This document shows positions 1 through 64,000 of a stretch of 64,000 nucleotides of DNA, piece by piece. Origin of the DNA: Felis catus (Eukaryota); the NCBI RefSeq assembly GCF_018350175.1, contig NC_058377.1:67642001-67706000 (forward strand), written 5' to 3'. Position numbers and translations under genes: made by a program. The notes beneath the pieces were generated by a model. It did no database searches. It saw nothing but the letters and a program-made list of their open reading frames with translations, and had not been told where the DNA came from. The first letter of the stretch is position 1, and the number at the start of each line of letters is the position of its first letter.

Positions 1-560
1 TAGTACTGTGGGGAAGTGTAATGTTAACCTGATTTCTTTCCTTTATAAGTGATTTGATCATTGTGCTTGGCTGTTGAAAGAATCTGTTACCTTTAAACTC
101 TGATAATTTCATTAGGCTATGTCTCAATTATGACCATCTGGAGTCAGTTTTCCCTCGTACACGATTTGTCCTTTCAATATATGCATTCACGTCTTCTTTT
201 ACACCAGGAAAGTGTTCTTGAATTATATTTTAAGTAATTATTCTGTCTTATAATTTTGTTTTTCTTCTTTGGAGACACCAATTATGCATATGTTGGATTT
301 GGGAGGGCCTATCTTCTTTGTCATCTGCAGGCATCTTCTATATTAGCTGTAGTGTATTATCTTCATTGTCCTCCATCTAATTTATTCTTATTTTCTGAAA
401 ACAATTTTTTGGGGGTCTCCTATTTAATTCCTGACTTCTGCCAATTCTCATCTCACTTCTTTCCTGACTTCTTGTATTTCTGATATTTTCATCATTTTTT
501 ACATCACTGCATGCATCAAGTTTTTGAATTTTATGATGGAATATTTGGTTATAATGTTTA
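1..560 (-). mobile_element. Old L1-like (HAL1/L1M) fragment
   Basis: T-rich degenerate sequence including 'ttcttctttggagacaccaattatgcatatgttggat', resembling recalled HAL1/L1M antisense sequence; boundaries approximate. Confidence 0.45.
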
Positions 561-585
561 TGTGGGGAGTTTTCTTCATCTGTGG

Positions 586-587
<2 letters not shown>

Positions 588-625
<38 letters not shown>
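588..625. repeat. Poly-T tract (38 nt)
   Basis: Uninterrupted T run read directly. Confidence 0.95.
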
Positions 626-626
<1 letters not shown>

Positions 627-958
627 TCTTTGAGAGTATTTCTCTTTTGTGAGTGTTTGAATGGGTCCTGTTCCCATTCAGTATTTATGTTGGATGACTT
701 TCTGGACCAACTATCTATAGGAAATTGCTTTGTGCTTATGTTGGAGAGGGCTGTGAGATGAGGTGAGAAAAGAGAATATGGGGAATCTCTAAACTTTGTA
801 GCTCAAGAGCTTCCTCTTCTCTTCATAAAGCAGCACACCATTTCCTCCAAATATGGCACCTCCATGCAGCCACACATGCTGTGTCTCTCTGTGTGTAGCC
901 TGCCTCAGAAGGGCTTCCAACTTAATCTTGTTTTCTTGTTTGTTTCTTAAAAAAAAAT

Positions 959-1157
959 CCTTTTTAAATGTTTATTTTTTGAGAGAGAGAGACAGAGTGC
1001 AAGCGGAGGAGGGGCAGAGAGACAGGGAGATACAGACTCTGAAGCAGGCTCTGAGCTGTCAGCACCGAGCCCGCTGCAGGGCTTGAAGCCGCGGACCGCG
1101 AGATCGTGACCTGAGCTGAAGTTGGCTGCTTAACCGACTGAGCCACCCAGGCACCCC
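959..1157 (-). mobile_element. Can-SINE (feline SINEC type)
   Basis: Reverse complement of GGGGTGCCTGGGTGGCTCAG head, CT-rich segment and AATAAA/A-rich tail. Confidence 0.95.
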
Positions 1158-1619
1158 TCCTGTTCATTTATTTATTGGCCATTGCCACAAAAGGACACAG
1201 CCCCTGCCTCCAAATGTATATGTTTGTGCTTTCTGAGGTATGCCATTCCTTGACCCACAGGGGACACTTTGGCACCTTCTCTCTGTCCCTCCTGCTCACA
1301 GAAGTCCCTCTAGGACATTTCGTATTCCCTTCTGGGAATGCATTTCTTGTCAAGGATCTGAGCCCTGCTAACTAGGGCCTTGTTCTTCCTGACTTCTCCC
1401 TTCTCTGACTCTTAGGAGGATTTCCACAGGATTCAGCTGGTCACACCTGCTTCAGTGATTATCTACATATAACTTCTCTGTTTTTTAGTTTCTATTTAAA
1501 ATGCACTTGTATTCCCCACCCCTTTCATTCTCCTTGTTGCTCTATATGGTTTCCAAAAGAGTAAAACTCTAAAATGAAATCAAACCACACAGTAGTTTAA
1601 AAAAAATCTCCCAGTGATT

Positions 1620-1873
1620 TTAATGTCTGAAGGGGGAATGATGACTCTAAAGAAAAACAAGGGGAAGATAAACACAGAATTCAGCATAATGATTATCCCT
1701 GGATACAGGAAGTATGTGGGAGGCAGGAAAATGCAATTGGGGAAAGAAAGCTTTAGCAGTATTGGTAATTTTGTATTTCTTAAATTGAGTACCAGGTTCA
1801 GAAGTATTCACATTATTGTTTTCCATAGATTATTATGTATGATTAGACTATTTTTTAAAGTCTATTTGGTTAT

Positions 1874-1919
<46 letters not shown>

Positions 1920-2120
1920 CAAGCGTGAGTAGGGGAGGGGCAGAGAGAGAGGGAGGGAGAGAATCCCAAGCAGGATGAGCACTGTCAGCACAGAGCCCAA
2001 TGTGGGACTTGATCTCACAAACTGTGAAATCATGACCTGCGCTGATACTAGGAGTTGGATGCTTAACCAGCTGAGCCACCCAAGTGCCCCATGATTAAAA
2101 TATTTTGTAATAAAAATCAA
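1620..2120 (+). mobile_element. Old L1ME-type 3' end fragment interrupted by a SINE
   Basis: Degenerate L1 3' UTR-like text on both sides of the SINE at 1851-2090. Confidence 0.4.
1851..2090 (-). mobile_element. Can-SINE with expanded (GA)n
   Basis: SINE head ends at 2090; TSD-like atgattagactatttt / atgattaaaatatttt on either side. Confidence 0.95.
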
Positions 2121-4574
2121 TAACATTCTTTAAACATGAAAAGAGAAAATTATACTTTAGTGTTTTGAAATCTAATTTATATTCATTTGACTATTGCTGA
2201 TGATACAATTGGAATAGGTTATATTTAAGGACAACAGAAAGGCAGCTCTGTGTGAGGAGCCAGTGAGCCAACATTATTATTCCCTCATCCCCAGCCAGAT
2301 GAAAGGACCCTCAGAAAGTCAGAAAGTCCACCAGGATTCAGTGTTCTTTTTATGCTATGCTGTCTTTAACTGGATTTTAAAACAAGAGAATATAGCATAT
2401 AATAAAATTCGCACACTGCATTAATCTTGTTTGGCTGGAGCCAGAAGACCCTGGAGTGGTAACCAGAGGTCTGGGCAATAATCCCCACGGTCCTTGACTC
2501 CACAGTCCTATCTAAAGCCACTGGGAGTCAAGACTCCCTTCTGCTTTGCAAGAAGGGAAAGAAAGCCTTCTGCTTTCTCCAAGAACTTAAGACATGCTCC
2601 CCAAGGATAGGATCAGAAGGCCAAAGACAATAATAACAGTAATGAAAAAAAAAAAAGCACTCTAATTTTGCATATGCTGGTGTGGAAAGTTATATTGTGA
2701 AGGGGAAAAAAAAAGCCATGTGGACCAACATCCATGACATGGCCTATTTTGTCAATAAATTAAAAGACATCTATCCATCTGGATATATTTAAGTATCTTT
2801 TGTCTGCAGGCAGAAAATGTCAGGAAGGATGGACAATGGTTATCATGCAAAGCAGGAGTTGGTGTTAGGATAGAGGAAAGGAGTTTCGCTTCCTATTTTA
2901 ATAACTTTAAAAGGTGTGGGGTGATTTTATTCAATTGTTTTAAATATATTTTTCAAATATAGAAATAGAATGCCTCTCTTCTTGTGACAGCCAGAGTCCC
3001 AAGGGCAGATCAGCTAAAGTGTCACCTGCCTTTAGCTTCTAGCATGAAGGGAGCTGCGTGTTCCCTCCCCCAGGGACTGAGGCAGCCTTCCTGCCTCTCT
3101 TTTGCAGGGAATTCAAGGACTGGACAGTTATGGCCAAAGTTCCCAACCCCATTTTTCCAGGACACCCTGGTGGCCTTCCTTGATAATTCAAGTTTCCTAC
3201 ATTCAGCATGGGTTAGTCTCTCCTCCCCCACTTGGTTTTTGTTTTGAAAAATGACCAAGGAGATGTATTAAATTTAAACAGTTCAAAACAAAGAGGCTTT
3301 GAAGACACCTACTTTTCTCCCTCTCTGGAAAACCTGATTTGAGTTTCGATCTGGATCTGTAACCAGGGGTCCTGACTTGAGGTTGCCAATTCCAGCCTCC
3401 TGGGGATCCTCAGCTGAGCCAGCATCCATGTGGGTCCCTGGGAGAGGAAAGAGACCAGTGTACCTTTCACTCCCCTTTGGCAGGAAGCCACAGCTGTCCT
3501 GAAGCTAAGAGGCTTTGCTTTCTCCCGGCCATTGGACATGGCTGACAGGGATAGAATATCTGAATCTGGAGGACAATGGTATGCGCTAGCCCAAATCAGA
3601 AATCCAAATATGACTGGCAGATGGCAGAATGTGTGGTTATGGTGGAGGTTTCCTACTGATTCATAGACGTTTCCCATAACTTCCAAAAAGTTTCTCCAAA
3701 ATCTCACTTGCCATTTTATCAGGAAAAAAAAAAAAAAAAAAAAAAAGAATAGTTTTTTTCATTTATAGCAAAACTCCAGAGGCATCTCCTTGTCAGATGA
3801 GGCTATATTGCTCCTACAAATAGAGTTCATTATTTTGTCAAAGTGAATTAAAATAAAATGTCACTTACTGAATGTCACATTTCTGGATTTGACATTGTAT
3901 ATAAAAGGTCCTTCTAAAAAAAAAAAAAAAAAAGGAGAGAAAATCTGAAAGCCTTGGTTGGAAATCCACTTGAAGAAGAAGAAATAGAAGCATTAAAAAA
4001 TCCCATTTGGGTTTCATAAAATTCCTTTCAAATGTGACAGTCTGGTAGAAATCAAGTATTTTTCAGTTCCTAAAATACAATTTTGATTAAAAATTTATAA
4101 GCTATTTGCAGGAAAGATACTCCATAAACTGAGAATAAGTCTTATGGGTCCTTTAGAGGAAAGCTGGGAACTTTTGACACGAAAGTGGTAAACTGTATTG
4201 CTTCCTACAAACATATACCCCTTTCAGTGTTTGGAGTGAATCGCTCTCCATATTCCAGTTGTTTATGCCTGTGGTGGGTATGGATGACCAGGACACTTGA
4301 GGGTGATAGAGCCACGAGGACTGGGCTCTAACAGGAGGGCTGGGTGGCCCCTGCAGGCCACACTCCAGAACTCGGCGTCCATATCCTCACCTCAGATCAT
4401 TTTCTCTAAAATTGAAAACCGTCACCTCCATTTTCTGGTAGCAGGTAGAAGTGGGCAGATAAAGTGAAGAATGTTTGGTCTTCTTTTCTGCCCACATAAA
4501 TTCTTCCCATTGCACAGGACTCATTTGAGTCCTGAGTAAGCGTGAAGTAGAAACCATAGGCTCATTTCTACATG

Positions 4575-4960
4575 GTTGTACTGACTGCTCTCCTCTCTCC
4601 TGTCCTTACCCCCCACCTTCTTTGCCTGATGAACTCTTACTCAAGTATTCCTTCTCCTGTCAAGATTCTTCCTCACTTCCAAGTAGGAATAATTAATTCT
4701 GGACTCCCCAAATACATTGTATATATCTCTACTATGGAACCTAAAACACTGTAATACAATTATGTGTGTAAATGGCTATCTAATCCCATTAGACTATAAA
4801 TTCCTTAAGAGCAAGGATTTTCTCTAACTGAATTTTATATTCCTAACATATAGTATGATACTTAGCACATGATAGGCATTCAGGAAACATTTGTTGAATA
4901 ATTAAGTGGTTTGATGAATGGATAAATTAATAAATGAATGAATGAATGATTAAATGAAAC
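4575..4960 (+). mobile_element. L2 3' end fragment
   Basis: 'cttagcacatgataggcattcaggaaacatttgttgaat' followed by a (TGAA)n tail, typical of the L2 terminus. Confidence 0.55.
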
Positions 4961-5388
4961 TACAAGTGAATAAATAAATTCAAGTATGGAAAATTAAATA
5001 AATATGAATGAATGGACCAATGGACAAATCAAATGTCTATTCTCCATATATGGGTGTATGTATGTGTGTGTGCATATATGTTTACATAAATGTCACATGT
5101 TACCATATTGAATTTCCCCCACATTAAAATTCATTTCTGCATTCTCAGGAAGAGACCAGTAGGCTCTGAGATCATTCACTTGGAAGGAATCAGGAATCAG
5201 AGTAGCCTGGTCCTTTGTCGGAGGTTGCAAGAGGGAGGTTACTTCTTAAGGTTTGGCCATGATGGTTTTGTTGCTTGAGTCTTCCCATTCAAGAACCTGT
5301 TTCCCATTTTCTACTCTGAAGATTTCCTGGCTTATTGACTTCGAACCTCCTAAGATGACCACTGAATTCCAACAGGGTTGTTCAGAAC

Positions 5389-5894
5389 ATATATATATAT
5401 ATATAATTTATTGTCAAATTGGGTTCCCTACAACACCCAGTGCTCATCCCAACAGGTGCCCTCCTCAATGCCCATCACCCCCTTTCCCCTCCCCCCCCAT
5501 CAACCCTCAGTTTGTTTTCAGTATTTAAGAGTCTCTTATGGTTTGCCTCCTCCCTCTCTGTAACTTTTTTTTCCCCCTCCCGCTCCCCCCTGTCTTCTGT
5601 TAAGTTTCTCAGGATCCACATAAGAGTGAAAACATATGGTATCTGTCTTCCTCTGTATGACTTATTTCACTTAGCACAACACTCTCCAGCTCCATCCACG
5701 TTGCTACACAAGGCCATATTTCATTCTTTCTCATTGCCAAGTAGTATTCCCTTGTATATATAAACCACAACTTCTTTATCCATTCATCAGTTGAAGGACA
5801 TTTAGGCTCTTTCCATAGTTTGGCTATTGTTGAAAGTGCTGCTACAAACATTGGGGTACAAGTGCCCCTCTGCATCAGCACTCCTGTATCCCTT
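5389..5894 (-). mobile_element. 5'-truncated young feline L1 (ORF2 C-terminus, 3' UTR, (TA)n-converted tail)
   Basis: Minus-strand frame reads RDTGVLMQRGTCTPMFVAALSTIAKLWKEPKCPSTDEWIKKLWFIYTREYYLAMRKNEIWPCVATWMELESVVLSEISHTEEDRYHMFSLLCGS*, the carnivore L1 ORF2 C-terminus; stop codon at 5609. Confidence 0.95.
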
Positions 5895-6511
5895 CCCCCA
5901 TACTTCTTGATGCCTAGCTGGGCAGGTCCGAGGTGACACGCATCCTGAAGACCAGCATGGGCAGTATGGCCTTGGAACACTCTTGCTCCGGCAGATTCTA
6001 GACCTGGGGTTTTTTGGAGCACACTCAAGACCCGGGTTCTGGGTGATTGACTTCTCTCCCAGGGCTACCACCTGACATTGTTAATCTAGCCCCTGTGAGG
6101 CTGTCACAAGGTTCATTCACATGCATTTTGGATAATACCCGTTAGTGATGCCCATTAATTAAGCAGAGCAATTTGTTTATAATTAACTTGAGAAATTTAT
6201 GGCTTTAGAAAACAATTACAGGAGCTGATATAAACACATTAGGTAGTGATAGCAATGCCAAATTTAATTGCTTTCAAGAAGAACCACTGATGTTAATGCT
6301 ACAGCCATCACTAGTCATGTTTGACAGCAGCTTGTAAATTCATCGGTTCATGTATGAGCCAACACCTCAGGTGATCTGGACTGGGAAGCTTCGGCCCTTG
6401 GAAACGGTTTATGATATAGTACTAAGTGAAAAAAGAGGCTTGAAAATTATACGTGGTGCATTCCCAATTTGGTAAAAACAGTTCTTTGTGTATATCTACG
6501 CCTTCCTCGTA

Positions 6512-6513
<2 letters not shown>

Positions 6514-6555
<42 letters not shown>
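6514..6555. repeat. (AT)21 microsatellite
   Basis: Read directly. Confidence 0.95.
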
Positions 6556-6557
<2 letters not shown>

Positions 6558-8364
6558 TATGTTTATGTGATACATGTATTTATGAATATGTATGTACACA
6601 TATAAATACATTTATTTCTTTCTAGTGAAAGAAATACATAAAAATGAAAGCCATGCGCACGGAGTACATATAACAGAGGCGCAGAAGCCCCGATGGTTTT
6701 CCCTGGGTGACGGGATTACTATTTTAATTTTTACTTTACGGCTTTTTGTATTTTTCACAAATTCTATCGGAAGAACGTACCCTTTTTACACCAAGAAAAA
6801 TTTAACGGTTATTGAAAGGGTGGGTATAGAAAAGAATAAAAAGAGAGAGAGAGATGTTCTTTTTCAAGGAAATTATTTTAAAAAGATAAGCAGATTCTTC
6901 TGTGAGAATTGTGCGTGCTACTTCGTTGGCATTTCAAGATTATTTTTATTTTTGCGTGAGAAAACGACAAAATAAACTCACCATGTTCATGTTCATCCTC
7001 ACGTGATCCTCATCGTTGGGTTATTCCTGTCCTGGTTCTACAATTGAGAAAGAAGAGCAGCGCCCTTCAACTTTTAAAAATATCAGCTCATGAAAACACC
7101 GCAAGGGGCTGTTGGCCTGATTCCCACACTGCGGGCGCCTGCAGATTCAGGATAAGACACATCAACCAGTCACTCTGGACAAGGACAGATTCTCAGAGGA
7201 CTCACTGAATAAACCTCCTGCTGACAAGTGCACGCGCTCAGGAGCGGGGTGACGATTCATCCTTGCCAAATGATTCATCTTCCCAAAATGTCACAAGAAA
7301 AGGGAAGAAAAGGAGCATTGGGCTAAAAGCTGTGAATGCCTTTGCAGAAGATGCACTCCCCAAATGGTAGAGGTTATCTGACCCCACCTGCTCCCTCCCA
7401 GCTGAGGGGAGCAGTGTGACCCTTAGGGCCACATGCAAGCCAGAGACGGTGCTCGTAACGAACACAGACCGGCTCCTGTTACCATGTAATGAACACCGAC
7501 TCTGTGTCAGGCAGTGGCCCCATCTTTCATATTGCAGCACGTTAATAATTACAGTTTAGCTCTGCTGACTAAAGATTTTTAAGCCCATGATCTGGTGCTC
7601 CTCCAAGTATAGTCATTGGAGCTTTTGTGTGGCTAGGTTTTCCCTGGAAAAGGTTCTGTAGTCCAGAAGGTGTGGGAGACCCTGATCATTCTTTCCCTTC
7701 CTGGAGATTCCTAAAGGCATCAGCTTACCAAAGTCTTGGAGGAGTCCCACGATAAAGAAGCTTATTCATTCTCGTTTAATAGGGTGTCTTCCAGACTTGT
7801 TGAGCACAGAATGCTCTTGATCTTATAACATCTCTTCACATCTGATGTTAGTGTTCCTGAAACCAGTGTTGGGGAAAAGTCACCGAGTTCAGCTAGGGGG
7901 AAGATGCAGAACGACTGAATTTAGGACTGCGCCAGCCGGCACGTTATTTCCCTCACGCCTCCCTGGGTTGCTGGGATATACCTGGCACACAGAGTAGATC
8001 CTTAAAAAGCAGCTGAATCTGAGGAAACTATGAAGACTCAACTTCAAGTTCATAATCCAGGCTCTGTTTTGGGTTTATGACACACGTGGAGAGATGTTCC
8101 AACACCAAATAGAATAGCAATGCCGTCTGTAGAGCTATGAGTACGTTCTCTTGCTTAGCTTGGAAGCAGAACTGTGGGCCTGGATGACCCAATACACCTC
8201 GTCACCGTAGAGGCACAGCTGACGTTCACAAAGCCGTGTGATTTGCCCGAGTCGCAGAACTAGTGAGGCGGTCCAGCAGCTCAAACCTCCTGACTCCAAG
8301 GCTGGGTGCTCCTCAGCTCCAACTCTCTGTCCATGCTCATTCCCCCAGCACTGCCACCCTGAGG

Positions 8365-8600
8365 TGGCATAATGTGATGAGGTAAACAGGGTCTTCTAAA
8401 TGAGGCGGATGTGGATCTAAACCCCGGTTCTCCAAACCAGAATCTGGGGGACGTTGGGCAAGTGGCCTGAATGCTTTGTGCCTCAGTTTCCTGATCTTTT
8501 AACTCACCTCACAGAACTCGTGAGAAGGCAGATAATGATAATAATAATAATGGTAATAATAATTAAACCATTGTCATATGCTCAGTAGGTATGGTATAAA
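8365..8600 (+). mobile_element. MIR
   Basis: Core-like 'gacgttgggcaagtggcctgaatgctttgtgcctcagtttcctgatc'. Confidence 0.55.
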
Positions 8601-8842
8601 TGGTATCCTCTTCTTTTTATCACTATTTTGAGGAGCTCTTGACTAATTTTGCTCCTCAGGATAGGAATTCAAGTTTCCTTTTCTCTGTGGCTCTCACTTT
8701 GGAATGGTCCTTCATATCTGAGTAACAAGAACCTTTTGTATCAATAGGAAAAAAATGGAACTAACAAATAAATTGCCTGTTAATAAAACAGTGATGTTGA
8801 ATTCTAAGGGTGTGAAACTGAGAACAAGAGAGGGTATGATTT

Positions 8843-9015
8843 GGGGCGCCTGGGTGGCTCAATCAGTTAAGCGTCCAACTTCGGCTCAGGTCATGATCTC
8901 ATGGATCATGAGTTTGAACCCCACGTCGGGTTCTGTGCTGACAGCTCAGAGCCTGGAGCCGGCTTCAAATTCTGTGTCTTCCTCCCTCTCTGCCCCTTAC
9001 CTGTTCACACTCTGA

Positions 9016-9065
<50 letters not shown>

Positions 9066-9097
9066 AATAAATAAACATTAAGACAAATTTTAAAAAA
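8843..9097 (+). mobile_element. Can-SINE with (CT)n expansion
   Basis: GGGGCGCCTGGGTGGCTC head, long CT repeat at 9018-9062, AATAAATAAAC tail. Confidence 0.95.
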
Positions 9098-9489
9098 GAG
9101 AGAGAGTGTGTGTAATTTATCACACCCTGGGCTCCGTCTTCCGGTAAGGCTTGTAGATATGGAAACCGGGTCACCTCAAACGGAAGGACTGAGAGCTGTG
9201 TTCTGATCACTGCCTCATCATGAGCTCCAGCCGAGAGGGACAGTCTCACTGACTTGGGTCCTGATGCTGTCATAGGTCAGCACAAGGCAGACACCAGTAC
9301 ATTTCTCTAGGAGAGTCATTCACTTTGGGCTGGCAGAGGGCTTGCTTCCTCTGATTGTCAGGCAGGGCTTAGAGCATTTTGCAGGCAGGGCCCCAAGAAG
9401 ACCTCACCAAGCTCTTTGGCTGCATCACAAGAAGCATTTATTTATTCTGACTCCTTTGAGACAGACGGCTGGCTTTCAACATCTAGAGG

Positions 9490-10150
9490 GACATCCTTTC
9501 TCTCCATTGCTCTCCTTCATTCCGCCCCCTCCATGCCTTCACTCCAGGCCTCATCTCTTATTTGGTCCACTGTACTGGCCTCCTAACTGGCCTCCCAGCC
9601 TCCTTTCCAGCCCACTTTTCACTCACTGATCCTCTGCAGCCACAACCGTTTTTCCAAACTGCTGACATCTGATGGCTTCCTATGGTTTCCAGAAAACAGC
9701 CCAGAGACCTTAGTCTGACATTTGGGATCCTCCAAACCTGACCAAAGTCTGCCTTTAACCTTAGTTTATATTCTTCTCACGTGTGCCTTATTTGCCCCCA
9801 TCATACTGAGCTTCTTGACATTTGTTTTTTTCTGTTCACAGCCTGTTATTTTAAGTCTCTAAGTCATTGCAGTGGCTACTTCTTTTGGGTGGCATTTTTC
9901 CCCTTCTGCTTCACTTTCCAAACTCAGCTCAAATGTCAGCCTTGTGAAGTCATCTTCCCATGTTCTCTAGGATAATCATCTCCTCCCTTTGATTCTCACA
10001 CTGCTCTCTTCATACCCCTCATAAACATTGGTAAAAATTTCCCTTTTCCCCACCAGATTATAAGTTATTTTAGTGTTGGGCTTGTGTTTATTCAGCTCAG
10101 TATGCCCAGTGCCCAGTTGTTTATGACATAATATCTGCTCCATAAATGGA
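9490..10150 (+). mobile_element. L2 fragment(s)
   Basis: Pyrimidine-rich L2-like text such as 'ctggcctcctaactggcctcccagcc' and a degenerate 3' end. Confidence 0.5.
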
Positions 10151-10345
10151 TGTATTAATATTTGGATGGATAGATGATAAATAGATGATGGACGGGTGGG
10201 TGGATGGCTGGCTGGCTGGCTGGGCAGATAGCTGGATGGGCAAATAGATGGGTGGATGGATAGATGGATGGATGGAAGATGCATGGATATATTGGTAGAT
10301 GGAAGGAAGGGAAAAAGGTAGATAGGAAGGAAGGATGGATTAGTG
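10150..10345. repeat. Degenerate (GGAT/AGAT)n simple repeat
   Basis: Read directly. Confidence 0.85.
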
Positions 10346-11319
10346 AGTGATTGAGTAGATGAGATAGGGAAAATGTAACCCAAATAGATTTAAAAGCTTG
10401 AAGTCCATTTAAGTACAACTGTTTTGCCTGCAGTGGGGAGGTTGCAATTGATTTTGTGATAAAACCAAAGGAAGTTGTGATGTAAAATATAAAGGAAAAC
10501 ACTCAGAAGACAGAAAGTAAGGAAGGCTGGGAGAATATCATTGTAGCAGAAAAGGTAAGCAAAAGTCCAAACAACGAAGAGGGATTTTGCTACTCATCTC
10601 TGAATTGCCCAGAGCCCAGATCAGTGGATGGCACACAGTAGGTATTCAATAAATGCTTACTGAATGAGTGAGAAAGCCTATGCACAAAGCTCATATGGAA
10701 CCCAAAGCAGATACATTCTCTCTCAGAAGCAATAAGTGATTTGGAAAAGTCCTTGTCTGTGAGCATCACTGAGAGAGAATTCTGTGATTCTTATGGATGC
10801 CAAGTTATACCCAGGGGCTTAGGTGACGTAGGCTGATTTTCTGTTATTCGTTTGGTGTGTGTGGTAGGATCATTCTCAAACACGGAGTGTTCACACATGT
10901 GCGGCTCTGGGCTGTCAAGTGGATGGTCTTCCCCTCCCGAGCGTGGGAGCTTCAGCCAAGGAAGGAACCTGTTTTCCCTGACAGTGGGACCAGCAGAATC
11001 AGACAGAGTACCACAGCTCTGTTTCACCTTTCCACAGGGAATATTAGGTGTTGACGCCCTGAAATGGAAGTACAGCTCCAAATATAAAACAAAAAGAAAT
11101 GTGATGGGAGACAAAGAAATTTCCTTACAAAAGACTTCCTGGCTATTGAGAGAGGGATGTGCTTGCACTGGATGGAGTCAGTTGCTAAAAAATTCAGCTG
11201 GTTTAGATATTTGGGGTCTGGGAATGGAAAGATACCAACACAAAATTCACTTTCCCTATCCTTCAGATATGGGAGAAAAGGGACTGCCCTCTTTATTACA
11301 GGGCTATTGAGGTCAACAA

Positions 11320-11965
11320 AACATTTATGAAACATTTACTATTTGCCAAGAACTGAGTTCCAACTGGGGACACAGAAGGAGAAAGCCTGTTCCCTGCTCT
11401 CAAGGAGCCCTGTGGGGAGGAAGGCAAGACAATAATCAATGGCAGTTCCATATGTCCGGGGCTCAAATGGAGGCATGAGTGTCAAGGTCTAGAGGTCCAC
11501 AGGGGAAGGGGTTGCGCTTCATCTGACATGAAGAAACCACGAAAGGCCTCTCAGAGGAAGAAGGCTTATGAGGAGGGAAATGGAGAAAAGAAATGGTGTT
11601 CCAGGCAGATGGGCTAAATGCTGGGGCAAGACCAGTGCAAAAAGACCTAAGTGGGTGTGAAAATAATTGAGATGTGAGATATTAAGGGGGGATGGGGAAA
11701 ATGCAGAGTCGAGATGCACACAGGAGGTGGAGCTTCCTGGACAGGAGGAAAGCCTGGCCAGGAGGGACGGGGAAGGCGGAGTCAACGTGTCAGGCACCAT
11801 TCACAGAGATGGGAAACAGATGGGAAGGAACAGACTTGAGGGTGATGCCCAGAGGGGCAGATTGGACTGTCCTCTCCCGCAGTGAGTCTGCTGTGTTGGA
11901 GGACCCTTGGGAGGAAACATCTGTATAAATGGATCTGGAGCTTAGGGCAAAGAACAGAATGGAGA
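11320..11965 (-). mobile_element. L2 fragment
   Basis: Antisense L2 terminus 'aacatttatgaaacatttactatttgccaagaactg...cctgttccctgctctcaaggagcc'. Confidence 0.55.
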
Positions 11966-12678
11966 TACAGGTTTGAGAGTCCTCCAGGGAAGCAGATCAG
12001 GCCCTGGGGATGCCTTTCGAAGTTGACAACTTCGAGTAGGGAGGTTGTAACAAGGGCTGGTGCACAGAACCCTCACCCCGGTGGGTTCATCAGTCCAGCT
12101 GTGGGTTTTCTGGGCTACCCCTGTGGGTATCACTTCTGCCATCACTCACCTACCTGCCTCTTGGTCCTCTGGATTGTCCCTGCTCTGCATGGCTACCACA
12201 TAATCGAAGCTGCAAGATTAAAAGGTGGTAAACAGAGCTCAAGCGACCAGTGTCAAATTCCAAAATCAATGCGAGGGAGCACAGGCATCAGGAAATGGGG
12301 GGACCATTTATGTCACAGGCTTCCTGGGTCAGGGGGCTGGAGGTGGCCTCCACCAACTGCTGTAGGGGGCGCTTCTGTGCTCAGGAAGAGCTTTAGCTTG
12401 ACTAGATTCCTGAGTTAGAGAGTGAGCCCTTCATAATGTGGTCTGACAGCCAAGGGTGACTTTTCCCACATATTGTTTTAAAGGGAAGACAGCTGCACTG
12501 TGGGTTCACTTTGTTCTGGGGTTTCCACTGAACTCCCCACAGGAAGAGGCTCTGGGCTGCAAGCCTTGGGGACTTCTGTATGAGGAGGTATGGGACCAGA
12601 GAAAGGGGTGACCTTCTGGGTAGCCAGCATTAGCATTAAAGCCCAAGGGCCCCACCTCATAAGATTTAAGGTGCCCTT

Positions 12679-12889
12679 GGGATGCCTGGGTGGCTCAGTT
12701 GGTTAAGGATTCAATTTTGGCTCAGGTCATGATCTCATGGTTCATGAGTTCAAGCCCTGTGTCGGGCTCTGTGCTGACAGCTCAGAGCCTGGAGTCCGTT
12801 TTGGATTCTGTGTGTCTCTCTCTCTCTCTGCCCCTCCCTTGCTTGCACTTTCTCTCTCTCTCAAAAATAAATAAACATAAAAAAAAAAA
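12679..12889 (+). mobile_element. Can-SINE
   Basis: Head 'gggatgcctgggtggctcagttggttaag', CT segment, A tail. Confidence 0.95.
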
Positions 12890-13629
12890 TTTTTTTTTTT
12901 TTTAAGGAGTCAAAATGCTCCTATGTTCTGGTGCTCACCCATAGGGGGAGCACTACAGTCAGCTCTTCTGAGGCCCTACTTTCCAGCTCCTGCCTCTCCC
13001 AGAATGTAAGGGTTTCTGGATGGAATTTGGGGCCTGAGTTACTCAGGCTGAGTCAGTTTCTGCCTCCAGCTTCAGATGTGTCACCTGTCCCTTCCTGGAA
13101 GGAATTGTTGGGTGGGAAGAAAACATCCCTTCAGTTAGAAACAAGTGCTGCTGAGATTCAAATATTCACCTCCACGCTCCTACCACAACCCTAAAAGATA
13201 CAATGTCCTAGGCTTGAACCTCCAGGGGCTGGACCTGGTGGTAGTGGGGAGAGAGGGGGGGGGGTCATTGCTGGCTCTGACAATCACCTGCTGTGTGACT
13301 GGGGGCACCACCTTTCAGGCCCTTCTGCCTTAGTGTCCTTACCTGTCTGGGAAATGCCAGAAGCAGGAAGGGAGGGGCTGTTCATACCTAGTTTTGTTTA
13401 GGACAGGTATATTCAAAGAAACGGGGGTACAGCAGGTGGCTCTACTTCTTGTCCAGGCAAACTTCTGCCCACTTCTACACACAAGGGCATGCACACAGAC
13501 AAGTGCACATACAGTCAGACGCTGCCCCTGTGGGACTTCCCGAAGGTGTGGGTCCCCAGAATGTTATACAGGTTATAATTTAAGATAAAGGAGGGGCAGG
13601 AAGTAGCTTTTACGGGGTCCCACCATGGG

Positions 13630-13800
13630 GCAGACACTATGCTGTGCAGTTTTTCCATGTCACCTTATTTAACCCTCACAGAATTCTATGCAGGGATTCA
13701 GAGAAGCTAAGCCACTTGCCCAAGGTCACTCAGTAAGTAAGTGGTACAGCAGGACTTGAACCTTGGGGAGGTCTGGCTCCCAATGCTAGGCTCGTTCTGT
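13630..13800 (-). mobile_element. MIR
   Basis: 'gagaagctaagccacttgcccaaggtcactcag' is the antisense MIR core. Confidence 0.6.
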
Positions 13801-14200
13801 CCCGCACTTCCTCTGACACAGGACCACCCCTACTATGCACCCTGTCCAATATCCTCCAGTCTGGGCTGCAATCCAGCTCGTCCTATCTGACTTGCTAAGA
13901 GCTCCCTGGCACAGGCTTCAAATCCCACTCTCCTTCCTGAAGTCTGTTTCTTTGATTCCTACCACCCTTCCTTTTCAACCCCGCCTAGGATGCAAGGTCT
14001 CACCAGCAAAATCTCCTTTCAGCCGACTGTCCAGTATCAGTTCTGATCCACTGGTGACTTCTCATACTTTTCAGACGTCTCAGACAAAGCATTCACTTCC
14101 CCATTTCCAGCTGCAGTTCTCCCACTTAGTACAGGATCACACTGAGAGCTGTCCTGTCTTCAGCTGGAGGAAGCTGGTACTTCCAGCTCCCATGGGATGG

Positions 14201-14340
14201 CCCCTCCAACCCGGGCGCAGATAGAGTCTGAGATGGTTGGCTGCCACATGGGTGAGTTCTCTATCACCTACAAGCCTGTGAAGCACCACTGGACCAGCTT
14301 TGGGGCCACCTGCTTCTCCTGCTTCATCCCTCTCAAGTAG
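14201..14340 (+). pseudogene. RPS15: 5'-truncated RPS15 (40S ribosomal protein uS19) retrocopy fragment
   Basis: 14221-14340 translates [39 protein letters not shown], against the RPS15 C-terminus [39 protein letters not shown]: 25/39 identical with the stop in the same position. Nucleotide similarity extends to about 14201 with a 1-nt frameshift; the N-terminal 100 or so codons are absent. Confidence 0.9.
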
Positions 14341-14373
14341 CCTGCTTGGCCAGTAAGGGGACAGGCTTCTCTG

Positions 14374-14403
14374 AATGGGTGGATGGATGGATGGATGGAT
14401 GAT
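14374..14403. repeat. (GGAT)n microsatellite
   Basis: Read directly. Confidence 0.85.
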
Positions 14404-14689
14404 AAATGACCTTAGAACTATACCCTCATTCCCATCTCTGGGCCCTTGATTTTGCTTTTCCTGATTCCCTACATTTGTCTCTGACTTTGGGTGAGAGAGT
14501 AACACTTCTTCTGCTCTCAGTCCTTTCTAGAGACTTCCAAATGAGGACTCTGGCCACTAGTCCATGATTTTGTCTCTTAGGCCATGGAAAGAACTTGTCA
14601 ATAAGTCAGTGATTGACACTCTCCCTGCATGCCTTGTGGTCTCTTTCTGCCCAGCCTGTGCAATTGCAGAGGACAGGGCTGTGAGGACG

Positions 14690-15088
14690 TAACCCAGGCC
14701 ACTGATGCCCTACCTATCTCCTCTTAGCGTTCGCCACCTCACACCGATGGCTCCCTCTTCAATGTCTGCAATTCTCTGCCAGAGGGAGTGGCTGGACGTA
14801 CTGCAGAGCAGACACTCCTGGGAGGATCCCTGGGCCAATTAGGGACGGCAGTTGGAGGAGAGACACCCAGCTCTCTTGTCACTCAGATGGCACAGCTCAG
14901 AGACGTAGTCTACACTATCAGATGTCCCCTGTGAGATTACCCTCAATTCCCAGCTCATGCCCCCACCTGAGTTGACGCTCTTCCTGTTCCTGTCTCACTC
15001 CTCACTCCCCTGAAAGTACTTCCTGTACAAATTGCTGGGACCCAAATCCTTCTTGGGGTCTGCTTCTGGGGACACCCAACCTAAGACA
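14690..15088 (+). mobile_element. ERVL solo LTR, LTR16-like
   Basis: 3' terminus 'ggggtctgcttctggggacacccaacctaagaca' and 'ttcctgtctcactcctcactcccct' match the recalled LTR16 end. Confidence 0.7.
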
Positions 15089-16590
15089 GGGTCCTAAAGC
15101 TGAAGTACTTGGTGACTCTGGCTTCCACACAGCTCTTTCAAAGGGGTCACAGCCACCAAATTCCCACAAAAGTTTCAGGACTGAGTCAGTGCATATACCA
15201 AAGCTCCAGCAAGGACAGGAGTAAAAAAAAAAAAAAAAAAAATGTTTAACATAGTCATCTTTAATGGAAGCAAGTTATGGAGCTAATAATACTGATATTT
15301 TCAATGGACCGAATTAAATTATGCTTCCCATCTTGTATCTTAATGAAAGGAATAAAAACTGTTTCACATTTTAATTAGCAAGCATGTCTTGAAAAGACTT
15401 AAATTAATATGGGAGTCATCACCATAGGAAAGCAGCCCTCTGCCAAGATTCATGAGGCCAGAGAGAGCATGGAGAACAGAATGGGGTTCTCGTCGTGGAT
15501 AAGCGCAGCCGCGGCTGGAACTCAGAAACCTTGGCTCTTTGAATTTTCTGAAGGGATAAAAGCAGGAGTCTGGTGTGTAGCTGGGAGGCATGACCATTTT
15601 CTTTTCTAGAAAGGGCCACCTTCCACATCTTTTCTAAGGCATTTGAACACTAGACCTAGAAAATGTGAGTGTAACAATGATCCTTTTTATAATGACTCTG
15701 CCTTGGCTGCCTTCTTGCTTGAGAGTTCTTAGAGGTTCTGGAAGCCTTGTTGGTAGAGAATGGGAACAACAGGGGCTCTACCCCTGGAGCTAGCCTGGCA
15801 AGTGCCTTGAATAAATGTCCTGTGCAGTTTGGGAGAGGAGTCAGGCTCCAATGGCTGTGTGTTTCCCCTGGTTTGGGGCAAGGCATGCTGTCTACCATCA
15901 GGTGTGTGAAGTCCTACAGCAGGCATGTCTGCACATTGGTTTCTTTTTTTAGTTTTACTTGAAAAAAAAAAATTCACAAGTAATACAACTTGTTTAAAAC
16001 ATTGAGAATACATGAAACGAAGAGGAAAATTCAACCCCAAAAGCATCATCCCAGCATCCGCATCCAGAGATAATCACTGATGACATTTTGATGTGGTTTC
16101 TCTGCCTGTTGGCACCTCCTGGCTAACGTTTCTGAGGCCACTGGGGAATGAGGGACGGGAGGATGGAGGACGGTGCTCCCCTTCTCCTTCTACACCCCCG
16201 CTCCAGTCCCCACAGTACCCTTCTCACCACCTGCCACCTCTCCCGTTAGTTGTTCCAGTGTTGGGTTGTCCTCACCTCATTCCTACCATGAGCTGCCTGG
16301 TTCCCCCTCCTCCATGTCCCTCGGGACGCTTAACCCAAGTCTACTGTACAATGACCTGGGTTAAAGGGTTTATGTAAAATGGGGTTTCAAGATGGAAAAG
16401 GTTAGATGAGATGTCATTACTCCTCCCTTGAGGACTCTTCACTGCCTCTCTCTGCTTGGTCCAAGGTCCTGCCAGCAGACTGCTTGGCCCCCTCTCTCCC
16501 AAATGCCTCTCCTATCTCCTCTCCTCTTGGTTGTCTCAGTTTGCCAAACCCCTTACTTGAGTTGCCAAAGGACCAATCTGAAGCTTCTTA

Positions 16591-16786
16591 TTCTCTTTTC
16601 TTTTTAAGTTTATTTATTTCTGTTGAGAGAAAGAGAGAAAGCACTAATGGGGGAGGGACAGAGAGAGAGAATCCCAAGCAGGCTCCACACTGTGGGTGCA
16701 GAGCCCAACATGGGGCTCGAGCTCAAGAAACCAAGAGCCCACATCAAGAGTCGGCCGCCCAACAGACTGGGCCACCCAGGAGCCCC
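16591..16786 (-). mobile_element. Can-SINE (older, internally deleted)
   Basis: Antisense head 'gggccacccaggagcccc', GA-rich segment, T tail. Confidence 0.9.
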
Positions 16787-18978
16787 ACCCTCAAGTTTCT
16801 GCTACTTTGTTGTGCTAGGTTCTTTTGTTCCTATTTTGTCGCTATCTCTTCCATATAGACCAGCTCAAAGCCTTACCTTTCATAGACAAGAGACCACAGA
16901 TTTTCTAAATCCAATAGCCAACTACTTTTGAGTTTTATTTTATTTTCTCCTTCTGCCGAAATAAAAGTCTTTAATGTTGTTTGATTTTTTTTTTTAAACT
17001 AAATTGAGGGTGGGAGAGTGGCATGTGTGCACAGGCTTAACCATATCTTTAGACTTAATTCTTAGAAGTGAAAACCTTGCTCAGGAACCATGAAGAATGT
17101 CAAGGCTTTTGACACATTCTGCCGAACTGCCATGCCCAGAAGGGTGCCATCTACTATCCCTCCGGCACTCCCCTGTGAGGGTCCATTTTCCACTAGCCTG
17201 GCCAGCTTTGGATGATATAATTTGGAGGGGGGAAAGAATGAGCCGTTTTGATGGCTGGAAGTCATACCTGCATGCTGATGGGATTTCCAAAGCAGTCTCT
17301 GAGCTGTGTGTGGGCAGAGCCCGGGAGGCAGGAGCCCCCCGTGGAAAGCCACATGTCACCTATTTGACATCAAACTTCCAAATGGAATCTTAAGTTCTGC
17401 ACAGCCATTTATCAAAGAGTTTCCAAATGTCACTTTCCAATTTGCATCAGACCTTTTCTACATATTGATGTGATTCTGTAACTAATGTATGTATTTTTGC
17501 TGCTCTACCTAAATTTGCATTTGAAACTCTAATGAGGCCAGAGGGTGAGCCAACTCCCTGGGGGAAAAGCGTGCGATGCTTCCCCCTGTGGTCCGTGAGG
17601 ATGTCCTCAAAGAAGTCACAGAAATGTCAGAATCGACCCAGGCAGCCCACTTGCAGTCTCTGTGACCTCTGGTGCTCAGGTTGGGCTCTGGGCCGACTTT
17701 TGACCCACGTGTCCTCTTGCCTTGGGGGAGGCCTATTCTGGTTTGCTTGCTTGTTCACCATCTAAGACGATGAGCCTGTACCAGAAGGGTTGGGCCCCCT
17801 GCCTTGCCCAGGGGTTTTACCAGTGGGGGCTCCGGGGTCCAGAACTAAGTTAGAAGCTTCTGCAGCAGAGGGAACTCAGGGCAGGGAGAGTGAGATGGCC
17901 ACTCCAAATCTGAATTCTTTGGGAAAACTTGTCCCAACGTCTGATACTTCTGCGGCATTGTCCAGGGGCCTGCAACAAGTACCTTTGGGCATCACTGCCC
18001 AGGGCAGGGCCTCAGCTCTGAGCCCACAGGGTTTGCACTCCAAAGAAGCTTGTGGAGGGTTTACTGCTACTCATTCTGTCACCCTCTGCTCTCTCCTCCC
18101 TTTCCCAGGCCTGAGCTTTGAAGACAAGATGTTATCTTGAAGGCTTGTTTGGAGGTTTTGGAGGGGAGCATCTGACCCTCTGTCAACTGAATCCCAGTGT
18201 GGAAGGCCTGACCTTTCTAGGTGAGCATGGGACTCCCTGGTTAGTGTCAGGTTACCTCAGGCCCTTTAAACCAGCCTCCGGTCTCCCCCGGGGCATGCAC
18301 TGAGGTCCCACCATCCCTTGAAAGGGAGCCACAGCCCCCAGCACAACAGTAGCAAGGCAGGTACCCTAAACTCTCCTTGCTCATCCTTGGCCTGCTTTCT
18401 CTCCAAACTCCATTTTGCTCCATTCTGAATCCTTGGCTTCACACCCACATTTCGATTCTGTGTCTTGAGACTTTGGACTTGGTGTCTATGCTTTGTCTTC
18501 CAGGTATCTGGATCTCAGCTTTCTCTGGGACTCATGCACCAGGCTCTCTGCTTTTCAGCCTCCAGGATGCTGCAGGTAGGAGTTCCTGTCTGTGTTCAGC
18601 CCTGGCCCCTGACCTAGGCCCCTCAGCCAGGGCCCCTGTGGGTCAAGGGCAGGCTCTCTTTCCCTCAAGTGCAAGTAGTATGGGGAGGAGAAAATAAAGG
18701 GGACCCTTGAGCTCTGTATCAGAGAAGCCGAACCCAGCCCGGGACGGTGGGGTGACAGCTAGCCAGCCCCCTACATCCATTCTTTCAAATGTATGGTCAA
18801 TTCATAAAGATGGGCCAGGTGAGTACATCTCTCCCTTCCCCGCACACACCTGTCAGACCACACTACTGCTGCAGGGAGCCACATAAATCTTTGGAACTGC
18901 TGGACTTCAGGCCCTGGGCCTGTTTCTGCCTGCCCCAGCCCTGCTTAGCAGCGGGCACCAAACCACTTAACCAGGAAC

Positions 18979-19947
18979 TTTTTTTTTTAAGTTTTTCTTT
19001 AAATTCCAGTTCGTTAACATACAGGGTAATATTAGTTTCAGGTGTACAATACAGTGATTTAACACTTCCGTACATCACCCCGTGCTCGTCACAAGTGCAC
19101 TCCTTAATCCCCATCACCTGTTTCACCCTTCACCGCCCCCCCCCCCCACTCTCCTCTGGTGACCATCAGTTTGTTCTCTATAGTTGAGTCTGTTTCTTGG
19201 TTTGCCTCTCTCTCTCTCTTTCTTTTTTCCCCCTTGCTTGTTGGCTTTGTTTCCTAAATTCCACATATGAGTGAAGTCATGTGGTATTTGTCTTTCTCTG
19301 ATTTATTTCACTTAGTATTATACTCTGTAGCTCCATCCACGTCATTGCAAATGGCAAGATTTCATTACATATTTTTTTTAACATTTATTCATTTTTGAGA
19401 GACAGAATGCTAGTGGGGGAGGAGCAGGGAGCGAGGGAGACACAGAATCCGAAGCAGGCTCCAGGCTCTGAGCTGTCAGCACAGAACCCGACGCGGGGCT
19501 CAAACTCACCAACTGTGAGATCGTGACCTGAGCTGAAGTCGGATGCTTAACCTACTGAGCCACCCAGGCACCCCAAGATTTCATTCTTTTTTATGGCTGA
19601 GTAATTTTCTATTGTATGTATATACCACATCCTGTTTATCCATTCATCAGTCGATGGACACTTGGCCTTTCTCTATAGTTTGGCTAAGGTAGATAATGCT
19701 GCTATGAACATTGGGGTGCATATATCCCTTTGAATTAGCTTTTTGTGTTATTTGGGTAAATACCTAGTAGTGCAATTACTGGATCATAGGTAGTTTTTAA
19801 CTTTTTGAGGAACCTCCATACTGCTCTCCAGAGTGGCTGCACCGGTTTGCATTCCCACCAACAGGGCAAGAAAGTTCCCCTTTCTCCACATCCTCGCCAA
19901 CAACTGTTGTTTCTCGTGTTGTTAATTTTAGTCATTCTGACAGGCAT
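18979..19947 (-). mobile_element. Carnivore L1 3' fragment interrupted by a SINE
   Basis: Minus frame VRMTKINNTRNNSCWRGCGERGTFLPCWWECKPVQPLWRAVWRFLKKLK is a decayed L1 ORF2 C-terminal region; L1 3' UTR and T tail at 18979. Confidence 0.9.
19367..19573 (-). mobile_element. Can-SINE nested in L1
   Basis: Perfect 12-bp TSD caagatttcatt at 19355-19366 and 19574-19585. Confidence 0.97.
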
Positions 19948-20158
19948 CGTGAAGAACTTCACTTGCATGGGGACCAGGAAGGCATGAAGCCCCAGCCACT
20001 CCCTCAAGTCAAGAGAGGAGTTTTGGGGCTTCTACGGTCAGCCTGTGCATGCTGGGGAGAGACTCTGCTCTCCTCAGGCCCAGGCCCAGCCTCAGCCTGC
20101 AGTCACAGGACTGCAGGCATTTCCTGGTTTCTCCCAGAGTCTTAGCAGGAATGGAGCC

Positions 20159-20475
20159 TGTAGTTTGCTAGGGCCGCTGTGACAAATTACTACAAACTGG
20201 CTGGCTTAAGACAACAGAAATAATTCTCTCACAGTCCTGAAGGCCTGAAGTCCAAAATCAAGACATTGGCAGAGCTGGTTCCTTCTGGAGGCTCTAAGGG
20301 ACATGGATGTCTCTTGTCCTCACTTCTGGTAGCTGCTGGCAGTCCATGGTGCCCAGTGCCTTGTGAGCAACACTGCTTCAATCTCTGTCTCTGCCATCAC
20401 CTCACCTTCTGTGGGTCTCAGCTCCCCTTCTCGTGTAAGGACACTGGTCATTGGATTCAGGGTCCGCCCTGGTAG
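20159..20475 (-). mobile_element. MaLR LTR (MLT1-type)
   Basis: 'tagtttgctagggccgctgtgacaaattactacaaactggctggcttaagacaacagaaa' is the antisense MLT1 3' end. Confidence 0.75.
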
Positions 20476-21774
20476 TCTAGCCAACTATAGAACCGTACCC
20501 TGAACCCCAGCTGACATGACTGGATTCTATCCCTGTGCAGCTTCCCCAGAAACTAAGCTTTTTCCTGGGACCCTTGCTGATTCCCTGCTGTTGCCCACGA
20601 GCCTGTATCTGAGCTCCTCCAGCAGCGCTCTCCCAACTTGTTCACTGAATTCTTTGATCCACCCAGAATGTCAGAATTAAACCAGGGTTCCCCATACCCC
20701 ATGAGACACAGAACAATGGATTCTGGACCATCCAAACCAGGACAAGGCAGTGGCTCAGGGGAAAGGGCGTGGGCTTTGGTGTGAGACGAAGCTTGGTTCT
20801 CGGCTCCAACACTCACTCCCCGTACAAGGAGCAGGGTGGTGGAGGGGGTATTGATACTCACTGCCGAGTTTAATTAAGCTGGAGTCTACTTTGGATGATG
20901 AGTATCACACCAGGCAATATTCAGTCTCCCCTACTCCAAAGCGAAACTCAGGACTAAGAAATCTTACCATTTTTCTGCCAGTCACGATACGGATCTCTGT
21001 GATGGGTGAGCTTGGTTTAAATACCTCACAGTTGACAATGAATATGCAAACAGATGTTAATTAAGGCCTTTGCTCCTCTTCCTGCCTCACTTTGAATATT
21101 CAGCCACAGTTAGTGGTGTTGGTATATCGCTCAGTGCCCAACCCTGAGCACCGACTGGCCTGTCCTCAGGTTGCCCTCCCCAACCTCCCAGGATTGTTCA
21201 GGGCTTGAATCATGTAGACCTGACCTGAAGAAACCTTTCTCTACTGGCGAGCAAGCACCCGCTCACACAGCCCTCTGATTAATTAACCGAGTCGTGGTTG
21301 AGGGCCTTTTTGTGGATGGGTGGAGGAGAACATGTAGCCCTGTAAACATGCTTAATTAGGCTGGATGAATTACTGGACTCCTTAGCAACGGACTGGGCCT
21401 CAAAGCCAGCCTTGTGGCATATTTGCACAATGTGCTCTGTGTTTGCATGTTTGAAACGGGATCGGTCTATCTGGGGGATGCCTGTGTGTCTGGTATTCAA
21501 CATTTTTTCTTGGCACAGATTAGGGGGGAGCTCAGAGGAACGTGGCCCTCCCCAGGACTCTCCTCAGAGACGAGCTATGATTCTACTATTCAGGGAGCAT
21601 GGCCAGCTGCTGCCAAGCAGGAGAAACAAGATGTGCATGTAGTTGTAGTGTTAGTCAGAAGTGATATGTGAAATATTTAATAATAGGGGTAGCACAGGTT
21701 CCAACCAATCAGAGCCGACAGCAGCCCTGAATGACAGAGTTGTTCTAGTGTGTACTAGCTGAGTACCAGCCGTG

Positions 21775-21950
21775 GAAAACGTTAGAGTTTACAAAGAGTT
21801 TCACATATATTTACCCTGTTTGACTGTAGCCACAACCACGTGAGATGGGTTTGGCTACTTTCCCAATTATAGCGATGGGGAAACTGAGGTTCAGAGAGGC
21901 TATGTGTCTTTCCTCAAAGCCACATAGCTAATGCCATAGCTAGAAGACAA
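21775..21950 (-). mobile_element. MIR
   Basis: 'gatggggaaactgaggttcagagagg' antisense core. Confidence 0.65.
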
Positions 21951-24059
21951 GCACTGTCCTTGTTTCTACTGCCATGTCATTTGGCTGTGCCTACACAGAT
22001 TCTGGGGCTCCACCAGGTCCAGGAAGATCTAGAGAAAACCCCCAGCTGTGGCCAAGGTGAGAGTGAGGGCAGGAGAGGGGCCCACAGTGTTCTGGGATTT
22101 GTAGTCAATCAGGGTGGAGCCAAGAGGCAAGAATGGGCCTTTTTGTGTCCTCTGCTTGCAAAGCTCTATGACCCTAGGGAGGCTCCGAGGAAGAGAAGAG
22201 GGTACAGAGCAAACATAGAAGCATTCCTGGAAGGCAAGGGCACACTATTTATCCGGAAAGTGATCCCTGGATGCCAGGAGGAAGTGGGGAAAGTTAGATA
22301 CAGAAGGCAAAGAGCTAATTAACGAGTCACCATTGTGGGCATTCCCCTGGGGGCCTTCCAAAAACCATGTGGCCCTTGCCTCAGAATTGTGCCAGTGGAG
22401 AACGAGGAGGTGGGGCACTTTTCTACCCTCTGCCACCCCCCAGCCCCTCGCATGAACTTCACTGCACTTCATGGTTGTGCCGGGCCACTAAGAGAAGTCA
22501 GACAGGCAGAGACAAGAGACTGGGCGCAGGGGGTGAGGCCTGAGGACTGTCTTCACAACTGCCAGTGAACTTGGGCTGCTGGAGGGATATGGGATGGGGC
22601 AGCCACAGATCCCCTAGGGGGCCAGAAAACAGGCTTTTTCCCGTTGTGGGCTGGTTTTCTCCATGGGAGGCATGGAGGCCTGGATGTTTCAGTCCCATGC
22701 CCAGGACAACACCTGATCTTCTGGGAAACTCTGAAGAACGTGCCCCTCGACTCTCCAGCTGTGGAGTCTTACTGTCTGGACTTCCATCTCCCAATCCTCT
22801 AACTTATTTGAGAAGCTTCTGGAGCCTTCACAGTTTGGGGAGCCTTGCTTGTGGCTCTGGTGGGAAGTGCCACATGCCCCGAGGCTGACAGTTTCCCCTC
22901 CTCCACGTCCTTACCCTCACACCAATCTGTAGCTGGCATCTCTACCCTGCCAGAGGGCCTGCTGAGGACATGTGACAGATATAGAACGTTTTAATTTCGG
23001 ATGCCATTGATCTAGAGCACGTTAATAAATGGCACCTGTCAGTCCAAATGTTGTTTGCCATTTGTCTTGTCTTATCTGAGCACTGACTGCATCTAGATAG
23101 GAGCCGTGGCAGTCTTTGGGGACCGATTGTCACACAGCTGCTCCCCCCACCCTCCTGCCCCAGCGTCAAGAAGACTTGTCCCTCCAGCCTATGAATAACA
23201 AGGGCAGTGCCTCTGAGGTTGGCTTAGGGGCCAAGGATAGGAGAAAGTATCAGCAAATTGCTTGGAGTGGCTAAGAGAAGAGTGTCTTCACCTCCACTAC
23301 GAGGGCTAGTCTTCCATTTTGGCGGTGAGTTGAAGAGAGACTGGATTGTTACCTGCTTACGGACCTCCACCGGCAGCTTCATTTATGTAACAAGTATGGG
23401 CGGGGGTTCATTATGGGAGCTTGTAGCTTGGCCCTATCTAGCCATATGGACACAGGCATGTTGATTGCCCTCTCGTTTCTTTCATCACATCACCTAGGAA
23501 AGAAGCATGGAGGTCTCTACCTGGTGCCATTTCATTGGGCTGCTGACAGCACTAAGTCAGGACAGCACTAAGAAAAGTAGAAGGAACTGTGGAGATGCAC
23601 TTCATTTATATCAAGGTGGATGAGTCAAAGCCAAGAACACCTGTACCCATATGGGATGGGTGAGGCTGGGCATGGTGACTCACCGATAGCTTTGGGAGAG
23701 AATCAGTGATGTTAACCCATCTGGATAAAGACAGAATGTGCCAGCAGAAGGGAAGGGGTCCAACACAGAAAGCGGGCTTCAGAGAGGAGGGGTGGTAGTC
23801 TAGCCCCAGCTCTGTCCTGGAGACAGGTCTGTTTTGGGGTGAGGACAATTCGTGGATCTTAGTGGAAATAATTCTCTCTGCCTCCTAATATTCCTCTTGT
23901 CGTATTCAGACACAACAAGCAAGCCTCTGAAGAATGTTTTGGTCTCCTCAATGCTCTAAAAGAGTATCCTGGTATGGTGGGCGTCAGCTGGATTTTCCAA
24001 GGAGCATTGTGGCGCCCTATTTCCCTCTTTTTCATCCACCAGCTCTTGGCATAAGGATG

Positions 24060-24510
24060 AAACGCCCCCAGATCCCCAGGTGATGTAGCCTTCAGGCAAT
24101 CAGAACATAATGTTCCTGTCCTGGCCACAAGGGATGAATTCAGTGATGGCTACATGACCTAATGAGAACCCAGGTGATGCAGTGAGATGCTTACGGGGGC
24201 TTCCAGAAGAGAATCCTTATTCCTGCCAGCTAGACTGGAAGCTGAGAGGATGGGGTCCTGGAGGGCAGGAAGCTATCTTGCAACAATATGGAGCCAAAGA
24301 TGGAAGTCCACGTGGTGCAAAACAGAACCCAAAAAAGGAAGAAATTGAGTCCCAGTGATACCATTTGAGCCCTGAATCCAGCAGGGCCTGGAGTTGGACC
24401 TACCTCTGGAACTTTCAGCCTTGAAAACAAATAAAGTTCTTTCGTGCTTAAGTCATTTTGAGTTAGAATTTCTATCTCTTGCAACCACAAGGGTATCAAG
24501 TGAAATACCT
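24060..24510 (+). mobile_element. Old MaLR LTR (MLT1J/K-like)
   Basis: 3' end 'aataaagttctttcgtgcttaagtcattttgagttagaatttctatctcttgcaacc'. Confidence 0.55.
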
Positions 24511-24932
24511 GGACGAGGGATAGTAGCATTCCAGTCGCCTTTATGAATAGTTAGGTTGCATTCTTACTTTGCATCAGTGTCTTTTAGCTGTGTTTACCCT
24601 GAAAGATTGATGATTTGGGGGTGCACTGAAAAAGTCTACATTGTGAACTTGGCTGGCTGATAACTTGGCCTGGGTTTAGCCCACCTATGAAAGACACTGA
24701 CCAAGTGACCATCTCTGTGGTCATTGTGGATGGCACCTTATTTGTTCACCAACATACCCCCATGGGCTTCCTTCCTTCACGAGGCTGACAAGGTCACAGA
24801 TGCTAGGTTACATATCATTCATTGCTTTGCTTATTGGGATGTCCTTTAATTCATTCAACAAATAAGCAAACAAGGAAATGGTGAAAAATAAGGGTAGTCT
24901 TGTTGACTGAGTCAGGAGTAATATTCAAAATA

Positions 24933-25573
24933 CAGTAAAAACTTGGTTTGTGAGCATAGCCTATTCCAGAAACATGCTTGTAATCCAAAGCACTTGTATA
25001 TCAAAGCGAATTTCCCCATAAGAAACAACAGAAAGTCAGATGATTTGCTCCACAACCCCAAAATATTCATATAAAAATGATTACAATACTGTAATATAAT
25101 ATAAAGTAATAAAAAAATATAAAATATAAAGAAAAAGAAACAAATTAGCCTGCACTTACCTTTGAAAACCTTCATGGCTGGTGTGAGGGAGACATGAGAG
25201 AAGAGGGTTATTGTGTAGGATGACTTTCACTATCGCTAACAGAATCACTGCTAGCTATTGGCTCCATGGAATCTTTTTCTTTTCGTGTAACTTTAACAAG
25301 GAACCTATCCAATGACACTTGCTTTTGCCTCCTTTTGAGGATTTCATGGAAATGTGACATTGCATTGGTAATCCTCCACAATCCCGCAGAGAGAGAGAGA
25401 GAGAGAGAACCATTGGCTCAGCTATGATCATGTGACATTCAGCATCACTGTACTACTCATATTGCAAGACATCGTTCATTTATCAAGTTGAAATTTATCA
25501 ACTTGAAATAGGAATGTTTGCTCGTCTTATGGAACACTCGCAAAACAAGTTACTTGCATCCAAGGTTGTACAG
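24933..25573. mobile_element. Non-autonomous Tc1/mariner (Tigger-type) element, 641 bp
   Basis: TA duplication at 24931-24932 and 25574-25575; imperfect terminal inverted repeats cagtaaaaacttgg ... ccaaggttgtacag; internal (GA)10. Confidence 0.8.
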
Positions 25574-27047
25574 TATTGCATTTAATAACCAATATGGTCT
25601 ACTATAGAAGCTGTGGTTCCTGCAAGTGTCCATGCAAGGGCACCTCTAGAGAATGCTGGGCCATGTCAGGGATCTCAACCCACCATATGCCTTCTGGGGG
25701 GGGCCAGTGCCAGGTTGAAGAATCCTTATTCTACCTTGAAGACAACTGGGAGCTATTGGGACTGTATAAGAAGGAGACTGACTTAACCAGATTTGTGACT
25801 TGGAAGCATGTTTCTAGTGATGGTGTAGAAGATGATTGGATGAAGCACCACAGACAGGTAACCTTGGCAGAAGGCTGGTGATGACAGTCCAAGAGAAAGA
25901 TGGGGTTCTATGTTAGAATAATCTTTTCCCCTTTGGGGGCTACTGAACTGAGTGGCTTGGAAGGACTTGGCCTTGAGATAATGTGTGTTGAGGGGGAGTA
26001 GTTGAATCTCCACAAAATGTGACACTTTTTCTGATGGTGTGGGGCAAGAGTTGGCTGTTTTTTGGTTTTTCCTTTCCCGTTGTGTTTAGGAATTCCCGAA
26101 CACTCCCAGGAAACCTGCCCTTGCAAGATCCTGCCCTCCATACCTCCCACCATCCCGGTGCTCCACAGGGATTCTGAAAAGCTCCAATTCACTGATACAC
26201 ATCAGGGAGAAGCTGCTGCTCAGCTATTTAAGCTTTGACTATCTCTGCTTGAAAAGCTTGAGATAAAATTTTCTAAAGAATCCTCCTTCCTTCATTGCTG
26301 GAGGGGGGCACTTAGGTGGCTTAGGCCCTTAACCAATCACACTCCACCAGCAACCCTGAGAAGATCCCTGAATGTTCTTAAGTGGAAATGAGTGGATCAT
26401 CAACCTTGGGGAAATTCATTCATGAAGCATTTGCCAAGCCCCTACTGTCAATCAGGCGCTTCTGCTCCTTTCACACCTGCACACCACAAAACATGTCATC
26501 AGCCCACAAAAGGGGGTGGCCGAGGCAAATCCAAAGTGGTATTTTATTTCCCTCATTGGGCAAAGCTGGCTCAGCACCGGGGCAATATTAATGGCCAGTT
26601 CCATTTAGGAGCTCCAGAACTGCCCCTTTCTTGGTTCTTCCATTTCCCTAAGGTAATTCTTAGGCATCCAAAGATTATGGCTCTAATGGACAACAGGTCA
26701 AATCAAGCACCGGTTTGATAGGTCACCTCTGTTATTCCCCAGTATCGGAGAATAGCGCTCCCACAAAGATCCCCTTTACTGCACTGTGATGTCTTCTGCA
26801 GAACTTGGAAGCAGTAGCTATAAGGGGCCAAGGCTGCCACTCAGCCCAGACCAGACTTTGGTCTTCGGGATGGTTTTGCAATTAAGTAGGTGATATGGTT
26901 TTCTGCTGATAATCCCTTTTCTGTGGCCAGGAAGTTGATTCAAAGCTGCTTCTCACTGGAAAGCTTTCTTTTTCATTCAAAACTGGGCTCTTAAAGGAGA
27001 CAACTCTTTTTGTACTGAGCATTCAAGCCACCATTGTAAAGGACACC

Positions 27048-27255
27048 TTTTTTTTTTTAATGTTTATTTTTTTTTGTATTTATTTTGAGGGGCGGGGCAG
27101 AGGGAGAGGGAGAGAGAGACAGACAGAGACAGAGACAGAGACAGAGAATCTCAGGCAGGCTCCACGCTGTCAGGGTAGAGTCTGTCGCAGGGCTCCATCT
27201 CAGGAACCTAAATCAAAATCAAGAGTGGGACGCTTAACCAACTGAGCCACCCAGG
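27048..27255 (-). mobile_element. Can-SINE (internally deleted, (GACAGA)n)
   Basis: Antisense head 'gcttaaccaactgagccacccagg' and T tail. Confidence 0.9.
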
Positions 27256-27544
27256 TCTTTGAATTCAAAGAGAGTCTTTTCCTCACATAGACTCTTGGGG
27301 GAGCCTGTCCACTAGGTGTGGGTGTGGGGAAGGGGATTCATGGTGAGGAAATGTTGAGAGTAGAGGGGGAAATAGAGGGGGTCCAAGGATGGGAGAAAGC
27401 CAGACAAACTCAGGAAGAATGCCAGTTGTCTTGAGGGCCAGCCCTGTTGTGGGCACAGAGGTTGAGCAACTCCCCTGTGGGCACAGGGGGATGCTAAGTA
27501 ATCTAATGGGAGGAATCTGCTGGAATCCTAGATCACAGTTAATG

Positions 27545-27790
27545 CTAATAACAGCTACTACTTGCACTATACTTACTATGTGCCAGGCACTATTCTTTGT
27601 ATGTATTAACACATTTAATCCTCAAAACAAGATAAATGTCATTATTATTATTATCATTTTCCAGATGTGGAAATTGAGGCAGAGAGCAGTGGAGTAATTT
27701 GCCCAAGTCACAGGGCTGGTGAGTGGTGAGGCAGGATTCAGAGCTGAGGAATCAGTTGCGGGTCTGTCTGAGATCTGCTGCCCCAGGATG
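27545..27790 (-). mobile_element. MIR
   Basis: 'cagatgtggaaattgaggcagagagcagtggagtaatttgcccaagtcacag' antisense core. Confidence 0.7.
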
Positions 27791-28828
27791 GGGTCTGGAG
27801 AGGGGGCCCCACTCACACCAGCAGGAGGGTCTGGGTGAGTTCCTGGGACCCTCAGGTTTTCACCTACACAGTTGGGGGAAGAATGGATACCAGTGGGTCA
27901 TGGTGAAGAGAAAATGAGACAGTGAGGGGGAAGTGTGCTCTGTGGGCCGGAGGGGTCTGGGCACACCTTCAGTGAGGTTGGTTTGCTGCTAGGAAGAGGG
28001 GAGATGGGAGGCTGAGAGATTGGCTTTTCCAAGGAGAACCCAGCTGGTGCCCCAGAGACTCTGAGATTCTAGGGGAGCCATTGAGCCTGGAGAGGAGATG
28101 AAGGAGGCAAGAGAGAAGGACTCCCAGGAAAGGAAGTGAGCTGGGCATCAACCCCCCTCAGGAGCCATCCAGACCCAGAGATGGAGCTGGAATTCTCACT
28201 TCATGCAAGGTCCCATCTGGGGAGCCGGCAGGGGCCTCTGGACATTCCACTGGAGCCCAGCAGAGTGTTCTACTGCAAACCTCAGAGGTCTCGGGCAGCT
28301 CTCATCAGGGCCCCTCCTCTATCCCTCTTCCCTCCGCTCTAAACTCTGCTCATCTCTCAAGGCCCAGGCCAGATGCTGCCTCCCTCATGAAGCTTCCAGG
28401 TCATTTACAAGACCAAGGACCTTTCAGCTTCCTGAATGACTCACCACTGTGCGTCCACTTTCTGCCTTTTGTCAGGCTTATTTGCATCTGTGTGAGCTCA
28501 CCAAGTGTGGGGAACTTGGTTACTCCCTGAGCCCTTGACAAATGTTTATTTAGTTGAATTGAGGAATGGTTTGGGAGTAGCCACAGCCCTCCTTCTAGCT
28601 CTACTGTGTGACCGTGGGTTAGTCACGAAACCTCTCTGGGCTGTCTCGTCTGATGAGGAGAGGGTTGGGTGGGCTGATTTGGAGGGCCCCTTCAGCTTTG
28701 ACCTCCCAGTGTTCTAGGGATGGAATGTCACGAGGTGGGCAAGCAGAGGTCCACCTGTGTGTCTGAGAGGCTGGCCCCCCTCGGCTGTGGCCTCTGTGGA
28801 GCAGACTCTGTGTCCAGCACTTGTCTTT

Positions 28829-29066
28829 TATTATTATTATTTTTTTATTGTTTATTTTTGAGAACTCCTTTGGGAGTTCTTTGAGAGACAGAGACAGAGC
28901 ACAAGCAGGGGAGGAGCAGAGAGAGGGGGAGACACAGAATCCTAAGCAGGCTCCACGCTCCGAGCTGTCAGCACAGAGCCTGATGCGGGGCTCAAACCCA
29001 CAGACTGTGAGATCGTGACCTGAGCTGAGGTTGGACTCTTAACCAACTGAACCACCCAGGTGCCCC
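28829..29066 (-). mobile_element. Can-SINE
   Basis: 13-bp TSD agcacttgtcttt / agcgcttgtcttt at 28816-28828 and 29069-29081. Confidence 0.95.
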
Positions 29067-30934
29067 CTAGCGCTTGTCTTTAATGTCCTTTGATTCTCAC
29101 TGGCGGCTCTAAGAAGTCATTTAGGACCCTGAGTGGGTAGAATGAACACCGGCTTTATTCGTCTGGCAACAAGAATTTGGTTGGCAATAAATTGCTTGGC
29201 CAATGAGAGCATAATCACTTCTCATCAGATGACCCCTTGCCAGGAGCTGTTCTGAAATCCTGTCTATGGCTGATCCAGCTCTCACTCCCAAGGAAAAAAA
29301 TTAAAAGCAAATTAGACGCAAGGATGATGAATCTGATGAAGGACAAAGATACCCTGAGGTTCTGTCTCCTGTAGAAAGACTCAGGAAGTGGGGAGCAGGT
29401 CACAAGCAATCTTAAGAAGCTGCCAAAGAAGCCTGAGGTGGGAAGAACTGGCAGCCGCCCCCCACCCCCACCCCCAATCTCACGCCTGCGATGTAGGAAA
29501 GCGGGCTTCAGGCCCAATTCCACTGCATGGTGGGCAATTATTCACTCGCCAGGCAGGCAATAAGACAGTTCTCACAACCTGTTCTGTGAGTTCCGCGAAG
29601 TCCCCGCTCTCCATCCTATTACATCCAACCTCACCTTGTGCGAAAGGACAACGCAGACAGGACAAAATCCCATCCGGGGGATTCCATGATTCTGGTCGAC
29701 ATCACAAGGCGAGAAAGCCTCCTAAACCAATGACCAGACCCAGAACTGTGCTTCAGGGGTGAAAGGCACGGGCCTCCTTGGATTCTTATGTCCTTGTCAC
29801 ACAAAGATGAGTATTGTCCCCAAACTATTTTCAGCCAGACCTCATATCTGAACCCCTTTCATTCCACCAATGCAAACTCATTTCTGATATTCATCTTGCT
29901 AGCCAATATGCTACCATTTTCTCCAATAAAACTCATTTCTGACATGCAACATGCTAATTTTCAGAGCCTTAGCTGTTGGTTGAAAAAAAAAAAAATAGAA
30001 GTGCTTACACCGGTCGCTTCTGACATATGGGCTTCATCCTGAGTGTGCATGTTAGCTCATGACCCCTGGTCTGTAGATTCTCAATTAGGGCAACATCTTG
30101 GAAAATTGAGTTCCTCTCTATGCTGAAGTATTTGGAAGTAAATTATGGACATCATAACAAGAAACCAGTAACGGGAGACCCTGTGACTCTGCAAATCATT
30201 GAGTTTGAAGAGAGAAAATAATTTACGAAACCTTATCTCATACACAGCTTCTCTCCCCAGCTGGAGATTCAGTCACTGACTGAGTTCAAATCCCTGATCC
30301 CCATCACCAGCTTCCCTCTGCTCCTGGCCACAGGTGGAGTCACCAAACTCTCCAGAGTCTGGACCGCAGGCAACCTTAACAGAGGAGCCTGGTGCAGATC
30401 TTAGGACGGTGCGTGATCGTAAGTATTCAGGCCACTGGATGAGCCTTCAAGCTGAGTTCCCTCCATAAATTTAGTTTGGTTTGAATTTTATGTCAGTGGC
30501 ATTCCTGGGAGAGATGTGGATTTTCACCTCCTTACAATACAAACCACTAATTCAGGCCTCTGGGAGTTCTTTCGTGGGGGGCTTTCACTTCCTATAAATG
30601 TACTGCCTAGATTTTGGGCACATTTGGGGACTCAGAGTCAGTTTAGCATTTTAAAAAAGCTAAAGAATATGTAAAGCATCCTAATAAAAATATAGTTAGA
30701 GCCCAGGCGGGAGGAATAATCATTACGTTAATGCATGGGGCTCGTATTCCCAAAGGCACTTTTGTGCTTATATAAAATCCTTTCCCCCCTGCTTAACTGG
30801 TCTCAGGCAATGGCACTGTATTTACTGTTTTGTTGTTGTTGTTTTCTGAGACCATTGGCATTTCTGAGTCTGGTTTTTGAAGTTCCATCCATGTTTTTAT
30901 TTATGAAGCAAGCATGATGCAGACAGCCCTGTGA

Positions 30935-31150
30935 ACAGGTCCTGAGTTTTGGAATCAGACACCTGGGGTCCCCTTCACAGCTCTGCCACCCCCCAGCAGG
31001 ATGAGCTTGAGCTCTTCTTAGCTTCAACCTGAGCCCCAGTGTCTGCATGTGTGAAATGGGGCTACTAAAATTTATTTGGGGTCATGGGATGACTAAACTC
31101 ATCAGTATTTGTAAAGTACTTATCATTTAGGAAGTGCTCTGTTAAGGGTA
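30935..31150 (+). mobile_element. MIR
   Basis: 'ggaatcagacacctgggg...ctgcatgtgtgaaatgggg' MIR-like. Confidence 0.5.
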
Positions 31151-31363
31151 GGTGCTTAGTCCAAGGCCAACCTGACAATGCCTGTGTATGGAAACAGCTT
31201 TAGAAATGTGTGCCCTCAGGCGCTGTGAGTGGTTCTGTTCTGAAGAATAATTATTTGTGAGCTAGTGGATCTGAAGCCTGGCTGACAGTGGTGGGTGGGC
31301 CTCAGACCGGGGGTATAGTGCACTTACCATTTGGACCCCCAACTCTGGGCACTGCTTGGTAGA

Positions 31364-32036
31364 CTTAGCAAAGCTCTGGAATCCAGACCTTCTCTGGAGT
31401 CCTGCCTGAAGTTGGTGGTGGCTTGTGCTGGTCCCAAGTGAGGAACGATCGTCAGTCACAGATCCCTGGTTGGGAGACACATGAGGCACTGGCCTCCTCC
31501 TCTCCTCAACACATCCCCTCACCACACCGCCGCCTCCTGAGGCTCAGTCCACCCACCGACCACCCCAGGTCAGGAGGAGGTCCGGCTTGGCATCAGCAGC
31601 CCAGCACCGGGTCCTTCTGACCTTCTGCCATCTCTTCTCTAGCCAGTCCTCCCCTGTCCCTTGTAGCCAGGCTCCAACGATGGAGGTGCTGCTTCAGTTC
31701 CTGTCTGGTGTTTCAGAGGTTCTAGAACTAGAATCGAGCCTTGCTCCCCTTACCCCCCCCCCCCCCCCGCCGCCTTTGCCAGGCCCCAAGAGTCATGCCC
31801 CTGGTTTCCAGGGTCTGTGACTGGGGTCCTGCTACCTTCTCGGAGACACCCCTAACCCTGGGGTCCCTACTCAATGTCCACTGCCTAACCCATCACCAAG
31901 CATTTGACCGTGTGTGAGTCCATCTGGCCGTGGGCCTTGGCCACCCTTGGGCTGGTGTGTCCCACCCTGCCTGAGCCCTGGGCCGGGCCCAGGAGGGCAT
32001 AGCCGCTGCCAGCCCCAGCTGACATGGGCACAGTCA
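31364..32036 (+). repeat. Left arm of a long inverted repeat (673 bp, unique GC-rich sequence)
   Basis: Manual alignment to the reverse complement of 33079-33745: 11 substitutions and a C16/C11 difference over the 654-bp core. Confidence 0.97.
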
Positions 32037-32376
32037 GCACAGAGGCCATCTGCTGGGTGTCCAGGGAGCCCACACACACTTGGCTGGGAGTCAGGAAGTC
32101 TCAACTGGGGAGCAGCATCCGCCCCTCACGGCCTCTGCTGGAGAGTTGTGGGAGGGTTCTGCAACCCCAGCTCCTTGCTCACGCTGTCTCTGCAGGCTCT
32201 GAAGCAGCCTGTGTCAGGAATGTGGGAGGGGGCGCAGATCAAGGCGGGGGAGCTGCCGGCAGCTGTAGGGAGGGGCGGGGGTGGCAGCTGCTGCTGTGAC
32301 CGCCCACTCTCCTGTCCCCTCCACAGTGTGGCATTTTGGGACCAAAGGAAGCCTCCACCCCAGATGCTTCTGGGCT

Positions 32377-32436
32377 GAATGTAGAGACATGGGCAGGATC
32401 AGGCCCGAATGTAGAGACATGGGCAGAATCAGGCCC
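32377..32436. repeat. 30-bp tandem duplication
   Basis: gaatgtagagacatgggcag(g/a)atcaggccc twice, one mismatch. Confidence 0.95.
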
Positions 32437-32624
32437 TCACTATGTCCTTGGTCAATAATTAACATGAACAAGACTCCAAAGCTGTTTTTCAATGCCCAGC
32501 CCCTTGTCCCCCACTTCTGCTAGTCAGCTTCTAATTGATCTGAAGCAGAGTCTGGGCTAAGTATTTTTCAAAGCTCTCCAGGTGATGATGATGTGTAGCC
32601 AGTGCTGAGAACTTCGGCTCCAGA

Positions 32625-33008
32625 GCTTTGCTATTCAAAGTGTGGCCCATGGGCCAGCAAAACTGACATCACCAGGGAGCTTGTTATTAATGCAGGGGCG
32701 CCTGGCTGGCTCCGTCGGTCAAGCGTTCAACTCTTGCTTTCAGCTCAGGTCATGATCTCGTGATTTGTGAGGTGGAGTCCTGAGTCAGGCTCTGCACTGA
32801 CAGTGTGGAACCAGCTTGGGATTCTCTCTCTCCCTCTCTCTCTGCCCCTCCCCAGCACGTGCGTGCTCACACACACATTCTCTCTCTCAAAATAAACAAA
32901 CATGTAAAAAATAAATAAATGCAGACTCTCAACCCCAGCTATGGAATCCGAATCTGCTTTGTAAGATCCCCAGGGGGTTCAGAGGCACATTAAATTTGGG
33001 AATCACTG
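32625..33008 (+). mobile_element. MER5A-like hAT-Charlie element split by a SINE (a second MER5-like piece lies at about 32530-32612)
   Basis: 'ttcaaagtgtggcccatgggccagc...cagggagcttgttattaatgcag' and 3' end 'cacattaaatttgggaatcactg'. Confidence 0.7.
32695..32918 (+). mobile_element. Can-SINE in the inverted-repeat spacer
   Basis: GGGGCGCCTGGCTGGCTC head; short TSD aatgcag. Confidence 0.95.
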
Positions 33009-33078
33009 TGGGAAATAAAATCAACCTTCACCCAAGGAGGGCTGTTTTAGGACACCTCTGGCTGCTGCTTAATGGTTG

Positions 33079-33745
33079 TGACTGTGGCCATGTCAGCTGG
33101 GGCTGGCAGCGGCTATGCCCTCCTGGGCCCGGCCCAGGGCTCAGTCAGGGTGGGACACACCAGCCCAAGGGTGGCCAAGGCCCACGGCCAGATGGACTCA
33201 CACACGGTCAAATGCTTGGTGATGGGTTAGGCAGTGGACATTGAGTGGGGAGCCCAGGGTTAGGGGTGTCTCCGAGAAGGTAGCAGGACCCCAGTCACAG
33301 ACCCTGGAAACCAGGGGCATGACTCTTGGGGCCTGGCAAAGGCGGCGGGGGGGGGGGTAAGGGGAGCAAGGCTCGATTCTAGTTCTAGAACCTCTGAAAC
33401 ACCAGACAGGAACTGAAGCAGCACCTCCATCGTTGGAGCCTGGCTACAAGGGACAGGGGAGGACTGGCTAGAGAAGAGGTGGCAGAAGGTCAGAAGGACC
33501 CGGTGCTGGGCTGCTGATGCCGAGCCGGACCTCCTCCTGACCTGGGGTGGCCGGTGGGTGGGCTGAGCCTCAGGAGGCGGCGGTGTGGTGAGGGGATGTG
33601 CTGAGGAGAGGAGGAGGCCAGTGCCTCCCGTGTCTCCCAACCAGGGATCTGTGACTGACGATCGTTCCTCACTTGGGACCAGCACAAGCCACCACCAACT
33701 TCAGGCAGGACTCCAGAGAAGGTCTGGTTTCTAGAGCCTTGTAAG
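33079..33745 (-). repeat. Right arm of the long inverted repeat (667 bp)
   Basis: Reverse complement of 31364-32036; the ORF track shows near-identical peptides on opposite strands (31423+ and 33490-). Confidence 0.97.
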
Positions 33746-33784
33746 GAGTGGGTAACCAACCTTTGTATTGGTCCGTTTTCTCCA

Positions 33785-34001
33785 AATTTCTTTTCCAGGA
33801 AACCTGCTTTTGCTTGTGAGGCCTTCAGCTGATTGAATGAGGTCTAGCCACATTATGGAGGGTAACCGCCTTTACTTCAAGTCTGCTGATTGTAGTTTAC
33901 CCTGTCTACAAATACCTTCAGGGCCACGCCTAGATTAGTGTTTGATTGAACCACTGGGTGATGTAGCCCAGCCAAGCTGACACCTGAAAGCAATCATCAC
34001 A
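33785..34001 (-). mobile_element. ERVL LTR fragment (MLT2-type)
   Basis: 'gaggccttcagctgattgaatgaggtctagccacattatggagggtaa...gccaagctgacacctgaaagcaatcatcaca' matches the recalled antisense MLT2 5' end. Confidence 0.7.
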
Positions 34002-34244
34002 CCCTCCAATGTGTCCACTGGTGTGGTTTTGGGGTGCCAGTGCCTTTAGGGGAGCGAGCGTTTGCCTGCCTGTCTGTACGCAGGGCTGGATGCTGGTGTT
34101 CAGTAGGGATGGGAATGGATCCTCCCTGTCCTTCTCCACCCCTGCCTGGGCTCAGGTCCCCAGCACCCAAAGCTTAATCAGTGCCACAGTCTCCCAACCG
34201 TGGTTTCCAGCCTTTTCTCACACCACACCCAGCAAGACCTTCTT

Positions 34245-34466
34245 TTTAAAAAAATTTTTTTTTCAACGTTTATTTATTTTGGGGACAGAGAGAGACAGAG
34301 CATGAACGGGGGAGGGGCAGAGAGAGAGGGAGACACAGAATCGGAAACAGGCTCCAGGCTCTGAGCCATCAGCCCAGAGCCTGACGCGGGGCTCGAACTC
34401 ACGGACCGCGAGATCGTGACCTGGCTGAAGTCGGACGCTTAACCGACTGCGCCACCCAGGCGCCCC
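34245..34466 (-). mobile_element. Very young Can-SINE
   Basis: Perfect 12-bp TSD caagaccttctt (34233-34244, 34469-34480); CpGs retained; intact A box TGGCGCAGTCGG and B box GTTCGAGCC. Confidence 0.98.
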
Positions 34467-34699
34467 AACAAGACCTTCTTAAAAGCAAATCCAATCAGCT
34501 CACTCCCTGTCTCCCTAAACTATTTTGGTTGCCTTTCTCTTAGCACAGCTGACTTCTTTCCAGCCAAGCCACTGCCTGCAGGAACTACCAATACGTCCTC
34601 AAAAATCCAGGCAGCCTCATATCTTTGGGTGTTTGCTCATGCCAAGAATGCAACTTCTTTACTTATGCACTCTATCCTGTCTCTCTTTTATCTGTCACC

Positions 34700-35095
34700 C
34701 ACTGCCTATGTACACACACTCAGACACACATGCATGTACACACGTGTGAGCACACATTCAAGAATGCCTAGTCTAGTGGGGTATCTAGACCTCCTCTATG
34801 AAGTCTTTCCTTGCCTCTCCTCGCCACCTTAGGACTAACCACTCTGTCCTTTTTGTCCTCTCATCCACTCACCCCGTGCACTTGCCCACCCTGGGGTCTG
34901 CTTCCAGCACAGGGCCTGGTTTATCTTATTGCCCTGAGTTTTATCTGTCTTCTGCAGTGATAGTGCATTCCACGGGAGTCTGTCTCCGGCAGGATCACGG
35001 GGCCAGATATGCATGCAGTCGGCTCTCAGTCAGTGTCTGTAAACGAACAGTGATGGAAGGAATGAGCAACTAAATGGATACATGCATGCGTGAAT
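34700..35095 (+). mobile_element. L2 3' fragment
   Basis: Degenerate L2-like 3' region ending in 'gaatgagcaactaaatgga'. Confidence 0.4.
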
Positions 35096-35157
35096 ACCAA
35101 GCCTCCCCCAACCAGCTCATTTCTTTTTTTACCCTTTGAAGCATCCTGATGCCTTCT

Positions 35158-35373
35158 CTTTTTTTTTTAACTTAAAAAAAAATTATATTTTGAGAAAGAG
35201 AGAATGTGAGCAGGGGAGGGACAGAGAGAGAGAGGGAGAGAGAGAATCCAAAGCAGGCTCTGAACTGCCAGCGTGGAGCCTGATGTGGGGCTCAGACTCA
35301 TGAACCATAAGATCATGACCTGAGCCGAAACCAAGAGTTGGACGCTTAACCAACTGAGCCACCCGGGCACCCC
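35158..35373 (-). mobile_element. Can-SINE
   Basis: 20-bp TSD gaagcatcctgatgccttct / gaagctttctgatgccttct. Confidence 0.95.
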
Positions 35374-35504
35374 AGAAGCTTTCTGATGCCTTCTAATTCC
35401 CACTGACAACCTGAGACTCAAAGAGGATGTTTGGATCCCATTAGGTCAGCCAGAATCTCACTCCTTCTCCCCACCGCTGGGCAGAGCAGAGGTGGGGGTA
35501 ACAA

Positions 35505-35720
35505 ATGCAATAGCTTGTGTGTGTCGAGCACTTACTATGTGCTGAGCTTTACGTAGATTATTTTATTGAATACTTACAACTCTGAGGGCAAGTACTTGTA
35601 TTATCCCCACTGTGCAGATGAGAAAACTGAGACTCAGTGACACAGCTAGTAAGGGGCAGAGCCAGGGCTTGAACTTGGGCACCAAGCCTGATTCCAGGGT
35701 CCCCCCTCAACCACCACACT
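35505..35720 (-). mobile_element. MIR
   Basis: 'gtgcagatgagaaaactgagactcagtgacacagctagtaagg' antisense core. Confidence 0.7.
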
Positions 35721-36264
35721 AGACTGTCTCCCAGGGGGACATACAGTTGCATTGAACAATTTGGTGGAAAGCACTTTATTTAAATACAACTCAGACCACA
35801 ATTTGATTTAAAAAGTATATTTTCACTTTTATTATTTATAGGTAATGTTGATGCATGATGAAGTTTCTTCTAATGCACTTATTTTTTATTGAGATATAAT
35901 TCACATATCATAAATTCATCCTTTTAAAGTGTACAATTTAGTGGTTTTAGTATATTCATAAAGTTGTACCATCACCAGCCACTATCTGATTCCAGAACAT
36001 TTTTATCACCCCCCTCCCCAAAAGAAACTACATATACCCACTAGCAGTCACTTCCCATTGCCCCTCCCTCCAGCCCCTGGCAATCACTAATCTACTTTTG
36101 TCTCCGTTAGTTTGTTTATGCTGGACATTTTATATAAATGGAATCAGATATTTTGGGGCCTTCTGTGTCATTTTTTCACTTAGCCTGATGTTTCCAGTTT
36201 TGTCCATGTTGTAGCATGTATCAATAAATCATTCCTTTCCGTGGCTGGATAATATTTTATTGTA

Positions 36265-36574
36265 CAGTAGGCTGAGTAATGACTCCCAAAGACATCCGTG
36301 GCCCATCCCTGGAATGTGATCTTATATGGCAAAAGGGATTTTGCAGATGTGACTAACTGAGGATTTGAGATGGGAAGATTATCCTGGATTATGATAAGGA
36401 TAAGGATAAAAGCAGGATTGCCGTGTTGCTCTTTGAAGATGGAGGGAGAGGCTTCAAGCCAAGGAATACCCAGTGGCCACTGGAAGCACCAAAGGCAAGG
36501 AAAGAGATTCCTCCTTCATAACCTCTAGAAGGCACAAGTCCTGCCTCTAGCCAGTGAAACCAGTTAAGGGCTTT
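36265..36574 (+). mobile_element. MaLR LTR (MLT1D-like), running into the gap
   Basis: 'atatggcaaaagggattttgcagatgtgac...gagatgggaagattatcctggatta' and 'ctggaagcaccaaaggcaaggaa'. Confidence 0.75.
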
Positions 36575-36710
36575 NNNNNNNNNNNNNNNNNNNNNNNNNN
36601 NNNNNNNNNNNNNNNNNNNNNNNNNNNNNNNNNNNNNNNNNNNNNNNNNNNNNNNNNNNNNNNNNNNNNNNNNNNNNNNNNNNNNNNNNNNNNNNNNNNN
36701 NNNNNNNNNN
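36575..36710. other. Assembly gap (136 N)
   Basis: N run. Confidence 1.
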
Positions 36711-37739
36711 TTTTCTTTTTTGCACTTTCTAGCCATTGTGAATAATGCTGCTATGAACATTCATGAACAAGTTTGTGTGTGGACATACTTTCAATTCTCT
36801 TGGGTCTATACCTGTGGTGGGGGGAATTGCTGGGTCATAGGGTAACTGTTTAACTTGATGAGCTTTGTTTTGCAGACTCTTGCACATCCTGAACGGCCAG
36901 CAAAGTTTCAAACCGGGCAAGCTGATGGCCGGGCAGACCGGGGAGATTAGCATACGGGAGCCCTGCGGAGGGCAGGCAGTCTGGAAGTCCCAAAGAGCTG
37001 CCATTTCATGCATATGCAGCACTTTCCCAGAGCCAAAGGCAATGGGACTGCAATCACTTTTTTCTGTGTATCTATTCGAAGGTAGAAGCAGGTATGCGGT
37101 TTCCTAAAGCTGCTGCCGAAACAGTGTAGATATGCCTAATTTGGTAAAAATAAACAGTAAGGATTTCAAAGGACATTCACAACAGGCGCGATAAGGACAG
37201 TGTCTGTCAAGTGTCCTCAGACCCCGCAGTGGCACCTGACTACCTCCTGGGAGCCTCAGGCCAGGCCCTGGGATGGGCTCCCTCATATCAGTTTTTGGAT
37301 TCAGTTCCCACAGAACCCCACGAGGAAGTATGGCGTTCCTCCATGTGTGACGTTTGAGGATGACACAGAAGCTGAGCAAAGGGAAGCGTCTGCCCAGGTC
37401 ACAAAACAACTGTTTGAGGGAGTCCGAATTCAAACCAGATCGGTCTGCCTTATATTACTTTTATCTCCATAGGAAAGGAGGACGTTTCCTTCAACGTACT
37501 TGTTTGGGTTTGTAAGTACACACTCTGAGACGGCTTCGGCAGTCACCCGATCTAAAACTTCTCTGGTTCACGTTAGAATGGGAAGTCCTTCTGAGGGAAA
37601 GGACGTAGAGACAAAAGTCTTGGAGCTCCCCGCAGGAACTGGGGAAGACAGAGGAATTCAAGCAGGCTGGGAGTGGTTTTTGTTTTGCTTTTTTTGTTTT
37701 GTGTTTTTGTTTCTGGAGCACCCATCCCAAGCCAGGCGT

Positions 37740-37900
37740 CCCCTACAGTTGTCTCAGCATCCTTTTGAGGTACTTATTATCAGTGCTTCGCAGATGAGAG
37801 GAAGGGAATATGGAGAGGTTACGTACCCCAAGTGACCCAACTGGGAAATATTAGAGGCAGGATCTGAATCCAGGTTTGCTGATTGGAAAGCTCTTGCTAT
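37740..37900 (-). mobile_element. MIR
   Basis: 'cagatgagaggaagggaatatggagaggttacgtaccccaagtgacc...gcaggatctgaatccagg'. Confidence 0.55.
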
Positions 37901-39299
37901 TTTCCCCACATAATCTAACCACTTCTTGGTTTGGAATCTGAGACTCAGAAGGGATTAGGATTCTTCTTTCTGGGAAGCATGGCGAGGGACGTGAGGGAAC
38001 AGAGAGGTCCAAGCCAATGCCTCGGAAGCCTACGTTGACCTCTGAGTTGGTGTGAGTTTGGGAAGGAAGATGTAGACACACCAAGCTGGGAGGGACCAGA
38101 GAGACTCATCTGGTACAATATTGAAGCGTAGGCCCAGGAAAGGAGTACAACCTGGCAGGCCAGGATGCAGAAAGAGCGGGAGATTGGGGACCAAATCCTG
38201 CTCCACCTACTGGGTACATCCGGGCAAGAGATTTAATCGGGAGATGAGGAGGGCCCTGTGGCAATTAGAAAGAAGACACGTGACCGGGCAGCAGGTAGTC
38301 AGCGTGCCTGGCCTTCCCAGGCAGCTGGGCTCTAACGGCTGAAGCAGACCAACACGTCCTCACCGGGCCTCCTTGGAGGCTCAGATGACGTCCATGAGCC
38401 CACCGGAGGCTGGAGCCTTCTCCTTCCTCCATCACTGCCGAGAGACTGGGTTCCCAGTCAGGCTCGCCAGACCCGGATGTCACAGACAGCAGGGTCTTGG
38501 GTGGTCTTGGGTACTTTTGGGCAAAGAGCTTTGCAGAGTCTGGAAATCCAGCTCAGCGTTTCCTCAGCCTGTAGCCCCATGAGACCTCAGGAACAAAGAC
38601 ACTGCAATCCCGCTGGCGGCTGCTTCCTTGTTGCTAAGCGACCACATATTTGATACTAAGTTCCTGTTGATGAAGCTAATTGCAAAGGTTAATTGTCCTC
38701 CCAGATGAAAAACGCTCCAGGAATGTATGTAGGAGTTGGTCTCTATGAACTTCCGAGAGAATGTGATTTTTGGGAAAAGCCTGTTTTTCAGACGGTGATG
38801 GCATCAGCACTTTGTTCTTCATGCTTTGTTCATTTCTCTGGGCTGAAGTTTTCAAACTTGGCAAAAGGGACTCTTAACATGGAACCGCAACATATGTAAG
38901 AGGTCAAGGAGAGCTAAGGAGGTGGGTGGAGTCCCCAGAGCCCCGCCCACCGTGAATCCACGCCCACTCGGAGCCCCGCCCACTCCCCCGCCTCCCCCCA
39001 ACCCAGTGGGGTCCCTGTGGTGCTGGTTTCTGGCTTCTCCCTCTCCTTTCCTTTACTCAGCAGTGATACCCTTGAGAGGTAAAGCTGTGCTGTCTACCTC
39101 TGTGTTTGGAGTATCCAGCCTAGAGCCTGGTGCAGGGCAAGTGAACAGTGAATGCATCACTCATAAATGACACCCTCATGTGTCATGAACCAGGCTGGAT
39201 CGCTAGTGTGGATGCAGCTAAAATACTTGATTCAAAGATCATGGAATGCAGTTTCAGCACTGTTCCAGCTGCTGGGTTACAGTCCCTGGGGAAGCAGGT

Positions 39300-39530
39300 C
39301 ATGGGCATGAGAACAGAGGAAATAGTGGGTTTTCATTTCACCTCCAGTACTTACTGGTTATGCGACCTTGGGCAGATGGCTTCATCCTCCTGGAGGCTCA
39401 GTTTCCTCATCTTTAAATGGGGATGATAAAACCCACTTTGTCTCTCAGTGCTGTTCTAAGAACTGGTGTTGACTGTATAAAATATATGGCCCTGTGCCTG
39501 GCAGAGCCGGAGTTCAATAAATGGTAGCTA
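39300..39530 (+). mobile_element. MIR
   Basis: 'gcgaccttgggcagatggc...ctcagtttcctcatctttaaatgggg'. Confidence 0.7.
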
Positions 39531-40041
39531 TTTTTTTCGTGTGTTGTTGCTTTCCAACAAGAGGCTGGAGTGGTCACTGTGGGACAGCCTGCCTCAGGCA
39601 GGAGGGCGAATTCCGATTCAATTCATGCATGCTCTGAGAAAAGACACAGCACCAAAGCCAGGGGCAGGAGTAGTAGGCAAAAAGGAGTGGAGGTATGGCT
39701 CTCCAAAGCATCTCCAGTGGCATTTTTTCCATTTCACAGTGAGGATTTAAGACGGCTTTCCTTCCAAGAAGATGCTGAGCCTCTCATTAGAGGGGCTGTG
39801 AGTGGTGCTGGGGTGATCACGTGGGGGCCTGCTGTCGGCCCTGGCTCAGGGTCACCTGTGAGGACCAATGCAGGTGACAGCATCACAGAGGGGCTTCCCA
39901 GGATCTAGGTGGAGCTCAGATCCTGACACTTCAGCTTCTGTCCGCCACACATTCAGCCCTCACTCAGCATGTATTTAGGGAAGATGAGGGGGTCAGAGAT
40001 GGAAGACGTGAGTCCTACTTCAAGGAGCTCGTAGTCTACTT

Positions 40042-40488
40042 CAGGGGTTAGCAAACATTTTCTATAAAGGGCCAGCTAGTAAATATTTTCAGCTTTGTGG
40101 ACCATATGGTCTTGTGCAGTTACTCAACTCTGCCACTGTAGCATGAAAGCACCCATAGGCAATATGGAAATAAATGGGCACGACTGTGTTCCAATAAAAC
40201 TTTACTTAAGGGGCGCCTGGGTGGCGCAGTCGGTTAAGCGTCCGACTTCAGCCAGGTCACGATCTCGCGGTCCGGGAGTTCGAGCCCCGCGTCAGGCTCT
40301 GGGCTGATGGCTCAGAGCCTGGAGCCTGTTTCCAATTCTGTGTCTCCCTCTCTCTCTGCCCCTCCCCCGTTCATGCTCTGTCTCTCTCTGTCCCCAAAAT
40401 AAATAAACGTTGAAAAAAAAAAATTAAAAAAAAAAAACTTTACTTAAAAAACCAAGGTTACCCAAGGACTATAGTTTGCTAATGCCTT
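40042..40488 (-). mobile_element. MER58A-like hAT-Charlie element split by a SINE
   Basis: Terminal 'caggggttagcaaac' and 'tagtttgctaatgcct'; internal 'ctcaactctgccactgtagcatgaaagca...ccaataaaacttta'. Confidence 0.8.
40210..40433 (+). mobile_element. Very young Can-SINE
   Basis: Perfect 14-bp TSD aaaactttacttaa (40196-40209, 40434-40447); intact A and B boxes. Confidence 0.98.
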
Positions 40489-40605
40489 AGAGAAAGACAA
40501 AGTGGTAAACAGATCTTTACAGTAGGTGTCATCATGCAGATGTTACACAGGATATAGCAGGTATCCAGACAAGGAAAAGATATTTGCTTAAAAAACTTCC
40601 TGAAT

Positions 40606-40791
40606 GGGGCGCCTGCGTGGCTCAGTAGGTTCAGTGTCCAACTTCAGCTCAGGTCATGATCTCACAGTTTGTGAGTTGGATCCCCACATTGGGCTTTCTG
40701 CTGTCAGTGTCTGCTTCAGATCCTCTGTCTCCCTCTCTCTGACCACCCCCCCCCCGCCCCGCAATAAATACAACATTAAAAACAACAACGA
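40606..40791 (+). mobile_element. Can-SINE, first of a tandem pair
   Basis: GGGGCGCCTGCGTGGCTC head and A-rich tail. Confidence 0.93.
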
Positions 40792-40807
40792 AAAGAAACC
40801 TCTTGAT

Positions 40808-41036
40808 GGGGTGCCCGGGTGGCTCAGTCAGTTGAGTGTCCAACTCTTGATATCAGCTCAGGTCATGATCTCATGGTTTGTGATTTTGAGCCCTGCATCG
40901 GGCTCTGGGCAGACAGTTTGGAGCCTGCTTGGGATTCTCTCTCTCACCCTCTCTCTGCCCCTCCCCCACTTTCTTTCTCTCTTAAAGTAAATAAATGAAC
41001 TTAAAAAAAAAAAAAGTAAAAAAAAAAAAAAAAGAA
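40808..41036 (+). mobile_element. Can-SINE, second of the tandem pair
   Basis: GGGGTGCCCGGGTGGCTC head and long A tail. Confidence 0.95.
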
Positions 41037-41204
41037 AAAAGAAACCTCCTGAAGATATCAGCTGGGTGGCTTTGGAGAAGTCCCTCTCTATATCTTAGTT
41101 TCTTCAGTGGGATATTAATATTATAGAGATCATAGGATAAATGTGTTATACACCTAACATACTGTCTAGGTCATTGTTATATCCATAAGCTAACTCAATA
41201 AATG

Positions 41205-41490
41205 TCAGCAATAATAATAGCTAATGTTTTTGAGGGCTTTTCATATGCTAGCCACTCTTTCATGCACTCTCTCTATATTATCTTATTTAAATCTCATAAC
41301 TATACTGTGAGAGATCTATAATCCCTCCAAAAAGATGCTGAGCCTCTCGTTAGAGGCTCTGTATGAGAGATGTATAATCATTCTTTCCATTTGACATATG
41401 ATAAGACAAAGGCACAAGGAGATCAAATAAATCTGGTAAAGGCACAGCCAGGACTTAAAGGCAAATTCCTGAGCCAGAACTCTAGCTACT
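41205..41490 (-). mobile_element. MIR
   Basis: 'ataataatagctaatgtttttgagggcttttcatatgctagcc...tcttatttaaatctcataac'. Confidence 0.55.
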
Positions 41491-43439
41491 GCACTCACAA
41501 TAATCACTGACAGTATATATTAGGACCCACTCAAGCCAAGACGGACAATTGCTGCTCAGCAGTCATGTTTCTGTGGGCAGTGGGTCATGGGCTTCATTGC
41601 TTGCCCTCTGGCAGCAAAGCCTGAACCTAAGTCTCTGAGTGATGCCCACACCCTATTACCGTGACACCCAATGGGTCATTTCAACCACGTTTGCCTCAAG
41701 TACTCAAGGGCACAGATGTGTGGTGGTATCTTCCAACCCTCTGTACCTGGCAGTACAGTGAGCTTATCATGTCAAGCTTCACTCCTTCCCTATACTTTCT
41801 CCCCTTATGTCTAATCACCAGCTACCCTCAAAAACAAGCAAACAAAATATATGGAGTCCTGTAAGGATGGGCAATGATATCCTCACTCACCATTTTGGAC
41901 CCATTTCTTTAGAGTTAAATTTTCATGCTGTGCCCACAGTGGGAGCAAACGAGCCAACTCTATCAAGAAATAGAGGCATAAACACTGTGGACTAAGGATG
42001 CCTTTGTCCACTTCTTGACTGATGGTCTCCCAGGGATCGGACCATCTCACTTGCAATCTATGCTTTTAGCAGCTAATTGCATTTCTTAGCCATGCTGCTT
42101 CAGACAAAGTTACACAAGTACAATTCCTGGAAGTCTGACACAGCTTGTCAGAGTAGCAGGGCAGAGCTCATCTTACTGGAAATCCCCCTTGGTCTCTTGG
42201 GGGGGGGGGCTGCTCAGTATAGCAACATCAGGAGCCCCAGCCCCCTTAGCGTTTACTGGGCTTCCAATTAGAGGAGGCCCTTGAAGTTGGGGTATGAGTC
42301 AGCCCAAGTCTGTAAGAGACAGCTTGTATCTGGCCCAAGGTCAAATTTCAGAGCACCAGACTCTAGGAAAGAGGCCCATCCATGTTTAAGGATTGGTGTC
42401 TGCACACAGCTAGCTCACAATAATAACAACAATAGATACCATTGATTGAGTTCCTGTGGATCAAAAGCTCTTATGCAAACACTTTTCAGCATTGCCTTTC
42501 TCTTGTTGCAGTGGCCGGTTCTGCATGGGCGGTGTCTGATTTCCCACAGGTACATCTTGATAGTTTCTCACCTCGGCTATGTGCATGTACCACGTGCCTC
42601 CTATGCTGGGAGTTCTCTGTTGATGCCCGTGTAAAGCCCCACTCTGCATCCCACAAGGGGAAATACCAAAGTGCAAGAGAGTTAGTCCCCCGTAAGATGA
42701 AATTTTGGCCAGTTGGAGATAGAAGTCACTAAATACATTCTTCCCTCATTCTCTCCCCTGAGAGATGGTTCCAAGACTCATCTTGTATTGCCCAAGGGCT
42801 TTCAGAGATGCCACTACGATTAAGCATTATGGGATTGCTTCTGCTAGTTATAGCCAGAATCTGGTAGCTATAGTGTGCTCAGGCTGGAGGATTTCTTGGC
42901 ATGGGTGGAGTGGGGGGACTAGTCTCCAGAGCAGCGTCTTTCTAGGATGAGAGGCTCCTACCAAGTGTTAAAGGCATCAGTTTCAGTAGTGAAGATGAAC
43001 TAGATTGGGCTAAGCAGGAATCAGGTAGAGGTAGATTGCTTTAATCTCAAAAAGCCTACGTATGTTCTTGACTTTCTGAGGATTTGGCTATTTACTGCCA
43101 TAAATGCAGAGTAAATTGAAACCGACCTTTCTTCTCTAGGATATACTCCCTCTAGTTGCTCCCAAGTTTGGGCTAGGTAGCTTTCTGGACCAAGAGCTAA
43201 TGGAATATCAGGTCTGAGAAGGCTATTTTTGGATGATCTTAGATTAGCACTTGAGCCAAAGCTCCCACATAGCCTTTGAAATTCCAGACAAAATATAATC
43301 GGGACAGACCTCAGGTATGATAACATGCCTCCTCACTATGACTTTGAGCCTGGAATTCATTACGTCGTGCACATTTGGAGCAGTGCTAACTAATCTAGGG
43401 TTTTTTTCTTCAGGTCCTTCTTCTGCTGGCTTTAACTAG

Positions 43440-43830
43440 CAATACTTTTGCCCAGTAGTCACAAATGGGGTGTGGCATGGACAATGCTAGCGTGGGGACA
43501 TAGGAATATCATATTTCACAATCTCCCCTGCAGTCTGCAACCTCAGACTGGGTTCTAACTTATGGGTTGTAGGCAAATATATGCCACTTTCAGTCCTGGC
43601 CTTAAAACTCTACGTATGTACATTTGCCCACACTTTCTCCCTTTTTTCCCCTCCACCTAGTTGGAAGCAAAGTTTTCCAGCTGGGTGGGGCCCATGATGA
43701 AAGGAATTCAATCCTCAACACTTGCTTGGAGGTGGAGGTATCCAGGAGAGTCACTTGTCACACATCAGGCTATGTTAAACCACTGAGATCTGGGATTGCT
43801 TGTTACTGGAGCTTAGCTCACACATACTAA
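43440..43830 (+). mobile_element. Old MaLR LTR fragment (MLT1-type)
   Basis: 3' end 'ttaaaccactgagatctgggattgcttgttactggagc...atactaaca'. Confidence 0.45.
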
Positions 43831-44769
43831 CAAAGCAGGGGACAGGGCCTTTCCATCCCTCTTGCCCCCAAATCGTCCCCAGATGGTTGGGGAGCAGTTA
43901 GGTGTCCTCCCCTGGTCTTTGGCTCACCAGTCTTTGCCAGGCTGGATCAGGATGGAAGCGTGGGAAGGTTTTACTGAAGGGCCAGGTACATCTCAGAAGA
44001 GCAGTGTCCTGTGAGAGGAGGAGAGTTTGTAACTTACTGTGATCATTCCCTGTGCATACAAGGGAAGCACTTCAGAGAAGCAGCCCGTACAGCTTCAGAC
44101 CTCTGTCTTGGTTCCACCTGGGACCCTCTCAATTCCATTGGGGTTTGTCCTCATCCTTGGCTCTTCACAAGAAGATGACATTCCGCCCCTCAGATCCTTT
44201 AGGTTTTGTCAACCAGAGTGCTTTAGGCTTCCTTTCAGCTGATAATGGTGGTTCTGCTATCCCTGGGAGGAAGTGGTAAGGGTGTCTACGGGATGGTGTC
44301 ACAGTCTCCTTCCCTCTCTCCCCTGCAAGGGGCTCTGGCTGCCTTTCTCACAGGCTCATCTGGGAAGCAAGTACCCCTCTCCATGGGTGTGCTACTTTTT
44401 TGTCAGAGGCAACCTGGCACAGACTCATTTGGGGAAAGGACATTCTCTTGGTCGGAAGTTTTGACCTCATCCCTTTATCAAACAGCGACCCCTTTCATTA
44501 ATGCAAGGGGCCTTTGGTTCTTGTGGGGGCCTGGGTTAACTCATAAAGGTCACCAACTGGGCTACAAATAGCTCATTTTTGCCATTCAGAAGAGGTGACA
44601 GCCTCTCCTTTGGGATGGATGGTTCTCAAGTTACTCAACTCCGTTGGGGGATTGCCAAGTTATTTTTATGCTTTCCCCAAATTATATGCACATATATACA
44701 CACATGCACACACACACATGTGTATATACACACACACTCCCCTAGATGGTAGATAAGGTCATGCCAGAG

Positions 44770-45178
44770 CACAGCACACAGGGCACATTCCTGTCTCAGG
44801 GCCTTTGCACTTGCCTCTCCCTCTGCCTCAAACACCTGGTTTTCAGATTTCCATCTGGCTTGCTCCCTGCTCTCATCCAGGTTGTTGCTCAGATGTCGTC
44901 ATCTCCGGGAGAAAATCATCCTATAAAATTGCATCCCTCATCCCCCAGCGTCCTTATATCCTTTCCCTGCTTTGTATGATTTCCCGGCACTTATCACATT
45001 CTGACAGGGTATATATTTTACTTGTTTGTTAGTTTACTGTCTGTTTCCCCCAAAGAACATATGAACTCCAAGAAAATAAGAGTTTTCATCTGTGTTGTTT
45101 CCTCCTGTATCCCCTGGTCTACAACAATGCCTGGAATATGGCAGGTGCTCAAAAGATACTTGTTAAATGAATTAATGA
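44770..45178 (+). mobile_element. L2a 3' fragment
   Basis: 'ctcagggcctttgcacttgcc' through 'acaatgcctggaatatggcaggtgctcaaaagatacttgttaaatgaattaatga'. Confidence 0.8.
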
Positions 45179-45799
45179 TCCCCTTTCCCAGATAAAGAAG
45201 CAAAATCTCAGAGGGGTAGTTAGAGCTAGGGTGTGTCAAGAAAGATTTCAAACCCAGGAATTTCTGCTTCAAAGCGTTTTTATTTTCTGCTCTGACACCA
45301 GACTTCAGGCGTGCGTGCTATGGCCAAGGGGCTGTGATGTGGGACGATGCAGCCACGAGGAGAATATTCTCTAACACCAGGTACCAGCGAGCCGCCTGCC
45401 CCAGGAGCTGTGCCTCGTTTGCAGGGTTTCTGTTCTGCCCACAGAAGCATTTACCTCGTCAGCAGCATCCGTGGTCTTTCAAATTGCTTCACCTCTCTGT
45501 GGCTCAAACCCCTTCGGCTTCCTACCTGCAAATATTGCCTTTGAGGTTTTCGAGCCATGCTTCCATTCTGTCACGCTTGACAGGCTGGGGGTCAGGTGCC
45601 CTGGGGCCCCGTTGTCACCACACGCTTCTTATCGGTGTGTTGTCTGTGCCTTCTTTCCCAGGTGGCTCGCACTCCAGAAGAGGTGACTTGTGATTAGCTA
45701 CTCACATTTGCTGATCAGGATTTCCATGGCCACATTCACCTTCGCTTCGAGCCATAAAGCTTTCCACGGAAGGGATCAAGCGTCACTTTAAACCAGTGG

Positions 45800-45922
45800 G
45801 GGCTTTAACTCATGCTGACGGCTGCGTCTACCCCCAGAGATTCTGATTCCATTGGTCTGGGCATCGGAATTTTCAAAATCTCCCCTGGTGATTCTCAATG
45901 TGCAGCCAGGGCTGGGAACACT
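45800..45922 (+). mobile_element. MER5-like hAT fragment
   Basis: 'ccccagagattctgattccattggtctggg...ctggtgattctcaatgtgcagccagggctgggaacactg'. Confidence 0.55.
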
Positions 45923-46416
45923 GCTTCGATCGGCTGTTGAGCCTCTTTCTGAGAGGGGAGGAAGAGCGTACAATGTAGCCGAAAACACATACGTTTCAGA
46001 AATAGTCACGTCTCATTCCTGAGTTCTCCTGTCCCTCCTCATCCGACATCCTGCTGGGGCCCGGAGACCGCGTCCTTCTCAGTTTCGTTGTGGAAATCTG
46101 ATATTTCTATTTTCTAGATGCCTTTCTTACTACAAATAATGGCAAACTCTGGTGAGTATGAGGTTCTTTCTATTGGTCGTGTGTACCTCAGTTTTCTCAC
46201 CAGGGAAATAGGCATAATAATAATAATGCTGACATGGTAGGTTTGTTGAGACTTCAAGGAGCTAATATATGTAAGCTAGGAGTTAAGTGCCTGGCATCAG
46301 CTACTATTTTTGTTGTTAGGCATCTTGCTTATCAAATGCCTTCCTTCTCCAGAGTCCATTGTTATAGGAACTGATATTGGCTCCGAAGCAACCTTCCACC
46401 TAGATATTCCATGACT

Positions 46417-46623
46417 TTTTTTTTTTTTTTAATTTTTTAGGTTTATTTATTTATTTTGAGAGAGAAAGAGCGAGCAGAAGAGGGGCAGAGAGAGAGGGAG
46501 AGAGAGAATCCCAAGTAGGCTCTGCACGGTCTGCACAGAACCCGACGTGGGGCTCAAACTCAGAAAACGTGAGATCGTGACCTGGGCCGAAACCAAGAGT
46601 TGGACACTTAACCGGTGGAGCCC
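46417..46623 (-). mobile_element. Can-SINE with a deleted head segment
   Basis: T tail, GA segment, 7-bp flanking repeat catgact. Confidence 0.92.
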
Positions 46624-47032
46624 TTGCATGACTCGTTAAGGGCTTTAGGCTTTGCCATGCCTCTGGCACTCTCCAAATGTGTTACAAAGAAAGTCTCATC
46701 CTCTGTCTTTCAAAAGGTGAATGGCACTATTGTAAATCTTGGGACTTGCCTTGGGCAGGGGCCAGCCTCACCTGCCTCTGGACCAGTGTTCCGAGCCTGG
46801 CACCATAGTGGTGTCTATCCCCAGGGGTAGCTGTGACTACACCTCCCACAGGTCCAGAAGCGGGTATGGACAGATGCTGCCAAGACAGCGGAAGTGGCCA
46901 CGGGGGTGGGTAGCAGAGAACCAAGTGGAGGAGCCCAGCATTGGAAGGGCCCATGTGCCGATAACCCAGGGATTGTGGGCCGGCATAGCCGCAATGTTTG
47001 GTCCAATCACACATGCAAATATCTCCCGGAAG

Positions 47033-47276
47033 GGGGTGCCTGGGTGGCTCAGTTGGTTAAGCGTCTGACTCTTGATCGTGGCTCAGGTCCTGATCTCACA
47101 GTTAGGGGGTGTCAAGCTCCACGTGGGGCTCTGTGCTCACAGTGCAGAGCCTGCTTGGGATTCTCTCTGCCCCATCCCTGCACACACGCATGTACACACG
47201 TTCTCTCTCTCTCTGTCTGTGTCTCTCTCTCTCTGTCTCAAAATGAACAAATAAACATTAAAAAGAAAAAAAAAAA
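47033..47276 (+). mobile_element. Can-SINE
   Basis: GGGGTGCCTGGGTGGCTCAGTTGGTTAAG head, CT segment, A tail. Confidence 0.95.
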
Positions 47277-48952
47277 GGATCTCATGGATCTGGACTCAGA
47301 AAATTAATTGCGGAAGTCTGGTAAGCCGGACCCTGATCAGAGTGCAAGTATCTGTCTCTTCCTGTGGCCTGAAGTGGATGAAACAAGAGCACCCGCCCAG
47401 GGAAGAGACCACAACCAAAGGGAGGCAGAAAGTGCAATAGTTGTCCCCAATCTGGAGAGAATGGCAGAGATAGAAGTGATACAGACACCACCTCCATCTC
47501 CTGAGACTGTCTGCCAGGGGTAGGGACAGACCAAATATTTAACAAGGGTAGCCATGTAGTGTGATGGGTTTCATGCCAGAGACATGTAAGTAGCTATGGG
47601 CACAAGTCACAGGAGACCCGGGTTCACCCTGAGCTCCCAGTGGCAGCAGCTTCCCTCGACTGCGGCTGAAGGTTACCAGACCCACAAGCCTTTATTTCTT
47701 TACCCCTGTCTACATGTGAAGGAACTGAGAATGCCATGCTTGCCTTGTGTTGGCCGTATGCGGCTGTCCTAGCCCAGAACCTCTGAGAGAGGGGGAATCA
47801 GGTCCCCTTGTTCACCACTGTGTCTCGAGGGCACAGGAAAGCATGTGGCGTTAGCAGATGCTCTGTAGTTATTCACTGAATACATGGATGGCTGCATGAA
47901 CTAATGAATCCCAATATAACACAATGATGGGGAACCCAGGGAAGTGGTGCCCAGAAGTCCACATGCCAGGTAGCTGGCAGGTAGCAGGGCACAGTGTGGT
48001 TAACAAGGTAAGACCCACTCAAAATCACTGGGGTGGGAGTTTGCAGCAGGGACCAAGATATGCACATAGAGCGGGCCTAAAGAGCCTCCGTGAATCATGG
48101 CCCCAGGACCTGGGCAGGTCTGGGCCTTTGGATGGGGATCAACGTGCCCAGCAGCTGGGAACTGCTGACAATGGAGGAGGGCTGACACAGTAATGAAAAA
48201 GACATATGGTCCATTCAAGAGACAGCTAGTTAGTGGAGAAATTGCTCTGGAAGTAGAATATTTCTGAGGTGGATGCAGAATCCGTAGGCTTTAACCATAG
48301 ATCACATCATGTTTTCAAATACATTTCTCTGTGTCGACAATTTCACTTATTCTGCAGGTTGTGACGGATTCAAGTGCCATAATTCCTGCCAATGAGACCG
48401 AAGCCACATCATGTGGGTTCCCAAATTGGGTTTGTGTATTGCAGCTAAATGGCCATCTCTTCATTTAGAGGAGCTACAGTTTGAAGATGCGCCAACAGTA
48501 CAGCCATGATGACAGATGAGAAACCCCCAGTCTGGCAGGGCCTTCCGCCCAGTCAGAGCTGACTGCACACCCGGGAGGCCCTGTCTGCACCTGCTAGTAG
48601 TGTCATCTCATGTGTGGCCTTGCGCTTTGGGGATGGCAGGTGGGGCCTGAGGCAGCTGGTGTGCTGAAGGGGCAGATGGAAGGAACTCTGTCCAGAACTC
48701 AGTCCAGAACTCTAGGGTCATATCTAGTACCTAGGACAGCTGCTTCCAAGGTTCCTCAGGCTACACTTCACAAGGACCAGCAAAGGGTAGAGACACCGGC
48801 ACACCATGAAGCACGGGGTCCTTGGGTACCTGTTTGAGGCAAAGCACCTGCAGGGATGGGGAGGCTGATTGAGTCAGGTTTCATGAGGTCGCAAGAGCAG
48901 ACACGCAAAAACATGCTGCAGTGATGCTTCCAATATAAAGATGTATGGATTG

Positions 48953-49177
48953 GGGTGCTTGGGTAGCTCAGTTGGTTAAGAATCCGACTTTGGCTCAGGT
49001 CATGATCTGGTGGTTTGTGAGTTTGAACCCCGCATCGGGCTCTGTGATGACAGCTCAGAGCCTGGACCCTACTTCGGATTCTATGTCTTCTTCCCCCTCT
49101 GCCCCTCCCCTGCTTGCTCTCTCTCTCTCTCTCTCTCTCTCTCAAAAATAAATACACATTAAAAACAATTTTTTTTA
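48953..49177 (+). mobile_element. Can-SINE
   Basis: 16-bp TSD aaagatgtatggattg (48937-48952, 49178-49193). Confidence 0.97.
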
Positions 49178-49196
49178 AAAGATGTATGGATTGAAA

Positions 49197-49348
49197 NNNN
49201 NNNNNNNNNNNNNNNNNNNNNNNNNNNNNNNNNNNNNNNNNNNNNNNNNNNNNNNNNNNNNNNNNNNNNNNNNNNNNNNNNNNNNNNNNNNNNNNNNNNN
49301 NNNNNNNNNNNNNNNNNNNNNNNNNNNNNNNNNNNNNNNNNNNNNNNN
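49197..49348. other. Assembly gap (152 N)
   Basis: N run. Confidence 1.
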
Positions 49349-50692
49349 AGAAGACATAACAAGCCTTAATATGTATGCTACTAACAACAGAGCATCAAAA
49401 GTATTGTCCTCTGGTTGTATACATTGTTTCTCTTATAATTTCTTTGACCCATACTCTTAACTACTGCCCACGCTATTATCCCTCTGAAAATGAAATGCAA
49501 GAGAACTTAGCTGCGCTCAGAGCTGTCCGCATTCTGAGACGCAACAGTTCAGTCCGGATTGAAACGAGGGGCTTATGCAAGGAATTCAGGGAATTCGGGG
49601 ATGAAGTTTGGCTTTTCATAGAAGGAAGATGGCTTTGTATCAGAGCAACATTCGGAGCTGAGAAAATCAACCCGAGCTGAGACTTGAATGCTCTTGCTGC
49701 TGGTTCAGGAGAGAATTGAGGAGAACAGGTAAAAGCTGATTCAGATAAGCTGGAGCTCGAGTCTGTTTCTTTTGCCTCCTCCACGTGGTGCTGGCACCAG
49801 GTCTCAGGGATGAGCTAGGCGAGCGCCGGTCCCACTGGGAGAGAAGGAGTCAGTAAGAAGGTCTCCTGCAAAGTCTTCTAACGTTGAAGCTGGCTTCATG
49901 ACAGACAGCCTTTGCTCCCGTGCAGACCAGCATGGAAGATAAAAAATTATAAAAGTGTCAGCTCAAAGATGTTTAGTTCTTTCTCCAATGGCAGTTCTCA
50001 GTATGCCACAGAGCTACTGGTTAACTCAGTAGCGTCACAGATGGGGCTTATGAGCTCAAAATTATGGTGAAAATTTTATGAGGATCCATTAGCTTCATAC
50101 GAGCAAACCACAGATGCTACTGGTGTACTTTGAGGAGTGATAAATAAATACTTACATACATACTTGTTTTCTTTAGCTGATTCATTCCTGAGGCAGAACC
50201 TGTATTTCATTTTCTCCCCCAGAGCTTGTGTTGAATGCTCGGGAATGATGTTTTAAAGACACTAAGCTTGTTTATTTGAGCTCTTGGGCCCCTCGGAGCA
50301 AAGCGGTCCTGACCGACCTTTCAGCATGGGTTGACTCAAAGTGACAGTTTCCTGTGATCTGTTACAGGAGAAACCATCTCTCTCTCCTTCCTGCGCTGAG
50401 CCATGTTAGCAGTCAGCCTGAAGAGTGAGCACAGGGTGAAGTCAGGGCTTCTGGCTTTTACTTCCAGCCTCCCCTGTTGTTCTCATCCCCCCGACACATG
50501 CCCGCCCCCCGCCTCCACAGAGCAGGCACCTGGTCTTACAGTGAGGCTGAACCAGGAGACAGTTCTGACTGGCAAACGCCAGGCTGTCCCCTGAATTGTC
50601 CCTTGTCCTGCTGACTAAGCCTTTCTTACTGAATCTTACAAGCTTGGATTCCTCTTCCCTTAGGATTAGTTTTTTTCCAGGAAGCTCTTCAA

Positions 50693-50904
50693 TTTTTTAA
50701 ATATAATGTTTAGTTATTTTTGAGAAAGAGAGAGAGAGCGAGCGAGTGAGTAGGGGAGGTGCAGAGAGAGAGAGGGAGACACAGAATCCGAAGCAGGCTC
50801 CAGGCTCCGAGCCGTCAGCCCAAAGGGGCTCGAACTCACGAGCTGTGAGATCATGACCTGAGCTGAAGTCAGCTGCTCAACTGACTGAGCCACCCAGGCG
50901 CCCC
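50693..50904 (-). mobile_element. Can-SINE
   Basis: Antisense head ends 'gccacccaggcgcccc' at 50904. Confidence 0.95.
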
Positions 50905-51522
50905 TAGACTAGCATCCTTTAAAATTTTTTTAACGTTTATTTATTTTTGAGACAGAGAGAGACAGAGCATGAACGGGGGAGGGTCAGAGAGAGAGGGAGA
51001 CACAGAATCGGAAACAGGCTCCAGGCTCTGAGCAGTCAGCACAGAGCCCGACACGGGGCTCGAACTCAAAGACCGTGAGATAGTGACCTGAGCCGAAGTC
51101 GGACACTTAACCGACTGAGCCACCCAGGCGCCCCTAGACTAGCATCCTTTAAATGTGCTCAGAACACTGACACTGGCCTACATTTGGGCAAAACTCATCT
51201 CATACAAAGCCTATTTCACAATTAAGTGTTGAATATCTCATGCAGTTTACTGAAAACTGTACCATGGAAATCAGAATGGGTGTGTGGGGACAGAACGGCT
51301 GTGTGTCAGTTGCTTACCCTTGTGATGGCGTGGCTGACGGGGTGCCGTGGCCTGCCACCACTACCCAGCATCACAGGAGAGGAGTGCACCACATATCGCT
51401 AGTTCAGGAAACTAGCACAGTTCCAAATTTCCAGTATGGTTTCTACTTACGGGGCATTGCTTTTGCACCACGGTCAAGTTGAAAAATCGTGAGTGAAGCC
51501 ATCGTCAGCCAGGGACTATCTG
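50905..51522 (+). mobile_element. MER47-like Tigger-family element (left end missing), split by a SINE
   Basis: 'tttaaatgtgctcagaacactgacactggcctacatttgggcaaaa' and 3' end 'gaaaaatcgtgagtgaagccatcgtcagccagggactatctg' match recalled MER47. Confidence 0.7.
50924..51134 (-). mobile_element. Young Can-SINE
   Basis: Perfect 19-bp TSD tagactagcatcctttaaa (50905-50923, 51135-51153). Confidence 0.98.
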
Positions 51523-52559
51523 CACTTTCTATATTCTAGGTACTCTGTTAAATATTTTGTATACTGTAATTGATTCAATTCTCAAAATAACCTTGTTAAT
51601 CAAGATTCTTTTGATTACAAATGACAGAAACTTCAACTAAAACCGGCTTACACATACAAGGCAATTTCTTGACTTAAGTAAGCAAAAGTCCAATATAAGC
51701 ACATACCAAAATTAAACAAAGTAGTGATATGGTTCCCTCTGGGTGGATCTTGGGTAATTTCTCTTTCCCTTTTTATGTTCTACATTATGTATTTGCTTAT
51801 ACTAGACATTTGCTATGTTTAAAATCAGAGAAACTTTATTTGAACGGGGCTTATACGGCATTCGCCACATCGTTTCATATATTCTAATCAACTGGGACTC
51901 TTGTTCCCTGGGCTATGGTGTCCTCAAGGGCAAGGACTTTTACATGTGTCTTTGTAGGACCTTCCTTTTCTTTTCAATTTGTGCTCAAAGATATACATAA
52001 GGTGGATTGAATTCACACGTCTCACAAGGATGCTTTTTGCTCTTCCAATTCTTCCAGAAGACAGATGATAATAAGACAATAGTTTACACTTGATTCAATC
52101 CATGATTCCTCAGGACAAACCATGTAACCTCAAATGGAGGTAATAATCTCAGGTTATTGTGAAGCTCAAATGAATTAGAGCCCCGTGTGAGCTGTAAAAT
52201 TCTGTACACCTGGCAGTCGGTAATGACTTGGGTTTATAGAGACTTCTCATTCCACAGCTTCTATCCTAGGTGAGTCATGTCTATTTCTAAATTTTCTAAG
52301 AACCATCATTATCTCTTGATGAAAAGATATGGGAGAGGAGAGAGGAGCTGGGAACATCAATTTAGGACACATTATTAATCCCCTGCCGTGTGCATGCTCC
52401 ACACCCACATATCCTGCTGTCAGATTGTCAGATTCTTCTGACATCTCCTTCTGGAAAGCTTGAAGGGCTCTCAAGCCCAATAGGTTTGAGACTGAGTTCA
52501 GGATCTTGCTTCCAAAACTGGTCCTCTTGAAGCGTTCTTCATACCAGTGAATCTTTCCA

Positions 52560-53392
52560 CCCTCGACTCTCTCTCTTCCTCAGACTCCATATTCAAGCCA
52601 CTGCCGTGATCTGTCTACTTCACCTGTTATAGGTCTCTGGAATTTATTCTTCTTTTCATCTTCACTGCCATGACTCTAGTCCAAGGTACCATCACTCCAC
52701 CTCCTACTTGATCTCTCCACGGAAGAGCTTCCTTTCTTCCAATCAACTCCACTTAGTAGCCAAACACAACTCTGATCGTGTCACCTGCTCAAAACTCTTC
52801 AGTGACTTCCTCACGCTGAGGATACAGGTCCCATCTTTAAGCAAACTCACACAGGCCCTGCAGTGAGTAGGGTACCACCTGTCTTTTACCGTCTACCCTC
52901 ATTTTCCACCCCTTCACTCTTTCGGCCCCTCCTGCGTGAGCTCCTTAGAGGCCCTTCTACCTGCCCCTTTATGGGCTGTTCTCCCAGAATGGAAGGACAT
53001 TCCTCTATCCTCCGGTTAATCCTTCACAACATACATAACATCTCCAATGTCACGTCCTTGGCATCTTTTATTTCCCTGACTAGGTTGATCCGCCTTTTGT
53101 TCTGTCAGAATTCCGTATGTCCTCTTCTTAGCCCTTGCTACAGTTGCAATTTTACATTGTTGGTTTAATTACTCGATTAGTATTTGTTTAATTACTCGAT
53201 TAATATTTCCACCAGATTGTAAGGTCTATGAGGGTAGTGACTGTGTCTCTTTGTATTCCCTATCATATCCGTAGCATACGGATGGGGACAGATCCCAGGG
53301 GATGGGGACAGCAGGGGATGAGGACGGCACCCAGCAGATGATTGATACACATGTGTTGGACGGGTGGATGAATGAATGAATGAATGAATGAA
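52560..53392 (+). mobile_element. L2 fragment with (GAAT)n tail
   Basis: L2-like text 'ctcaaaactcttcagtgacttcc', 'ccagattgtaaggtctatgaggg' and terminal gaatgaatgaat. Confidence 0.65.
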
Positions 53393-53791
53393 TACATGTG
53401 TACATACGAGGCACTGTGCTAGGAGCTAGTGATACAAAAAAATCAAGTACCCACAGTCAGGCTGGACATGGGCACAAGTCCACGGCCAATCACAGTGCAA
53501 GGGAGAGGGGCACTAGCCTGGTCCTGGAGGCTCGGGGACCACTCTCAGAGGAGACGGATTTTAAGATGAATCCCCAAGGACTAGCACGAATGCATTAGCT
53601 GGGTGAGCAAGGTGGCCCCAGATCTGCATTTTGCAAACACCCTAGTAATTAAAATTGGGGTGGGGGTAGGGCCAGGGTGGATCACATGCTGAGAAGCATT
53701 AGTGTGGGAGGTTGGGGGGGAGACAGGTAAGGGGGCTTCAGTGATAGTCGAGGTGTAGGGCATGGTCTTGTTTTAAATGCTGGACATTCCA

Positions 53792-53999
53792 GGGGCGCCC
53801 AGGTGGATCAGTCGGTTAAGCATCTGACTTCAGCTCAGGTCATGATCTCACAGTGGGTGAGTTAGAGCCCCCCATCAGGCTCTGCGCTGACAGCTCGGAG
53901 CCTGGAGCCTGCTTCAGATTCTGTGTCTCCCTCTCTCTCCTCCTCTCCCCCACTCACGCTCTGTCTCTCAAGAATCAATAAACGTTTAAAAAAATTTTT
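53792..53999 (+). mobile_element. Can-SINE
   Basis: 16-bp TSD aatgct(g/a)gacattcca. Confidence 0.96.
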
Positions 54000-54655
54000 A
54001 ATGCTAGACATTCCAAGTGGGGACTCCATGCCATGTCTCTTTGCACAGACTGAAGAAGGAGATAACCTCCCAGGATGCAGACCTGAGGCCTAGAGGCCAA
54101 GGCTCTGAGCTGAACTTTTCCCTGGAGAAGGGAGTTGGTTGTGGAGACCCTACAAAGTCCTAGCTTTTATATTTGTGTGTTTCCCCTGGACTACGAGAAA
54201 GTTTCGTAAAGCGTGCGTAAATGGAAAACATGGCTTGCTCCTACATCAGCGATTCCCCTTTGCTCTAGCCAGGCAGAGAGGTCTGGTCCCCCTGACTGCC
54301 TTGGGCCGTGGAGGCATGGAGAATCACAAGAAGTCAGCCTGCTATTTCGTCTTTGCTGGAGGAGTGGGCTTTGTCCTAGAGGTTAGGGAGGTGAGAGCCA
54401 AGGGAAGACTTGAGGGCAGAGATGAGACAGATCCCTTCACTCCCAAGAGAGGCAGATGAAGGGCAGTCTCTCCTCTCTCTCTCACTCTTCAAATCCAGTC
54501 ATTCTTCAGGATTGATCATTTTTCTCTCCTCCCTTTTCTTCTTTCTTGCTGACATGTCTTTCTCTTGCCTTTTCCAGAAAATTCCTACTCACCTAACAAA
54601 CCCCAGATTATAAATCACCACCTCTTTTCTGTGGCGTTCTCTGTCTCAGGCAGGC

Positions 54656-54693
54656 CACACACGCGCGCGCGCGCGCACACACACACACACACA
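54656..54693. repeat. Compound (CA)n(CG)7(CA)n microsatellite
   Basis: Read directly. Confidence 0.95.
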
Positions 54694-54754
54694 CCCCATG
54701 TCTACATGAGAAACAGTAGTAAAATTGGTCTTGGAGTCTGAAGAAGTAGATATG

Positions 54755-54900
54755 AATCTGAGCTATTTCATTCCCTCTTACTAGTTCTGGGACGTTGGGG
54801 AAGTTCTCGATCCTAGCTGAGCCACTACCTTTCCTCATCTGTAAAATGGAGACTTAATATTTACCTTGTGGGCTATTGTGAAACTTAAGATGGATGTCAA
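54755..54900 (+). mobile_element. MIR
   Basis: 'ttcctcatctgtaaaatggagac' core. Confidence 0.6.
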
Positions 54901-55237
54901 GATGGATATGTAGGCTATAAACGCGCATCAGAAACATCCCATTGTTGGATTTCTTTTACTTCTGGTTACATTAAACTCTGATGGCCTAACACCCTACCTA
55001 AGACTTCCCTTCAGCTGGTGAGTGCCCCACAGGAGACACCTGGCCTCCTGCCCTTTCACTCTCTGCCTGTACCCAGGGATCTACAAAAGACAGCCTGCTG
55101 AATGCATGACTTTGCAATCCCTCGTCACCCCTGGGAAGGAGGTAAAGGCCTATTTGAGTTTGGCCCACTTGGTGAGGTTTAGACGGACATACTGTTCTTA
55201 TTCAGTGTCCTCGGTTTGGCCAGTTTGCCCAAGTTTA

Positions 55238-55441
55238 TTTTTTTATTTTTTTATAGTTTATTTACTTTGAGAGATGGAGTGAGTGGGGGAGGGGCAAAGA
55301 GAGAGGGAGAGAGAGAATCCAAAGCAGGCTTCACACTGTCAGCTCAGAGCCCGACGTGGGGCTTGAACCCATGAAACTGAGAGATCATGAACTGAGCCGA
55401 AATCAAGTGCTGGACGCTTAATGGACTGAGACAGGCGCCCC
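55238..55441 (-). mobile_element. Can-SINE
   Basis: 12-bp TSD tgcccaagttta (55226-55237, 55442-55453). Confidence 0.96.
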
Positions 55442-55766
55442 TGCCCAAGTTTAGAGTGGAGAAAGAAGTTTCTTCCCCTCCTATGCCCTTGTCCTTTGGT
55501 TTTCCTTGAACCATCAATCACCAAGATACAGTCAGCCTCCCTGGCCACACTTCTCATGTGTGGGTACTTGGGCCTCCACAACTACCGGTTCAGGGCTCTG
55601 AGCATCCTACCCACTGCTCTCCCTTCCCCCAGACTGCCTTTCCCTGCAGCCCCTCCTGCCTGTCTTGCTGTTGACATCGAAGGACAAATGCAGTCCTATA
55701 TTTCAAAGTCATTGGGCAGATCTGATTAATTTTGGAAATGAACAACATGAAGATTCATCACAAACT

Positions 55767-55910
55767 NNNNNNNNNNNNNNNNNNNNNNNNNNNNNNNNNN
55801 NNNNNNNNNNNNNNNNNNNNNNNNNNNNNNNNNNNNNNNNNNNNNNNNNNNNNNNNNNNNNNNNNNNNNNNNNNNNNNNNNNNNNNNNNNNNNNNNNNNN
55901 NNNNNNNNNN
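55767..55910. other. Assembly gap (144 N)
   Basis: N run. Confidence 1.
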
Positions 55911-56064
55911 GTCACGTTCAGAAGGTCAGGCTCGCCAGGGAATTGAAACAGGGAGGCGGTCTGCACAGCCCTGGCAGCGTGTAGAGCCTGGGGGGATGCT
56001 GGCTGCTGGGGGCCTTGGCATGTCCTGTGGATTCTGTGTCACATGAAGGCAGCCAGGAGGCTGG

Positions 56065-56260
56065 AAGGCAGTGTGGCACAGTGGCTCGGGCAGGAGGGGG
56101 CCTGGGTTCAAATTCTGGCTACTGCCACTTCCTATCTGTATGACCTTGGGCAGGCTAGTTCACTCCTACGTCTTGATGTCTTCATCTATAAAATGATGCT
56201 GGTAATGGGAACTAACTTGTAGGGCACCAAGAGTTTAACTGAGTTGGCAAGGCACCAGCA
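56065..56260 (+). mobile_element. MIR
   Basis: 'cctgggttcaaattctggctactgccacttcctatctgtatgaccttgggcagg'. Confidence 0.7.
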
Positions 56261-56409
56261 TGGGTCCGGGGCAGGTTTGGTGCTCTTATGGATGTTAGTT
56301 GTGTTTGTTCGTTCGGTCCAGGTAGAGCCTCAGGCTGGGGCACCCTGGTGTCGTGGAAGCTTGGAGCATAAGGTTACTGTAGTGTTGCCAAAGGTGGCCA
56401 AAGGAGGCA

Positions 56410-56640
56410 GACAGCATAGTAGAGGCTAGGGGGTCAGGCTCTGCAGTCAGCCTCCTTGGGTTCAAATCCAACCTCTGTCTCTTACTAGTTATATGTCCTT
56501 ATAGAATGACTTGGCCTTTGTGTGCCTCAGTTTTCTTCACTGTAAACTGGGGGTGATCATGATAGCACTACTTGGTGAGACTATAATGAACGTTAAATGA
56601 GAAAATAGATGGAAAGTACTTGCCTCGGTGGCGGGCTATA
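56410..56640 (+). mobile_element. MIR
   Basis: 'gggttcaaatccaacctctg...gtgcctcagttttcttcactgtaaactggggg'. Confidence 0.7.
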
Positions 56641-57324
56641 GAAATAATCGACATTTGTTATGATCATTTTTAGGACCTTCCTGGCCTGGGCCTTTCCCCC
56701 AGACACCCGGCGTGGTCCAGGCATGGTGGAGGTGAGCAGACATGCTGAACTTTGGGCCCCTTCCCTGGCAGGGACGCAGAGGGTGCCAGAGCCCAAAAGG
56801 GGAAAGGCTAGGGAAGGTGTGCCTACAGCAAAGGCCAATGCCACAGCGCAGCTGGAGGGTCCACGTGGTTTGGGCAGGTGACAGCAACGAGCAGGGGTTT
56901 GGGTTGATGGGACAGAGCAGAGCCCCCATGAGTAGGTGGCCTCTAGCAGCAGCAGCCCAGCCAACAAGAGGCTGCAGAGCACCATCCCAGTGGGCCGAGG
57001 GTCACGGAGAGGCCCCGGCTGGGAATCAGACTTCTGGAGGAGCACAACGGAGGGGGTGGATGGGCAGGGCGGAAAGGCCAAATGCGGGGCGCCCATGCAT
57101 TCCTATCCTCTCCCCTGCTCACCCACTCTGGTACCCTTGCCTATGGAAGCCAGAGCCAGAGTCTTTCCCAACACATCACTCCAGGAAGCTGTGGCCAACC
57201 AAATACCCTCAAATGGATGGGATCTCTTTGCTAGTCCAGGGCTACAAGGTCAAAGCCCATCCTAGGCTCTTCTAGGGCAGTGAGGTCAGCTCCCTCACAT
57301 GCTGGTCAGGAGGGGCTGAGGCTA

Positions 57325-57468
57325 NNNNNNNNNNNNNNNNNNNNNNNNNNNNNNNNNNNNNNNNNNNNNNNNNNNNNNNNNNNNNNNNNNNNNNNNNNNN
57401 NNNNNNNNNNNNNNNNNNNNNNNNNNNNNNNNNNNNNNNNNNNNNNNNNNNNNNNNNNNNNNNNNNNN
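57325..57468. other. Assembly gap (144 N)
   Basis: N run. Confidence 1.
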
Positions 57469-57695
57469 TTTTCTTTTAAAACAATTTTTTTAATGTTTTA
57501 TTTATTTTTGAGACAGAGAGACACAGAGCATGAATGGGGGAGGGGCAGAGAAAGAGGGAGACACAGAACCGGAAGCAGGCTCCAGGCTCTGAGCTGTCAG
57601 CACAGAGCCCGACGCGGGGCTCGAACCCACGGACCGTGAGATCATGACCTGAGCTGAAGTTGGATGCTTAACCGACTGAGCCACCCAGGCACCCC
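57469..57695 (-). mobile_element. Young Can-SINE inserted at the tail of an older SINE
   Basis: Head ends 'ccaggcacccc' at 57695, directly abutting the T-rich tail of the next SINE. Confidence 0.95.
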
Positions 57696-57897
57696 TAAGT
57701 TTATTTATTTTGAAAGAGGAGGAGAGAGAAAGTGAGCATGAATAGGGGAGAGGCAGAGAGAGGGAGAGAGAGAATCCCAAGCAGTTTCTACAATGTCAGG
57801 CAGAGCTCGATGCGGGGCTGGATCCCACAACCGTGAGATCATAAACGGAGCCGAAGTCGAGTTGGACGCTTAATGGACTGAGCCACTCAGGTGACCC
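57696..57897 (-). mobile_element. Older Can-SINE
   Basis: Antisense head 'gagccactcaggtgaccc'. Confidence 0.92.
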
Positions 57898-59070
57898 TGA
57901 AGGATGCCTGAGTTTCGATGACCCTAGAGGAAGTGGACAGGAGGAGGCAAGATCCTTGAGAGACTCCAGCTGTAGGTGGGAAGACCTCTCTCCCTTCTCT
58001 TTCACATCAGTGAAGGAATACTTAAGTGGGAAAGTACGAGGTGTGGTCAGTTTCAGGGCAGGAGGCATCCAGAGACTGGGGGAAGGGTGCGAGCTGGCGA
58101 GGCCAGAGGGCCAGTAGGCGGCCTGGGACATCCAGACCAGGGTGAGGCTGAGCGTGAGTGTGCTGGTTATTCTCCCTCTTGGCTCTTCCCTGGCCTGCTG
58201 TGTGGACAGCATTGGTGGTTCTTCTGCCCTCTGCCTCCAGTTGGGTTTGGCCAATGCGAGGCTCTGGTAGAATACCTGACAGCAGGGGGGCAATGGGGAA
58301 GAAGTGGAGGCATTTGCCCTAAGCCTTCCCCCTGCCCCCCAAAGGCTCCCTCCCTGCTGGGCTGCGGGCTCTACAGTGGGGGGCCCTCAGGCTGTGGCTG
58401 TCCGTCCTGCTGGGCAACCCACTCCCATGGCAGCATCAGTGAGGGTTGGAAGCCCCCTGCTCTTAGTCCCTTTAGCTAGAAGAGTAGGAACAGCGTCCAC
58501 CTTTGCTGTCTGGGGTGCTTCCCCCTACCCTGCCCACACCTCTGAAGACTGCTGTCATTCTCCTGAAACCCTCTTCAGTTAACCTCCGGGGGCATCATCT
58601 GAAGGGTCCTTTTGTCCGAGTAGGGAAACTGGTCAGATTATGCCAGGGGCATTTCTGTGGTCAGGAGCTGAAGACGGACCAGGCCTGTGGAAAAGTGTGA
58701 GTAGGACATCGAAGGGGAGCAGAAAGTTTTTGGGGAAAGTAACTCTCGCACCGCTCCTTGGTATGGGGTCATTTCCTTGGAACTGTTGGCAGTTGGATCC
58801 CTCACAGAAATCCTGGCGAGCCTTACCACGGAACCCAGGGATGGGATCTGGGCCCACACTTCTGAGCACAAAGGGAGCACAGCACCCCCTAGGGGCTGAT
58901 GTGAGAGTGGCAGCACCTCTAGAAGAGGAGCGGGGAGGGGCAGAGAGGGGCAGGGCCCAGAGTCCTGGCTCAGGTGCCTCTCTCATCAGAAGCAGCTCCT
59001 TTTAGGAAAAGGTTCTGTGTCATGGGCTAGATTCTGGGTGTTTTCTTAAAAAAAAATGCTGTGTCACAGG

Positions 59071-59232
59071 CAGGATCTGCAGTATAATTTGCCGGGCCAG
59101 GTACAAAATGAAAGTACGGGGCTCCTTGTTCAGAAATTATTAAGAATTTCAAGACACAAGAGCATGGAACTAAGCCGAGGTGGGGGCCCTGAGCTCGGAG
59201 CCTCATGCCACATGCCCATGAAGACTGCCTGG
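59071..59232 (-). mobile_element. MER53-like hAT element
   Basis: 'ggccaggtacaaaatgaaagtacggggctccttgttcagaaattattaagaatttcaagac' matches recalled MER53; possible degenerate 8-bp TSD gtcacagg/gccacagc. Confidence 0.65.
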
Positions 59233-59887
59233 GCCACAGCTTGTGGAGACCACGGGGGGAGCCCCCACCCGTAGGCCCAGCAAGGGAGGTAACAGAGACA
59301 GGCATGACATGGTGACAACCTTGAAAGTCTGGCTTCCGGGTGTGGCTCTGCTGTGTAATTTGAAAACATACACATAGTAGGGCTGATGCCTCCCTAGGCC
59401 CTTTCTGGCCAATCGTGTGAGCCAGATACCAACGAAGGACAAAATTCCTGTCTGTGGATGGGGAGAGACGGGCTGAGGCCAGAGGGCGGGGCAGCGGGAC
59501 CTGAGGGTCTTGTGGGGTCAGGGGCTGGATGTGGGCCAATGCATCTACTACATTCCCCTCCCTCCTCTTTGGCTGGAGTCAGGAGAAAGAGCAGGGCTGA
59601 GGAAGGATACATTTTTGGGTGGCTCTGTCCATGTTGGCTTTCCTGGGCTATTTAGATGGTTGTCATCACGAGGAAAGCAAACAAACACAGACTCTTAAGG
59701 CCAGAGAGTCTCTCCATCTTGCCTCGGAACTACCTGGTATCTCTTACCTGGAATTAGGAAGAAATGGTGAGGACGGAAGAACTCGGATTTCCTCTGCTTC
59801 ACAAGAACCATGTTAAATGGTGTTAAGTGACGGCAGCCCAAAAGATCTTTGGGGAGTGGGCAGAAATAGCTCTTCTCTTTGGAGTCA

Positions 59888-59888
59888 G

Positions 59889-59925
<37 letters not shown>
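59888..59925. repeat. (TG)n microsatellite, followed by degenerate CA/TG-rich sequence to about 60090
   Basis: Read directly. Confidence 0.95.
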
Positions 59926-59927
<2 letters not shown>

Positions 59928-60486
59928 ACGCATGTATCTATGTGACCGCTGCATGTGAGAGCACACACGTGTGCACATGAGGGGCTGTGTGAGCCTGGGC
60001 ATGCGTTTACATAGAAGGTGCAGATGATGTCCCTCTGCTGCACGTGTGCGCAGTAGTTGTAGGCATGGTGTGCGTGTTCACACACGTGTGAGGGTCTGGG
60101 AATGAGCAGGTTCTGGTGTCTAAAATCTTTACGTCCTGCTCCGGTCAGTCTTGTTGGCTGTAAATGGCAGGGACCCGCTCAGCCAACTCTGGGAAAAGGT
60201 GAATTGGCAGGATGTGGATGGGTGGGGTCTGGAATGAAGAGGAAATGCGGGCAGCTCTAAGGCTGTCTCTAGTCTTCGTCTGTGTCATGGCCACATGCTA
60301 CGCCTTCCTCATGGCGGGTCTGCTGCCTCTGCTCATCAGCAACTTTCTCTGCTCCGCTCAGCTGTGGTTTCCCCCTGGTGACCTCAGCATGCACGAGGCT
60401 GTGGCATGGTCGGTCCTCCTGGGGCCCCAATCTACCCTATGGCATGTCTCTACGTATGGCCATGGCTTCTTCACTAACTGGCTGAT

Positions 60487-60704
60487 TTTTTTTTTTTAAT
60501 TTCTTAAAGTGTTTATGTACTTTTGAGACAGACAGAACGCGAGTGGGTTAGGGGCAGGGAGAGAGGGAGACACAGAATCCCAAGCAGGCTCCAGGTTCTG
60601 GGCTGTCAGCACAGAGCCTGATGCGGGGCTCGAACCCATGAGCTGTGAGATCATGACCTGAGCCGAAGTCATACGTTCAATCAGCTGAGCTACCCAGGCA
60701 CCCC
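60487..60704 (-). mobile_element. Can-SINE
   Basis: TSD-like ctggctgatt / ctggttgatt. Confidence 0.95.
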
Positions 60705-61119
60705 TGGTTGATTCTTTATGTGTGTCATAGTGCAAATGTGCAAGCAGAATTTGATTGACCCCGTTCATCTTTCTGTGTTAAGTCATTGATTACTGGCCAG
60801 CCTATAGACACTTCCCTTGGGTCAACTTGACTCCCTGTGGAGGAAGACAGCATGGTCATGGTACCAGGAGGGGTCACAGCTAGGGCTGTGGCTGGGACAG
60901 TTTTCCTCAAAAGGGGTGTGGATACAGAGGACAACGATAAGCTTCTCAGGTCTGCATGCACAAACTCCCTGTCACCTGCTCAGTGCCCACTCTCTTCCCT
61001 GGGGACACCAGGACAACTGGGGTGCCCCCAACAGGCAGGACTTGCCAGGCAAGGTGAGTATGAGTGTAGGCAGTCCCCCGGAGCCTGGAGTATGCCCTTC
61101 ACCACCCTCTTCTGCTCCC

Positions 61120-61748
61120 TTTTATGGGCTGAGTTGTGTTTCCCCCCAAAATCCATATGTTGAAGTCCTGGAAGTCCCCTCAGAAGTGACCTTACTTGGA
61201 GATGCGGTCTTTACAGAAGCAGTGAAATTAAAATGAGGACATTAGGATGGGTCCTAATCCAATATGACTGGATGGGGCACCTGGGTGGCTTAGTCGGTTA
61301 AGCCTCCGACTTCAGCTCAGGTCATGATCTCACTGTTTGTGAGCTCGAGCCCCGCGTCGGGCTCTGTGCTGACAGCTCAGAGCCTGGAGCCTGCTTCCGG
61401 TTCTGTGTCTCCCTCTCCCTCTTCCTTCCCCCTGCTCCCGCTCTGACTCTCTCTGTCTTTCAATAATAAACAAACGTTAAAAAAAATTTGTTTTAAAAAA
61501 GAGGAAGAAATTTGGAAACTGAGTCACACACACAGGGAAGACAGTGCAAAGGCGCAGGGAAAAGATGGTTAATTGTAAGCCAAGGAGAGAGGCCTGGACA
61601 CAACCTTCTGTCCACAGCCCTCAGAGGAGTCAACCCTGCTGACAGCTTGATCTCGGACTTCTGGACTCCAGACTGAGACACAACACGTTTCTGTTGTTTG
61701 AGCCACCCAGTGTGTGGCACTGTTACAGAAGTTCTGGAAAACTCATAC
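61120..61748 (+). mobile_element. MaLR solo LTR (MLT1B-like) split by a SINE
   Basis: 'tatgggctgagttgtgtttccccccaaaatccatatgttgaagtcct' through 'ttctgttgtttgagccacccagtgtgtggcac...aaactcatac'. Confidence 0.85.
61274..61500 (+). mobile_element. Can-SINE nested in MLT1B
   Basis: GGGGCACCTGGGTGGCTTAGTCGG head and A tail. Confidence 0.95.
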
Positions 61749-62039
61749 TCACTCCAAGAAAAACTTCTTGAAAAAAAAGAAAGAAGATACGGGTCACCAA
61801 CATCCCTAGAGGGTGGGTTAGGGCCACAGGCATCCAGAGCATGTGACAGCCAGGAAGCTAGGCCCTCTCACACCCACAGCCCACCCGTGACCTGGGCGTT
61901 TCCGAAACTCAGTTCCTGGACTCACTGAAGGAGGGAAGTCTGAGGCTGGCGCCCGGGCTACTCATTTACCATCTTTGGTGAGACCCAGGCGACAGTTTTA
62001 GGCCAGGGGAAAAACTGATGACATAGCGTTTCAGGAAGA

Positions 62040-62400
62040 TCACTATGACCGTTGCAGGGAGGAGGGCTGCTGAGGTGGCGTGGCGGGGCCCATGCGAGCG
62101 ATGAAGCAAGATGTGAGCAGGGGGGGCGTGAGGGACAAGAGGAGGTCTCTGGCGTGAGCACCTGGTGGAGGTCACTAGAGCGGCCCTGGGAGAGGAGCAA
62201 TGGGTTGGTTCTCTGCTTGTCACACCAGCATTGTCTGAGGGACACCCACCCAGACGTCCAGGGCCCATCAGCAGCCGGAGATTGGGCCTGGAGCTCAGGA
62301 TATAGATGTGGATTTGGGCATCCCGGTGTCTGGGTGGCCCTGTGTCACGGGCGTGAGACTGTGATGCAGGAGTGGCCGTGAGCAGCTTCTCCCGGAGCAG
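62040..62400 (-). mobile_element. Probable L2 fragment
   Basis: 'gggcctggagctcaggatatagatgtggatttgggcatc' is antisense L2-like. Confidence 0.4.
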
Positions 62401-63689
62401 ACCCAAAGACTGGCATGTGGGAGGTGACTGGGGCACAACAGGGAGGGAGCTGGAGGGCGGGGAGATAGGGAGGGAGGAATGCCAGTAAAGTGCACATTAA
62501 GGTGGGTTACTGGGGCTCAGTCCTATGGGGGGACGGTGGGGGGTGGTGAGGCCTCACATGTGTGTTCCTGAAGGGTGAGGAGGCCCATCCCTCATGGACG
62601 GGCTTGTTCCTGAGGCCCAACCCCCTCAGTACTTCGGTCTGCCCACACGCAGGCCCGAGCATGTGCCTGTGGCCACAGAAGGGCCTCAGACAGAGACACA
62701 GGAAGCTGCGGGAGCTGCGGGTCTGTGACCCCCTGGCAAGTGACCTTTGGGGCCAGCCAGGATACGGCCAGGTCGCTGGCTTCTGCCATTGTCTCTGCAA
62801 ACAATCGTGTCCACTTCCGGTCGGGAGTGAGGGGCCCATCTTCTCCCTTCACTTCTTGGAGCGGGTGGGAGCCTGGGTACCGGCAGGCGAGGGCTGAGGC
62901 TGAGCTGTGGAACCAGGCTATGGGGCTCGCTGTCCTGGAGGTCTTAGACACCTGCTAAAAGAGCCCTTGATGGTATCAGGGAAGACCGTTTCCTGTTTCT
63001 ACCAAGTCATCGGATGTGCAAACAATTAAGAAAATAATGATCTCACTCCAGGGTGTTCAGAGAGCCCCCAGACAGCTGCTAGTTGGCTTGCACCAACATC
63101 AGGGAAAAGCAGCCAGCTGAGGCTGGATGTGGCCAAGTGCCCTTGGCCTCCTTCCTTTACATTCTCCCCTCCTGCCTCTGCCCCAGGCTCACCAGCCCCT
63201 CTGCTTTGGAGACGTGTGACCTTGTGTGTCTCACTTTTATCCCTCTGAGGCCCAAGTGAGCCTGGACTGGCCATGTGGCCCTCACTCTTTGGGAGCCAGG
63301 GCCCTCAGGGATTATCTCAGAGCCAATTCTCCCACCAGGGCCTGGGCATCTGGGCTCAGGGAGGAGATGCCCCCTATCGCCCTGTTTTCACTGCCCCCGG
63401 ATTAGCTCAAAGGGGAGAGCTCTATTCTGGGGTTTGCTTCTTAGAGTGTAGATGTTGGGAGTGGCTGAAGGCAGGGTGCCTTTGATAGGACAGGGATGTG
63501 TGGAGTTTGTAAAAGCGTGGGTTTGGGTGAGGGCAAGCGCCTCTAGGCAGGTGAGACTGACGGTGTAGATGCTGGCACAGGCTGGACGGGCCACGGAAGC
63601 CAACAGGCCTGGTGAAGTATGGGCGTCGACTGGTGTCAAGGTGTGGATATATCCATGACGGCGGCTGGGTGTTAGGATGTCAGTGGATA

Positions 63690-63895
63690 AAATAATAGTA
63701 GTTACGACTTGATGGCACTTACCATGTACCTGTCGCTGTTCTTAGTGTTTTACATAAATTCCCACTCGTTTAATTTTCACAACAACCCCACAGAAGACAT
63801 TCCTATTTTTTAAGGAGAGGAAACAGAGATGGAGAGGTTTAGTAGCTGCCTGAGACCATCCAGCCAATAGCTGAGGCTGACTCAGAGTCCACACC
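63690..63895 (-). mobile_element. MIR
   Basis: 'tttaattttcacaacaacccc...gaggaaacagagatggagaggtttagtagctgcctgagacc'. Confidence 0.6.
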
Positions 63896-64000
63896 CCTGG
63901 TCCCTCTGCCCTACAGCAGGGACGGGGCGCAGGCTTGTGGAGGTGCGGGTGTGGGTAGACGCGGGGCGTCGGTGATTGTGGCTTCAAGTAGAGGCCGCCG

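What the first reader, a model, noticed from the sequence alone, without database searches (positions are those of the whole stretch)
31364..33745. 2.4-kb quasi-palindrome: two unique 670-bp arms, about 98% identical, around a 1042-bp spacer
Seen: 31364-32036 is the reverse complement of 33079-33745, with 11 substitutions and one poly-C length difference (16 vs 11) over the 654-bp core. The arms are GC-rich, keep their CpGs, match no repeat I recognise and have no flanking TSD. Identity frays at the outer edge (3 substitutions and 1 indel in about 20 bp). Established: closely spaced near-identical inverted repeats mediate recurrent inversions, are homogenised by gene conversion, can extrude as hairpins, and form long dsRNA (ADAR or Dicer substrate) if transcribed through. 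Inference: this is either a recent inverted duplication or an older palindrome kept young by conversion, possibly with a flip-flopping spacer.
Basis: partly seen in the sequence, partly recalled or inferred. Interest (0 to 1): 0.72.

Follow-up and report, generated by a model that had tools for sequence, protein, structure and literature searches.

The report
Young inverted duplication in cat DNA
A 645-base piece of gene-free DNA is present twice, mirror-wise and 1 kb apart, likely because a replication fork jumped templates a few million years ago; this is a common, well-described kind of mutation, and no function was seen.

Summary
The inverted repeat is real: 31364-32036 versus 33745-33079, 653/673 identical, with only two copies in the genome. 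Another individual's DNA run holds both inner junctions and the left outer junction, so it is no mis-assembly. The 'frayed' outer edge is probably not decay. 31366-31380 is the exact reverse complement of spacer 32619-32633, a 15-mer found nowhere else in 1.86 Mb. This points to a templated insert at a junction, so the left arm is likely the new copy, made by replicative template switching. Ten core substitutions give about 3.4 My (1.6-6.3) without conversion. No decayed outer homology and no significant patchwork of differences were found. The geometry fits the commonest inversion-type variant in humans (copies under 1 kb within 5 kb, PMC4617611). A second, 129-bp case lies 125 kb away. The one poly(A) RNA run sampled showed no transcription. 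Other species and spacer orientation could not be tested. The scan noted larger inverted duplications on other DNA, none like this locus. Ordinary.

The parts
31366..31380 (-). 15-bp junction insert, exact reverse complement of spacer 32619-32633; 12 of 15 columns also match the outer edge of the right arm (inferred landing site of a second template switch)
   Evidence: chance levels
31383..32027 (+). left arm core, 645 bp, likely the new copy; carries the A/T allele at 8 of 9 weak/strong differences and the longer C run
   Evidence: the collapsed contig of run X10 covers exactly 31383-32027
32029..32036 (+). 8 bp shared by both arms beyond the last mismatch (32028); inferred microhomology of the switch back to the original strand
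   Evidence: alignment; role inferred
32037..33078 (.). single-copy spacer, 1042 bp: unique GC-rich start, a 30-bp tandem duplication, an old DNA-transposon remnant and an old SINE
32555..32686 (+). old dispersed repeat (MER5-like, name recalled) that holds the donor 15-mer; homologue L025 aligns across it without a break, so the 15-mer is native here
32619..32633 (+). donor of the junction insert; the aligned family copies L024 and L025 differ from it
32695..32914 (+). old carnivore-type SINE in the spacer (name recalled), 72-78% identical to other SINEs nearby
33088..33727 (-). right arm core, 640 bp, likely the original copy
   Evidence: a contig of run X20 carries all 9 right-arm letters over its 227 aligned bases, in phase with the right flank
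33765..34001 (-). old LTR-like dispersed repeat (MLT2-like, name recalled), 70-77% identical to copies elsewhere, pointing towards the repeat and ending about 20 bp outside the right arm
   Evidence: 40 of 453 candidates scored; its end point rests on a weak match (14 of 20 columns, shuffle p 0.17)

Best explanation
This is a real two-copy inverted duplication of unique intergenic DNA that likely arose once, a few million years ago, by replicative template switching, and it is likely without function. Inferred path: synthesis coming from the left flank (about 31365) jumped to the opposite strand inside the spacer and copied 15 bases (32633 to 32619). Their 3' end resembles the outer edge of the original segment (12 of 15), so it jumped again, copied about 640 bases backwards (33727 to 33088), and returned to the original strand at about 32029-32037 through 8 bases of microhomology. 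Since then the copies have mostly drifted apart. Shown: two copies, junction sequences, uniqueness, presence in other individuals. Inferred: which copy is new, the order of switches, the age, the lack of function.
For: Two copies in G000. Run X10 (DNA) has contigs across the left outer, left inner and right inner junctions, with arm depth 35.3 against flank depths 22.8, 25 and 27.2; run X15 has both inner junctions. The depth ratio 1.41 is nearer 1.60 (differences kept) than 2.0 (arms identical). The 15-mer occurs 2 times in the window (0.00 expected) and only these 2 times in 1.86 Mb even with one mismatch. A match of 15 or more bases to any of the four junction zones came in 25 of 20000 simulated spacers and 15 of 3000 simulated 10-kb regions. 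In real DNA, 6 of 3000 repeat-free 60-base zones had an inverted match within 1.3 kb. The donor lies inside an old repeat that a homologue crosses unbroken. Boundaries are sharp. 10 substitutions in 645 bp give 3.4 My (1.6-6.3) at the cat rate of 0.86e-8 per 3.8-year generation. In humans 54% of 229 characterised inversion sites were inverted duplications, nearly all under 1 kb and within 5 kb of the other copy (PMC4617611); most show 1-15 bp microhomology, read as replicative (PMC12350158). A second unique inverted pair with a 982-bp spacer lies 125 kb away.
Against: No outgroup was read, so the empty ancestral site was not seen and the direction of copying rests on one 15-mer. With repeats left in, 31 of 4000 real zones had an inverted match and 112 of 4000 a match on either strand, that is about 3% and 11% over four zones. 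The match was found after looking. The differences are lopsided (left arm A/T at 8 of 9 sites, p 0.04; 7 of 8 events, p 0.07), which equal drift does not predict. The age assumes no conversion and no errors at formation. At about 650 bp the arms are longer than the human median of 284 bp, and no other unique inverted pair was found in the 1.6 Mb sampled on eight other contigs.
Confidence: 0.7

Rival explanations
1. An older inverted repeat (pan-felid or older) whose arms are kept alike by arm-to-arm gene conversion, with or without a flipping spacer.
For: The short distance between the arms would allow intrachromatid conversion (established for larger palindromes; PMC8981503, search listing only). 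Six of 9 difference events lie in 150 bp and one tract of 232 bp has no substitution. The identical 15-mer does not exclude 11 My (probability 0.47).
Against: The clustering is not significant (p 0.11 and 0.18). No older, more diverged strata lie outside or inside the arms (best p 0.02 of four tests, at a place that does not mirror the arms). The 15-mer and its donor lie outside the mirrored arms, and the chance of their staying identical falls to 0.024 at 55 My and 0.002 at 95 My (the match was picked for being exact). The longest perfect tract is 132 bp. In humans, recurrence of inversions tracks repeat length, and 23 of 32 recurrent ones had repeats of 10 kb or more (10.1101/2021.12.20.472354, passages). 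The differences seem kept in another individual.
Confidence: 0.12
2. A young duplication of another geometry: the right arm is the new copy, or the repeat is the scar of a staggered-break inversion of the spacer (mechanism recalled from Drosophila work, not read here). The 15-mer is then chance.
For: No old repeat was found that crosses any of the four junctions, so none is directly shown to be ancestral. The outer 19 bp could be microhomology between two ancestral sites.
Against: It leaves the exact 15-mer at the left outer junction unexplained. The old LTR-like repeat beside the right arm seems to end before the junction, not to be cut by it (weak).
Confidence: 0.12
3. A working hairpin-RNA locus: transcription from the neighbouring LTR-like remnant, or read-through from the GalNAc-transferase gene, passes both arms on the minus strand and gives a 640-bp double-stranded RNA for ADAR or Dicer.
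For: The arms would pair strongly if transcribed (about -1540 kcal/mol; this follows from any such repeat). The remnant and the gene both point towards the repeat on the minus strand. One RNA-library contig (X20, depth 2.1) covers the outer 255 bases of the right arm and its flank.
Against: Poly(A) run X24 gave 2 reads of 12.9 million, both partial and at the C run. The gene has a poly(A) signal 259 bp after its stop and lies 32.5 kb away. No Rfam match in the window. No A>G cluster: 1 A>G among 3 new letters in X15. X15 holds 1082 million letters of contigs, so host DNA carry-over is likely; X20 may be DNA too.
Confidence: 0.04
4. Assembly artefact: two haplotypes of one segment placed in opposite orientation.
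For: Arm divergence of 1.6% is not far above what distant haplotypes can show (inference). No laid record spans a whole arm with both flanks.
Against: Other runs hold distinct junctions for both copies and raised depth on the arm (X10, X15); 14 runs of the same organism label hold 0.86-0.87 of the words.
Confidence: 0.01

Closest known systems
Small proximal inverted duplications ('Inverted Dup') of the 1000 Genomes structural-variant map (PMC4617611, passages) and of long-read surveys (PMC12350158, passages)
   Same: Copy under 1 kb, inserted in inverted orientation within 5 kb of the other copy, not a retrotransposon, short microhomology at the junctions.
   Different: Those are polymorphic in humans (277 events, median 284 bp). 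This one is longer, about 1.6% diverged, and no empty allele was seen in the two runs that cover it. Its ancestral state was not observed.
Local templated insertions and template switching at breakpoints (PMC4617611 passages: 871 complex sites, 53%, had a local template of 10 bp or more within 10 kb; PMC7954356, abstract; FoSTeS and ODIRA discussion in PMC10766186, passages)
   Same: A 15-bp piece copied from 1.2 kb away on the opposite strand sits at a junction.
   Different: Here it is inferred from one genome, without the parental allele.
Inversions mediated by inverted repeats with recurrent toggling (PMC3961182, passages; 10.1101/2021.12.20.472354, passages)
   Same: Near-identical inverted repeats over 200 bp flank a single-copy segment.
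   Different: Recurrent cases mostly have repeats of 10 kb or more; here 645 bp, with no perfect tract over 132 bp and no evidence on orientation.
Conversion-maintained X and Y palindromes of primates (PMC8981503, PMC3723533; search listing and start of abstract only)
   Same: Arm-spacer-arm layout.
   Different: Those have arms over 99% identical and are far larger and gene-bearing (size and gene content recalled). This one is 98.4%, sub-kilobase, gene-free, and conservation between species was not shown.

Membership tests
small proximal inverted duplication | duplicated stretch under 1 kb, inverted, within 5 kb of the other copy | tested here: met
   645 bp, spacer 1042 bp
small proximal inverted duplication | copies are not independent transposon insertions | tested here: met
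   2 matches in G000; controls find old repeats
small proximal inverted duplication | microhomology or local templated insert at the junctions | tested here: met
   15-bp insert at the left outer junction; the 8-bp inner microhomology is inferred without the parental allele
small proximal inverted duplication | a single-copy ancestral allele exists in the population or an outgroup | not testable with these tools
   no other mammal genome is held; no joint skipping the arm in X10 or X15; the pattern for the empty site had 0 matches in metagenome contigs, an uninformative blank
conversion-maintained palindrome | both arms in related species, partners closer than orthologues | not testable with these tools
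   the laid runs gave no clearly diverged species: the X20 contig equals the right arm, X15 has no difference in 334 bp of spacer
conversion-maintained palindrome | patchwork of homogenised tracts or older strata at the edges | tested here: not met
   p 0.11 and 0.18; no mirrored homology beyond the arms; power is low with 9 events
recurrently toggling inversion | both spacer orientations segregate | not testable with these tools
   short-read contigs collapse the arms; no long reads were available
recurrently toggling inversion | long flanking repeats with perfect tracts of about 200 bp or more | tested here: not met
   longest perfect tract 132 bp
hairpin endo-siRNA or ADAR-substrate locus | transcription through both arms | tested here: inconclusive
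   no full-fitting read in one poly(A) run, about 2% read; one low-depth RNA-library contig on the right arm
hairpin endo-siRNA or ADAR-substrate locus | A-to-I clusters or 21-23-nt RNAs | not testable with these tools
   no small-RNA run among the 24 listed; no raw reads on the arm

The most novel reading that the evidence does not exclude
The duplication created a hairpin-RNA gene by placing a mirror copy downstream of an LTR remnant. In oocytes or early embryos the LTR drives a transcript through both arms, and the arms have been kept alike across cats by conversion. The right arm meanwhile gains G/C letters: it has the G/C allele at 8 of 9 weak/strong differences, and two further A-to-G/C letters sit beside right-arm letters in run X15.
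Probability: 0.05. Interest if true: 0.65.

Novelty: new member of a known kind. Interest (0 to 1): 0.17.

Why it matters
As read here it matters little. It is a tidy fossil of a two-step template switch whose junction can still be read, a possible lineage marker for cats, and a place where short reads collapse two copies and can give false heterozygous calls. It would matter more if both arms were found across felids with partners closer than orthologues (conversion in a sub-kilobase, gene-free autosomal repeat), or if it gave double-stranded RNA in the germ line.

Tried and rejected
Protein-coding reading: 281 stop-to-stop frames of 70 aa or more without N in the window gave 2 weak Pfam hits below cut-off, neither in the repeat. 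RNA families: 0 Rfam matches. Decayed homology outside and inside the arms: four local alignments, p 0.02, 0.10, 0.84 and 0.53; the best does not mirror the arms. Clustering of differences as a conversion signal: not significant. 'CpGs kept': equal to background. Alleles on the collapsed X10 contig were not used for phase or conversion, because bubble removal mixes the arms. The word share of 0.86-0.87 in 14 runs cannot tell one copy from two and was not used for copy number. The empty-site pattern had 0 matches in metagenome contigs: no evidence either way. One CTCF-like match in the spacer from a recalled consensus: not pursued. An inversion between the two 15-mers was rejected because L025 aligns unbroken across the spacer copy. 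A paper search for GALNT18 with inversion and inverted repeat gave 0 papers. PMC10997796 (passages) gave no date for the Felis split; 10.1101/501981 (passages) gave no repeat sizes; (listing only) gave nothing used. Supplements were not opened; lists of cat structural variants there could name this locus.

Full report
Observation. BLAST of the window against itself gives 31364-32036 against 33745-33079 at 653/673 with 14 substitutions and 2 gaps; every other non-self match listed is under 250 bases. The list of differences confirms 3 substitutions and 1 indel in 31364-31382, 10 substitutions and a 5-base C-run difference in 31383-32027, one at 32028, then 8 shared bases. The arms match only each other in G000, whereas the spacer and right flank find many old repeats at 70-88%. 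GC is 0.62 in the arms, 0.64 in the single-copy spacer start and 0.48 in the window; CpG observed/expected is at background.

Setting. The window is G000:C21:67642001-67706000. Its SINEs are of the cat type (recalled). No gene was found inside it. To the right lies a polypeptide GalNAc-transferase gene on the minus strand: catalytic exons match GalNAc-T structures (E 6e-15), and the last exon has a weak lectin-domain hit. I recall it as GALNT18; no call names it. Its stop codon is 32.5 kb from the repeat, with a poly(A) signal 259 bp after the stop. The repeat is therefore intergenic.

Is it real? Four of 24 listed runs were laid on 31140-32370. DNA run X10 has separate contigs for the left outer junction, the left inner junction and the right inner junction, and one collapsed arm contig covering 31383-32027 at depth 35.3 against 22.8, 25 and 27.2 on the flanks. 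The ratio of 1.41 compares with 1.60 expected if the window's differences are kept and 2.0 if the arms were identical. X15 also shows both inner junctions. X20 gives one contig equal to the right arm and its flank. No joint that skips the arm was listed, but contigs drop rare variants. No record spans an arm with both flanks, so spacer orientation is untested.

The junctions. Searching each junction for matches elsewhere showed that 31366-31380, most of the 'frayed' edge, is the exact reverse complement of 32619-32633 in the spacer. The other junctions gave 12 bases at most. The 15-mer occurs only at these two places in the window and in 1.86 Mb, even with one mismatch. The spacer copy lies in an old dispersed repeat that homologue L025 crosses unbroken, and L024 and L025 differ from it there; the left flank has no such homology. 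Chance: 25 of 20000 simulated spacers and 15 of 3000 simulated 10-kb regions matched any of the four zones. In real DNA, 6 of 3000 repeat-free zones had an inverted match and 25 of 3000 a match on either strand; with repeats left in, 31 and 112 of 4000. The 15-mer also agrees at 12 of 15 columns with the outer edge of the right arm. The simplest reading is two successive template switches, then a return through 8 bases of microhomology. That makes the left arm the new copy. This is inference from one genome; the empty site was not seen.

Age and conversion. Ten substitutions in 645 bp give 3.4 My (95% range 1.6-6.3) at the cat pedigree rate (10.1101/2021.04.06.438608, start of abstract; computed), if there was no conversion. 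I looked for signs of an older repeat and found none: no mirrored homology beyond the arms and no significant clustering (6 of 9 events in 150 bp, p 0.11; longest gap 232 bp, p 0.18). The insert and its donor lie outside the mirrored arms and are still identical; this has probability 0.79 at 3.4 My, 0.47 at 11 My and 0.024 at 55 My, with the caveat that the match was picked for being exact. A pan-felid age is thus open and a much older one is unlikely. The longest perfect tract is 132 bp, under the roughly 200 bp cited for non-allelic recombination, and human toggling goes with far longer repeats.

Unexplained. The left arm carries A or T at 8 of 9 weak/strong differences (p 0.04; 7 of 8 events, p 0.07). 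In X15 two further letters, 31846 A>G and 31869 A>C, sit within 24 bases of right-arm letters on one contig, and one C>T at a CpG lies on another. This could be chance, error-prone synthesis of the new copy, constraint on the old copy, or G/C-biased fixation at the right arm. An outgroup would decide.

Transcription. Poly(A) run X24 (12.9 million reads, about 2% of the run) gave 2 partial reads at the C run and none elsewhere. X20 and X15 are RNA libraries with contigs on the arm, but DNA carry-over cannot be excluded. An old LTR-like remnant ends about 20 bp outside the right arm and points into it. The hairpin reading is possible in tissues not sampled and has no positive support.

How common? 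In 1.863 Mb (264 kb around the window plus eight preset 200-kb stretches), 195 local repeat pairs of 60 bp or more, 85% or more and within 10 kb were found. Ten had no distant homologue in the sample: 2 inverted (this one and a 129-bp, 94.6% pair with a 982-bp spacer 125 kb away, unique in G000), 2 dispersed direct, 6 tandem. None of the eight preset stretches held a unique inverted pair, and no other reached 500 bp. The kind recurs, but this is a large example.

Comparison and verdict. The geometry is that of the commonest inversion-type variant in human surveys (PMC4617611; PMC12350158; passages read), with local templated inserts well documented. It meets the three features that could be tested; the ancestral allele could not be. 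It does not meet the tested features of conversion-maintained palindromes or toggling inversions, though the cross-species test is open. One search found no paper joining the recalled gene name with an inversion or inverted repeat. Earlier notes of this scan held nothing on this locus and only larger duplications in other genomes. New member of a known kind; interest 0.17.

Noticed in passing
L003:6698-6826 and L003:7809-7937 (G000:C21:67548698-67549937): A second unique inverted duplication: 129 bp, 94.6% identical, 982-bp spacer, 125 kb from the finding; two copies in G000; no templated insert of 12 bp or more found at its junctions.
   Followed up: partly
window 34240-34466 and 40210-40436: Two young SINEs in inverted orientation 5.7 kb apart, 99% identical over 212 bases, each with its own flanking direct repeat, so likely independent insertions of one young subfamily.
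   Followed up: partly
window 32377-32426: A 30-bp tandem duplication in the spacer with one difference between the copies.
   Followed up: no
L013:2272-2481, L014:8154-8447, L018:4847-5167, L019:3309-3569, L022:6719-7069 (all minus strand): Exons of a polypeptide GalNAc-transferase gene (GALNT18 by recall) whose 3' end lies just right of the window.
   Followed up: partly
window 31846, 31869, 31557: Run X15 shows three arm letters found in neither arm of the window (A>G, A>C, C>T); the first two lie beside right-arm letters on one contig.
   Followed up: partly
G000:C1:20027258-20028168 and G000:C15:20110724-20111956: Two unique dispersed direct duplications (119 bp at 97.5%, 673 bp apart; 163 bp at 90.2%, 909 bp apart) in the sampled stretches; uniqueness was checked within the sample only.
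   Followed up: no
L003-L022 (200 kb flanking the window): No CpG island by a 500-bp scan in the 200 kb around the window: a gene-poor interval.
   Followed up: no
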